A stretch of 64,000 bases of DNA from Pseudomonadota bacterium. GTDB lineage: Bacteria; Pseudomonadota; Gammaproteobacteria; Burkholderiales; Rhodocyclaceae. The position numbers and the translations under genes were made by a program. The stretch covers positions 391,050 to 455,049 of the forward strand of contig JAFEDK010000008.1 of the NCBI GenBank assembly GCA_018241665.1, in the 5' to 3' direction. Below are positions 1 through 64,000 of this stretch, in pieces. Every line of letters begins with the position of its first letter. The stretch's first letter is position 1. Below the pieces are notes generated by a model. That model was given only the letters and a program-made list of their open reading frames with translations, made no database searches and was not told where the DNA came from.

Positions 1-719
1 AAAAACAACTGCTGATTGCCGCCGCAATGGCCGCTCTCGGCCTGTCTGCCTCCGCCAGCTTCGCCAAAGATGTCGTCGTGGATACGAAAGGCGAAGTCCC
101 CTACGTGATCGACGCCCGTTCCGTTGTGGCCCGTAGCGGCCATGATCTGTGCTGGCGCACCGGCTACTGGACCCCGGCTGCTGCCTCCACCACTCTGGCT
201 GGCGACCTGCCGGTCGGCTGCGAGTGCGACAAGGACGTCGTGCCCCAGGACAAGTGCGTGAAGACCGCTGCTGCCCCGGCTGCTGGCGCCAAGAGCGCTC
301 CGGCTCCGGTTGCCGCTCCGGCCCCTGTTGCTGAGAAGGTCAAGCTGGCCGCCGACGCTCTCTTCGAATTCGACAAAGCTGTCCTGCTGCCCGCTGGCAA
401 GACCAAGCTGGACGACCTGGCCGCCAAGTCCAAGGACGTCAAGCTGGAAGTCATCCTGGCCGTTGGCCACACCGACCGCATCGGTAGCGACACCTACAAC
501 CAGAAGCTCTCCGAGAAGCGCGCAGCTGCCGTGAAGAGCTACCTGGTCAGCAAGGGCATCGAAGCCAACCGTGTTTACACCGAGGGCAAGGGCGAAAAGC
601 AGCCCGTCACCGGCAACACCTGCAAGAACCTCGGCAAGGAATCCGGCAAGAACAAGAAGCTGGTCGACTGCCTGCAGCCGGACCGTCGCGTGGAAATCGA
701 AGTCATCGGCACCAAGTAA
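1..719 (+). CDS. ompA: OmpA-family outer membrane/peptidoglycan-associated protein (5' end probably just outside the window)
   Basis: The frame is open from base 3 (KQLLIAAAMAALGL..., signal-peptide-like). Pro/Ala linker, then an OmpA C-terminal domain (LAADALFEFDK, GHTDRIGS..YNQKLSEKRA, DRRVEIEV). Confidence 0.9.
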   Translation, partial: KQLLIAAAMAALGLSASASFAKDVVVDTKGEVPYVIDARSVVARSGHDLCWRTGYWTPAAASTTLAGDLPVGCECDKDVVPQDKCVKTAAAPAAGAKSAPAPVAAPAPVAEKVKLAADALFEFDKAVLLPAGKTKLDDLAAKSKDVKLEVILAVGHTDRIGSDTYNQKLSEKRAAAVKSYLVSKGIEANRVYTEGKGEKQPVTGNTCKNLGKESGKNKKLVDCLQPDRRVEIEVIGTK

Positions 720-780
720 TCGCCGATTGGCCGACCCCACGCGGGTCAGCTAGAAGCCCTGCACCGCAGGGCTTCCATAG

Positions 781-819
781 AATCCCTACTGAGTGAAAGC
801 GCAGTAGGGATTTTTTTTT
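781..819 (+). terminator. Rho-independent terminator of ompA
   Basis: AATCCCTACTG...GAAA...CAGTAGGGATT hairpin followed by a run of T. Confidence 0.85.
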
Positions 820-860
820 GAAGGACCTTTCGGCCAAGACAAGGGAAGAGAAAACAGGCC

Positions 861-1661
861 TCAGGGCTGCTGCAACAGCGCCTTGATGAACGAAGCAGGA
901 ATAGCGTAGGAAATCGCCGATGGATTCGTGATCGCAGCCTCCTTGCTGCCCTTCACAAACACCATATTCACGATACCGAGCACCTCGCCGGTTTCAGGAC
1001 TATAGATAGGACTGCCGCTATTGCCCGGATAGGAAACCGCATCCAGCTGAAAAACAAAATATGAACCAGTTGCAAGACGACGCAAAGTCTGTCCTTCCAG
1101 CTGGCGCGCAGTAGGAAGTGGTTGCCCTGCCGGGGTGATGGCAGAGATTATCCCCTTGTGGGTTACCGGCACGATGCCGATGGCCGAACCCAGCGGGAAC
1201 CCGGTCAGGGCGATGTCCTGACCATCCCGCACGGCATCCGAGTTACCGATGCGCAGTGCCGGCATCGGTGGGCCGTCAAACCGCAGCACCGCAAGATCGT
1301 GATCCCGATCCACCGCCTCCCGTCTAACCGGTCGGGCCGAGACCCGCCCTGCTCCCGGCAAGGCAATGACCAGTTGCTCCTTGTTCTCAACGCTCTCGAC
1401 GACAGCCCCTTCCACGTGAGCATTAGTCACCACCTGATTGCCATTGCCAGTGACGAAGCCGGTACCGAGAAAGCGGAACTGGGGGCTGCGAGTCGGAGCG
1501 AAGGTTCCGACCGCCACAACCGACTTCTTGACGAGTGCAACGGTATCGGGCAAATCCGCCCGGGCATCCATCGACGCGCAGACAGACAGGCCACCAACAA
1601 CTCCAGCCACGAGCGCCGGTACCGACCACAAAAATCCACGATCTGTTGCGCGGCGCGTCAT
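861..1661 (-). CDS. Secreted trypsin-like (S1) serine protease, PEP-CTERM-locus associated
   Basis: Signal-peptide-like N-terminus; triad motifs TNAH, HDLAVL, GNSGSP. Start overlaps the stop of the upstream gene (1658-1661). Confidence 0.85.
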   Translation of the reverse strand: MTRRATDRGFLWSVPALVAGVVGGLSVCASMDARADLPDTVALVKKSVVAVGTFAPTRSPQFRFLGTGFVTGNGNQVVTNAHVEGAVVESVENKEQLVIALPGAGRVSARPVRREAVDRDHDLAVLRFDGPPMPALRIGNSDAVRDGQDIALTGFPLGSAIGIVPVTHKGIISAITPAGQPLPTARQLEGQTLRRLATGSYFVFQLDAVSYPGNSGSPIYSPETGEVLGIVNMVFVKGSKEAAITNPSAISYAIPASFIKALLQQP

Positions 1662-2560
1662 CGGCCAACCACCTTCAGCGCCTGCAACACTGGTGACGCA
1701 TCGACGACACGGGCGTCGAAAGGATGCTCGGTCCGTGGGAAAAACTCCAGAATCCGCTTCACGTAGTTCTGCGTCTCCTTGTATGGCGGCACCCCTCGAT
1801 AGCGATCAACCGCCCCCTCACCAGCGTTGTAACCCGCCACAGCCAACGCCACGTTACCGCGATAGTAGGCTAGCAACCAGCGCAGATATGCGAGGCCACC
1901 CTTGATGTTCTGCACCGGGTCGAAACTATCCTTGACGTTGAAACGGCTCGCCGTCTCGGGGATCAACTGCATCACGCCCATCGCATTCTTCGGCGACGTG
2001 GCATTAGGATCGAAATTAGACTCGGTCGTCGCTATGGCCAACGCCAAGCGTGGCTCGATGGAGAAACGCGGCGCCAGCGTGGTGACGAGCTCGACCATCT
2101 TCTTTTTCTGCTCGGGCAGGGACGCCAGATACTTCTGGGTATCCCAGGTATCTCTGGCAACGAAGCCCCGACCGGAGTCGCGGGATGCCAGGCAGTCCGG
2201 CACGGCACCGGTGTACTCGCCGGCCAGACGTCTTGCCTTCTCGGCGCCCGCGTGCCCCTTGAACAGCGCCATCTCGAACAGGGTTGCCGCGTAACGGTCA
2301 TCACGCTCCACACCGCGACCATTGATGTACATCCAACCAAGGCTGTACATGGCCTCGGCATTGCCCATCAGCGCCGCCTCGCAATAAAGCTCGACGGCCC
2401 GCTCGGGATCACGCGGCACACCTTCACCGTGCTCATATGCCACGGCCTGCTCGACGATCCGGGTAGAGTCGGCATCCTGCTCGGCCGCCCGCGCAAGGCC
2501 GACAGCGCCGAGACCAAACCCGACAAGCAGAAGCAGATGTTTCCGCCACCCGAACATCAC
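1658..2560 (-). CDS. Sel1-repeat lytic transglycosylase (SLT domain)
   Basis: Sel1-like repeats (YEHGEGVPRD, YSLGWMYINGRGV) followed by SLT motifs ES-N, AMGVMQLIP, AGYNAGEG, PPYKETQNYV. Confidence 0.88.
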   Translation of the reverse strand: MMFGWRKHLLLLVGFGLGAVGLARAAEQDADSTRIVEQAVAYEHGEGVPRDPERAVELYCEAALMGNAEAMYSLGWMYINGRGVERDDRYAATLFEMALFKGHAGAEKARRLAGEYTGAVPDCLASRDSGRGFVARDTWDTQKYLASLPEQKKKMVELVTTLAPRFSIEPRLALAIATTESNFDPNATSPKNAMGVMQLIPETASRFNVKDSFDPVQNIKGGLAYLRWLLAYYRGNVALAVAGYNAGEGAVDRYRGVPPYKETQNYVKRILEFFPRTEHPFDARVVDASPVLQALKVVGR

Positions 2561-2580
2561 GGCACCACGCCCTACTGCAC

Positions 2581-3861
2581 TCAGAGACGCCAGACCGTCA
2601 CACCCGCGGCTTCGAGGGCAGACTGATCATAGAAACTCTTGACGTCGGAAAACACACCGTTCGGCTCGAGCTTCTCGCTCAAACGCCCCTCGCCCAGCCT
2701 GGTGTACTCACTGTGCGCTACAGCCGCCACGATGGCCTTGGCACGCGGCAAATCGTCCCACGCAGTCAAGCTGACGCCATACTCATGCTCCGCTTCGCCG
2801 GACTCGGCCACCGGATCATGCACAAGGACGTTGCAACCATAACTCTGGAGTTCATGGATTACGTCGATGACCTTGCTGTTACGCAGGTCAGGGCAGTTCT
2901 CCTTGAATGTCAGGCCCAGCACGATGACGTTGGCGCCCTTGATGTTGTGACCCGCGCCGATCATCTGCTTGACGGTCTGCTCGGCCACGTACTTGCCCAT
3001 GCTGTCGTTGATACGGCGGCCGGCGAGGATGACCTGCGGGTGATAGCCCAGCATATCGGCCTTGTGGGTCAGATAATAAGGATCGACACCGATACAGTGC
3101 CCCCCCACCAAACCCGGCCGGAACGGCAGGAAGTTCCACTTGGTACCAGCGGCCTGCAGGACCTCGAGGGTATCGATTCCGATCTTGTGGAAAATGACCG
3201 ACAACTCGTTCATCAGTGCGATGTTCAGATCGCGTTGCGTGTTCTCGATCACCTTGGCAGCCTCGGCCACCTTGATGGAACTGGCCGGGTAGACCCCGGC
3301 GGTGATCACCGAAGCGTACGTCTCGGCAACCTTCTTCAGGGTTTCGGGGGAGTCACCCGACACGACCTTGACGATCTTGGTGAGAGTCCGTTCCTTGTCC
3401 CCCGGGTTGATCCGCTCCGGCGAGTACCCGACGAAGAAGTCCTCCTTCCACTTGAGACCGGAACACTTCTCCAGAATGGGAATGCACACCTCTTCCGTCG
3501 CCCCCGGATAAACCGTGGACTCATAAACCACTGTCGCGCCACGCTTCAGGTGACGACCAACGCTTTCAGACGACTTGACCAAAGGCGTGAAGTCCGGCTG
3601 ATGCGCCTCATCCACAGGAGTCGGAACAGCCACGATGATGAAGTCCGCCTCACCGATCACATTGGGATCGGTACTGCACGTGAGATGAACGGCAGCCTTC
3701 AGATCCTCGGTGCTGACTTCGCCTGTCGGATCCACGAAGCGGCCGTAGGCTGCCACTTTCTCGGCAGACAGATCAAAACCGACGGTCCGTGTCTTCTTGC
3801 CGAACTCGACAGCCAGCGGAAGCCCCACATAACCGAGGCCGATAACAGCGATGGTACTCAT
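2581..3861 (-). CDS. Nucleotide-sugar dehydrogenase (UDP-HexNAc 6-dehydrogenase, TviB/WbpO-like)
   Basis: GLGYVG Rossmann motif, ESTVYPG, YSPERINPG, catalytic GGHCIGVDPYYL, GLTFKENCPDLRNS. Confidence 0.92.
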   Translation of the reverse strand: MSTIAVIGLGYVGLPLAVEFGKKTRTVGFDLSAEKVAAYGRFVDPTGEVSTEDLKAAVHLTCSTDPNVIGEADFIIVAVPTPVDEAHQPDFTPLVKSSESVGRHLKRGATVVYESTVYPGATEEVCIPILEKCSGLKWKEDFFVGYSPERINPGDKERTLTKIVKVVSGDSPETLKKVAETYASVITAGVYPASSIKVAEAAKVIENTQRDLNIALMNELSVIFHKIGIDTLEVLQAAGTKWNFLPFRPGLVGGHCIGVDPYYLTHKADMLGYHPQVILAGRRINDSMGKYVAEQTVKQMIGAGHNIKGANVIVLGLTFKENCPDLRNSKVIDVIHELQSYGCNVLVHDPVAESGEAEHEYGVSLTAWDDLPRAKAIVAAVAHSEYTRLGEGRLSEKLEPNGVFSDVKSFYDQSALEAAGVTVWRL

Positions 3862-3902
3862 GATCTCATTCCTGCAATAAGGGTAGCGGGTAGTACAAGC
3901 CG

Positions 3903-6710
3903 TTACAGCGTGGCGCGCAGCTTTTCGACTTCAGCACGGATCGGCGTCTTCTCAGGCGCGTTCCTCAAAGCCATATCGAGCTCCCGGCGGGCGCCATCCT
4001 TGTCCCCGGACTTGATCAAGGCCTTGGCCAGGCTGATCCGCAGCTGCGGCATATTGGGACCAAGACCGACCGCCTTCTTCAGGGTCTCGACCCCCTTGCT
4101 GACATCGCCACTCTCGACCTGCAGCACACCGTAGGTATCCAGGACCACAGGGCTGTTGGGCGCCAGGCTGACTGCCTGCTGGGCGACCGAAAGGGCATTG
4201 CCATCCTTCAACTTGCCCAACGCCCAGGCCAGGTTGTTGAGCAGCATGGGGTTCTTCGGCGCAATCTCCAGCATCTGGCGATACTGCTGAGCGGCCAGAT
4301 CATATTTCTGGGCCGTCAGGTTGCTTTCCGCGATATAGGTGCGCAGCATCAGGTCCTTCGGATTAGCCTTCGTCCATTCGGCCGCCAGCTTCGTAGCCTC
4401 CTGAGCCTGACCTGTGGCAGCCCGGGCCGCGTACAGCCGAATCACGCCCTGAGGGGTCTTGTCACGCTGATAAGCCTCGCTGTAAGCCGCGACGGCTTCG
4501 CTCTTCTTGCCCAGCGCAAACAGGACGTCACCCTCCAGCGCGAAGCCCACGGCAGACTTGCTGTGCTGCTTCTCCACATCCTTGGCAACACGAATCGCCT
4601 CCTCGCCACGCTGGCTATTTACCAGGACGTTGATGAGGCGCTGCTGGGCTTCGATGCTATCGGGCTTGAGCGTCAGCGCCTTGCGCAGGGAACGCTCAGC
4701 TGCCGCGTTGTCCTTGGCTGCCGCCTGCAAGTCCGCCAGTGCGAGCAAGGGTGTGGGCGCATTGGGCTGCCGCTCCACCAGCTTCCCGTAGGTCGAGATT
4801 GCCTGTTGCCGCTCACCTGCAGCAAGCTGGGCTCGCCCCAGCAGATCAAGGACGGTGGGGTCGTCCGGAGCGGCCACGGAGGCTTCCTGAGCCAGCAAGA
4901 GCGCCCGCTTCGTATCACCGAGTTGAACCAGCATACGCACCAGCGCAACACGGATGGGCAAGGCGGTCGGGATCTCGGCAAGCCCCTTCTCAAGTACGGC
5001 CTGTACGTCTTTCGTGCCCCCACCGGTCATGGCCAGCAGTTCAGCATGCTGGAGATAGCCCTCGGGGAGCTTCTTGTTCTTGCTCGTGAAATCCTCGTAG
5101 CGCTTGCGCGCGGCAGCCGGGTTCTTGTCTCCCACGTCAAGGCGGGCCAGGTTGCTGACTGCAGGGAGGAAGTCCGGTTTCAGTTCCAGTGCCTTCTCGA
5201 AGGCCTTGCGTGCACCAGCGGCATCGCGGCTGGCCATATACACCCCGCCCTTCAGATTGAACGTCACGGGGTCGGTTGGCCGCTTCTTCTCCAGGGTCTG
5301 CACGGCTGCCATCGCCTTCGCCGCTTCACCACGCCGCAAGTGAGCCATGATGAGCGCGATATCGGCCTGGACACTCTCCGCATCGAGCGCAGATGCGGCT
5401 TCCAGATCCTGGAAGGCACGGTCGGTTTCGCCCGCCGCCAGACGGGACACACCGAGGCGGGTCCGGTACTGGGCATTCTTCGGGTCAGCCTGGCTGGCCC
5501 GGCGGAAATACTCTTCGGAACGGGTGAAGTCGCCGTTCATCGCATAGACCTGACCGGCCAGATTCAGCACCGCCAGATCATCCCCAGCGCCCTTCAGCAG
5601 GGGCTGCAACTCTTCGAGTGCCTTCACCGGCTCCTGCAAACCGATATAAGTCGCAACTAGCAGTCGCCGTGCCAGCAGCTGGTTCGGCGACTTCTCAAGC
5701 ACCTTGGTGAGGCTCTCCCGCGCCTGCGCGAAGTCGCGCCGCTGCAGTTGCAGGCTGCCGGCCAGCACCAGCGCCGGCGTGTGGTCCGGAGCAACACGCA
5801 GCACCTGCTGGATTCCGTCGTATGCCTCCTTGGACTTACCATTCCTCACGTCGAGGAAGGCTTGCAAGTAAAACGTCAGGGGGTGATTACCGGCAACCTT
5901 CTTCAGGTCCTGGAGCTTGCTCTGCGCGACGTCCAGCTTGTTGGCCCGCAGCAGCTGCCCGATCAGGTTCTGGTAGGCCACCAGATCGGTAGGCCTGGCA
6001 GCAATGACCGCCTCGAATTCCGGAATGGCCTCCTCGAACCGGCCCAGCACGAGCAACAAATCGCCGCGCAGGCTATGTGCTTCGGGCAGTTGGGGGGCAT
6101 CCTTGATGATCGCATCGGCATCGGCCAGGGCGCCCTCCAGATCACGCGCCCCCGCCTTGACTCTCGCCAGGCCGACACGTGCCATCGGGAAATCACGCAC
6201 CTCGCCGAGCGCCTCCTTGTAGGCCTCCACGGCTGCTTCCCGCTTGCCCTGGGCCAGCTCGGCCGAACCGACGGAAGCCAGCAAGGCTGCCCGCGCCTCC
6301 GCCTGGGACAGCTTCTGGCCCTTGAGTTCGGTCAGTACCCGCGTCGCCTGACCGCTCAGAATCAGACTTTCAGCCAGCTTCGGCACGACGAGATCCGCAG
6401 AGAAACCCAGATCAAGGGCGCGCTTGAACTCCTTCTCGGCATCCGCATAGTTGCCTTGCAGGAAATTCACCTGTCCCATCAGGTAACGCGCTTCGGCCAA
6501 GCTGGGATTCTTTTGCAGCGCGTTCTTCAGCTGGATGGTCGCCGCATTGGTATCGTTCTTTGCCAGATATTCCTTGGCGGAGGCGACCATCGACTCCGGG
6601 TTGCCTCCACAGGCCACCAGAAGAAGGGCGCACAAGGCACTCACGGCGGTGTTGCGCACTTTGCTGCCACGCTTGAACGAAGAACGCATCTGCAGGGGTC
6701 CTTGAGTCAC
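3903..6710 (-). CDS. prsT: XrtA/PEP-CTERM system TPR-repeat lipoprotein PrsT
   Basis: Lipobox LLVAC, AAxIQLKNALQKNP motif, many TPR repeats, position directly after prsR. The true start may be a few codons downstream of 6710. Confidence 0.9.
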   Translation of the reverse strand: MTQGPLQMRSSFKRGSKVRNTAVSALCALLLVACGGNPESMVASAKEYLAKNDTNAATIQLKNALQKNPSLAEARYLMGQVNFLQGNYADAEKEFKRALDLGFSADLVVPKLAESLILSGQATRVLTELKGQKLSQAEARAALLASVGSAELAQGKREAAVEAYKEALGEVRDFPMARVGLARVKAGARDLEGALADADAIIKDAPQLPEAHSLRGDLLLVLGRFEEAIPEFEAVIAARPTDLVAYQNLIGQLLRANKLDVAQSKLQDLKKVAGNHPLTFYLQAFLDVRNGKSKEAYDGIQQVLRVAPDHTPALVLAGSLQLQRRDFAQARESLTKVLEKSPNQLLARRLLVATYIGLQEPVKALEELQPLLKGAGDDLAVLNLAGQVYAMNGDFTRSEEYFRRASQADPKNAQYRTRLGVSRLAAGETDRAFQDLEAASALDAESVQADIALIMAHLRRGEAAKAMAAVQTLEKKRPTDPVTFNLKGGVYMASRDAAGARKAFEKALELKPDFLPAVSNLARLDVGDKNPAAARKRYEDFTSKNKKLPEGYLQHAELLAMTGGGTKDVQAVLEKGLAEIPTALPIRVALVRMLVQLGDTKRALLLAQEASVAAPDDPTVLDLLGRAQLAAGERQQAISTYGKLVERQPNAPTPLLALADLQAAAKDNAAAERSLRKALTLKPDSIEAQQRLINVLVNSQRGEEAIRVAKDVEKQHSKSAVGFALEGDVLFALGKKSEAVAAYSEAYQRDKTPQGVIRLYAARAATGQAQEATKLAAEWTKANPKDLMLRTYIAESNLTAQKYDLAAQQYRQMLEIAPKNPMLLNNLAWALGKLKDGNALSVAQQAVSLAPNSPVVLDTYGVLQVESGDVSKGVETLKKAVGLGPNMPQLRISLAKALIKSGDKDGARRELDMALRNAPEKTPIRAEVEKLRATL

Positions 6711-8074
6711 GTTGAAATCTCTTTCTTCAAACCGAAGCGGTTCATCAAATCGTATAGGGTCGGGCGGCTGATGCCCAGGACCTCTGCTGCACGGGCCACG
6801 TTGCCATTGACCCGGGCCATGACCCGCACCACTGCGCGACGCTCGGCCTCCTCACGCACAACCCGCAGGTTCAGCGCCTCCAGCTCCTCGTCGGGATTCA
6901 CGCCAAGCCCCACGTCATCGGCCGTGATGCAGTTCGCGTCAGCCATGATGACTGCTCGCTTGATGGCATTTTCGAGTTCGCGAATGTTGCCCGGCCAGCG
7001 GTGGGACTCGATGCTTTGCACCGCATCGTCGGTGAGGCTCATCGACCCGCGGCCATGATCGCTGGCAAAACGCTGCACGAAAGCATGGGCAAGCAGCACC
7101 GCATCACCGTCCCGGTCCCGCAGCGCAGGGATGTCCACCACGATTTCTGCAAGGCGGTAATAAAGGTCTTCCCGGAAACGTCCGGCCTGGATCAGGCCCT
7201 TCACATCCTGGTGTGTCGCACAGATGATGCGCACATCGACGGGGATTTCTTCACGACCACCTATACGCTCGATAACGCGCTCCTGAAGGAAGCGCAGCAG
7301 CTTGGCCTGAAGCGGCATCGGCAGGTCACCGATTTCATCGAGGAACAGGGTGCCTTTGTTGGCGACCTCGATCTTGCCCAGCGTCTGTTTCACGGCCCCG
7401 GTGAATGCCCCCTTCTCGTAGCCAAACAATTCGCTTTCGAGCAGGTTTTCCGGAATGGCCGCGCAGTTGATGGCGACGAAACGTTCATTGCGGCGGGGCG
7501 ACAACTCGTGCAGCCCCCGGGCCAGCACTTCCTTGCCGGTACCGCTCTCGCCCAGCAGCATGACGGTGACGTTGGCCGACGCGACCTTCTCGATCAGGCG
7601 GCACACCCGCAACATGCCGGGATCCCGAGTGATCACGCCCGACAAGGCACTGCCCTGCTGGATCTTGAGCTTGCGGTTATCCTGCTGCAGGTCGTACAGA
7701 CGCAGCGCGCGGTCGAGCGTCAGGGCAAGCAATTCGGGCTCGAAGGGCTTGGCGAAGAAGTCATAGGCCCCCATGCCCACGGCTCGCACTGCATTCTCCC
7801 GGTCGTGCTGGCCGGTCAGCACCACCACCTTGGTGTCCGGCGCCAGCGCCAGAATCTCGCCGAGGAGCTTGAATCCCTCGGTCACGTCATCAGGCGCAGG
7901 CGGCAGGCCCAGATCCATCGTCACGACAGCCGGCTCATGGCGCCGCAACTGGGCAATGGCCTCCTCCCGGTCGGTTGCGACTACCGTCTCGTACTGATCG
8001 AAGGCCCAGCGCATCTGCTTCTGCAGTGCAGGATCGTCCTCGACAATCAACAAAGTCCTGCGTTTATCACTCAT
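6707..8074 (-). CDS. prsR: PEP-CTERM-box sigma54-dependent response regulator PrsR
   Basis: REC domain (VVTMDLGLPP), AAA+ GESGTGKE and GAFTGA, Fis-type HTH; lies between prsK and prsT. Confidence 0.93.
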   Translation of the reverse strand: MSDKRRTLLIVEDDPALQKQMRWAFDQYETVVATDREEAIAQLRRHEPAVVTMDLGLPPAPDDVTEGFKLLGEILALAPDTKVVVLTGQHDRENAVRAVGMGAYDFFAKPFEPELLALTLDRALRLYDLQQDNRKLKIQQGSALSGVITRDPGMLRVCRLIEKVASANVTVMLLGESGTGKEVLARGLHELSPRRNERFVAINCAAIPENLLESELFGYEKGAFTGAVKQTLGKIEVANKGTLFLDEIGDLPMPLQAKLLRFLQERVIERIGGREEIPVDVRIICATHQDVKGLIQAGRFREDLYYRLAEIVVDIPALRDRDGDAVLLAHAFVQRFASDHGRGSMSLTDDAVQSIESHRWPGNIRELENAIKRAVIMADANCITADDVGLGVNPDEELEALNLRVVREEAERRAVVRVMARVNGNVARAAEVLGISRPTLYDLMNRFGLKKEIST

Positions 8075-8079
8075 ATCGA

Positions 8080-10176
8080 CTACTCAGCCAATGCTTCGAT
8101 TCCGGCGTTCTGGGTTTGCCCTGCCAGCGGCAGGCGGATGTCGAATCGGGAGCCGACCCCCACCTCGCTCTGCACCGTAAGGGTACCCCCGAGTTCATTC
8201 ACATACTGCTGGGACTCGTAAGCCCCGATTCCCATCCCGCTGGACTTGGTCGTTTGGAAAGGCCTGAACAACTGTTCCCGGACGAAGGCTTCCGACATTC
8301 CCGACCCCGTATCACACACGGCAATGCGGGCGAAATTACCCTCCTGGGATAGCTCCACCGACACACTACCATGCTCGGGTGTCGCGTCGAGTGCATTTTG
8401 CACGATGTGGCCGAGTATCCGCTCCAAGCGCTCCGCATGGGCGAGAACCGTCAAATCCGGCGCCCCGGCGAGCATCACAGGGCACGGCTTGAACATGCGC
8501 CTGGACTGGATGATATGCTCAATGACCGTCTTGAGCTGAACAGGCCGACGTTGGTTGATGGGCGTCTTCTCCATCAGCTGGGTCATCAGCCCGCGCATTC
8601 GTGTCTCCACGTGCCTGACCGTATCCAGCATATCCGCCTGGAATTCCGGATTATCCTTGTGACGCTCCGCATTGCGCAACATGAGCGACAGCTGGGCAAC
8701 CAGATTCTTCAGGTCGTGAACCACAAAAGCCGACATACGGTTGAAGGCATCAAACTTGCGCGCCTCGATCAACGCCTCGGCTGTCTGCATGCGCGCGATA
8801 TAGCTGGCCGCTTGCCGACCGGCGATCTTGAGCAGGTCGAGCACCTCCCAGTTGACATCCACCGGCGTCCGCGGCGTCAGCAGAATCACGAAACCCACCA
8901 GCGTTCCAGATGAAATCAGGGGCACGATCAACCACATATCGGCCAGTTCGGACGCCCACGCCGGCATCGGCAGACCTGCGCCGGACGACAGGCCACTGCG
9001 CATCTCCTCCAGATTGACCACCCACTCCCGCTCCAGCAGAAAACGGCAAAACTCCGAGCCGGCTTGCTCCCGAACACCATAGTCGGGCATGTTCAGCCTC
9101 GCCTGCTGGCAATAATTGCCATTCAAGTCACACAGCCAGACCCCGCCCCCCGGGCTCTCGACGAGATCAGCAAGCGCCTTGACGACCGACTCCCCCAGAG
9201 TCAACCCATCACCAGCCACCGACAGGGACTGGGTCACGCTCAGCCATTCCTTCCGGTAATCATAGCGGTACGCAAAGAAATGCTTTGCCAGCAGCACCCG
9301 CAGACGCGCCCTGAAGGCACCAGACACCGCCAGCACACAGAGGAACAGCACGCCGCTAAACAGCAGCGCCAACTGCAGTGCCTCCCCCCATTCGCCACCG
9401 AAATAACGCATGTAATAGCCGGCCGCGGCAATCAGCAGGAGATACAGGCCCGACCCCGCCAAGGCCGTCGAATGGAACACCACATGACGGGAAACCGACA
9501 CCCGCAAGGTCCAGTCCGGATTCCGCGATGCGGAAATCACCAGCAAGGGGATGGTCAGGGTATGGGCGAAGCCGCGCACGCTCCAGGTCACCGGATCGAT
9601 CCGGGTGAACAGCAGCGTATCCGCATACAAATAGACGTCGAAGGCAAACAGGCTGCCGATGGCGAGCGCCAGGGGCTTGATGCCCCAGCGGTAACGCTCG
9701 GACACCGCACGATAGAAAAGCTCGAGCAGGACGAGACCGAACACCGAGGACAGCAGGGATGTTGCCGCCCAAGTGCGCATCGGGGTGCCATAAATCGGCA
9801 GACCAAGACTGAAACAGATGACACCGCCAGCCGCCAGCGCAACGACGGCCGAAGCCCCAGGAGCCGGCCAGCGCGGCATCCCGTCGTTGCTACCCTCGGC
9901 CGAGGGCTGCGACAGCAGCGCCACCAGGAAGCTGAACCACGCAGCCAGACGCAACACATCGAAGACATTGGCCAGCTGGAACAGCCAGCCCCATCCCGAC
10001 GCCGAGAAAGCCCAGTTTGCACCGGCCCACAGGGCCTCCATGATCGCCGCGGCGATCAGCAGCGCCCCGCTCCGGCCCTTCCTCCACGCCACCGCCAGAT
10101 AAAGCCCGAATACCGCATGGACGATGGCCGCGAACGCGTAACTCCAGACCGATACTTGGGACAGGACGAATTCCAT
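8080..10176 (-). CDS. prsK: XrtA/PEP-CTERM system histidine kinase PrsK
   Basis: Multi-TM N-terminus, YRYDYRKEW GAF-region motif, H-box AFVVHDLKN, HATPase DTGSGM...GMGIG. Confidence 0.93.
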   Translation of the reverse strand: MEFVLSQVSVWSYAFAAIVHAVFGLYLAVAWRKGRSGALLIAAAIMEALWAGANWAFSASGWGWLFQLANVFDVLRLAAWFSFLVALLSQPSAEGSNDGMPRWPAPGASAVVALAAGGVICFSLGLPIYGTPMRTWAATSLLSSVFGLVLLELFYRAVSERYRWGIKPLALAIGSLFAFDVYLYADTLLFTRIDPVTWSVRGFAHTLTIPLLVISASRNPDWTLRVSVSRHVVFHSTALAGSGLYLLLIAAAGYYMRYFGGEWGEALQLALLFSGVLFLCVLAVSGAFRARLRVLLAKHFFAYRYDYRKEWLSVTQSLSVAGDGLTLGESVVKALADLVESPGGGVWLCDLNGNYCQQARLNMPDYGVREQAGSEFCRFLLEREWVVNLEEMRSGLSSGAGLPMPAWASELADMWLIVPLISSGTLVGFVILLTPRTPVDVNWEVLDLLKIAGRQAASYIARMQTAEALIEARKFDAFNRMSAFVVHDLKNLVAQLSLMLRNAERHKDNPEFQADMLDTVRHVETRMRGLMTQLMEKTPINQRRPVQLKTVIEHIIQSRRMFKPCPVMLAGAPDLTVLAHAERLERILGHIVQNALDATPEHGSVSVELSQEGNFARIAVCDTGSGMSEAFVREQLFRPFQTTKSSGMGIGAYESQQYVNELGGTLTVQSEVGVGSRFDIRLPLAGQTQNAGIEALAE

Positions 10177-10197
10177 CAGATCTCAGCAGAAAGGCAC

Positions 10198-10220
10198 ATG
10201 CTCCCGGCACACGGGAGCAT
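10198..10220. other. Intergenic 9-bp hairpin between the sugar transferase gene and prsK
   Basis: ATGCTCCCG-GCACA-CGGGAGCAT perfect inverted repeat with no strong U-tract. Confidence 0.5.
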
Positions 10221-10266
10221 TGCAGCTCACCCCGTCAAGGGTGACAACAGAGCAACTGACGGAGGA

Positions 10267-11652
10267 TCAATGCGCGCCGTCGCCCGTCAACACCACTCTC
10301 ACGGTCTCGAAAAGCACCACTGTATCCAGGAACAAGGTGTGATTCTTCACGTAGTACAGATCGTACTGCAGTTTGTTGATCGCATCATCCACGGAGGAAC
10401 CGTACTGATAACGAACCTGGGCCCAGCCGGTCACGCCCGGCTTTACGCAATGACGGACAGCGTAGAACGGAATATCCTTGGTCAGCTGATCGACGAAGAA
10501 GGGGCGTTCGGGGCGCGGCCCGACCAGGCTCATGTCCCCCTTGAGGACGTTGAACAGCTGCGGCAACTCATCGATACGCACCTTGCGGATGAAGCGGCCG
10601 ATCCGCGTCACACGGTCGTCGTTGGCGGCAGCCCAACGCGGCTTGCCATCCCGCTCCGCATCCCGGCGCATGCTGCGGAACTTGGTGACCTTGAAAAGTC
10701 GCCCACCGAGTCCGACACGCTCCTGGCGGTAGAACACCGGCGCACCATCCTCGATGACGATCGCCAAAGCCGCGAGCACCATGACCGGCGCAGCCAGCAC
10801 GAGCAGCACGAGGGAAGCGACGATATCGAAAACCCGCTTGACCAGGGTGCGGGCCCAGCCCTGCCGGAAACCCTCACCATAGATCAGCCAGCTGGCCCGC
10901 AGGGAATCGATGCGCACCTGGCCTCGCACCCGCTCGAAGAAGCTGGACAGATCCAGCACCTTGATGCCGGCCATCTTGCAGTCGAGCAGTTCGCGCAGGG
11001 GAATCACGCCCCCTCGGCGCTCCTTGACCGCAACGATGATTTCATTGACCCGCAGCTCATTGGCCGCCGCCAGCAGGTTGCCCTCGAAATGAACGATCCG
11101 CTTCGGATCGACCCGAACATCGTCATTGCTGCCGGCAGGGTAGAAACCTACCACCTGAAGGCTGGAACTGCCGGGATGGGTCAACGCGTGCTCGACAGCA
11201 ACAGCGTCCGCCCCCGTCCCGATAACCATGATTCTCTTGACCAAAACGCCTGCCCCTGCACGCCGCACTGCCAATCCCCGCGCGGCAACCACCAGCCCCA
11301 GCAGAAGGATGACGTTCAACTCCATTGCCTCATGGGCGAAAACCCCCCACGGCAACACCCGGAACACGCCATAGGCCACCGGCACGCTCAGTGCGATGGA
11401 GATGGCCACGCGCATCAAGGTTTCACGCCACTCACCACCGAAGCCAACCCGATAGAGACCAAGCGCCCCGTTGAGGATCATCATTGCCACGGCGAATACC
11501 AGCGCCGACGGCACAACGGAGAACATGAGCTCCCCATTCACCTTGTCTTGCACCACGAACACGACAATCACCGCAACAAACAGCAACAGCGCATCGAACA
11601 GCAACTGCAATACGGTGTTGGAAGGTACGTAATGATTGAAGAGTTTCAGCAT
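10267..11652 (-). CDS. PEP-CTERM/exosortase-A system polyprenyl-phosphate sugar transferase (TIGR03013-like priming glycosyltransferase)
   Basis: Start taken at MLKLFNHY (ATG 11652). Five TM segments, then a bacterial sugar-transferase domain (KRVFD, FRSMR, RIDELPQL, GPRPERP, PGVTGWAQV). Confidence 0.92.
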   Translation of the reverse strand: MLKLFNHYVPSNTVLQLLFDALLLFVAVIVVFVVQDKVNGELMFSVVPSALVFAVAMMILNGALGLYRVGFGGEWRETLMRVAISIALSVPVAYGVFRVLPWGVFAHEAMELNVILLLGLVVAARGLAVRRAGAGVLVKRIMVIGTGADAVAVEHALTHPGSSSLQVVGFYPAGSNDDVRVDPKRIVHFEGNLLAAANELRVNEIIVAVKERRGGVIPLRELLDCKMAGIKVLDLSSFFERVRGQVRIDSLRASWLIYGEGFRQGWARTLVKRVFDIVASLVLLVLAAPVMVLAALAIVIEDGAPVFYRQERVGLGGRLFKVTKFRSMRRDAERDGKPRWAAANDDRVTRIGRFIRKVRIDELPQLFNVLKGDMSLVGPRPERPFFVDQLTKDIPFYAVRHCVKPGVTGWAQVRYQYGSSVDDAINKLQYDLYYVKNHTLFLDTVVLFETVRVVLTGDGAH

Positions 11653-12063
11653 CCCGAGCCCCGATCGATTTTTCAATACGATCGCCCATGCAAATTGAAT
11701 TAGACGATCAAGCGCAGAGACCTTCGCAGCGCCCAAAAAAGCGGCACATTATCTATGAAGACGGCGTGAAGGTCATGCCGATTGTGCACTGCAAATTTGC
11801 CAAATGCGTGAAACCCTGCGCACTCGAACGATAGCCCCAGGTGCCCGAAACACCCGTGATACCTGTCACACGGGGAATGACATTTCAGCCATCACGATGC
11901 CCGCAACGGGCCGAAACCCGAACTCGATCGGCATGCAACACGTTCTCAACAAAACACAACACAATGATTAATAACGAATTTTATAAAACATTCCGATTTT
12001 CATTGAAATTGACATCCAAATTCCGCCAAGCCCAAAAGAGAACAACGACATAACCCGAAAAAC

Positions 12064-13959
12064 TCAAAGCTCAATTTGGGTGCCAAATTCGACCACCCGG
12101 TTTGCCGGGATGCAGAAAAAGTCGGCCGCGCTGTGCGCATTCCTGAAAAGCAGGATGAACAGCCGCTCCCGCCACAAGCCAAGGGAAGTGCCGGTCCTCG
12201 GAATCAGCGTCTCCCGCCCGAGGAAAAACGAGGACTCCATCAGTTCGAAGGGCAGGCCCTGATCCTCACACATTGCCAACGCGGCGGGAATGTCCGGATC
12301 GTCCTTGAAACCGTAGCGGACGAAGACCCGATAAAAGCCAAAATCCAGCTCCTCCACCCTGACCCGCTCCGTATCCGGCACGTAGGGAATGTCATCGGTC
12401 ACCACGTTCACCAACACCACCCGGGCATGCAGGACCTTGTTGTGCAGCAGATTGTGCAGCAGCGCGCGAGGCACACCGTCAGGCGCGGTGGTCATGAACA
12501 CCCCGGTTCCCGGCACCCGCAAAGGCGGATCGTGGAACATCGACTGGATGAACAGGTCGAGGGGCATCGTGTCCTGGCGCATCCGCTCAGAGAGCGCCGC
12601 CCGCCCCCGTTTCCAGGTCATCAGCAGCGTATGCACCGCCAGGCCCATTGCCAGCGGAAACCAGCCGCCGTCGAAGATCTTGACGCTGTTGGCCGCGAAG
12701 AAGCCGAAATCGACCGTGAAGAACAGGGCCAGAAAGGCCACTGCGGGCGCCCAGCGCCATTGCCACAGGGCCCGCACCACGACGAATGCCAGCACCGTGT
12801 CGATCATCATCGTCAGGGTCACCGCGATACCGTAGGCCGAGGCCAGCGCGCTGGACGAGCGGAAGCCGATCACCAGTGCCACCACGGCACCGAGCAGGAG
12901 CCAGTTCACATTGGGCACATAGATCTGCCCCATCTCCTTGTCGGAGGTGTGAACGACGTGGATCCGCGGCGAGTAGCCCAGCTGTACGGCCTGCTTGGTG
13001 AGCGAGAAGGCCCCCGAGATCACGGCCTGGGAGGCAATGATGGTGGCCAGCGTCGACAGGCCGACCATCGGCAGCAACAGGGGCTCCGGCACCAGCAGGT
13101 AAAAGGGATTGGCCACAGCCTTCGGGTTGTCGAGGATCAGCGCCCCCTGGCCCAGATAGTTGAGGTACAGGGCCGGAAACACGTAGCCGAACCACGCAAC
13201 CTTGATCGGGCGCCGGCCGAAATGGCCCATGTCCGCATAGAGGGCCTCACCGCCGGTGATCGCCAGCACGACCGCCCCCAGTGCCAGGAAGCCGATCCAG
13301 TGGTTGTCGGCAAAGAAGCTCACCGCATAGGCCGGATTGATGGCCCGCAGCACATCGGGGTGGCGGGTGATGTTCATGGCGCCCAGCACCCCGAGGGTCG
13401 TGAACCAGAACAGCATCACCGGCCCGAACACCGCACCGACCCGCGCTGTTCCCTTGCTCTGGATCACGAACAGGCCAATCAGCACGATCAGCGAGATCGG
13501 CAGCACATAGGGCTTGAAGGCCGGGGTCACCACTTCCAGCCCCTCCACCGCCGACAACACCGAGATTGCCGGCGTGATCACCCCGTCCCCATAGAACAGC
13601 GCCGCCCCGAACAGCCCCAGGCCGGCCATCGCAGCCCCCAGGCGCGGTGACTTGCTGGTACGCAGCGCGAGGGACGTCAGGGCCATGATGCCACCCTCGC
13701 CCCGGTTATCGGCCCGCATGATGTACACAACGTACTTGAGGGAGACGACGATGGTCAGCGCCCAGAACACCAGGGACAGGATGCCGAGCACGTTGTCAGG
13801 TGTCACCGGCACCGCGTGGGGGCCGTTGAAAACCTCCTTCATCGTATATAGAGGGCTCGTGCCGATGTCGCCGAACACTACCCCCATCGCCGCCAACGCC
13901 ACCGGCAGGACCTGCATACGGGACTGCTTCTCTTGCCCGGGGGCAAGCACTGTACTCAT
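12064..13959 (-). CDS. kup: KUP/HAK/KT potassium uptake permease
   Basis: GVVFGDIGTSPLY, ADNRGEGG, YGDGVITPAISVLSA, GGEALYADMGHF, SFFLGRET. AGGAG RBS lies before ATG 13959. Confidence 0.96.
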   Translation of the reverse strand: MSTVLAPGQEKQSRMQVLPVALAAMGVVFGDIGTSPLYTMKEVFNGPHAVPVTPDNVLGILSLVFWALTIVVSLKYVVYIMRADNRGEGGIMALTSLALRTSKSPRLGAAMAGLGLFGAALFYGDGVITPAISVLSAVEGLEVVTPAFKPYVLPISLIVLIGLFVIQSKGTARVGAVFGPVMLFWFTTLGVLGAMNITRHPDVLRAINPAYAVSFFADNHWIGFLALGAVVLAITGGEALYADMGHFGRRPIKVAWFGYVFPALYLNYLGQGALILDNPKAVANPFYLLVPEPLLLPMVGLSTLATIIASQAVISGAFSLTKQAVQLGYSPRIHVVHTSDKEMGQIYVPNVNWLLLGAVVALVIGFRSSSALASAYGIAVTLTMMIDTVLAFVVVRALWQWRWAPAVAFLALFFTVDFGFFAANSVKIFDGGWFPLAMGLAVHTLLMTWKRGRAALSERMRQDTMPLDLFIQSMFHDPPLRVPGTGVFMTTAPDGVPRALLHNLLHNKVLHARVVLVNVVTDDIPYVPDTERVRVEELDFGFYRVFVRYGFKDDPDIPAALAMCEDQGLPFELMESSFFLGRETLIPRTGTSLGLWRERLFILLFRNAHSAADFFCIPANRVVEFGTQIEL

Positions 13960-14141
13960 ACGGCTCTCCTGAAACACCTCCGGGCGGATCGCGGGATCCC
14001 TCCGGGGAATTCGCCGCCAGCACTCGGAGTGCCGGCGATCTGACCCCGGGAGCAGGTCCATCGGCGATGTCCCGCCACGCTCGGGGCCGAGATACTACCG
14101 CATCGCAACAAGAGCAGGCGTCGGAACGCGACGGAGGGGCA

Positions 14142-15008
14142 TCACGCCTCGGGCAGCTCGAAGGAGACCGCGACGTCCGCGGGCGGTGCCATATAGGGAG
14201 CGGAGGTCACCAGCAGGTCGGCCCCCGCCGCGACGAATGCCGCCGCATTGTCCGCCTTGACGCCACCCGCGGCAGCAAGCAGCGGTACGCCATGCCGCTC
14301 CGGCACAAGGGCATCCACCAGCTGCCTGCACGCTGCCACCTGCTCGACCGAGAATTTTTCCAGTTGCAGCACATCGGCGCCGGCCCCGGCCCATTCGCGA
14401 GCCTCCTCGACACTCCCGACCTCCACGACGATCTTCTTCTCAGGCTCCCGAGCCCGCAGGCGCGCAACGGTCTGGGCGGGCGTCTCGCCCACGAACAGCC
14501 GGTGCTCGGCAAACACCAGCAGCGACTCGGACAGGCCCAGCCGGTGGATCGTCGCCCCGCCGACGCGCACAGCCTTCACTGACATGGCCTTCGCGCCGGG
14601 CACGTTCTTCCGCGTACACGCCACCGCCACCCGGCGCCCGTCCACCTCGGCCGACTTGACGATAGCCGCAGCCGCCCCGGCAAGGCCGCTGGCCCACTCC
14701 ATCAGCACCTGCCCCGTCTTCCAGGCTGCATGCAGCGCCGCGACCTGACCTTCAGCCTCCAGCAGCAGGCGCCCAGCCTCCGCGTGGCTGCCCGACGGCA
14801 CCCACAGGCGCGCCCGTGCGCCGGCCAGTTGGAACAGACGGGTCGCCTCCTCGGAACCACACACGGTCATGGCCCCGCGGGCACGAAACATCACCCGCCC
14901 TTCCCGCATGCCAATACCCAACGATTCGGTGGTCAGGTCACCGCATGACACATCGTCGGCAAGCAACGCCAGCAGCGTCACATCCGGCAAGTTGAACGAA
15001 GACATCAT
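14142..15008 (-). CDS. modD: ModD protein (NadC/ModD quinolinate-phosphoribosyltransferase-like family)
   Basis: LLADDV..GDLTT, CTRKNVPG, GG..HRLGLSES.LVF.EH, EKKIVVEV, LQLEKF, AAAGG, LVTSAPY. Start placed at ATG 15008 behind GGGAG. Confidence 0.85.
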   Translation of the reverse strand: MMSSFNLPDVTLLALLADDVSCGDLTTESLGIGMREGRVMFRARGAMTVCGSEEATRLFQLAGARARLWVPSGSHAEAGRLLLEAEGQVAALHAAWKTGQVLMEWASGLAGAAAAIVKSAEVDGRRVAVACTRKNVPGAKAMSVKAVRVGGATIHRLGLSESLLVFAEHRLFVGETPAQTVARLRAREPEKKIVVEVGSVEEAREWAGAGADVLQLEKFSVEQVAACRQLVDALVPERHGVPLLAAAGGVKADNAAAFVAAGADLLVTSAPYMAPPADVAVSFELPEA

Positions 15009-15241
15009 CAGGACTCCCGAAATCGATGACGGAAACAGCACGAGAGCACCGATGATACTCGCCGGGCGCATTAACGCAGCCGGTGCGGAGTACGCCACGA
15101 CAGCCCGGCGGTTGCCCTCCCATGACAAAATGGGCACGGCTACAATATTGGCGACTTGCCGCACGGAACCCGGGTTTGCACCGAAACGCCCTTGACCGCC
15201 ATCGGCTTTCAACCCTAGCAACCCGAAACCGCAGACAGCCC

Positions 15242-18200
15242 ATGCCTTTTCCCCCGCGGATACAGCAGATCGCCGGAATAGCCGTCGCCTACGCGATATG
15301 CGGCCTGATCGCGCTCCATATCGCGATCCCGCCGGGCTACGTCGCGCCGCTGTACCCCCCGGCAGGCATCGCACTGGCCTGCATGCTGATCTACGGCCGG
15401 GGGATCTGGCCGGCCATCTTCATCGGCGCGGCGGTCACCAACATAGAGGCCGTGCTGCGCGCCGGACTCGGCGGCATCAACTGGGTCATGCCCCTGTGCG
15501 TCGCCACCGGCGCCGTGCTGCAGGCCTTCGCCGGCTTTGCGCTGGTCCGGCGCTGGGTAGGTTTTCCAAACGCGCTCGACAGTGCCGGCGCCATCCTGCG
15601 CTTTTTCTTCCTCTCCGCCCCGCTGAGCTGTGTGATCAGTGCCAGCGTCGGCGTCGGCGCCCTGTCCCTGCTGGGCTCGGTGCCAGAGCACGACGCCGTT
15701 TTCAGCTGGTGGAACTGGTGGGCCGGGGATTCGATCGGCATCCTCATCGCCACCCCGCTGATCTTCGCCTTCTGGGGCCAGCCCCGGGGCGACTGGGCAC
15801 CACGCCGGCTGGGGCTGGCGATTCCGATGGGCATCGCGCTGATCCTGCTGGTCGGCCTGGAGATCCAGATCGGCCAGTGGGAACGCCAGCGCCTGCAGTC
15901 CCGTTTCGAGAGCGACGCCCACTTCCTTTCCAACCTGCTGGGCAACCGTCTTTCGGAATACCTGTCGGTCCTCCAGTCTGCCGAACGGGTCATGGTCGCC
16001 GCCCCGGGTCTGGACGACGCAGGCTTCCAGCAGTTCGCCGCCTCATGGCTCAGGCGCCTCGGCGGACTGCAGGCCATCGGCTGGATTCCGCGCATCCCCG
16101 GCGGCCAGCGCCCGGCGTTCGAGCGTGTCGCCGCCGGCAGCTCCAATGAAGCCGGCTTTCGCATCCTCGATCGCGGGCCCGCCAACGAGCTCTACCCGGC
16201 CGGATCCCGGCCCGAGTATTACCCTGTGCGCTTCGTCGCCCCCCTGGAGTCCAACCGACGGGTCATCGGCGTAGATGTATCGACAATCCCGGCCAGCGCC
16301 GAAGCCATGCTGCGTACCAGCGCCGACGGCAAGGCCGCGGCATCGCGGGCGTTCGAGCTCACCCAGGAAACGGAAGGCATGGCGGGCGTGGTGCTTTATC
16401 AGCGTACCAACCAACACGGCCGCCCCCCCCCGGCAGCCCCTGACGGCTTCGTCTTCCTCGCCCTGCGCATCGGTGACGTTGTGGTCAACGCCCTGCGCGG
16501 CCATGAGCTCCCCGGCATTCAGTACTGTCTCACCGAAAAGGCCCGCAACACGGCGGTCGGTCACCATCTCGCCGGCCTGCAAAGCTGCCCGCCGGCCGAC
16601 GCCACCGGCATGGACGGGCTCTCGCCGTGGGTCGAAGACATCGAATTCGGCGGCCAGGCCTGGACACTGACCCTCACCACCGACTCGAGCTACGCCTTCC
16701 GTCACCGGGGCTGGGAAGCGTGGACCCTGCTCGCCATCGGCCTGCTGAGCACCGGGGTCCTCGGCGCCTTCCTGCTCACCACCACCGGACGCGCACGCCG
16801 CGTCGAGGAACTCGTGGAACGGCGGACCACCGAGCTGGCAGAAGCAGGCCGCCGCCTGGTCGAGCAACAGGCGGTCCTCACCCACGCCGAGCGGATTGCC
16901 CGCCTGGGCAGCTGGGAGACCAATCTAGCGAGTGGCCGCAGCCACTGGTCCGCCGAGCTGTACCGCATCCTGGGCCTTCCCGCCGACACCGCCAGCACGC
17001 CGCAGGACCTCCTCGCTGCCATTCACCCGAACGACAGGGCGCTGCTGCAGGACACCCTCGAACGGGTGCGCCAGGGTCAGGCCAGCGCCAATCTGGATGT
17101 ACACCTGGCCAACCCCGAGCGGGAAGGCCAGGTCGTCCATTTCAGCATTGAAGCGACGCCGGCCCTGGATGGCACGCGCACCCTGCGCGGCACCGTGCAG
17201 GACGTGTCGGAAAGCCGTGCGGCCGAAGCGCACATCCACTACCTCGCCCACTACGACACCCTGACCGGCCTGCCCAACCGCAGCCTGTGGATCAACCGTG
17301 CCGAACAGGCCCTGGCCTTCGCGCGCCGCAACCATACCTGCGTCGGCGTGCTGTTCCTCGATCTGGACAACTTCAAGAAGGTCAACGACACCCTCGGCCA
17401 TCCGACCGGTGACCGCCTGCTGTCCGCCGCAGCCACGCGCCTGTCCCAGTGCCTGCGCGACGAGGATGTGCTGGCCCGCCTCGGCGGTGACGAATTCGTC
17501 GTGCTGCTTCCCCAGCTGACTCGTTCCGACGACGCGGCCACCGTGGCCCGCAAGCTGCTCGACAGCCTGGCCCTGCCCTTCGACATCGACGGGCAGGAGC
17601 TCACCGTCAGCACCAGTATCGGCATCGCCCTCGCACCGGACAACGGCACCGACGTGGACGTCCTCCTGAAGCATGCGGACACCGCCATGTACGACGCCAA
17701 GAACGAAGGGCGCAACGATTTCCGCTTCTTCACCCAGGACATGAACAGCCGCGCCTACGCGCGCCTGATGCTCGAAAACGCGCTGCGGCGGGCCATCGAA
17801 CGCAACGAACTGGTGCTCGAATACCAACCCCAGTGGGAAATGCCTGGCCAGCGCCTGATCGGCGTCGAAGCCCTGGTGCGCTGGGACAGCCCCGAGCGCG
17901 GCCGTGTCCCGCCGGGGGAGTTCATCCCCCTCGCCGAGGAAACCGGCCTGATCCACGCCATCAGCGATTGGGTGCTTCACGAAGCCGCCCGCCAGCAGGC
18001 CGTCTGGCGCGACGCCGGCCTGCCCCCGCTGACCATCGCCATCAACATCTCGGCATTGCAGTTCCGCCGCCCGGGCTTCATCGACCGGCTGCGCCACGCC
18101 CTGAACCACTGGAAGGTTCCGCCGGGCAGTTTCGAACTGGAGATCACCGAGAGCGCGTTGATGCAACCCAGCAGCGAAACCGAACAGCAATTCGCCACCC

Positions 18201-18550
18201 TGCGCAGCCTCGGGGTCGGCCTTGCGCTGGACGACTTCGGTACCGGCTATTCAAGCCTGTCCTACCTCAAGCGCCTGCCGCTGACCCGCCTGAAGATCGA
18301 CCGCTCCTTCGTGCAGGACCTGCCCGGCGACCCGGAAGACGCCGCGATTGCCGCTGCCACGCTTTCCATCGCCCGCGACCTGGGCCTTGAGGTCGTCGCC
18401 GAAGGCGTCGAGACCGAAGCCCAGCGCGACTTCCTGCTCGAACGTCAGTGCCGCGTGATGCAGGGCTTCCTGCTCGCCCGCCCCCAACCTGCGGTCGACA
18501 TCACCCGCCTGCTGCGCGCTGAGGCCGAGCGCAGCCCGGCCCTGGCCTGA
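15242..18550 (+). CDS. MASE1-CHASE-PAS-GGDEF-EAL c-di-GMP turnover protein
   Basis: MASE1-like TM block (WPAIFIG, WWAGDSIG), CHASE-like region, PAS (HPNDR), RDED I-site plus GGDEF, EALVRW and DDFGTGYSSL. Start taken at ATG 15242. Confidence 0.9.
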   Translation: MPFPPRIQQIAGIAVAYAICGLIALHIAIPPGYVAPLYPPAGIALACMLIYGRGIWPAIFIGAAVTNIEAVLRAGLGGINWVMPLCVATGAVLQAFAGFALVRRWVGFPNALDSAGAILRFFFLSAPLSCVISASVGVGALSLLGSVPEHDAVFSWWNWWAGDSIGILIATPLIFAFWGQPRGDWAPRRLGLAIPMGIALILLVGLEIQIGQWERQRLQSRFESDAHFLSNLLGNRLSEYLSVLQSAERVMVAAPGLDDAGFQQFAASWLRRLGGLQAIGWIPRIPGGQRPAFERVAAGSSNEAGFRILDRGPANELYPAGSRPEYYPVRFVAPLESNRRVIGVDVSTIPASAEAMLRTSADGKAAASRAFELTQETEGMAGVVLYQRTNQHGRPPPAAPDGFVFLALRIGDVVVNALRGHELPGIQYCLTEKARNTAVGHHLAGLQSCPPADATGMDGLSPWVEDIEFGGQAWTLTLTTDSSYAFRHRGWEAWTLLAIGLLSTGVLGAFLLTTTGRARRVEELVERRTTELAEAGRRLVEQQAVLTHAERIARLGSWETNLASGRSHWSAELYRILGLPADTASTPQDLLAAIHPNDRALLQDTLERVRQGQASANLDVHLANPEREGQVVHFSIEATPALDGTRTLRGTVQDVSESRAAEAHIHYLAHYDTLTGLPNRSLWINRAEQALAFARRNHTCVGVLFLDLDNFKKVNDTLGHPTGDRLLSAAATRLSQCLRDEDVLARLGGDEFVVLLPQLTRSDDAATVARKLLDSLALPFDIDGQELTVSTSIGIALAPDNGTDVDVLLKHADTAMYDAKNEGRNDFRFFTQDMNSRAYARLMLENALRRAIERNELVLEYQPQWEMPGQRLIGVEALVRWDSPERGRVPPGEFIPLAEETGLIHAISDWVLHEAARQQAVWRDAGLPPLTIAINISALQFRRPGFIDRLRHALNHWKVPPGSFELEITESALMQPSSETEQQFATLRSLGVGLALDDFGTGYSSLSYLKRLPLTRLKIDRSFVQDLPGDPEDAAIAAATLSIARDLGLEVVAEGVETEAQRDFLLERQCRVMQGFLLARPQPAVDITRLLRAEAERSPALA

Positions 18551-18572
18551 GCACGCCCTTCATTCCCGCCGA

Positions 18573-18598
18573 GGGCTTCTGTGGGGGGCTTCTGTGGG
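18573..18598. repeat. Two tandem 13-mers GGGCTTCTGTGGG overlapping the left end of REP doublet 1
   Basis: Direct reading: copies at 18573-18585 and 18586-18598. Confidence 0.8.
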
Positions 18599-18660
18599 GG
18601 CGAATTCATTCGCCCGACGCTGGCTGATCAAGTGCCGCGGGCGAATGAATTCGCCCCTAC
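18594..18660. repeat. REP doublet (REPIN-like) 1
   Basis: GTGGGGGCGAATTCATTCGCCC (18594-18615), 23-nt spacer, then the inverted copy GGGCGAATGAATTCGCCCCTAC (18639-18660). GTAG/GTGG tetranucleotide ends; lies between convergent genes. Confidence 0.9.
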
Positions 18661-18661
18661 A

Positions 18662-18698
18662 GTTTGCCCTCAACCGTTTGCCCTCAACCGTTTGCCCT
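18662..18698. repeat. About 2.6 tandem 14-mers GTTTGCCCTCAACC at the right end of REP doublet 1
   Basis: Copies at 18662-18675 and 18676-18689, partial copy at 18690-18698. Confidence 0.8.
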
Positions 18699-18727
18699 TA
18701 CAGTTCAGGCCCAGTCCCCAGTCCAGC

Positions 18728-19678
18728 CTAGCCTTCTCCGGCGCCGCCGGCACGGATCCGCGCCATCGCTACGGAAGCAGCCGCGGTGCGGTTCTCGACG
18801 CCCAGCTTGGCGAAGACGTGCTCCAGGTGCTTGTTGACGGTGCGTGGGCTGGAACCGAGGATCTCGCCGATGTCTGGGCTGGTCTTCCCCTTGATCACCC
18901 AGTAGAGCACCTCAGCCTCGCGGTTGGTCAGGCGGAAGGCGCCCATCAGCGCGTCGAGCACCGCCGCGTCCGATTCCTCGCGCAGGCTCACCAGCCACTC
19001 GTCGTCGCCAGTCCGGTCGTGCAGCGTGCAGATCAGCCGGCGTGCGCCCTGGTTCAGTGACAGGGGCGGAAACTCGCGCCCCTCGCCGCGGGCGCGGCCC
19101 GAGGACTGCAGCCAGGCCATCACCGACGGCGGTGCCTGGTCCTCGATGCACGCCGTCCCTTCGAAGTAGGTCTGCATCAGCTTCCGCGCCAGCGGCGTCT
19201 GCCATACCACCCGGCCGCTCTCCGGGCGGATCGCCAGGGTCGCCTGCCCGAAGGCATCCAGCGCGCTGCGCGCCTGCTTCATCAGGCGCGCGCTCTGCAT
19301 GTGGGCGGCGATGCGGGCCAGTACCTCCTGCGGGCGGATCGGCTTGGTCACGTAATCCGCCCCACCGGCGGCGAAGGCCGCCACCACGTGCTCGGTCTCG
19401 GTCAGCCCGGTCATGAAGACGATGGGGATATGGCGCGTCGTGAAATCCGCCTTCAGGCGCCGCGCCACCTCGAAGCCATCCATCCCCGGCATCATCGCAT
19501 CGAGCAGGATCACGTCGGGCAGGCTCTGGCGCGCCCGCTGCAGCGCCGTCTCGCCGTTGGTGGCGACCAGCACCGTGTAGCCGGATTCGTCGAGGGCGTC
19601 GTGGAGCACCGACAGGTTCTCCGGGATGTCGTCCACGATCAGCACGAGGTCGGAATTGAGCCGGTCGAAATCAGGCAT
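18728..19678 (-). CDS. Response regulator, REC plus C-terminal LuxR-type HTH
   Basis: VLIVDD, ILLDAMMP, YVTKP; C-terminal LTNREAEVLYWVIKGKTSPDIGEIL..SPRTVNKHLEHVFAKLGVENR. Start ATG 19678 overlaps the upstream stop. Confidence 0.9.
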   Translation of the reverse strand: MPDFDRLNSDLVLIVDDIPENLSVLHDALDESGYTVLVATNGETALQRARQSLPDVILLDAMMPGMDGFEVARRLKADFTTRHIPIVFMTGLTETEHVVAAFAAGGADYVTKPIRPQEVLARIAAHMQSARLMKQARSALDAFGQATLAIRPESGRVVWQTPLARKLMQTYFEGTACIEDQAPPSVMAWLQSSGRARGEGREFPPLSLNQGARRLICTLHDRTGDDEWLVSLREESDAAVLDALMGAFRLTNREAEVLYWVIKGKTSPDIGEILGSSPRTVNKHLEHVFAKLGVENRTAAASVAMARIRAGGAGEG

Positions 19679-22600
19679 GGCGGGCTTTTTCCAGCAGCGG
19701 TGGAATGGCATCGAGACGGAAACCACGGGTCAGCTCGCGGACTTCGGCCACAAAGGCGGCGTAGGCCGGATCCGCCGCCTCGATGTCGGCGAGGCGGGCC
19801 AGGATGCCCTTCACATAGCCAAGCTCGACCTGGTGCGCCAACGGCTCCAGCAGCGCGGCCGGCGGCGCAACCCAGCCGACGGGCGGAGCGACGGGCAGCG
19901 CGTCCCCGGACTCCAGCCATGCGAGGCCCAGGCGCTGGCCGATCCAGTCCAGCAACTCGTTCACCTGCACCGGCTTGAGGATGAAGTCCGCAGCGCCAAT
20001 CCCCAAGTCGTTGTCGTCGCTGTGGAGGCCCCGCTCGTAGGCGTTGGCCGAGATGATCGCCACCGGCGTCGCGGCGTGGGCCCCGGCGCGGATGCGGCGC
20101 ACCGTCTCCCAGCCGTCCATGCCCGGCATCGCCAGGTCCATGAAGACGAGGTCCGGGCGGAACTCCGGCAGCAGGTTCAGGCACTCCTGCCCGGACGCCG
20201 CCTGGGCCAGCACGAAGCCGAGGGGCTCCAGCAAGGTGATCAGGAACTCCCGATCCACCCGCTCGTTGTCCACGATCAGGATGCGCCGCCGCTCACCGCG
20301 GTAGCCCAGCCGGTTGCGGCGTGGCAGCTGGCGCGTCGCCAGCTCGTCGCGCAGTTGCGGCAGGAACAGGCGCACGCGGAAGGTGGTGCCGACGCCCGGT
20401 TCGCTCGTCACCGTCAGCTCGCCGCCCATCACGTCGGCGAACATGCGGCTGATCGTCAGCCCCAGCCCTGCCCCGCTGGCCCCCTGGGCCGAACTGCCGC
20501 GGGAAAAGGGCTCGAAGATGCGCTCGATCTCCGCCGCCGAGATGCCTGGCCCGGAATCCTCGACCTCGAAGGTCGCCATCTCCATGCGGTAGGCGAAGCG
20601 CAGGCTGATATGGCCCTGGGCGGTGAACTTCACCGCGTTGCCCAGCAGGTTGATGAGGATCTGGCGCAGGCGCTTCTCATCGGCACGCAGGAAGGCCGGC
20701 AGCTCGCCCTTCGGCTCGAAGCGGAACGCCAACCCCTTGTTGCGCGCCTGCAGCTCGAACATGCCGACGATCTGCGCCATGAAATCGCGGAAATCCAGCG
20801 GCTTCACGTCCAGCGTCAGCTTGCCACCCTCGATGCGCGCGATGTCCAGCGTGCCTTCGATGACCGACAGCAGGTGGTCGCCGCTGCGGCGGATCACGTT
20901 GATCGCCTGACGTCGGTGCACCGGGATCGAATCGTCCCCGTCGAGGATCTGCGCGTAGCCGAGGATGCTGTTCAGCGGCGTGCGCAGTTCGTGGCTGATC
21001 GCCGTGATGTAGCGGCTCTTGGCCTGGTTGGCCAGGTCGGCCACCTGCTTGGCCTTCTGCAGTTGTTCGTCGGTACGCCGGTGGGAGTCGATCTCGCGCA
21101 TCAGCAGGTGGGTCTGGCGGTTCGACTCCTCCTGGGCCACCTGGCGGCTCTTGTGGGTCAGCACCAGCCACCACACCACAAGCCCGGCCAGCAGCAACAG
21201 CGCCGCGTACCCCTTAAGGAAAGCCAGCTGCAGGGCCGGCGCGAACTCCGGCGCGCTGGTACCGAGCAGGCTCAGCCCGTGGTAATGCAGCAGCCACATC
21301 AACAGCGCCAGCCCCGGCGCGATGACGCCCATCAACAGCAGGTAGTGGCCGAGCCCGGTCTCCAGGTAAGGCCACACCGAGCGCGGCAGCAGGCGCCGCA
21401 TCGCCGCGGACCACTGGGCCGAGAGGCGCGCCTCCGGCTTGCACAAGTCGTTGCAGCGGGCGTCCAGCGAACAGCACAGGGAGCAGATGTCGCCCTGGTA
21501 GGCCGGGCAGTGGGCCAGGTCGTCGGCCTCGTACTCGCTCTCGCAGATCGCGCAGCGGCGCGTACCGCCGGCTGCCGACGGCGCTGGCCGGCGCGCGATG
21601 TAGTAGCGTCCGCCGGTGGCCCAGGCGATCAGCGGCGCGGTGACGAAGGCGACGACCAATGCGATCAACGCCGAGAAGGCCGCCGCGTCCGGCCCGAACA
21701 CCCCCAAGTAGGCCGCCACCGACAAGACGGATGCGATGCCCATCGCCCCGACACCGACCGGATTGACGTCATACAGGTGCGCGCGCTTGAACTCGATGCC
21801 CGGCGGCGACAGCCCCAGCGGCTTGTTGATGACCAGGTCGGCGACCACCGCCATCATCCACGAGATGGCCAGGTTGGCGTACAGGCCGAGTACCTTGCCG
21901 AGGGCCTGGAAGACGTCCAGTTCCATCAGCATCAACGCGATCAAGGTATTGAAGACCACCCACACCACCCGCCCCGGATGGCTGTGGGTCAGCCGCGCGA
22001 AGAAGTTCGACCAGGCCAGGGAGCCGGCGTAGGCGTTGGTGACGTTGATCTTCAACTGGGACACCACGACGAACAACGCCGTCGCCCCCACCGCCCAGTG
22101 CAGGCCGGGAAACACGTATTCGTAGGCGGCCAGGTACATCTGGTTGGGATCCACCGCCCGCTCGGCCGGCACCGAGTTGCTGATCGCCAGATAGGCCAGC
22201 AGCGCGCCGCCGAGCATCTTGACGACCCCCGGCAGCACCCAGCCCGGCCCGCCGACCAACACCCCGCCCCACCAGCGCCAGCGGTTGGCCGGCGTCTTCT
22301 CGGGCATGAAGCGCAGGTAGTCGGCCTGCTCGCCCATCTGGGTCATCAGCGCGATGCCCACCGTCAACGCGGCGCCAAAGGCGCGCATGTTGAAATCCGC
22401 CCCGACGCCGTGCTCGCCGCCATAGGCGACGATGCCATGCAGCACGTCCGGGCGTTCGCTGAAGACGAAGACGTAGGGCACCACCAGCATCAAGATCCAC
22501 AGGGGCTGGGTCCACGCCTGCAGGCGGCTGATCGCCGTCACCCCGTGGGTGACCAGCGGAATCACCACCACCGCGCACAGCAGGTAGCCCCAGGCCGGCG

Positions 22601-23074
22601 GGATGTCGAAGGCCAGGTCGAGCGCGTAGGCCATGATCGCCGCTTCGAGGGCGAAAAAGATGAAGGTGAAGGACGCGTAGATCAGCGACGTAAGCGTCGA
22701 ACCGATGTAGCCGAAGCCGGCCCCGCGGGTCAGCAGGTCCATGTCCACGCCGTAGCGCGCCGCGTACAGGCTGATCGGCAGGCCGGCCATGAAGATGATC
22801 AGCCCGGCGGCGAGGATCGCCCACAGCGCGTTGCTGAAACCGTAATCCACCAGCAGCGTGGCGCCGACGGCTTCCAGCACCAGGAAGGAGGCTACGCCGA
22901 AGGCGGTGTTGGCGACCCGCCATTCCGACCAGCGCCGGAAACTGCGCGGCGTGAAGCGCAGCGCGTAATCCTCGATAGTCTCGCGGGCGACCCAGGCGTT
23001 GTAGTCGCGCCGGACCTTGACCACCCGCTGGACGGCTTCCGGCTCCGCCGCGGCCGCCGCTATCTCGGCGTCCA

Positions 23075-23075
<1 letters not shown>
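19671..23075 (-). CDS. Hybrid histidine kinase with an N-terminal multi-TM permease-like (NCS1/APC-type) domain and a C-terminal REC
   Basis: About 630 aa of permease-like TM helices (LEAVGA, GEQADYLRF, SQLKINVTNAYAGSLAWSN), H-box SHELRTPLN, HATPase, REC (VFMDLAMP). ATG 23075 in a TGATG overlap with the pilR stop. Confidence 0.88.
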
Positions 23076-24444
<1,369 letters not shown>

Positions 24445-24448
<4 letters not shown>

Positions 24449-26022
24449 GGTTTCACGCGTCCAATGATGCGGAAATGGGCGCCGGACGGGGCTACGCCAG
24501 GCGGGCACAGTTCGAGCACCGCGCCGTTGGCTTCGGCCAGCTCCCGGGCGATGTAAAGGCCCAGGCCGGTCCCTTTCGAATGGGTGGTGAAAAATGGTTC
24601 GAAGACCTGTGTCCGCAGTTCTTCGGGAATCCCGGGACCATCGTCGGACACATCCAGCGCCACGCGGCCGTCATCGCAGGGCGCTGCCGCGATTGTCACC
24701 GCAGCCGGCTGGCCACTGCAATGGCGGCGCGCATTGCCGACAAGATTCCACAAAATCTGGCGCAGGTGGGTGCGGTCCATCGCGATCTGGAGCTCAGGCC
24801 CGACCCGATTGACGACGATGCCCGGCGCGTCGTCCGCGTGGGCCACCGCGAACTCTTCCAGGAATTCGTCCACGAAGTCGCCCAGTGGCAGGGCTTCCGG
24901 CAAGGCCTCGTCGCGCCGCCCAAGGGCCAGCACGTCGCCGACCAGGCGGTCGATGCGCTGGGCGTTGTTGCCGATGATGCGGATCAGGCGGGCCTGCATG
25001 TCGCTGCGCTTCTCGTCGCGCAACAGCTCCGCCGCCTGGTATACCGAGGCCAACGGATTGCGGATCTCGTGGGCGATGCTGGCGGTCAGCCGCCCCAGCG
25101 CCGCCAGCTTGACCTGCTGGATCTGGCGGTGGATGCGGTCGTAGTCTTCCAGGTAGATCAGCGTCTCGCCGGCCTCGCCGGCCGGCAGCAGGCGCGCCAG
25201 CAAGGTCTTGCCGGTCAGCTCGGCACGAACCCGCCGCGCCGAATCCGCGCTGCTAACCCCACGCTGCAACTCCCGCGCCAGGGCCGGCGCGCAGGCGGCC
25301 AGCACTGCGCCGTCCTGCAGCGCCGGGCCCAGCAGCGCGGCGGCCTGGGGGTTGTAGTGGCGCACCACGCCGTCCTCGCCGATCAGCAGCACGCCGTCCT
25401 GCATGTCCTGGATGATCTGCCGGTTGAGGCGCAGCTGACTGGCCAGGTCGGCCCCGCGCTGGCGGGCCAGGTTTTCGTTGGCAATCGCCCGCAAGGCCAG
25501 CAGCCGCGCCACCTGGGCAATGGCGAAAAAGCCGATGCAGGTCACGCCGACGGTGAAGAAGTCCGTCATCGCCCGGTCCGACAGCAGACGCAGGGTGTTT
25601 TCGAGCAGCACCGCCAGCGTCGCGTAGGACGCGTAGAACAGCACCATCCGCCCCTGCCCGACCAGGCCGGCACCGGCCAGCGCCACCAGGATCAGGATCG
25701 GCATGCCGCTACGGTAGCCGCCGCTGGCCCACATGATCAGCGTCAGCAGGGTGATATCCACCAGCACCTGCAGGGTGACCAAGCGGTTCATACCGAGCAG
25801 GCGGGCGGCATCGGGGAAGCCGAGGATCAGCACCGCCGCCAGGTAGGCAAAGGCGGCGCCAAAGAACAGGGTCGGCGAGTCGCTGCCAAGCTGCAGCGCC
25901 CGCCCGGCCACCACGAACAGCCCGGCCAGCACCAGGCGGAACAGGTTGAGATAGCGCAGCGGCTGGCTACGGTCGTCGTCCTGCGGGAAACTGCCCTCGA
26001 TGGGCGCGGAACCGGCGCTCAC
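24445..26022 (-). CDS. pilS: Sensor histidine kinase PilS
   Basis: LRYLNLFRL N-terminus, six TM segments with SGGYRSG, PAS, LAALGRLTASIAHEIRNPL, FEPFFTT..KGTGLGL. GTG 26022 overlaps the upstream stop. Confidence 0.88.
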
Positions 26023-26276
26023 GGGCGGGCGCCAAGGCGGCGATGCTCCTCCGAGCAGAAGAAGTGGCCGCCGCTCGTCACACCTTCGCTCTCCGGCACA
26101 TGCACGCCGCAATGGGCACAGGCCACCATCTGCTCGATCTCACCCACCGGCGCCTGGCTCGCCGGCTGCTCCGGCGCGGAATCTCCGCCCTCCTCGCGTC
26201 GCGGGCCACCCTGCAGGGCGCGACGAACGTAGAAAACAGCCAGCAGAAACAGCACGAACAGCAGGATATTGCGCAA
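26019..26276 (-). CDS. PP0621-family small membrane protein
   Basis: One TM segment, then EQMVACAHCGVHVPESE...FFCSEEH; usual position upstream of pilS. TTG start behind GGAGG. Confidence 0.8.
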   Translation of the reverse strand: MRNILLFVLFLLAVFYVRRALQGGPRREEGGDSAPEQPASQAPVGEIEQMVACAHCGVHVPESEGVTSGGHFFCSEEHRRLGARP

Positions 26277-26307
26277 GACAGAGGCCTCCGGGGATTTCCG
26301 GGGCAGT

Positions 26308-27468
26308 TTAGCAGAAGCGTCCGAGACGCTCGAAAGCCGCCTCCAGCGTGTCGTCGCGCTTGGCAAAGCAGAAGCGGATCACCTTTTCGTCGCGGCCGTC
26401 GCCGAAGAAGGCCGACAGCGGAATCGCCGCGACGCCCACCTCGCGGGTCAGCCACTCCACAAACGCCGTGTCGGGCATGTCGGCGATCGCCGTGTAGCGG
26501 GCAGTCTGAAAATAAGTACCGGCGCAGGGCAGCAGCTCGAAGCGCGTCGCTGCCAGCCCGCGCCGGAAGAAATCGCGCTTCTCCTGGTAGAAGGCCGCCA
26601 GCCGCAGATGCCGCCCGGCATCGGCCATGTAGTCGGCCAGCGCCAGCTGCACCGGCGTATTCACCGTAAACACGTTGAACTGGTGCACCTTGCGGAATTC
26701 CGCCATCAGCTCCCGCGGCGCCAGCACGTAGCCGACCTTCCAGCCGGTCACGTGGTAGGTCTTGCCGAAGCTGGAGACGATGAGACTGCGCTCGGCCAGC
26801 TCCGGGTAACGGGCGGCACTCTCGTGGCGGGCACCGTCGAAGACGATGTGCTCATACACCTCGTCGGCCACCACCACGATGCCGGTGCCCCGGGTGATCT
26901 CCGCCAGCCGCTGCAGATCACCCGCGGACCACACGGTGCCGGTGGGGTTGTGCGGCGTGTTGATCATGATCATCCGCGTGCGCGGCGTGACCAGCGCCTG
27001 CACCGCGTCCCAGTCGGGCCGGTAGTCCGGCGCGGCCAGGCGGGCGCGGCGCACCACGCCGCCCTGCAGCGTGATGGCCGGCACGTAGGAATCGTAAACC
27101 GGCTCGAAGACGATCACCTCGTCGCCCGGGTGGACCAAGGCCGCCACCGCGGTGAACAAGGCCTGGGTTGCGCCGGCGGTCACCGTGATCTCGTGTTCCG
27201 GGTCGTAGGCCGCGCCGTACAAGTCCTGCACCTTGGCGGCGATCGCCGCGCGCAACGCCGGCGAGCCCGCCATCGGCGCGTACTGGTTGTGGCCGCTGCG
27301 CATCCAGTGGGCGACCCGCTCGAACAGCGTGTCTTCCGCATTGAAGTCGGGAAAGCCCTGGGACAGGTTGATCGCCCCGCACTCCTGGGCCAGGCGGGAC
27401 ATCACGGTGAACACCGTCGTCCCAACTTCGGGCAGACGGGAAACGAGAGGGGCGGGAAAGGATGGCAT
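26308..27468 (-). CDS. PLP-dependent class I/II aminotransferase (YbdL/methionine aminotransferase-like)
   Basis: SRLPEVGTTVFTVMS, INLSQGFPDF, NTPHNPTG, DEVYEH, SFGKTYHVTGWKVGY, IRFCFAK. Confidence 0.9.
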   Translation of the reverse strand: MPSFPAPLVSRLPEVGTTVFTVMSRLAQECGAINLSQGFPDFNAEDTLFERVAHWMRSGHNQYAPMAGSPALRAAIAAKVQDLYGAAYDPEHEITVTAGATQALFTAVAALVHPGDEVIVFEPVYDSYVPAITLQGGVVRRARLAAPDYRPDWDAVQALVTPRTRMIMINTPHNPTGTVWSAGDLQRLAEITRGTGIVVVADEVYEHIVFDGARHESAARYPELAERSLIVSSFGKTYHVTGWKVGYVLAPRELMAEFRKVHQFNVFTVNTPVQLALADYMADAGRHLRLAAFYQEKRDFFRRGLAATRFELLPCAGTYFQTARYTAIADMPDTAFVEWLTREVGVAAIPLSAFFGDGRDEKVIRFCFAKRDDTLEAAFERLGRFC

Positions 27469-27577
27469 CGCAAATACACTCCGGATCAGGCCCGCCGATT
27501 CTGGCAGATGGACCGTGGCAGAGCCAACCGGCGTCAGGCGCCGCTACAATCGGGCCGCCATCCAACAAGGAACCACC

Positions 27578-28633
<1,056 letters not shown>

Positions 28634-28655
28634 GCCTGTCACCAGGAGGCCTCTG

Positions 28656-29339
28656 ATGAACGAGAACGTACTTCGCGAAGGTCTGCTCGCCACCGCCCGC
28701 AGCATGGCCGCCAGCGGACTCAATGCCGGCACCGCCGGCAACGCCAGCGTGCGCTGCGCACGAGGCTTCCTGATCACCCCCAGCGGCCGCCCCTACGAGG
28801 ACTGCAGCAGCGAGGACATGAGCCTGGTGGCGATGGACGGCAGCTGGAGCGGCCCCTACGCGCCGTCCAGCGAGTGGCGCATGCACCGGGACATCTTCGT
28901 CGCCCGGCCGGAAGCCGGCGCCGTGCTGCACGCCCACTCCCCGTTCGCCACCGCGCTGGCCTGCCACCGGCGCGACATCCCGGCCTTCCATTACATGATC
29001 GCCCGCTTCGGCGGCGACAGCATCCGCTGCGCTCCCTACGCGACCTTCGGCACCCAGGCCCTGTCCGCCGCCGCGCTCAGCGCGCTGGAAGACCGCAACG
29101 CCTGCCTGCTGGCCAACCACGGCATGCTGGTGTTCGGTGAAGACCTCCGCCACACCCTGGCCCTCGCCATCGAGTTCGAGACCCTCTGTGAGCAATACTG
29201 GCGGGCCTGCCAGCTGGGCACGCCGGTCGTCCTCGGCCCGGTCGAGATGGCCGAGGTGGTCGCCCGCTTCAAGAGTTACGGGCGAGCCAAGGCGGCCGAT
29301 GCCTCCAACGCGGCCAATCCACCCGCCGAGCTGGACTGA
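28656..29339 (+). CDS. Class II aldolase (FucA-like; probable 5-(methylthio)ribulose-1-P / 5-deoxyribulose-1-P aldolase, Ald2 type)
   Basis: GNASVR, ITPSG, PSSEWRMH, HAHS, LLANHG metal-binding motifs; directly follows mtnA; AGGAGG RBS. Confidence 0.85.
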   Translation: MNENVLREGLLATARSMAASGLNAGTAGNASVRCARGFLITPSGRPYEDCSSEDMSLVAMDGSWSGPYAPSSEWRMHRDIFVARPEAGAVLHAHSPFATALACHRRDIPAFHYMIARFGGDSIRCAPYATFGTQALSAAALSALEDRNACLLANHGMLVFGEDLRHTLALAIEFETLCEQYWRACQLGTPVVLGPVEMAEVVARFKSYGRAKAADASNAANPPAELD

Positions 29340-29350
29340 CCGCCTGGCCG

Positions 29351-34000
<4,650 letters not shown>

Positions 34001-34022
34001 CCGGTGCCGGAGCCACTGACCA

Positions 34023-35177
34023 ATGCCCTCTACCGATCCCCGCAACCCGCTGATCCTTGTCGTCGATGACGCCCCGGACTCCATCGAGCCCATCGTCCAC
34101 TGCCTGCACCACGCCGACTTCCGCACGCGCATCGCCACCAACGGCGCCCGCGCACTGGCCCTGGCGGCCAGCAAGCCGCAACCGGACCTGATCCTGCTCG
34201 ACGTGACGATGCCGGACATGGACGGCTACGAGGTCTGCCGGCGCCTGATGAACGACCCGCAGACCGCCAGCATCCCGGTGATCTTCCTGACCATCCGCAA
34301 CGAGGAAGTGGACGAGCAACTGGGCTTCGATGCCGGCGCGGTGGACTACATCACCAAGCCGATCAGCCCGCCGCTGGTCCTGACGCGGATTCGCAACCAC
34401 CTGACCCTCAAGGCCGCTAGCGACTTCCTGCGCGACCGCAACACCTATCTTGAGCAGGAGGTCCTGCGCCGCACCCGCGAGCTGGGCCTGATGCAGGATG
34501 CCACCATCGTCGCGATGGCCTCCCTCGCCGAAACCCGCGACAACGAAACCGGCAACCACATCCGGCGTACCCAGATGTATGTGCGCGCCCTCGCCCGCCA
34601 CCTGCAGCGTCACCCGCGCTTCAGCAGCGAACTGAGCGACGAGAACATCGAGCTGATGTACAAGTCGGCGCCGCTGCACGATATCGGCAAGGTCGGCATC
34701 CCCGACCGCATCCTTCTCAAGCCCGGCCGCCTGACCCCGGCCGAGTTCGAGATCATGAAGACCCACACCACCCTCGGCATGGAAGCCATCAGCCGAGCCG
34801 CATCCTTGTTCAGCCTGTCCGCCAGCTACCTGCGCTACGCCAAGGAGATTGCCCTCTCCCACCAGGAGAAATGGGACGGCAGCGGCTACCCCCAGAAGCT
34901 CGCCGGTGAGCGCATCCCCCTCTCGGCCCGTTTGATGGCCGTCGCCGACGTGTACGACGCACTGATCAGCAAGCGGGTCTACAAGCCCGCCTTCACCCAC
35001 GAGGAGGCCGGCGCCCTCCTGCAACAGGGCCGGGGCACCCACTTCGACCCGGACATCCTCGACGCCTTCATCGAACTGCAGGACGAGTTCCGCGCCATCG
35101 CCCAGCGCTTCGCCGACGTGGAAGTGGATCACGAGCGCGAGATAGAGCGGCTGCGCCAGGTCTTCGGCGACGACTGA
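34023..35177 (+). CDS. REC-HD-GYP c-di-GMP phosphodiesterase (RpfG-like)
   Basis: REC (ILLDVTMP), RDNETGNHIRR, HDIGKVGIPD, HQEKWDGSGYP, VADVYDAL. Confidence 0.93.
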   Translation: MPSTDPRNPLILVVDDAPDSIEPIVHCLHHADFRTRIATNGARALALAASKPQPDLILLDVTMPDMDGYEVCRRLMNDPQTASIPVIFLTIRNEEVDEQLGFDAGAVDYITKPISPPLVLTRIRNHLTLKAASDFLRDRNTYLEQEVLRRTRELGLMQDATIVAMASLAETRDNETGNHIRRTQMYVRALARHLQRHPRFSSELSDENIELMYKSAPLHDIGKVGIPDRILLKPGRLTPAEFEIMKTHTTLGMEAISRAASLFSLSASYLRYAKEIALSHQEKWDGSGYPQKLAGERIPLSARLMAVADVYDALISKRVYKPAFTHEEAGALLQQGRGTHFDPDILDAFIELQDEFRAIAQRFADVEVDHEREIERLRQVFGDD

Positions 35178-35268
35178 TCCGGTACGGAACTCAAGATCGG
35201 CGGGTTACGGCCGTTAAGGGAGCCGAGGATCCGCCGACAGAGATCCCGTACTTCCATCAGGAGACTCG

Positions 35269-38070
35269 ATGACCCGCAGCACGGCTTCCGCTAAGGTTGT
35301 CGACGCAGTTCGCCGTTACGGGCTGGCCGTTTTTGTCTTTGCCCTGGTTTTTGCTTTCACGCTGAACAGTTACCAGACCACCATCCGTGAGGAGCGGGAT
35401 GCCGCGGGTGTGCGTTTCCAGCAGTTGGCCCGGCAGCACATCGCCCAGTTGCGCGAGCGGGCCGAAGGTCTGGTCACCCTCAGTGAAGTCCTGCGGCGCC
35501 ATTTGGCCCGGGCCCCGCAGACCGACAAGCGTGAATTCGCCGACTTCGTCGCACCACTACTGGCCCACCACCCGGAAATCAGCCGTCTCGGCATCCTCAG
35601 CCTGAAAGATGGCGAGGCCCGGCTACGCGTTGGCGTGACATCAAAGGGTGAAGCGCTGCCTGAAGCCGTCCTGTTTCCTGCCGGGCACATTCCGGACGAG
35701 GCCAAACGCAGCCTCCAGCAACGGATCATCCAGGCGGCCAACGGCCAGGAGGGCATGGCCAGTCGTGTGCCCACCGCACGCCAGGGTGGCGGCGACGGCG
35801 GCGAGACCCTGCTGTTGCTCGCGCCCATCAGGCCCTTCGCCGCGCAGCGCACCGTAGCCCAGGAACTGGTGTTCATCGAGGTTCCGCTGCACCGGCTGCT
35901 CCACGAGATGCTCATTCCGGCAACGGACGACGGCCAGACTCCGCTGGAATTCGAACTCATCGACACCAATGACGACGCTCATCGGCTGTTCGCGACACCG
36001 GACTACCGCCTGGGCGATCAGTCCTACGCGGACGCCATCCAGCTCTACGATCACCACTGGCTGCTGATCGCCGCTCCGGGTAGCACCGGCCTGATCGACG
36101 AGCCGAGCCCCGACGCCGGCGCCAAGCTGTTTTCCGGCCTGTCCCTCGGCATCCTGGCCGCGCTGGTCCTGTATGTGCTGCAAACCCGCGCCGAGGCCAT
36201 CCGCCATCAGGTCACCGAAAAGACCCTCGCCCTGGCGGATGCCAACGAAGCCCTCGGGCAATACGTGAATGCACTGGCCGAAACCAACCGCCTGCTGGAA
36301 AACGAGGTGGAAAAGCACGCCCGCTCCGAAGCCCTGCTGCGGGAAACCACGTCCCTGCAGCGGGCCATTCTGGACTGTGCCGAATACGCCATCGTTTACA
36401 CCGACTCCAACGGCATCATCCGCGTCCTGAACCCGGCCGCCGAACGCCTGTTCGGCCACTCCGCCGAGAGCCTGGTCGGCCTGGAAACACCGCTGGTCTT
36501 CCATACCGCCGAGGACATCGCCAGGTGGACCCTCGCCCACCGCAGCAACGGCTTTGCCGCCCTTGCCGAAGAGGCCACAACCAGCAGCAATCCGGAGCCG
36601 CGGGAAATCAACCTGCGCCGCCGCGACGGCAGCATCTTTCCGGCCAACATCGCCATCTCGGTGGTGCGCGACGGCAAGAGGCAAGTCCGCGGCTACCTGG
36701 GCATCATCGCCGACATCACCCAGCGGCGAGCCGCCGAGAGCCGCATCCGCCACCTGGCCCACTACGACAACCTCACCTCGCTGCCGAATCGCACGCTGCT
36801 CAACGAGCATCTGTCCGAAGCGATCGGCCAGGCCGCCCAGTTGCAACGGGGCGTGGCGGTGCTGTTCACCGACCTCGACCGCTTCAAGTTCGTCAACGAC
36901 ACCCTCGGCCACCAGGCCGGCGACCAGTTGTTGCTGCTGGTCGCCCAGCGCCTGCGCGCCTGCGTGCGCGATGGGGATCTGGTGGCACGCACCGGCGGCG
37001 ACGAGTTCGTGGTGGTACTCGGCGACCTGGAGGAAGGCACGATGCCGGAAGACGTGGCCGAGCGCATCCTCACCAGCCTGGCCCGCCCCTTCGACCTGTC
37101 CGGCCAGCAATGCACGGTCACCCCGAGCATCGGCATCGCCCTCTACCCGGGTGACGGCCTCGACGGCCACGCGCTGATCAAGAACGCCGACGCCGCCATG
37201 TACCTCGCCAAGGAGCGCGGCCGCAACAACTACCAGTTCTTCGACCACAACCTGTCGGCGCGCTACAGCGAACGGCTGGAACTGGAAAACCGCCTGCGCC
37301 AGGCCCTCGAGGCCAACCAGCTGGAACTGTTCTACCAGCCGCAGGTGGACACCCTGTCCGGCGAGCTGATCGGCCTAGAAGCACTGATCCGCTGGCGCCT
37401 GCCCGACGGCACGATGGTGCCGCCCGACGTGTTCATCCCGATCGCCGAGGAATGCGGCCTGATCGTGCCGATCGGCGCCTGGGTCCTCCACGAGGCCTGC
37501 CGGCAGAACCATGCCTGGCTGCAGGAAGGCATCTGCCGCGTACCGGTGGGCGTCAACCTTTCGGCCCGCCAGTTCGACGATGCCGACCTGCTCCAGACAA
37601 TCAAGTCGGCCCTCGCCGACGCGCGCCTGCCGCCCGCCTACCTGGACCTGGAGCTGACCGAGAGCCTGGTGATGCGCAACCCGGAACACACCCGCAGCCT
37701 GCTGGCCGAATGCAAGAAGCTCGGCCTGCAGCTGTCGGTGGACGATTTCGGCACCGGCTACTCAAGCCTGGCCAACCTCAAGCGCTTCCCGATCGACCGC
37801 CTGAAGATCGACCGCTCCTTCATCAAGGACATCGTCAGCGAACCGGACGACGCGGCCATCGCCCAGACCATCGTCGCGATGGCCCACACCTTGCGCCTGG
37901 AAGTGATCGCCGAAGGCGTGGAGACCGAGGCCCAGCTGGCCCTGCTGCGACGCTGGCGTTGCGACGCCTACCAGGGCTACCTGTGCAGCCGGCCGATCAG
38001 CGCCACCGACATGACCGCCATGCTGCGCAGCCTGCGCGCCTCACGGCTGGTGTCGCTGACGCCGATCTGA
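35269..38070 (+). CDS. Membrane CHASE-like-PAS-GGDEF-EAL protein
   Basis: Two TM segments with a periplasmic domain, PAS, RDGD I-site plus GGDEF, EALIRW, DDFGTGYSSL. Confidence 0.9.
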   Translation: MTRSTASAKVVDAVRRYGLAVFVFALVFAFTLNSYQTTIREERDAAGVRFQQLARQHIAQLRERAEGLVTLSEVLRRHLARAPQTDKREFADFVAPLLAHHPEISRLGILSLKDGEARLRVGVTSKGEALPEAVLFPAGHIPDEAKRSLQQRIIQAANGQEGMASRVPTARQGGGDGGETLLLLAPIRPFAAQRTVAQELVFIEVPLHRLLHEMLIPATDDGQTPLEFELIDTNDDAHRLFATPDYRLGDQSYADAIQLYDHHWLLIAAPGSTGLIDEPSPDAGAKLFSGLSLGILAALVLYVLQTRAEAIRHQVTEKTLALADANEALGQYVNALAETNRLLENEVEKHARSEALLRETTSLQRAILDCAEYAIVYTDSNGIIRVLNPAAERLFGHSAESLVGLETPLVFHTAEDIARWTLAHRSNGFAALAEEATTSSNPEPREINLRRRDGSIFPANIAISVVRDGKRQVRGYLGIIADITQRRAAESRIRHLAHYDNLTSLPNRTLLNEHLSEAIGQAAQLQRGVAVLFTDLDRFKFVNDTLGHQAGDQLLLLVAQRLRACVRDGDLVARTGGDEFVVVLGDLEEGTMPEDVAERILTSLARPFDLSGQQCTVTPSIGIALYPGDGLDGHALIKNADAAMYLAKERGRNNYQFFDHNLSARYSERLELENRLRQALEANQLELFYQPQVDTLSGELIGLEALIRWRLPDGTMVPPDVFIPIAEECGLIVPIGAWVLHEACRQNHAWLQEGICRVPVGVNLSARQFDDADLLQTIKSALADARLPPAYLDLELTESLVMRNPEHTRSLLAECKKLGLQLSVDDFGTGYSSLANLKRFPIDRLKIDRSFIKDIVSEPDDAAIAQTIVAMAHTLRLEVIAEGVETEAQLALLRRWRCDAYQGYLCSRPISATDMTAMLRSLRASRLVSLTPI

Positions 38071-38073
38071 TCA

Positions 38074-38529
38074 TCAGTAGGGATAGCCGGCCATCCGGCT
38101 GCCGACCACGCTGCCCAGCACCGCACCGACCGCGGTCGCCGCCACGCGGCCGCTGCCCCGGCCGATCTGGTTGCCGATCACCCCGCCAGCCAGCGCGCCG
38201 ACCGCCTGGCCGACCACCCGGTTACCGTCATAGCGCGGATAGGCGACCGCCGGCTGCGGCGGGTAATAAGCCTCCTGCTGCGGCTGGGCGTAATACACCG
38301 GCCGGTCCCGATAGACGATGCGCTCCCGGTACACCACCTGCGGAGGAGCCTGATAGACGGCCGGCGGCGCCTGGTACACCACCTGCGGCTGCTCATACAC
38401 CACCACGGGCCGCCCACCGTGGCGGTAACGACGATCGCAATGATCGTCATCATCGTCCCAGCCATGGGCAAAGGCATTGGCACTGAAGACGGCGGCGGCC
38501 AGCACCGCCGGGATCATGAACTTCTTCAT
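38074..38529 (-). CDS. Secreted glycine-zipper 2TM domain protein
   Basis: Start MKKFMIPAVLAAAVFSANAFA (ATG 38529, RBS AGGAG), His/Asp patch, Pro/Tyr/Val-rich repeats, GALAGGVIG...GAVLGSVVG zipper. Confidence 0.8.
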   Translation of the reverse strand: MKKFMIPAVLAAAVFSANAFAHGWDDDDDHCDRRYRHGGRPVVVYEQPQVVYQAPPAVYQAPPQVVYRERIVYRDRPVYYAQPQQEAYYPPQPAVAYPRYDGNRVVGQAVGALAGGVIGNQIGRGSGRVAATAVGAVLGSVVGSRMAGYPY

Positions 38530-38650
38530 GGTTCTACTCCTGCTTGGATCGGACGGCGCGAATGCCGCCCCTTGCAGGAAATAACGCGACGGACCGCCCG
38601 CCGTTGGCAAGCGGAATGTAAGCCCATGTTGGTTTGTAAGCGCGCCCTTT

Positions 38651-38720
38651 TGGGGGCTGGCCTGTGGGGGCTGGCCTGTGGGGGCTGGCCTGTGGGGGCT
38701 GGCCTGTGGGGGCTGGCCTG
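38651..38720. repeat. Five perfect tandem 14-mers TGGGGGCTGGCCTG (VNTR) abutting REP doublet 2
   Basis: Copies start at 38651, 38665, 38679, 38693 and 38707. Confidence 0.95.
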
Positions 38721-38786
38721 TGGGGGCGAATTCATTCGCCCCCAGGTGCTCACCCGGAGTCCCTGGGCGAATGAATTCGCCCCCAC
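38720..38786. repeat. REP doublet (REPIN-like) 2
   Basis: Perfect 22-bp inverted repeat GTGGGGGCGAATTCATTCGCCC (38720-38741 / 38765-38786) with a 23-nt spacer; same left arm as doublet 1. Confidence 0.92.
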
Positions 38787-38808
38787 GGGAAAAGCGCCCC
38801 GCCACGGC

Positions 38809-39354
38809 TCAGAAAGTCTCCGACGGCCCTTTCTCTGGCGCGGGCTCGGACTTCGAGCCGTTGCCGCCACCAAAGATCTTCGGGAAAGCCACCTCGCCAC
38901 TCTTGTCGAAGTCGAAGCCGCCCAGGTTGCCGGTCACCAGACGCCCGCGGATGCGGTAATCGACCTTGTCGCGCCCCCGCCCCAGTTCGCCGAACTGGCG
39001 CAGCAACTTGTCCAGCCCGGTCGTGGCGGTCACGTCCAGCACCGCCTCGCCGAGCCGCGGCACCACCACCGCCTGATTGCTGACCCCATGCGCAAAGGGC
39101 TGGCCGTTGATGTCCACGTTGACGTCGAGGCCTTCGATAGGAATCTCGGCGTTGTTCGGGTTGGTGATGCGCAGGCTCACGACGAAACGCTGTTCGAACA
39201 GACCGGCATCCAGCAGACGGATGCCGGCCACCTTGACCTCCGGCTTCTTCAGGCCCAGCGTCAGCCCGGCACAGCCCCCCAGCACACTCACGCCCACCGC
39301 GGCACCCAGCAACAGCGCAAAGCGTCGGCGTGAAATTGGCGTCGTCACGATCAT
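38809..39354 (-). CDS. LEA type-2 (WHy) family lipoprotein
   Basis: Lipobox-like LGGC after a hydrophobic stretch, KPEVKVAGI, LRITNPN..IPI.GL, VVPRLGE, DYRIRG. Confidence 0.82.
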   Translation of the reverse strand: MIVTTPISRRRFALLLGAAVGVSVLGGCAGLTLGLKKPEVKVAGIRLLDAGLFEQRFVVSLRITNPNNAEIPIEGLDVNVDINGQPFAHGVSNQAVVVPRLGEAVLDVTATTGLDKLLRQFGELGRGRDKVDYRIRGRLVTGNLGGFDFDKSGEVAFPKIFGGGNGSKSEPAPEKGPSETF

Positions 39355-40226
39355 TCTCCTGTGGGTTCGAGCACCTTCAGCAGGCTCGCCGTATCGTCCC
39401 GGCCGCCGCCCATCGCCATCAGCGCATTGAGCTGCTGCCAGGTCTGGGCCGCCACCGGAAGCGGCGCGCCGAGCTGACGGGCCTCCTCCATCAGGATAGC
39501 GAAATCCTTGTGATGCAGCCGCGACTGGATGCCGGCGACGAAATCCCGCCGGGCCATGCGGTCGCCCATCACGTCGAGCACCCGCGAGCCGGCCGAGCCG
39601 CCCATCAGGGCTTCGCGCACACGGGCCAGGTCAACCCCATGGGCACCGGCCAGGCGCATCGCCTCAGCGCAGGCCTGGATCGCATTGACCATGATCATCT
39701 GGTTGCAGGCCTTGGCCACTTGGCCCGCCCCGGCCGGACCGATATGCACCACCGTCTTGCCCAGCGCGGCGAACAGCGGTCGAACGCGCTCCAGCACATC
39801 CGCCTCGCCACCGGCCATGATCGCCAGCGTCGCATCCCGCGCGCCGATCTCGCCGCCGGACACAGGCGCATCCAGCCAGCCGATGCCGCGCTCGGCATAA
39901 CTAGCCGCCACCTTGCGGGCCGTGCCCGGTGCGATGGTGCTCATGTCCACATGGATGCCCCCCGGCGCGAAGCCCTCGATGAGGCCCCCCGCGCCAAGCG
40001 CCAGGTTCTCCACGTCAGCGCTGGCCGTCACCACCGAGATCACCACCTCGCAGCGGCTCGCCAGCTCGGCCGGCGTCGCGCAGAAGCTGGCTCCGGCTTC
40101 AAGTAGCGGCGCCGCCGATTCCGGCCGCCGCGCCCACACCGCCAGCTCGTGACCCGCCGCCAGCAGGTGGCCGGCCATCGGCCGGCCCATCACGCCCAGT
40201 CCGACAAATCCGACCCGCACCGTCAT
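39351..40226 (-). CDS. NAD(P)-dependent 3-hydroxyisobutyrate/2-hydroxy-3-oxopropionate reductase family protein (copy 2)
   Basis: GFVGLGVMG, DMSTI, DAPVSGG, GAGQVAKACNQ, HHKD. Confidence 0.9.
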   Translation of the reverse strand: MTVRVGFVGLGVMGRPMAGHLLAAGHELAVWARRPESAAPLLEAGASFCATPAELASRCEVVISVVTASADVENLALGAGGLIEGFAPGGIHVDMSTIAPGTARKVAASYAERGIGWLDAPVSGGEIGARDATLAIMAGGEADVLERVRPLFAALGKTVVHIGPAGAGQVAKACNQMIMVNAIQACAEAMRLAGAHGVDLARVREALMGGSAGSRVLDVMGDRMARRDFVAGIQSRLHHKDFAILMEEARQLGAPLPVAAQTWQQLNALMAMGGGRDDTASLLKVLEPTGE

Positions 40227-41095
40227 TCTCCCGACAGGTTTTCCAGCAGCTTGAGGGCGGCGATGGAATCCTCCTCGCCCATCCCGCTGCCGACCAGCGC
40301 ATTGAAGAGCTGGGCCGTGGCGGCGCTGCTCGGCAGCATCAGGCCGAGGCGGTGGGCCTCCTGCATGACGATGTTCATGTCCTTCTGGTGCATCCAGGCC
40401 TTGAAGCCCGGCTTGAAGTTGCGGTCGAGCATGCGCTGGCCGTGGTTTTCGAGGATGCGGCTATAGGCGAAGCCGCCGAGCAGTGCCTCGCGCACGCGGC
40501 CGGCATCGACACCGCTCTTGCGGGCGAAGTTGAAGGCCTCGGCCACTGCCATCACGCCGACGCCGGTGAGGATCTGGTTGCAGGCCTTGGCGACCTGGCC
40601 GGCACCGGGGCCACCGATCAGCGTGGCGGCCTTGCCCATGCAGGCGAACAGCGGCTTGGCGGTCTCGAAAGCCGCTTCGTCGCCGCCAACCATGATGGTC
40701 AGCCCGGCGTTGATCGCCCCGACTTCGCCGCCGGACACCGGTGCATCGAGCATCGTCACGCCCCGCTCGGCGAGCCGTGCTGCAATCGACTGGGCGGCAG
40801 CCGGCGCGATGGTGCTCATGTCCACGTAGATCAGGCCGGCTTTAGCGCCTTCCGCCACACCGCCGACACCGAGGGCGACCTGCTCCACGTCGGCGGCGTC
40901 CGCCACCATCGAGAACACCACGTCACAGGCCGCGGCCACCGCCGCGCTATTGGCGGCCCCCTTGGCACCGGCTTCCAGCAGCGGGGCCATGGATTCGGCG
41001 CGGCGCGCCCACACGGTCACGTCGTAGCCGCCCTTCAGGAGGTTGAGCGCCATCGGGCGCCCCATGATGCCCAGACCGATGAAACCGACTTTCAT
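40223..41095 (-). CDS. 2-hydroxy-3-oxopropionate reductase family protein (copy 1, GlxR/GarR-like)
   Basis: GFIGLGIMG, DMSTI, DAPVSGG, GAGQVAKACNQ, GGFAYSRILENHGQRMLDRNFKPGF, HQKD. Confidence 0.9.
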   Translation of the reverse strand: MKVGFIGLGIMGRPMALNLLKGGYDVTVWARRAESMAPLLEAGAKGAANSAAVAAACDVVFSMVADAADVEQVALGVGGVAEGAKAGLIYVDMSTIAPAAAQSIAARLAERGVTMLDAPVSGGEVGAINAGLTIMVGGDEAAFETAKPLFACMGKAATLIGGPGAGQVAKACNQILTGVGVMAVAEAFNFARKSGVDAGRVREALLGGFAYSRILENHGQRMLDRNFKPGFKAWMHQKDMNIVMQEAHRLGLMLPSSAATAQLFNALVGSGMGEEDSIAALKLLENLSGE

Positions 41096-41171
41096 TGCTT
41101 GCGTCCTCGTGACCGAAAAGGACGCAGCCTAGCGGCCAAGGCGCAACGACGCAATCGGGGCAAATGCGCGC

Positions 41172-42317
<1,146 letters not shown>

Positions 42318-42498
42318 ACCCTTCTCCCTGTCGATTGACGTCAGCCACCAGCATGCCGTGGCTGAGGCCCGGCCGCCACCGGCCACGGCAACCAGCCCAT
42401 CACGTGACATCGTCATTGTTTTTACTGCCACCGGCATCTATCTTGGACGCGAGGGCCACGCAGTCGTGCGACGCCCCGCCCACCGAGGAGACAGCATC

Positions 42499-43410
42499 AT
42501 GGCTGAACAAGCCCTCGCCACGCGCCTGATCGGCAGCAGCTACCTGAATGTCGAAGGCGACATCCTGCCGCTGGTGGATTACACCCTGCCCGACATCAGC
42601 TGGTCGATACACGAGCCCGGCAGCGCACTGCCAGGCTCGCGAAGCGACATCCAGATCGGCGAAGCGGCGCTCGGCAAGCTGGTCATTTCCGTGCAACCAC
42701 CCGCCTTCCCGCCGCTGACGAAGTGGGTGCATGAACTGACCGACGGCGGCCATCGCCAGTTCGACCTGGAAGTGCTGCGAGCAGATCCCGACGGCAACAT
42801 CCAGGAAGGCGTCCGGCTGTCAGGCTGCGTGCTCACCGAACTGCACTTTCCGCCCTGTGCCGCTACCCAGAAGGATGCCTACGTAGTCCGGGCCGTCCTG
42901 CAACCCGAACGGATTGCGGCCCTCCCGTCCGGTTCCCTGAAGAAGCAGCCCATCGGTACCAAGCAGCGTCCCTGGCTGGTCTCCGGCTTCAGGCTCAGCA
43001 TCGACGGACTGCCCACCGGCAGCATCTCGAAAATCGATGGCATCGACCTGATTCGCGACATCGCAAGCCGCAGGGTCGGGGAGCTCCGCGAGCCGCTGCC
43101 CTACTACGGCATCGCCCGCTGCTCGCCCCTCGTGCTGACGATCGGCGGACGGGACTACCCGGCCTGGCGCGACTACGCCCTGAAGCGGCTCACCGAGGGA
43201 ACGCCCGCCAGTGCGCTGGCGGCCAGGCTGGCCTTCCTCGATGCCAGCCTCAAGAAGGAACTGGGCAGCCTGCAGTTTTCGCTGGCCGGCCTGGCCGGCT
43301 TCCAGTTCGCTCGCGCCACCTCCCGCGGAGACGAGGCGGCGGGCCTGCAGGGCATCGCCCGCCTGCCAGTCCAGGACATCAAGCTGGAGGTCGTGCCGCC
43401 CCAATCCTAG
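42499..43410 (+). CDS. Hypothetical protein resembling two tandem phage/eCIS tail-tube (T4 gp19-like) domains
   Basis: GAGGAG RBS, 303 aa. Two roughly 140-aa halves: YLNVEG...LTKWV...LSGCVLTELHFP..AATQKD...LQPE and FRLSIDG..ISKIDGI...VGELRE...LVLTI...W...FLD...KELGSL. Recognised by motif memory only. Confidence 0.6.
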   Translation: MAEQALATRLIGSSYLNVEGDILPLVDYTLPDISWSIHEPGSALPGSRSDIQIGEAALGKLVISVQPPAFPPLTKWVHELTDGGHRQFDLEVLRADPDGNIQEGVRLSGCVLTELHFPPCAATQKDAYVVRAVLQPERIAALPSGSLKKQPIGTKQRPWLVSGFRLSIDGLPTGSISKIDGIDLIRDIASRRVGELREPLPYYGIARCSPLVLTIGGRDYPAWRDYALKRLTEGTPASALAARLAFLDASLKKELGSLQFSLAGLAGFQFARATSRGDEAAGLQGIARLPVQDIKLEVVPPQS

Positions 43411-43479
43411 CCTCGGGCACAGCGCACCATCGCCAGCCGCGCCGACGCATCCGCTACACTCCGCCGGTCATCCACCGAT

Positions 43480-44427
43480 ATGCGCTTTACACCCATGTCC
43501 TACGCCCCATTCATCAAGGAGATCGGCCGCGGGCCGAAAGGCTCCAAACCCCTCACCATCGACCAGGCCGAAGCTCTGTTCGGCGACATGCTGGACGGCC
43601 GCGTGCCTGACCTGGAACTCGGCGCCATCATCCTGTCGATGCGCATCAAGGCCGAGTCCACCGACGAACTGCTGGGCTTCCAGCGCGCCCTCGACGCACG
43701 CACGGCCCACGTCCAGGTCCCGGCCGGCCCACGCGTGGTCGTGCTGCCCACCTACAACGGCGCCCGCCGGCAAGCCAACCTGATGCCCCTGCTGGCCCTG
43801 CTGCTGGCACGGGAAGGCATCCCGGTGCTGATCCAGGGTCGCCACGACTTCGACAGCCGGGTCAGCCCCTTCGAGCTGCTGGCCGCCCTCGACATCCACC
43901 CGGCGGCGAGCCTCGCCGAGGCGGAAGCCCAGCTCGCCGAACGGCATCTGACCTGTCTGCCACTGGAAACCCTGGCGCCGGGTCTGGCCCCGTTGCTCGC
44001 CCTGCGCCCCCGCCTCGGCGTGCGCAACAGCGGCCACACCCTGGCCAAATTGCTCGATCCGGCGCCGGGCCACAGCGTGCGGGTCGCCTCGATGACCCAC
44101 CCGGAGTACCTGGAACGGATCCACCAGCACCTGGTCGCCACCGGCGGCGTGTCCATGCTGCTACGCGGCACCGAGGGCGAAGCTTTCGCCAATCCGCGGC
44201 GTCGCCCGCGGCTGGAAGTGTTCGTGAACGGCAGCGCGCAAATCGCCTTTCCGGCGGAGGAAGGTGGTGCGCCGCCGGTCGAAGGCCGCGCCGACGATCC
44301 GGAGGTCGCAGCCAACGCCACGCTGGTCCGCACCATGCTGGCCGGTGAAGTGGCGATACCGCAGCCCATCCTCGATCAGGTCAGTGCCCTGCGCGAGCTC
44401 AGCCGCGTCCCTCGCACCCCGGCCTGA
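43480..44427 (+). CDS. ybiB: DNA-binding protein YbiB (glycosyltransferase family 3 / TrpD2 fold)
   Basis: IKEIGRGPKGSK.L, LELGAIILSMRIKAES..EL.GF, PTYNGARRQANL.PL, LGVRNSGHTLAKL, RGTEGE. The start may be 43495. Confidence 0.88.
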   Translation: MRFTPMSYAPFIKEIGRGPKGSKPLTIDQAEALFGDMLDGRVPDLELGAIILSMRIKAESTDELLGFQRALDARTAHVQVPAGPRVVVLPTYNGARRQANLMPLLALLLAREGIPVLIQGRHDFDSRVSPFELLAALDIHPAASLAEAEAQLAERHLTCLPLETLAPGLAPLLALRPRLGVRNSGHTLAKLLDPAPGHSVRVASMTHPEYLERIHQHLVATGGVSMLLRGTEGEAFANPRRRPRLEVFVNGSAQIAFPAEEGGAPPVEGRADDPEVAANATLVRTMLAGEVAIPQPILDQVSALRELSRVPRTPA

Positions 44428-44557
44428 CCCCAGACGGGACGCCGGCTTCGTTGACCTTTCGCCACCCCGTGCTTAAATCCAAGGGCCATGCCAAAGCAAT
44501 GCAGCGGGCTCCCCGCCCCCGGCATGGCTCAACCGAGATGAGAGAAGGGGAACGATC

Positions 44558-45355
44558 ATGGGCAAGAAAGCCCTGTGCATCGGCATCAACGACTACCCGG
44601 GCACCCAGAACGACCTGAGCGGCTGCGTCAACGACGCCACCGACTGGGCCGCAGCACTCGCCGCGCGTGGCTTCGCCGTCACCAAGCTGCTCGACGGCCA
44701 GGCCACCAAGGCGGCGATGGTCAGTGCAATGACCGACCTGATCGGCGGCGCGGCCAAAGGCGATTCCATCATCATCACCTACTCCGGCCACGGCACCTGG
44801 GTGCCGGACCAGAACGGCGACGAGCCCGACGGCCGCGACGAGGGCCTGTGCCCGTGGGACATCGGCTCCGGCAACGTGCTGCTGGACGACGAGATCGCGC
44901 CGATCTTCACCCACCACGCCACCGGCGTGCGGGTGGTGCTGATCTCGGACAGCTGCCATTCCGGCAGTGTCACCCGCGGCAACTCGCTCGATCTCGACCC
45001 GGGCCTGCCCCGCGCCCGTTTCCTGCCCCCCGAGGCGTGGATGAAGGCCGCCGACCTGCCCGCCCCCCGCGTCGCCAAGCTCCCCACCTCGGGCGGCTTG
45101 TCGCGCAGCGGTGGCGACCTGCTGCTGGCCGGCTGTACCGACAGCCAGTTCAGCTGGGACACCAGCTTCAAGGGCCGACCGAACGGTGCCTTCACCTACT
45201 ATGCGCTGAAGGCGCTGGCCTCGCTGCCGGCCTCCGCCAGCTACCAGGACTGGTTCAAGAAGATCACGCCGGGATTCCTGCCGACCAACCAGCTGCCGCA
45301 GAACCCACAGATCTTCGGCACCCGGACGGCCCGCTCCTGGAAGGTGTTCGCCTGA
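44558..45355 (+). CDS. Standalone caspase-family (peptidase C14, metacaspase-like) protease
   Basis: KALCIGINDY, LSGCVNDA, catalytic dyad motifs YSGHG and SDSCHSG, LLAGC..Q.S.D, NGAFTY, PQNPQ. Confidence 0.9.
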   Translation: MGKKALCIGINDYPGTQNDLSGCVNDATDWAAALAARGFAVTKLLDGQATKAAMVSAMTDLIGGAAKGDSIIITYSGHGTWVPDQNGDEPDGRDEGLCPWDIGSGNVLLDDEIAPIFTHHATGVRVVLISDSCHSGSVTRGNSLDLDPGLPRARFLPPEAWMKAADLPAPRVAKLPTSGGLSRSGGDLLLAGCTDSQFSWDTSFKGRPNGAFTYYALKALASLPASASYQDWFKKITPGFLPTNQLPQNPQIFGTRTARSWKVFA

Positions 45356-45500
45356 CCGACGACCATCATCGCCCCTGAGCCGCCGCGGCCACGCCCATTC
45401 CTGGTGCGCGGCCACCGCGGTCGCACCATTTCGAAGCCGTGCCGCCACCCTTTGGTGCGCAGTGGCGGCTCTGCGCAAGGAAAACAGCGACTTAGGCAGG

Positions 45501-45516
45501 TGGCACGACGTTTGCT
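45501..45516 (+). promoter_or_regulatory. Sigma54 (-24/-12) promoter of nasA
   Basis: TGGCACGACGTTTGCT matches the TGGCAC-N5-TTGC consensus; ATG at 45543 behind AAGGAG. Confidence 0.88.
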
Positions 45517-45542
45517 GGATTCAGTCCACCAAAGGAGTCGTG

Positions 45543-48275
45543 ATGGCAGAAACCAAATCCACCTGTTGTTACTGCGGCGTCGGCTGCGGTGTCGTAATCG
45601 AACATGAAGCCGGCCGAATCACCGGCGTCCGGGGCGACCCGGACCATCCGGCCAATTTCGGCCGTCTGTGCACCAAGGGCTCCACGCTGCACCTGACCGC
45701 CGCGCCTGAAACCCAGGTTACCCGCGCCCTGTATCCGGAGCTGCGCACCGATCGCGGCAACGCCCGCCAGCGCGTGAGCTGGGATGCCGCCCTCGACGCG
45801 GCCGCCGAACGCTTCGCCGCGATCATCGCCGAACACGGCCCCGACGCGGTCGCCGTCTACGGCGCCGGCCAGTTGCTGACCGAGGACTACTACGTCTTCA
45901 ACAAGCTGATGAAGGGCCTCATCGGCAGCAACAACCTCGACACGAACTCCCGCCTGTGCATGTCCAGCGCGGTGGCCGGCTACAAGCTGAGCCTGGGCGC
46001 CGACGCACCGCCGTGCAGCTACGCGGACATTGCCCACACCAGCGCGCTGTTCATCACCGGCAGCAACACCGCCTTTGCGCACCCGATCGCCTTCCGCCGC
46101 ATCGAGGACGCCCGCAAGGCCAATCCGGACATGAAGCTGGTCGTCATCGACCCGCGCCGCACCGACACCGCCGAAGCTGCCGACCTGCACCTGGCCCTGC
46201 TGCCCGGCACCGACATCGCGCTGTACAACGCGATGCTCCACGTGATGCTGTGGGAAGGCTGGGTCGACCGGGACTACATCGACGCCCATACCGAGGGTTT
46301 CGAAGCTCTGAAGAAGACCGTCCGCGAATACACCCCGGCGATGGCCGCAACCATCTGCGGGCTGGACAAGAAGCTCATCGAGGAAGCGGCACAGATCTTC
46401 GCCACCTCGAAGGCCACGATGTCCATGTACTGCCAGGGGCTCAACCAGTTCTCCTTCGGCACCCACAACAATTCGGCCCTGATCAACCTGCACCTGGCCA
46501 GCGGCCAGATCGGTCGCCCCGGCGCCGGCCCCTTCTCGCTGACCGGCCAGCCCAACGCGATGGGCGGCCGCGAAGTCGGCGGACTGGCCAACCTGCTGTC
46601 CGCCCACCGGGACATGGCCAACGCCGAGCACCGCGCCGAAGTTGCCGCCCTGTGGGGCGTGGACAGCGTGCCCGACAAGCCGGGCAAGAGTGCCGTCGAA
46701 TTGTTCAAGGCGCTCAAGACCGGTGAGATCAAGGCAGTGTGGATTGCCTGTACGAACCCGGCCCAGTCCATGCCGGACCAGGCTCTGATCCACGAAGCCC
46801 TGCAAGCCGCCGAATTCGTCGTCGTGCAGGAAGCCTTCAACCACACCGAAACCTGCATTTACGCCGACCTGCTGCTGCCCGCCTCCACCTGGGGCGAGAA
46901 GGACGGCACCGTCACCAACTCGGAGCGCGCCATCAGCCGCGTCCGAGCCGCCGTGTCCGCGCCGGGCGAGGCCCGCCACGATTGGGCGATCGTGGTGGAC
47001 TTCGCCCGGCGTCTGGGCGCCTGCCTCGGCAAGAGCGAGCTGGCCGCCCGCATGTTCCCCTACGCCAAGCCGGAAGAAATCTGGAACGAGCACCGGGAAT
47101 CCACCCGCAGCCGCGACCTGGACATCACCGGCCTGAGCTATGCGACGCTTGAGAACGTCGGCCCCCAGCAGTGGCCCTTCCCCGAAGGCGCCAGCCTGGG
47201 CAAGGTCCGGCTCTACGAAGACGGCGTCTTCCCGACCCCGTCCGGCAAGGCCCGCTTCGTCGTCACCGAACACCGCATCACCGCCGAATCGCCGAGCGCC
47301 CGCTACCCGCTGCACCTCAACACCGGGCGCCTGCGCGACCAGTGGCACGGCATGAGCCGCACCGGCCTGGTGGCCCGCCTGTACAGCCATGAACCCGAGC
47401 CCATGCTGCACATGCACAAGGACGACATGGAACGCCGCAGCCTCGCCACCGGCGACCTGGTCAAGGTGAAGAGCCGGCGCGGTGAAGTGGTGCTGAAGGT
47501 GCTCGAATCCGCCACGCTGCGTCCCGGCCAGTGCTTCGTACCGATGCACTGGGGCGGCAACACGATGGGCGGCCAGGGCGTCAATGTGCTGATGCCCGGG
47601 GATTTCGACCCCTACTCGAAGCAGCCCGAACTCAAGCACGCCGCCGTGCAGGTGGAGAAATACACCGCCGGCAAGACCCTCGTGGCCATGCGTCGTACGG
47701 AGATCGGCGAGGATGGCCAGCTCCATCCCAACCCGCTGACGGTCATGGAAGGCCTGCGCCGCTGGCTGCCCCATTTCCCCTACGCCAGCCTGACCCTCGC
47801 CGGACGCACCGCACCGGTAGTGGTGCTGAAGGCCCGTGGCGAGGAGCTGGAACCCGCACTGCTTGAGGCCCTGGACAAGGAACTGGCCCTCGACGACCCG
47901 ACCAAGGTGTTGTCTTACCAGGACAGCCGCAAGGACATCGCCAAGCGCGCGCTTGTGGAAGGCGATTCGCTCACCGCGGTGCGTCTGGCCGGCGAGACCA
48001 AGGCCGCCGAATGGCTGGCCGACATGATGGTGCAAGGGCACTCGGCCGCTGCCGTGCGTCAGTGGCTGCTGGCACCGCTGACCCAGCCACCGGCTGGCCA
48101 GGCCGCCCGCGGAAAGGTGATCTGCAACTGCTTCGACGTGGCGGAGGACGACATCCTGGCCGCCTTCCGGGCTGGCGAATCCCTCGATGCCCTGCAGACC
48201 CGCACCAAGTGTGGAACCAACTGCGGCTCCTGCGTGCCGGAACTGAAGCGCCTGCGCCAGAGCGTCTCTAACTGA
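45543..48275 (+). CDS. nasA: Assimilatory nitrate reductase catalytic subunit (Mo-bisPGD, 4Fe-4S, C-terminal BFD-like 2Fe-2S)
   Basis: CCYCGVGCG...LCTKG, GQLLTEDYY, DTNSRLCMSSAV, SLTGQPNAMGGREVGG, LNTGRLRDQWHGMSRTG, DPYSKQPELKH, ICNCF...CGTNCGSC. Confidence 0.94.
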   Translation: MAETKSTCCYCGVGCGVVIEHEAGRITGVRGDPDHPANFGRLCTKGSTLHLTAAPETQVTRALYPELRTDRGNARQRVSWDAALDAAAERFAAIIAEHGPDAVAVYGAGQLLTEDYYVFNKLMKGLIGSNNLDTNSRLCMSSAVAGYKLSLGADAPPCSYADIAHTSALFITGSNTAFAHPIAFRRIEDARKANPDMKLVVIDPRRTDTAEAADLHLALLPGTDIALYNAMLHVMLWEGWVDRDYIDAHTEGFEALKKTVREYTPAMAATICGLDKKLIEEAAQIFATSKATMSMYCQGLNQFSFGTHNNSALINLHLASGQIGRPGAGPFSLTGQPNAMGGREVGGLANLLSAHRDMANAEHRAEVAALWGVDSVPDKPGKSAVELFKALKTGEIKAVWIACTNPAQSMPDQALIHEALQAAEFVVVQEAFNHTETCIYADLLLPASTWGEKDGTVTNSERAISRVRAAVSAPGEARHDWAIVVDFARRLGACLGKSELAARMFPYAKPEEIWNEHRESTRSRDLDITGLSYATLENVGPQQWPFPEGASLGKVRLYEDGVFPTPSGKARFVVTEHRITAESPSARYPLHLNTGRLRDQWHGMSRTGLVARLYSHEPEPMLHMHKDDMERRSLATGDLVKVKSRRGEVVLKVLESATLRPGQCFVPMHWGGNTMGGQGVNVLMPGDFDPYSKQPELKHAAVQVEKYTAGKTLVAMRRTEIGEDGQLHPNPLTVMEGLRRWLPHFPYASLTLAGRTAPVVVLKARGEELEPALLEALDKELALDDPTKVLSYQDSRKDIAKRALVEGDSLTAVRLAGETKAAEWLADMMVQGHSAAAVRQWLLAPLTQPPAGQAARGKVICNCFDVAEDDILAAFRAGESLDALQTRTKCGTNCGSCVPELKRLRQSVSN

Positions 48276-48283
48276 GACTGAGG

Positions 48284-48312
48284 AAAACGGACCGGGCAGA
48301 CACCCGGTCCGT
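48284..48312 (-). terminator. Hairpin between convergent nasA and hydrolase 1 (probable terminator)
   Basis: ACGGACCGGG-CAGACA-CCCGGTCCGT 10-bp stem; short T-tract on the minus strand. Confidence 0.6.
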
Positions 48313-49199
48313 CATGCCTTGGCCGGGGCGAAGCCTTTTGCCACGAGCCAGTCGAGCGTCGCAGCAGATACCGCCTCGACCTCACCGGCCCCCGACAAAG
48401 TGTGATCGGCATCCGGAAAGCGCCGGACGTCCACGTTACCCCGCGCCATCAGCGCTTGCCAGGCCGGGCTGGAGGACAGCGCAGCCTCGAACTCACGGGC
48501 CACATAGTCCTTGCCGCTCAGAAAGATTGCCACCGGTTCACCCTCCCGCACGGCGAGGCCACGCCGCATTCGCTCCGGGAGGGCCAAGCTACGGTCGGCC
48601 CCCGCAGCCGGCTCGACGGCTGCACTGCTTCTGCGCGCAGCCTTGGCGATCGAAAACAAGGACCGGAGGGATTGCCCTATGCGGACCCCGCCCCCCAGCA
48701 GCTTCTTCCAGAATGACGGATCGATCAGCCTCTGCAGGTAGTAGTGCTTGAGAAACACCTTGGCCTCGCCAGCCTCGGTATGAACCCAGGGGTTCAGCAG
48801 GACGGATCCCGCCACTCTCGGATCGCCGGCGGCCGGATAGAAACAGACTGCGCTGGCGCCATCGCACAGGCCCCACAAGACCACGCGACGCAAGCCAGGC
48901 TGAGTCTTGAAAAAGGCATCGATGGCGGCCCGGATATCCAGACTGACGTCTTCGAAGTCACGCGCTGCGCCGCTCCCATCCCCCATCCCACGATAGTCGA
49001 AGCGCATGCATGGCACGCCGCGTGCGGCAAGGTGACGCGCCAACTGCACGAACTGCCGGTGGGAGCCGACCCGGTATTGCGGCCCCCCCACCACGACGAG
49101 TACACCAACCTCGGCCGCCTCGGAGGGGGCCGAGACGATTCCCAGCAAGGACTCACCGGCGCATTCGAAAAAGAATGGGAACTCCCGCGAGGCTGTCAT
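48312..49199 (-). CDS. Alpha/beta hydrolase 1, exosortase-A system associated (TIGR03100-like)
   Basis: VVGGPQYRVGSHRQFVQLAR, FDYRGMGD, elbow WGLCDGASA, LLNPWV, ADHT. Confidence 0.9.
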   Translation of the reverse strand: MTASREFPFFFECAGESLLGIVSAPSEAAEVGVLVVVGGPQYRVGSHRQFVQLARHLAARGVPCMRFDYRGMGDGSGAARDFEDVSLDIRAAIDAFFKTQPGLRRVVLWGLCDGASAVCFYPAAGDPRVAGSVLLNPWVHTEAGEAKVFLKHYYLQRLIDPSFWKKLLGGGVRIGQSLRSLFSIAKAARRSSAAVEPAAGADRSLALPERMRRGLAVREGEPVAIFLSGKDYVAREFEAALSSSPAWQALMARGNVDVRRFPDADHTLSGAGEVEAVSAATLDWLVAKGFAPAKA

Positions 49200-50026
49200 G
49201 CAAACGCCTCCAGCGCCCGCACCGACGCATCGATGAGTTCGGGACAGGTCTCGATTTCGAGGGTCTGCCAGAAGGCTGGCCCCGCTATCGCTTCCGCCCT
49301 CGCCGCAATCCCGCCTCCCTGCCAGCGCTCAATGAGCATCCGCAAGGCCGGGGTCACGTCCTCACGCCCGGCACTCCCCACTTCAAGCGCAACCACCGGC
49401 GCCGAATATGCTTCGGGCAATCCCAGACTGGCTGTTTCAAATCCTTGGGCGAGCGCAGGCGGCATGGCATAACCGGCCACCTGCACCGAGGCGCCGGCCT
49501 TCAGTGACGCCCGGGCGGCATCCATCGCCGCCTTCGCATCGACGTCAGCCAGCATCTCGCTTGCCGCCTTCAGCCGCAGGAACTGTGTCAGATGCTGACG
49601 CCCGTTGCTTACCGGCTGCCAAAGCAGGAGCGGGGCGACGAAGTCTCCCGTGCGGAGCCAATCGGCCAGTACCAGCCCTCCCCCGCGCATGCCCCACAAG
49701 GCGATCCGCCCGGTCCGATTGGCCGACGTCCACGCATAAGCATCCTGGCAATCGTGAATCCACGATTGCCAGGATGCTTCCTCGAACTCGCCACCGCTAT
49801 CACCGCAGCCGGTCAAATCGATCTGCAGCGTCGACCATCCTCTGGAAGCGAAGGCCTCGACGGCAAGCGCCACCATACGCCGGGATTTGTTCATTTCCTC
49901 GGCGAAGGCATGCACGAAGATCAGCGTGCCGATCTCATCCGGAGCCAGGGTCAGGAGGCAGAAACGATCGCCCGCAGTGCCCCCCGGGAGGTAGAAAACC
50001 TCCCGTTGCGGCCTCGGCCTGGCCAT
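49196..50026 (-). CDS. Alpha/beta hydrolase 2, exosortase-A system associated (TIGR03101-like)
   Basis: HAFAEEMNKSRRM, DLTGCGDS.G, elbow LWGMRGG, LLWQPV.NG...LTQFLRL, GPAFWQT.EI. Confidence 0.9.
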   Translation of the reverse strand: MARPRPQREVFYLPGGTAGDRFCLLTLAPDEIGTLIFVHAFAEEMNKSRRMVALAVEAFASRGWSTLQIDLTGCGDSGGEFEEASWQSWIHDCQDAYAWTSANRTGRIALWGMRGGGLVLADWLRTGDFVAPLLLWQPVSNGRQHLTQFLRLKAASEMLADVDAKAAMDAARASLKAGASVQVAGYAMPPALAQGFETASLGLPEAYSAPVVALEVGSAGREDVTPALRMLIERWQGGGIAARAEAIAGPAFWQTLEIETCPELIDASVRALEAFA

Positions 50027-50275
50027 TCAGCCTAGCTTTCCATTCACGAAAGCAATCAGGGAACCCACGGACTCAAAGGTCGAGCCATCGATCTCATCGT
50101 CCTCGACGATGAAGCCGAAACGCTCTTCCAGCATGTTGATCACCCCGACGACCGCCATCGAATCCAAGTCCGGCAGCGCACCCAGCAGAGGGGTGTCAAG
50201 ATCGAACTGGGCTGTATTCCCCCCCAGGCTCAAGACCTCGTCGAGAATAGACAGTACTTCCTTCTTCGTATCCAA
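50027..50275 (-). CDS. Acyl carrier protein
   Basis: 82 aa, acidic; PLLGALPDLDSMAVV phosphopantetheine Ser motif; ERFG..V.DDEI. Confidence 0.9.
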   Translation of the reverse strand: MDTKKEVLSILDEVLSLGGNTAQFDLDTPLLGALPDLDSMAVVGVINMLEERFGFIVEDDEIDGSTFESVGSLIAFVNGKLG

Positions 50276-50514
50276 AAGCTAACTCCAATCGGGTAACCAA
50301 ACACACGGACAGCATCCCGAACATACGGCCGGGTAACAGCAAGACTGATATCATTATATGCGAGCCGCCCATCCTACGGACCGTGATGTAGATGACAAGC
50401 TCAGCAAGCCTCTTGTACGACAGCCCTGATTCGCGTTCCGGAGCCAGCCTTGGTGCCCGTGAGCATCAACAATCCGGCCCTCGTCGTATCGTCCCTTCGC
50501 GCCCGTGTGACCCC

Positions 50515-51240
50515 ATGCCCCTCAAGCGCATCCTCAACAACTTCGCCCAACTGGGCGCCTTCAATGGCTGCCTGTATCTCGCCGACCGAGTGCTCCGGGC
50601 TCTCAGCGCCGATCATGTTTACCTGAAGCGGTACTACCTCGTCGCCCAGCCGGTACAGGACCAGCCCGCGTGCCGCCCATCAGCAAAGAACCCCGTTATT
50701 CTCCTTGAGCACGGCTCTCCGCTGAACGCCCTGTTCCCGCGCCCGCCCGAGGTCATCGCCAAGCGCATCAGCGATGGGGCGCACTGCTTCGTCGCCCTCG
50801 CAGGGGAAGAGTTCGCCGGCTTCCTTTGGCTGGCCTTCAATGCCTATGACGAAGACGAGGTGCGCTGCCGCTACGAACTCGCCGACCCGCAGCATTGCGC
50901 CTGGGACTACGACGTGCATGTGGAACCGAAATACCGCATCGGCCGCACCTTTGCCCGCCTGTGGGACAGTGCCAATGCACACCTCGCCGGGCGTGGAATC
51001 AACTGGAGCATTTCGCGCATTTCCGCGTTCAATCCGGCATCGCTGGCAGCCCATGGACGTCTTGGCATCCGCACCCTGTGCAGCGCAAATTTCCTGTGCA
51101 TTGGCCCGCTGCAGATCAGCGTGATCAGTGCCGCCCCTTGGTTCCACGTGAGCCTGTCCTCCGCGTCCCGCCCCCGCGTCCGCCTGCTCCCGCCCGGGCA
51201 TGCCGAAGGACAGCCCGTGCATGGCTTGTCGCAGCATTGA
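50515..51240 (+). CDS. GNAT-like acyltransferase (hypothetical)
   Basis: Start MPLKRIL (ATG 50515). FAGFLWL, WDYDVHVEPKYRIGR, RISAFNPASLAAHGRLG resemble GNAT motifs A/B. Confidence 0.6.
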   Translation: MPLKRILNNFAQLGAFNGCLYLADRVLRALSADHVYLKRYYLVAQPVQDQPACRPSAKNPVILLEHGSPLNALFPRPPEVIAKRISDGAHCFVALAGEEFAGFLWLAFNAYDEDEVRCRYELADPQHCAWDYDVHVEPKYRIGRTFARLWDSANAHLAGRGINWSISRISAFNPASLAAHGRLGIRTLCSANFLCIGPLQISVISAAPWFHVSLSSASRPRVRLLPPGHAEGQPVHGLSQH

Positions 51241-51345
51241 GACAGCCCCTCGGTTACACTCCCGGGGCCTATTCATATCAAATTCAAGCTACCACTCCTG
51301 CAGCGGGCCATTGACTGCGCCGCGCCAGGAGCGAGACACGAGCAC

Positions 51346-52599
51346 ATGTCTGATCGACGCGTACTGATGATCGCCTACCACTACCCACCCGTAAGGGTTA
51401 GTAGCGGAATTCAGCGTACCCTGAAATTCTCCCAGTATCTCCGCGAGCACGACTGGGAGCCCATGATCCTGACGGTCTCACCGAAGGCCTACGAGTCGGT
51501 CAGCGACGACCAGATGAAGGAAATTCCTCCGGGCCTGGTGGTCGAGCGCGCCTTTGGTCTCGACACCGCCCGTCACCTCTCGGTCAAGGGTCGCTATCTG
51601 CGCTGGATGGCACAGCCCGATCGTTGGGTGAGCTGGTGGCCGGCCGGGGTGATCAAGGGACTCGGCCTGATCCGCAAGTATCGTCCGAAGGCGATCTTTT
51701 CCACTTTTCCGATTGCCACAGCCCACCTGATTGCCCTCACTCTGCACCGGCTGTCGGGCCTCCCGCTGATCGTCGATTTCCGGGATGCGATGACCGAACC
51801 GGGCTACCCGACCAACCCCGTCACCTGGGGGGTCCATCGTCGGCTTGAAAAAGCACTGATCAAGCACTGCACGCACGCAATCTTCACAACCACCGGCACC
51901 CGCGACATGTACGCGGAGCGCTATCCGGACAAGCCGGCCAACTGCTGGGCCGTCATCGAGAACGGCTTCGACGAAGACAACTTCCGCGACGCCGAAAGCG
52001 GGCTCGATACCAGCAGTCGACTCGGTCCTGCGGGGCAGATGGTTCTCATCCATAGCGGGCTGCTGTACCCCGAGGAGCGTGACCCCAAGCCATTCTTTGC
52101 AGCGCTGCGGGACATGAAGAATGCAGGAGAGATATCGCCGGACAGCTTGCATGTGATTCTGCGCGCCACCGGAAGCGACGACTACTACCACAAGCTCCTG
52201 TCCGAGCACCGCATCGACGACATCGTTTCGATTCAACCGACGATCGCCTACCGCAGCGCACTCCAGGAAATGATGCGCGCCGACGGCTTGCTGCTGTTGC
52301 AGGGAGCAAGCTGCAACAAGCAGATCCCGGCCAAACTGTACGAATACGCCCGGGCCGGCAAGCCGATCATTGCACTGACCGACTTCGATGGCAGCACTGC
52401 CGCGCTGATGAAGAAGCTGGACGTCCCCTGGGTCGCCGATATCGCCGACGCATCCGCGATCCGGCGCCTCCTCAATGAAGCAATCCGTCTCTGGCAGGCC
52501 CGGCAGCTGGAAGGTGTTCCCCGCGCCCTGTCGGACACGTGCTCCCGACGTGCAAGGACGGCGGAGCTCGCGCAACTGCTGGACGCCCTCCCCGAATAG
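51346..52599 (+). CDS. GT-B glycosyltransferase (family 4-like)
   Basis: VLMIAYHYPP, RTLKF.QYL...GW, DFRD, IENGFD, IPAKLYEY.RAGKPI. Confidence 0.85.
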   Translation: MSDRRVLMIAYHYPPVRVSSGIQRTLKFSQYLREHDWEPMILTVSPKAYESVSDDQMKEIPPGLVVERAFGLDTARHLSVKGRYLRWMAQPDRWVSWWPAGVIKGLGLIRKYRPKAIFSTFPIATAHLIALTLHRLSGLPLIVDFRDAMTEPGYPTNPVTWGVHRRLEKALIKHCTHAIFTTTGTRDMYAERYPDKPANCWAVIENGFDEDNFRDAESGLDTSSRLGPAGQMVLIHSGLLYPEERDPKPFFAALRDMKNAGEISPDSLHVILRATGSDDYYHKLLSEHRIDDIVSIQPTIAYRSALQEMMRADGLLLLQGASCNKQIPAKLYEYARAGKPIIALTDFDGSTAALMKKLDVPWVADIADASAIRRLLNEAIRLWQARQLEGVPRALSDTCSRRARTAELAQLLDALPE

Positions 52600-52730
52600 G
52601 CGATGAAGATTTGTCATAAGGTGCATTCCTGCACGCCGTCCGACCGGGAAAGCTAGGATAGACTGCGCGAACTCCATGACTGGTGGATTCACCCTATACC
52701 AACGGGTTCGACCTATCGTTCTCTGAATCA

Positions 52731-54332
52731 ATGCTCAACACCACCCTACTCCACGAACTGATCAGTGCCTCCGCCGAACGGATGCCGGCCTCACCGGCCC
52801 TGACTGCAGGCGCGACCACCCTGAACTACGCCGATCTCGACACCCAGGTCGCCGGTTTTTCGGCAGGCCTAATCAACCTGGGGCTTGAGCGGGGGGAGCG
52901 CGTCGGCATCTTTCTGGAAAAGCGCATTGAAACCGTCGTTGCCAGCTTTGGCTCGGCCCGCGCTGGCTGTGCCTTCGTGCCGGTCAATCCGATCCTCAAG
53001 GGCGAGCAGGTCATGCACATCCTGCGGGACTGCAACGCCCGTCTGCTGGTGACCTCGGCAGAGCGCCTGCCCCTCCTCGCTGAAGCGCTGGCGCACTGCC
53101 ACGACCTGTGCCACGTTGTGCTGACCACCCGCCCGGCCACGCCGCCGGTCCTGGCGGGCATCAATATCATCCAGTGGGATGAGCTCCTGTCCGCACCGCC
53201 GCGAGCCGGACACCGGGTCATCGATACCGATCTGCTGTCTATCCTTTACACATCCGGCAGCACCGGCCGCCCTAAGGGCGTCGTCTTATCCCACCGCAAC
53301 ATGGTGGCCGGCGCCAAGAGCGTTGCAAGCTATCTCGGCAACAAACCCGAGGACACCCTGCTTGCCGCCCTGCCCCTGTCCTTCGACGCCGGCTTCTCCC
53401 AGCTGACCACAGCGTTTCACAGCGGTGCGCGAGTTGTGCTGCTCAACTACCTGCTTCCGCAGGACGTACTCAAGGCCGTGGTTCGCGAAAAGGTCACCGG
53501 CCTCACCGCCGTACCCCCGCTCTACATCCAGCTCGCCCAGCTTAAATGGCCCGAGAGCGTGTCCGAGCACCTGCGATACTTCGCCAACACCGGCGGACGC
53601 ATGCCCCTGGAAACCCTCAAGGCTTTGCGCACCCAGCTCCCACAGGCCAAGCCTTTCCTGATGTATGGCCTCACAGAGGCCTTCCGTGCCACCTTCCTTC
53701 CGCCGGAACAGGCCGACATCCGTCCTGACTCGATCGGCAAGGCCATCCCCAATGCCGAAGTGATGGTGCTGCGGGAGGACGGTTCGGAGTGCAGCCCCAA
53801 CGAACCCGGCGAGCTTGTTCAACGCGGCGCCCTTGTGGCGATGGGCTACTGGAACGACGCAGACAAGACAGCCGAGCGCTTCAAGCCGCTGCCCAACACG
53901 GCACCGGGCCGCCAAGCGGGGTTTGTGCTGCCGGAAATCGCCGTTTTCTCTGGTGATACCGTCCGTCGTGACGAAGAAGGCTACCTGTACTTCATCGGCC
54001 GCCGGGACGAAATGATGAAGACATCCGGCTACCGGGTCAGCCCGACCGAAGTCGAGGAGATCCTGTACAGCACGCAGCTCGTCGGTGAATGCGTTGCCTT
54101 CGGCGTACCGCATCCGGCGCTAGGCCACTCGATCTGCGTCATAGCCACGGGCAAGGACGGCACGCCTCTCGACACAGCCGCGCTGCTGAACGAGTGCAAA
54201 CAACGGATGCCGGCCTACATGGTCCCCAGCGTCATCGAGTCACGGGACGGTCCGCTACCGCGCAATCCAAATGGCAAGATCGATCGCAAGACGCTTTCCA
54301 CCGAATTTGAACAGAACCACAAGGTACAGTGA
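52731..54332 (+). CDS. Acyl-CoA ligase (AMP-forming), exosortase-A system associated (TIGR03098-like)
   Basis: ILYTSGSTGRPKGV, LPLSFDAG, MYGLTEAFR, GRRDEMMKTSGYRVSP, NGKIDR. Start ATG 52731. Confidence 0.92.
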   Translation: MLNTTLLHELISASAERMPASPALTAGATTLNYADLDTQVAGFSAGLINLGLERGERVGIFLEKRIETVVASFGSARAGCAFVPVNPILKGEQVMHILRDCNARLLVTSAERLPLLAEALAHCHDLCHVVLTTRPATPPVLAGINIIQWDELLSAPPRAGHRVIDTDLLSILYTSGSTGRPKGVVLSHRNMVAGAKSVASYLGNKPEDTLLAALPLSFDAGFSQLTTAFHSGARVVLLNYLLPQDVLKAVVREKVTGLTAVPPLYIQLAQLKWPESVSEHLRYFANTGGRMPLETLKALRTQLPQAKPFLMYGLTEAFRATFLPPEQADIRPDSIGKAIPNAEVMVLREDGSECSPNEPGELVQRGALVAMGYWNDADKTAERFKPLPNTAPGRQAGFVLPEIAVFSGDTVRRDEEGYLYFIGRRDEMMKTSGYRVSPTEVEEILYSTQLVGECVAFGVPHPALGHSICVIATGKDGTPLDTAALLNECKQRMPAYMVPSVIESRDGPLPRNPNGKIDRKTLSTEFEQNHKVQ

Positions 54333-55576
54333 TGAGTGACGCCAACCGCGAAAAGCCGGTTCATGTGCCGATGGACCAATTCCAGTCCACCGACGGCGAG
54401 CTGCTGGTCGGTGGCATTCCACTTCGCCGCCTTGCCGAGCGCGTAGGCCAGACACCGTTCTATGCCTATGACCGCGGCTTGCTGACACGGCGCGTCAACG
54501 AACTGCGCGCAGCCCTGCCGGTGGGAATCAAGATCCACTACGCCATGAAGGCCAACCCGATGCCGGCAGTGGTCGATCACATGGCCCGCCTCGTGGACGG
54601 GATCGATGTGGCTTCAGCGCGGGAGCTCAAGATTGCTCTCGACAGCGGCGCCAACCCGCGCGACATCAGCTTTGCAGGCCCCGGCAAGCGCCACGAGGAA
54701 CTCCGCCAAGCCGTCGCCGCCGGAATCCTGATCAATATCGAATCCTTCCGTGAAGTCGCTGAACTGGCCGCCATCCGCCAGGAAAGCGGCTGGCCAGTGC
54801 GCGTCGCGGTCCGCGTGAATCCCGACTTCGAACTGAAGAGTTCCGGCATGAAGATGGGGGGCGGCCCCAAGCAATTCGGGGTCGATGCCGAGCGCGTCCC
54901 CGAACTACTCGCCGATATCGGCCGTGCCGGCCTCGCCTTCGAAGGCTTCCACCTGTTCGCCGGCTCCCAGAACCTACGCCCCGAAGCCATCGTTGAGGCC
55001 CAGCGCAAGTGCTTCGATCTGGCTGTTCGCCTCGCAGAAGCAGCCCCGGCACCTGTCAAGTTCCTGAATCTAGGCGGCGGCTTCGGCATCCCCTACTTCC
55101 CCGGCGAGCAACGTCTCGACCTGACGAGCATCGGAGCCAATCTGAAGGCAATCGAAGAGGAAGCCGCGAGCAAGTTCCCGGGCGCCGAAATCGTCATCGA
55201 ACTGGGGCGCTATCTCGTCGGTGAGGCGGGAGTCTATGTCTGCAGTATCGTGGATCGTAAGGATTCCCGCGGCCATACATTCCTGGTTGCCGATGGCGGC
55301 CTCCACCACCACTTGTCCGCATCGGGCAATTTCGGCCAGGTCATTCGGAAGAACTATCCGGTGAGCATCGGTAACCGAATCGGTGAATCGGCTAGCGAGA
55401 ACGTGTCCGTCGTTGGCCCCCTATGTACGCCACTCGACATCCTGGCCGACAGGATGCAACTTCCTGCCGCACAGCCAGGCGACCTGGTTGTGGTTTTTCA
55501 GTCCGGAGCCTACGGGGCCAGCGCCAGTCCCCAGACCTTCCTGGACCATCCACGAGTCGTCGAAATCCTCGTCTGA
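54329..55576 (+). CDS. PLP-dependent group IV decarboxylase, exosortase-A system associated (TIGR03099-like)
   Basis: TPFYAYD, YAMKANP (PLP Lys), FAGPGK, HLFAGSQ, NLGGGFG, ELGRYLV, GPLCTPLD, GAYG. Confidence 0.92.
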   Translation: MMSDANREKPVHVPMDQFQSTDGELLVGGIPLRRLAERVGQTPFYAYDRGLLTRRVNELRAALPVGIKIHYAMKANPMPAVVDHMARLVDGIDVASARELKIALDSGANPRDISFAGPGKRHEELRQAVAAGILINIESFREVAELAAIRQESGWPVRVAVRVNPDFELKSSGMKMGGGPKQFGVDAERVPELLADIGRAGLAFEGFHLFAGSQNLRPEAIVEAQRKCFDLAVRLAEAAPAPVKFLNLGGGFGIPYFPGEQRLDLTSIGANLKAIEEEAASKFPGAEIVIELGRYLVGEAGVYVCSIVDRKDSRGHTFLVADGGLHHHLSASGNFGQVIRKNYPVSIGNRIGESASENVSVVGPLCTPLDILADRMQLPAAQPGDLVVVFQSGAYGASASPQTFLDHPRVVEILV

Positions 55577-55588
55577 TAAAGGATCGAT

Positions 55589-55633
55589 AAAAAGCCGAGG
55601 GGCGACGTCGATGACGTCGCCCCTCGGCTTTTT
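55589..55633. terminator. Bidirectional Rho-independent terminator
   Basis: Perfect 21-bp inverted repeat AAAAAGCCGAGGGGCGACGTC-GAT-GACGTCGCCCCTCGGCTTTTT between convergent genes. Confidence 0.92.
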
Positions 55634-55683
55634 ATTTGGTGCCGGAAAACGAAGCTGCCGTACCGGAAAACCCCCGAACGAAC

Positions 55684-55983
55684 TCAGCCAAAATGATCGT
55701 CCGGCAGGGATTCCACCTGCAGATCATTATCCTTCGCAAAGTTGCGCAGAAAGTTGTAAGCCAACGGTTCAATTTCGTGGATACGTGCGTCCACCAACAC
55801 CGTCTTGTCTCCCCGCAAATTACACGCTGGCCGTACATACGGAGAATACGTCATGCGATTGTCCGCTCCGAAGACGGACATGATCCCGCACAAGCGATCC
55901 GCCCAATCACTAGGACGAAAAGTCCTTCCATCACTGGTGCGACCAACGATAACGAAATTTTCGATTTTTTGAATCATGTGCAA
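55684..55983 (-). CDS. DUF3579-like protein
   Basis: GRTSDGRTFRPSDWADRLCG...YSPYV.P....VD......P.AY.FL.NFAKDNDL. Confidence 0.82.
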   Translation of the reverse strand: MHMIQKIENFVIVGRTSDGRTFRPSDWADRLCGIMSVFGADNRMTYSPYVRPACNLRGDKTVLVDARIHEIEPLAYNFLRNFAKDNDLQVESLPDDHFG

Positions 55984-56180
55984 TGACTGAAATGATTTCG
56001 CCGAACAGCAGCCTTACCAACAAGCGCTCCCCCCGTCTCCCTTTCGCGGCGAGGCTCCAAAAAACACTTTATGGAACGTAGTCCGACCTGCCTCCACCCA
56101 GAAGAAACCATGACTGCATGAATGCTAGACGATCATTCTTGGACATACAAACGCTAGCAAACTGGCTCATCCGCGCCCCC

Positions 56181-56213
56181 AAAAGCAAAACTGTGGACCT
56201 TGGCCCACAGTTT
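56181..56213 (-). terminator. Rho-independent terminator of the nuo/DUF2818 transcript
   Basis: AAACTGTGG/CCACAGTTT 9-bp stem followed on the minus strand by TGCTTTT. Confidence 0.7.
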
Positions 56214-56285
56214 CGTTCGTTCATAGCCTTATCAAGGCACACCGCGATCTCCTTTTTGGCATCCGCCGGCTAGCGCGAAGCCGCT

Positions 56286-56585
56286 CTAGGATTTCAGCTC
56301 TCGGGACCAGAGATGGCGATAGACGAAGCCCGGGTAAGCAAAGACCACGAACATGCACACCGTAATGGCAAAAAACTCCCAATTCTGCGAATAACGGGAG
56401 CCATTCTCGGATGCTTCCCTGGCAACCAGCAAAGCACCGCCCAAGCCGTAATAAACACCCAGCTCCACAATTCGCAGCAGAACGGTCTTTCCAGCCGACA
56501 AGCGCAAGACGCAGAAAAGCCGTTCAGTGAGAAAAGGCAGGTTGGCCAAGGCAAACAAGAATACGAATTCTCCAATGTGCCCCAC
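56286..56585 (-). CDS. DUF2818-like small membrane protein
   Basis: ANLPFLTERLF, ELGVYY, YSQNWEFFAIT.CMF.VFAYPGFVYR.L; usual position after nuoN. Confidence 0.82.
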   Translation of the reverse strand: MGHIGEFVFLFALANLPFLTERLFCVLRLSAGKTVLLRIVELGVYYGLGGALLVAREASENGSRYSQNWEFFAITVCMFVVFAYPGFVYRHLWSRELKS

Positions 56586-56630
56586 CTATCGCCTGCCTTT
56601 CCTGATCAGCCGTTTTTGACGTGCCAGCTC

Positions 56631-58097
56631 TTAGAGCGAACCGAGCAACGAATACGCACAGAGAGACATCAGGGCCTGAGGAGCCAGACCAAGCACCGCA
56701 ATCGCGATCCCGTTCAACGACAGCAGCGCACGCATGTCAGCCGGTGCCGTCAGCGGCGTGGCCTCCAAAGGCTCGTCGAAGTACATGATCTTGACGACGC
56801 GCAGATAGTAGAAGGCGCCAATCAGCGACATCACCACCGCAAGAATTGCGATCCAGATGTAACCCGCAGCGACCACGGCCTGAAGCACGGAGAACTTGGC
56901 GAAGAAGCCAACGAAGAACGGGATGCCCGCCATCGAGAACATCACCATCGCCATCACGCCGGCGAACCAGGAGTTGCGCTTGTTCAGCCCCTTGAAGTCG
57001 TCCAGTGCTTCGGCTTCGAAACCGGCGCGCGACAGCAGCAGCAGCACGCCGAAGGACGCCAAGCTCATGAGCACATAGGAAACGACATAGAACATCGCGG
57101 AGCTATATGCATTGAGCGCGAAGTGCCGATCACCACCAACCACGCCCGAAACCAGGCCCAGCAGCATGAAACCCATGTGGGAGATACCGGAATAACCCAG
57201 CATGCGCTTGAGGTTGGACTGGGCGATCGCAGCCAGGTTACCCAACACGATCGACAGCACTGCGAGCACCATCAGCATGGACTGCCATTGCTCGGCAAAC
57301 TCAAAAAGGCCATTGACGAGCAGGCGCATGGCCATCGCGAAAGCAGCCAGTTTAGGCGCGGAAGCAATGAACAGGGTGATGGACGTCGGAGCACCGTGAT
57401 AGACGTCGGGAATCCACATATGGAAAGGCACGACGCCCAGCTTGAAGGCCAGACCCGCCACGATGAACACCAAGCCGAACATGAGTACGGTCTTGTTGCC
57501 TGCCTGCTGGTAAATCGCTTGAGCCACGCCGGAAATTTCCAAGGTGCCGGCACCGCCGTACAGCATGGAAATGCCATACAACAGAAGACCGGAAGCCAGC
57601 GCGCCCAGCACGAAATACTTCATGGCCGCCTCGGTGGCACGTGCTGAATCGCGCAGCAGCGCAACCATGGCATACAGTGCAAGGGACAGCAGTTCAAGAC
57701 CCAGGTAGATGGTCAGGAAATGATTGGCGGTGATCATCACCATCATGCCCAAGGTCGCAAAGATCGCCAGCACATAGTACTCAGTGGTTTCGATCTTGCG
57801 GTCATTCATGTAACTGCGCGAATACAGGAGCGCGATCGCCACCGCGAAGTAGAGGACGAGCTTCAGGAAATCACCCATCAGATCATCCACGTACATATTG
57901 CTGAACGTGAAGCTCACCTGCCCGTCCATCGTGAACAATGTGATTGCAGCCGCTCCGATCAGCGTCAGCTGACTCAGCGCGTAAGCCACATTGCGCGGAT
58001 GCTTCGAGAAAGTCCCCGCCAGGAGAATCACGAAGGACATTGCAACGACGAACAACTCGGCCGCCGCTGGGTAAAAATCAGGGATTACAAAGTTCAT
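56631..58097 (-). CDS. nuoN: NADH-quinone oxidoreductase subunit N
   Basis: [49 protein letters not shown]. Confidence 0.96.
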
Positions 58098-58137
58098 CTT
58101 AAGGCCACATTCCGCTGGTTTCGTATCCGTTACAGGC

Positions 58138-59619
58138 TCAAAGCTTGCTCACAGCAACATGCTTGAGCAGTTCATTGACCGACGCGTGCATGACTTCCGT
58201 TACCGGGAAGGGATAGATACCCATGGCCAGAACACACACGGCAAGGATCGCAAGGAAAACGAACTCGCGATTGTTGATATCGGTCAGCTCCGCCACATGG
58301 TGGTTGGCCACGGCACCGAACACCACTCGCTTGTACATCCAAAGCGTGTAGGCGGCACCGAGGATCAGCGTGGTCGCTGCGCCGAAACCAATCCAGAAAT
58401 TGAACTTCACGGCGCCCAGCGCGACCATGAATTCACCAACAAAACCGGAAGTAGCCGGCAAACCGGAGTTTGCCATTGCGAACAGCATGAACAGCGCGGC
58501 GAACTTCGGCATCACATTCACGACACCACCGTAGTCGGCGATCTGGCGGGAGTGCATACGGTCATACAGCACACCAATCGACGCAAACATCGCGGCAGAT
58601 ACGAAGCCGTGCGAAATCATCTGGACGAGCGCACCCTCAACACCGAGAGGATTGAAAATGAAGAAGCCCAGCGTCACGAAACCCATGTGCGAAATGGACG
58701 AATAGGCGACCAGCTTCTTCATGTCCGTCTGAACGAGCGCCACGAAACCGATGTAGATCACTGCAATCAAGGACAGCGTGATGATCAGCGGCGCAAAGGC
58801 ATGGCTGGCGTCCGGCGCGATCGGCAGGGCGAACCGCAGGAAACCGTAAGCACCCAGTTTCAGACCGATAGCTGCCAGCACGATGGAACCACCAGTCGGC
58901 GCTTCCACGTGGGCGTCCGGCAACCAAGTATGAACCGGGAACATCGGCACCTTGACAGCAAAGGAAACCAGGAAGGCCAGGAAGATCAGGCTCTGCACTT
59001 CCATGCCGAGCTTGAGTTGGTGCCAATCGAGGATGTTGAAGCTGCCACCAGACTCCATGAACAGATAGAGCAGCGCGATCAGCATCAGCAGCGAGCCGGC
59101 AAGCGTGTAGAGGAAGAACTTGATCGCTGCATACACCCGGTTCGCACCGCCCCAAACACCGATGATGATGAACAGCGGGATCAGCGACGCTTCGAAGAAT
59201 ACGTAGAAAAGCACCCCGTCGAGCGCCGAGAAGATGCCGTTGATCAGGCCGGACATGATCAGGAAGGCCGCCATGTACTGTCCGACTTTCTCCTGGATCA
59301 CCTCCCAGCCGGCCACGACAACAATCACGGTGATGAAGCTGTTGAGCAGGACGAAAAGCACGGAAATGCCATCAACACCGAGCACGTAATTGATGTTGAA
59401 GCGCGGAATCCACGGATAGGCTTCCACGAACTGCATGGCACTCGTGGTGGCATCGAAGCCCGTGTAGAGCGGGATGCTGACGGCCAGACCCGCAAGCGCG
59501 AAAAACAGCGCAACAAATCTCGCGACCGACGCATTACGGTCCGACCCCGAAGCGAGCGCTAATAGGCCACCAACGATCGGAACCCAAATCGCAAGGCTGA
59601 GGAATGGAATACCCGTCAT
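58138..59619 (-). CDS. nuoM: NADH-quinone oxidoreductase subunit M
   Basis: [60 protein letters not shown]. Confidence 0.97.
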
Positions 59620-59705
59620 CTCTACTTTCCGTTCTATGCGCCCCCAAAGGGGCGCAAAAGTCCTAAATTATGTGAAGTGCTTTCAAGCCAGCTGTATCGG
59701 GCGAA

Positions 59706-61763
59706 TCAGCCCCGATTGACCCAGAAGGCCAGCAGCAGGAAAACACCAATAATCATCGAAAACGCATACTGATAGATGTGGCCGCTCTGGAAGAGGCGGG
59801 ACAGCTGGGCGATAAGCCCCACCGTCTTCGCGGAGCCATTCACGACGATGCCGTCGATGATGGTCTGGTCGCCGACCTTCCACAGCAGGCGGCCGAGCAC
59901 ACGGGCACCCGCGGCAAAAACCGCTTCATTGATCTTGTCGAAGTAGTACTTGTTCTCGAGCAAACGGTGGATCGGGCTGAAGACCCGGGCGATCACCGGC
60001 GGAACCGAAGGAACGACCAGATACAGCAGGCCGGCCAGTGCAACGCCACTGATTGCCAGAATGAAAGGCAGCGAGGTGAAGCCATGCAGCGCCATTGCAG
60101 CCGAGCCATGGAACTCCTCACCCAGTTCAGCCATTGCGTGATGATGCTCCGCAAAGTGGATGACGCCCTTGAAGAAATCACCAAACAGCATCTTGTCGAT
60201 CGAGAAGTAACCGACCAGCACTGACGGGATCGCCAGCAGGACCAACGGAACGGTCACGACCCAAGGAGACTCGTGCGGCTTCTGGCCCGGAGCCAGACCA
60301 TGATGGTGTTCATCATGATGATCATCGTCATGACCGTGCTCGTCATGGCCATGCTCGTCGGCGTGGGCGGCATGACCGTGAGCTTCTTCCTCATGGTGTG
60401 CCTTACCAAAGCGCTCTTCGCCGTGAAACACCAGGAAGTACATGCGGAACGAGTAGAAAGCCGTGACGAAGACGCCGGCGATCACGCAGAAATAGGCATA
60501 ACCGGAACCGTACAGCTCTGAAAGCTGAACCGCTTCGATGATGGTGTCCTTGGAGTAGAAGCCGGAGAAGAACGGGAAGCCGATCAGCGCCAGGGAGCCA
60601 AGCAAAGACGTGAGCCAAGTAATCGGCATGTACTTCCACAGGCCGCCCATGTTGCGCATGTCCTGGTCGTGGTGCATGCCGATGATCACGGAGCCGGCGC
60701 CAAGGAACAGCAGGGCCTTGAAGAAGGCGTGGGTCATCAGGTGGAAAACGGCTGCCGAGTAGGCGGACACACCCAGGGCAACAGTCATGTAGCCCAGCTG
60801 AGACAGGGTGGAGTAAGCCACCACACGCTTGATGTCGTGCTGCACGATGCCCAGGAAACCCATGAACAGTGCGGTAGTCGCACCAACGATAAGCACGAAG
60901 GACAGCGCGGTCTCCGAGAGTTCGAACAGCGGCGACATACGTGCGACCATGAAGATACCGGCGGTAACCATGGTTGCCGCGTGGATCAGTGCGGAAATCG
61001 GGGTCGGGCCTTCCATCGAATCCGGCAGCCAGACGTGCAACGGCACCTGAGCCGACTTACCCATCGCACCGATGAACAGGCCGATACAGATCGCAGTGAT
61101 CAGGGGCCAGCCAGTTTCCGGAACCGTCATGCCAGCAAGCTCGCCGGCTTTCGCAAACACTTCGGTGTAATTGAGGGTGCCAGCAAAGGCGGCGATCAAG
61201 CCGATACCAAGGAGGAAACCAAAGTCACCGACACGGTTGACCAGGAAAGCCTTCAGGTTCGCAAAGATTGCCGTCGGACGCGTATACCAAAAGCCGATGA
61301 GCAGATAGGACACCAAGCCCACCGCTTCCCAGCCGAAGAACAACTGAACGAAGTTGTTCGACATCACCAGCATCAGCATCGAGAAGGTGAACAGCGAGAT
61401 ATAGCTGAAGAAACGCTGGTAACCGGGATCCTCCGCCATGTAGCCGATGGTATAGATGTGCACCATCAGGGACACGAAGGTCACCACCAGCATCATCATG
61501 ACCGTCAGGGAATCGATCATGAAGCCGACTTCGAAATCGAGCCCGCCGCTGGACGCCCAGTGATACAGGGTCCCGTTGAACGTGTTCCCGGCCTGAACGT
61601 CCTGGAAGATGATCACCGACAGCGCGAACGCAGCTGCGACACCGGCGATGGTGACGGTATGAGCACCGCGTCTGCCAATGATCTTTCCGAACAGCCCCGC
61701 CATGATTGCGCCGAAAAGCGGCGCAAGCGGAACCAGCAGATATAGCTTTTGGATCCCAGTCAT
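59706..61763 (-). CDS. nuoL: NADH-quinone oxidoreductase subunit L
   Basis: HIYTIGYM, FFGWEAVG, GKSAQVPLHVWLPDSMEGPTPISALIHAATMV, HAFFKALLFL, FYSKD. Confidence 0.97.
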   Translation of the reverse strand: MTGIQKLYLLVPLAPLFGAIMAGLFGKIIGRRGAHTVTIAGVAAAFALSVIIFQDVQAGNTFNGTLYHWASSGGLDFEVGFMIDSLTVMMMLVVTFVSLMVHIYTIGYMAEDPGYQRFFSYISLFTFSMLMLVMSNNFVQLFFGWEAVGLVSYLLIGFWYTRPTAIFANLKAFLVNRVGDFGFLLGIGLIAAFAGTLNYTEVFAKAGELAGMTVPETGWPLITAICIGLFIGAMGKSAQVPLHVWLPDSMEGPTPISALIHAATMVTAGIFMVARMSPLFELSETALSFVLIVGATTALFMGFLGIVQHDIKRVVAYSTLSQLGYMTVALGVSAYSAAVFHLMTHAFFKALLFLGAGSVIIGMHHDQDMRNMGGLWKYMPITWLTSLLGSLALIGFPFFSGFYSKDTIIEAVQLSELYGSGYAYFCVIAGVFVTAFYSFRMYFLVFHGEERFGKAHHEEEAHGHAAHADEHGHDEHGHDDDHHDEHHHGLAPGQKPHESPWVVTVPLVLLAIPSVLVGYFSIDKMLFGDFFKGVIHFAEHHHAMAELGEEFHGSAAMALHGFTSLPFILAISGVALAGLLYLVVPSVPPVIARVFSPIHRLLENKYYFDKINEAVFAAGARVLGRLLWKVGDQTIIDGIVVNGSAKTVGLIAQLSRLFQSGHIYQYAFSMIIGVFLLLAFWVNRG

Positions 61764-61775
61764 TCGAACGCTTCC

Positions 61776-62081
61776 TTATCCCTTGAGGCTATCCAGGTCA
61801 TCAACGTGGATGGTCCGCAGGTTGCGGAACAAGGCCACCAGAATCGCCAGACCAATGGCCGATTCAGCAGCTGCCACAGTCAAAATGAAGAACACAAAAA
61901 TCTGGCCTGCAGCGTCCCCGAGGTAATACGAGAATGCGACGAAGTTCAAATTGACGGCCAACAACATCAACTCGATCGCCATCAGCAGCACGATCAGGTT
62001 CTTACGATTCAAGAAGATGCCAACCACGCTTATCGCGAAAAGAATGGCACCCAATATCAGATAGTGAGACAACGAAAGCAT
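61776..62081 (-). CDS. nuoK: NADH-quinone oxidoreductase subunit K
   Basis: [31 protein letters not shown]. Confidence 0.97.
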
Positions 62082-62113
62082 TACTAGGCCCCCCTGACGA
62101 TCGCCAGCAGAAA

Positions 62114-62716
62114 TTATTCTTTTTCTGCACGCATCGAAACGATGCGCACACGATCATCACGCTTGACAGCAACCTGCTCGGCCGGATCGATGATCTTCAC
62201 GTTCTTGCGCTTGCGCAGCGTCAGCGCAACGGCAGCCACCATAGCAACCAGCAGCACGATGGAAGCCAGTTCGAACGGATAAACATATTCGGTGTAGAGC
62301 AGTCGGCCAAGCTCCTTGGTGTTGCTGTAGCCCTGCTCCACTTCGGCAGGCTTCGGCATCGCGTCAAGACCGAAGTAGCGGCCGCCGAGCACCATGACCA
62401 TCTCGACCACCATCAGCACGCCAATCAGTGCACCAACCGGCAGATAGCTCCAGAAACCCTGCCGGATCCGCTCGAGGTTGATGTCCAGCATCATCACCAC
62501 GAACAGGAACAGGACCATCACCGCGCCGACATAGACCATCACTAGGGCGATGGCCAGGAACTCGGCGTGCAGCAACATCCAGATCCCGCCGGCACTGAAG
62601 AAGGCCAGCACGAGGAACAGGGCGGCGTGGACAGGGTTGCGCGCGGTGATTACCCGCAGCGACGCCAGTACCATGACCGTCGAAAAGAAATAAAAGACTA
62701 TCGACTGAAAATCCAT
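62114..62716 (-). CDS. nuoJ: NADH-quinone oxidoreductase subunit J
   Basis: [42 protein letters not shown]. Confidence 0.96.
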
Positions 62717-62757
62717 CTGCGTATTCCGATGTATGTGTCCGTATCCGCTGCGCGTCT

Positions 62758-63246
62758 TTACCGGTACTTCGAATCGATTTCTCGATCCTTCGCAATTTGC
62801 GCCTCGTACCGATCCCCAACCGCAAGAAGCATCTGCTTGGTGTAATACAGATCGCCCCTCTTTTCGCCGTGGTACTCAAAAACACGGGTTTCAACGATCG
62901 CATCCACCGGACACGCTTCCTCGCAGAAGCCGCAGAAGATGCACTTGGTCAAATCGATGTCGTAGCGGCTGGTACGGCGGGAGCCGTCATCACGCTGTTC
63001 GGATTCGATCGTGATCGCCATCGCCGGGCAAATTGCTTCACAGAGCTTGCAGGCAATGCAGCGCTCCTCGCCATTCGGATACCGACGCAAGGCATGCAGC
63101 CCGCGGAAGCGGTTGCTCTGGGGCGTTTTTTCCTCGGGAAACTGGACCGTGATCTTCCTGGCAAAGAGATGACGTCCGGTCAGTGCCAGGCCCTTAAGCA
63201 ATTCCTTAAGGAACAGGCTCCCGATGTAATTCTTCATAGAACCCAT
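62758..63246 (-). CDS. nuoI: NADH-quinone oxidoreductase subunit I
   Basis: [41 protein letters not shown] (two 4Fe-4S). Start ATG 63246. Confidence 0.97.
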
Positions 63247-63256
63247 ATCGACCCCC

Positions 63257-64000
63257 TTACTTCCACAACGACAACGGCGACATGATCCACACCGCAACCA
63301 CGACCACCCAGAAGAGGGTCAGCGGAATGAATACCTTCCAACCCAGCCGCATGATGTGGTCGTAGCGGAAGCGCGGGAACGTTGCACGGAACCAAAGAAA
63401 CAAGAACAGAATGAACGAAATCTTGAGAGCCAGCCACACGAAGCCGTCCGGCAGGAAGCTCACCGGCGACAGCCAGCCACCCAGGAACAGGATGGAGGTC
63501 AGCGCGGAGATAAGGATCATGTTCGCGTATTCACCGAGGAAAAACAGCGCAAAAGCCATCCCGGAATACTCGACCATGTGCCCCGCCACGATTTCCGACT
63601 CACCTTCCACCACATCGAACGGCGCGCGGTTGGTTTCCGCGATGCCGGAGATCAGATAGACGATGAACATCGGGAAGAGCGGCAACCAGTTCCAGCTCAG
63701 GAAGCCCAGGCCCAGTTCGGCGCCCTGCCCCTTGCCCTGACTCGCGACGATATCCGACAGATTAAGGCTGGAGGAGATCATCAGCACGCAGACAAGCGCG
63801 AACCCCATCGCGATTTCGTAGGACACCATCTGTGCGGCAGCCCGCACGCCCCCCAGGAAGGCGTACTTAGAGTTGGACGCCCAACCGGCAATGATCACGC
63901 CGTACACCTCGATGGAGGTGACCGCCAGCAGGAACAGCAGACCGGCGTCCACATTGCCGATCACCCAGCCGTCACTGAAGGGAACCACCGACCAGGCAGC
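63257..64000 (-). CDS. nuoH: NADH-quinone oxidoreductase subunit H (5' part outside the window)
   Basis: [56 protein letters not shown]. Confidence 0.96.

Follow-up and report, generated by a model that had tools for sequence, protein, structure and literature searches.

Tail-tube proteins are commonly regarded as components that function solely within a phage tail or a machine with sheath and baseplate, and in the T6SS orphan hcp and vgrG genes are encoded away from the main locus. The tubes of eCIS (Afp1, Pvc1, Alg1, Cis1) and T4 gp19 consist of one domain of ~150 aa with a beta-sandwich-plus-helix fold. Fused versions have been solved in siphophages: T5 pb6, in which the tube domain is duplicated and fused, forms trimeric pseudo-hexameric rings (PMC5717097), and P74-26 TTP is a second solved precedent in which fused tube domains form such a ring (PMC10034513). 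Each chain of gp27/VgrG likewise carries two tube-like domains, and its trimer has pseudo-six-fold symmetry (cited in PMC5717097). Neither the tube fold nor the formation of a trimeric ring by a fused tube protein is new. A stand-alone double-tube family was not found described in the literature on PF06841, TIGR02241 and orphan or domesticated tube proteins, nor was a stand-alone, frequently exported family of the gp19/CIS type.

The window analyzed here, a stretch of 64,000 nucleotides from a Zoogloea genome, encodes on its plus strand (42499–43410, stop included) a 303-aa protein, P0001, in which two tail-tube-like domains of gp19/Afp1 ancestry are fused. The fold of both halves is that of the eCIS tubes and T4 gp19, but here two domains share one chain, and unlike the eCIS tubes the protein is encoded away from sheath and baseplate genes, scores below the curated models and evolves far faster. 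It shares full-length structural likeness and a duplication-fusion origin with T5 pb6, P74-26 TTP and the SH-Ab15497 major tail protein (5ngj, 8ed0, 8xan), but it differs from these siphophage fused tubes in belonging to the gp19/CIS1 lineage and in having no tape measure, phage module or Ig-like decoration. Since its domains are of the contractile (gp19/CIS1) lineage, the fusion in Zoogloea most likely arose independently of the siphophage fusion. Orphan hcp/vgrG islands likewise encode tube-fold proteins apart from the main machine; in contrast to these islands and to gp27/VgrG, the Zoogloea protein has no OB-fold, no needle part and no effector gene alongside.

Gene structure, fold and ancestry

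The original prediction noted a strong ribosome-binding site for the 303-aa reading frame. The frame is a real gene: GAGGAG stands 8 nt before the ATG (42485–42490, plus strand, read directly from the sequence), orthologues of the frame are conserved, and its omega (see below) supports coding function. A longer frame starting at an upstream TTG is not conserved, with an in-frame stop 30 codons upstream of the ATG at one orthologous locus (L006). We therefore take the ATG as the start, which leaves the protein without a signal peptide. Upstream, an intergenic region of ~180 bp (42321–42498) separates the gene from a divergent GSDH gene and is the presumed promoter region; its extent follows from GSDH alignments, in which orthologues of the long GSDH reading frame start only at its residues 25–56. 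A gap of 69 bp (43411–43479, plus strand) with no terminator-like hairpin leads to the downstream YbiB-like gene. Scanning of 42200–43600 gave neither a sigma-70 consensus nor a terminator, and co-transcription of the double-tube and YbiB-like genes is possible, as judged from this arrangement, in the window's clade only.

The double-tube gene is single-copy in its Zoogloea host genome, its GC and GC3 equal the values of its neighbors, and its codon usage is fully host-like. In the annotated neighborhood (35–48 kb), the minus strand carries genes for a GGDEF/EAL protein, a Gly-zipper protein, LEA_2, two NAD-dependent dehydrogenases and GSDH, and the plus strand carries those for the YbiB-like protein, a caspase-like protease (Peptidase_C14) and nitrate reductase. 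No phage gene or tape measure was found near the double-tube gene in this neighborhood, and no effector-like gene stands beside it.

An AF2 model of the protein (pLDDT 83.4, pTM 0.82; alignment of n = 24 sequences) showed two beta-sandwich domains. Tube domain 1 (residues ~10–146; 42526–42936, plus strand), delimited from the model and from profiles, combines the sandwich with a helix at residues 72–81 and is the more diverged half. It is followed by an inter-domain linker (residues ~147–158; 42937–42972, plus strand) that is of low confidence in the model (pLDDT 70–72 in blocks 141–160) and variable, as judged by omega. Tube domain 2 (residues ~159–300; 42973–43398, plus strand), delimited from the model, phmmer and hhalign, has its helix at residues 217–233 and is, of the two halves, the one that the wider family conserves better; the majority of phmmer alignments with remote homologues run over residues ~74–280. 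When the profile of residues 10–146 was compared with that of residues 156–300, hhalign returned a probability of 96.8% (E = 2.4e-10, 129 columns), and we conclude that the halves are a true internal duplication, as the original prediction of a two-half architecture supposed.

Foldseek searches of the PDB with the model gave two classes of match. Along the full length, the model matched fused siphophage tubes (TM 0.45–0.63, E = 1e-8 to 4e-4, identity 8–13%), namely 8xan_A (E = 1e-8, TM 0.63), the T5 entries 7qg9_G/9iny/5ngj and P74-26 8ed0_A. Single-domain matches were to the PVC, Afp, AlgoCIS, Anabaena and Streptomyces CIS tubes, T4 gp19 and Hcp, with Foldseek probability 1.00 and target TM 0.60–0.76 for Pvc1, Afp1, Alg1 and gp19. 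Hcp structures matched weakly (E = 2e-3 to 2e-2), VgrG and gp27 were absent from the top structural matches, and a structure search of BFVD gave the same picture as the PDB. The predicted gp19/Afp1-type fold of each half was thus recovered by the model, by Foldseek and by the PF06841 matches of the family described next. The original prediction had named loss of the fold or of the duplication, or selection typical of decay, as what would speak against it; both fold and duplication were found, and omega lies well below 1.

Sequence searches with P0001 itself were uninformative. There was no match in Pfam, NCBIfam or PHROG even at E ≤ 10, a direct search of PDB sequences returned nothing, and the closest relatives (P0009–P0013) also fell below the family-HMM cut-offs. 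Only seven close relatives (69–90% identity) came out of a word-indexed search. Exhaustive phmmer, in contrast, gave 747 representatives at E ≤ 1e-3 and 96 at E ≤ 1e-10, nearly all ~300 aa long; the representatives are clusters at 50% identity, so that the family comprises at least 747 clusters. PF06841 (Phage_T4_gp19) was matched by 54 of the 61 remote homologues scanned, several of them with two stretches, and these homologues also matched TIGR02241 and the CIS1/CIS5 inner-tube models; the TssD model was matched by only 5 of the 61. A family profile with P0001 as master matched the Streptomyces CIS tube, Afp1 and Pvc1 in the PDB (E = 5.5e-10 to 2.2e-7), profile positions 8–142 being the part aligned to these three. 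The N-half profile of the family also aligned with tube1 of the genome's own eCIS (hhalign 88%, E = 3e-6). The homology to tubes emerged only through exhaustive phmmer combined with the scans of remote homologues.

The wider family of double-tube proteins

A metagenome scan found at least 496 family loci, mostly in soil, and one family locus was present in IMG/VR. No match was found in 50,697 GenBank phage records (queries P0001 and P0160) or in 72,556 plasmid records (query P0017). The Zoogloea gene forms a long separate branch of the family tree (stem 0.62, support 99).

We examined the genes around family members. Among 141 genes flanking 43 loci, PF06841 was the commonest family, as tandem paralogues, with methyltransferases and AAA or R3H proteins next in frequency; sheath, baseplate and spike families were not among the top 25 neighbor families in this set. 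Tail genes were likewise lacking at the loci L012 and L013. When metagenome loci whose upstream sequence extends over at least 400 bp were searched by tblastn with the genome's own eCIS proteins, a sheath gene lay directly upstream in 6 of the 62 (L031, L079, L087, L088, L094, L105). These CIS-embedded relatives belong to the same family as the Zoogloea protein, have the same length and carry no signal peptides, but differ from it by the sheath gene directly upstream; in the tree the majority of them group together, and L094 additionally carries VgrG and a single tube. The original prediction had likened the protein to fused double-tube proteins of putative eCIS loci, and the ~10% of metagenomic relatives that stand directly behind a sheath gene agree with that. 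As ~10% of the relatives lie beside sheath genes, a member of the family can be a CIS component.

N-terminal Sec/Tat signals were detected in ~70–75 of 153 members by a home-made alignment-anchored heuristic, and Tat models were matched too. In another phylum, 4 of 401 genomes carried the family, some with 2–4 copies, and no PF17482 sheath was found in three of the four carriers, a count made on MAGs of unknown completeness with a single sheath model. Judged from sequence, the family is mostly stand-alone, often carries predicted export signals and at least sometimes occurs without a detectable sheath.

A variable chromosomal slot in Zoogloea

Intact orthologues occupy the same chromosomal site in 8 further Zoogloea/Zoogloeaceae assemblies, the closest record being 92% identical. 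The locus search did not find the subfamily outside Zoogloea/Zoogloeaceae assemblies; only one other of 200 sampled genomes of the same taxonomic family carries the gene, and none of 400 genomes of the phylum has a full-length member of the subfamily. The gene always lies in one slot, between the DH2 dehydrogenase and YbiB, the contents of which vary. In the window's clade and in L007, the slot holds GSDH and the double-tube gene, the latter co-directional with YbiB, whereas in L002, L009 and L010 it holds the double-tube gene alone, on the strand opposite to YbiB. In L011 only a truncated remnant of the last ~100 codons is left. Two genomes lack the gene: in G184 the slot contains an unrelated 113-aa reading frame, and in G124 it is empty, with a gap of ~160 bp. 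The gene is accessory and dispensable in some lineages.

GSDH was considered as a functional partner and rejected as a coincidence, being missing in the second Zoogloea clade and not among the recurrent neighbor families. The distant homologue at L013 also has a GSDH gene upstream.

A second arrangement considered was a three-gene module, in which the tube-like protein, the YbiB-like DNA-binding protein and the caspase-like protease would act together. In the window's clade these genes are co-directional and separated by short gaps without a terminator, and a caspase model exists in PADLOC. The YbiB-caspase pair, however, is 79–98% identical in all Zoogloea examined and persists where the tube gene is inverted (L002, L009, L010), truncated (L011) or absent (G124, G184), and the omega of YbiB and caspase is 0.03–0.11 against 0.26–0.36 for the tube gene. 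We rejected the module, which is largely refuted by synteny and highly improbable.

Next, the selection acting on the gene was measured. Across genomes, the identity of the double-tube protein was 92/73/71/75/42/37/35%, where its neighbors remain at 80–99%, and its amino-acid evolution is 3–10 times faster than theirs. Nei-Gojobori omega in the close clade was 0.26–0.36 (upper bound of the bootstrap 95% CI ≤0.48), compared with 0.02–0.18 for the neighbors. Omega was alike in both domains, and in most pairs the linker had the highest value of the three parts (0.23–1.05). Alignment columns 111–120 and 131–140, which are core-strand blocks, contained no variable position and the fewest substitutions. 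The gene is kept as a protein by purifying but relaxed selection. Recent horizontal acquisition in the close clade was rejected, as GC and GC3 equal those of the neighbors and dS is comparable; between the two Zoogloea clades dS is ~2-fold that of the neighbors, and an old allele replacement there is conceivable.

These values bear on whether the gene is left over from an old CIS or prophage tail, is being lost and has no present function. The truncated copy in L011, the absence from G124 and G184, an omega above that of all neighbors and the failure of Pfam models to recognize the protein any longer are what such a relic would leave. Against a relic, the window and 9 further assemblies all have an intact frame (289–303 aa) at dS up to ~1, the upper bound of omega is at most 0.48, the core-strand columns are invariant, omega peaks in the linker of most pairs, and codon usage is fully host-like. 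Because omega is well below 1, we conclude that in most lineages the gene is not decaying, and consider a functionless remnant very unlikely.

A further reading is that of an anti-phage factor, a tube mimic that would co-assemble with, cap or sequester phage tail-tube or tape-measure proteins and so poison tail assembly. Presence, absence, inversion and different cargo in one slot, patchiness within the genus and amino-acid evolution 3–10 times that of the neighbors would suit such a factor. Against it, PADLOC returned no match for P0001, P0009, P0012 or five distant members, the adjoining genes are of a conserved housekeeping type and not a defense island, omega stays below 1 and neither domain shows signs of positive selection, and a decoy acting in the cytoplasm would leave the exported half of the family unexplained. 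We regard a role in phage defense as quite unlikely.

Resident contractile machines and possible roles of the protein

The absence of sheath, baseplate and spike genes that the original prediction reported holds for the annotated neighborhood of the double-tube gene (35–48 kb), but not for the genome as a whole, which has an eCIS, a second sheath cluster and a T6SS elsewhere. PF06841, PF04984 and VipB were searched genome-wide, and every match fell on other contigs, outside the window. Contig C51 contains a complete eCIS: a Pvc16_N cap, the sheath, two gp19-type tubes (tube1 and tube5), an Afp7-like CIS_tube, VgrG, gp25, Baseplate_J, a CIS tape measure, an AAA ATPase and an eCIS_core protein with an endonuclease domain. 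Next to TIR and nSTAND1-WD40 genes on contig C6 lies a second sheath/gpV cluster, and TssC of the T6SS is found on contig C4, away from the double-tube gene.

We asked whether the protein could be part of the resident eCIS. The eCIS tube pair was found in 13 of 13 Zoogloea genomes, including G124 and G184, both of which lack the double-tube gene. Where the double-tube protein is 92/73/75/42% identical, eCIS tube1 is 100/100/100/97% identical. The conservation of tube1 and the presence of the eCIS in genomes without the gene argue against a role of the double-tube protein in the eCIS lattice. As the eCIS also has a full tube set of its own, a structural role within this machine is disfavored.

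The protein might still act in trans as an accessory of a resident machine (the C51 eCIS, the C6 cluster or the T6SS), serving as an alternative tube, an adaptor or a cargo-carrier ring from outside the main locus, much like the products of orphan hcp/vgrG genes in the T6SS. Every Zoogloea genome with the double-tube gene also has the eCIS, and the present genome adds the T6SS and the second sheath cluster, which leaves room for such a role; without a signal peptide, the protein would be located where the machines assemble, and the ~10% of relatives directly behind a sheath gene also speak for it. However, the eCIS occurs without the gene in G124 and G184, its tube1 does not share the divergence of the double-tube protein, and it already encodes tube1, tube5 and an Afp7-like initiator; moreover, an effector-like gene is missing beside the double-tube gene, and family members occur in assemblies without a detectable sheath. 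We hold the accessory role to be unlikely.

The original prediction had offered a self-assembling tube, an anti-phage decoy, an accessory of a distant eCIS and a relic as candidate roles, and each of these stays a proposal. The reading we prefer, and to which we give about an even chance, is that a tube module has been put to new use as a ring or scaffold independent of sheath-driven injection, and not as a part of the eCIS lattice. The protein is a cytoplasmic, stand-alone member, lacking a signal peptide, of the ~300-aa double-tube family, on a very divergent, Zoogloea-restricted branch. By analogy with the solved fused tube proteins, three copies would be expected to form a closed ring of pseudo-six-fold symmetry, as the original prediction also envisaged, and stacking of the rings is a further possibility. 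The resulting double-tube ring or scaffold would work without sheath machines. Relaxed selection, the truncated copy in L011 and the two absences also fit a gene on its way out, which tells against this preferred reading.

Extended to the whole family, the reading becomes more tentative: double-tube proteins might form a so far unrecognized class of sheath-independent, self-assembling nanotubes or rings derived from contractile-injection tubes, about half of them exported through Sec/Tat as periplasmic or extracellular tubes and the rest remaining as cytoplasmic rings. In this conjecture, which we consider rather unlikely, the cytoplasmic rings would have their own cellular role, for instance as a scaffold, as a chaperone-like carrier or in interference with phage tails. 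If rings or tubes form alone, a part of a phage or injection system would have been put to new use, and the family would offer a natural and genetically simple building block for protein nanotubes. The main value of the locus lies in the family-level pattern and not in the single gene. The Zoogloea copy nevertheless provides a tractable entry, as one cytoplasmic gene that is naturally present in some members of a culturable, floc-forming genus and absent from others. As context only, an abundant short Phage_T4_gp19 protein has been reported in an activated-sludge secretome (PMC12019908).

A variable slot between a dehydrogenase and a YbiB-like gene

The double-tube gene occupies a variable slot that runs from the dehydrogenase gene DH2 to the YbiB-like gene (window 41096–43479), and the same site was found in loci L002–L011, L113 and L114. 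In Zoogloea genomes carrying the gene here, its orientation may be either way, depending on the genome; a further state of the slot holds GSDH plus the double-tube gene, and in L011 a truncated double-tube remnant is left. Of the two Zoogloea genomes devoid of the gene, one (G124) has an empty slot of ~160 bp and the other (G184) an unrelated 113-aa ORF.

After the slot, the YbiB-like gene is paired with a stand-alone caspase-like Peptidase_C14 gene (window 43480–45355), and the assimilatory nitrate reductase lies downstream of both. The YbiB-like protein contains Glycos_trans_3N only and is of the TrpD2 type. The pair is strongly conserved in all Zoogloea genomes examined (omega 0.03–0.11).

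Elsewhere in the window (38651–38727), a perfect 14-bp tandem repeat, TGGGGGCTGGCCTG, is present in 5.5 copies in the intergenic region between a Gly-zipper lipoprotein gene and an LEA_2 gene.

Neighbours and copies across the double-tube family

Neighbourhoods of the wider family were sampled in metagenome loci L032–L111 and genomes G662 and G873. Tandem paralogues are frequent (PF06841 was matched by 10 of the 141 flanking genes), and G873 has four double-tube copies. A methyltransferase with several domains (DUF7782/DUF7059) is a recurrent neighbour, as is an R3H/SpoIIIAA-like ATPase. Sec/Tat signals were detected on about half of the family members.

At two loci with CIS-embedded family members, L031 (IMG/VR) and L094, a short sheath-like gene is followed by the double-tube gene, small ORFs and a second sheath, after which L094 continues with a single tube and VgrG. 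The double tube is thus an additional part here, in an eCIS whose layout is unusual in having two sheath genes.

Contractile machinery on other contigs of the same genome

A complete Afp/PVC-type eCIS locus lies on contig C51 at ~262,900–286,100 (L018, 7928–18908, plus L019, 12–11101). It encodes a Pvc16_N cap, sheath, two gp19 tubes, Afp7-like CIS_tube, VgrG, gp25, Baseplate_J, CIS tape measure and AAA ATPase, along with a 1054-aa eCIS_core protein, a likely cargo toxin, that ends C-terminally in a non-specific endonuclease domain. A second, contractile-tail-like cluster on contig C6 (~110,700–124,300; L020, 4748–18328) contains a 476-aa sheath, a PG_binding_1 protein, a gpV-like spike and a 130-aa candidate tube with no Pfam match. 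Directly upstream are genes for a TIR-domain protein and for a 1201-aa nSTAND1-WD40 NTPase; the cluster may represent a tailocin, the remains of a prophage or a defence island. With the T6SS sheath subunit TssC on contig C4 (258,440–259,348; VipB match, 436 bits), the genome has three kinds of contractile machinery.

eCIS types in two Zoogloea clades

The eCIS tube proteins of G207/G208 (L118, L119) are only 31–34% identical to those of G000 (L018), whereas housekeeping neighbours of the two clades are 80–90% identical. The clades carry different eCIS types, which suggests that the eCIS was replaced or independently acquired within the genus.
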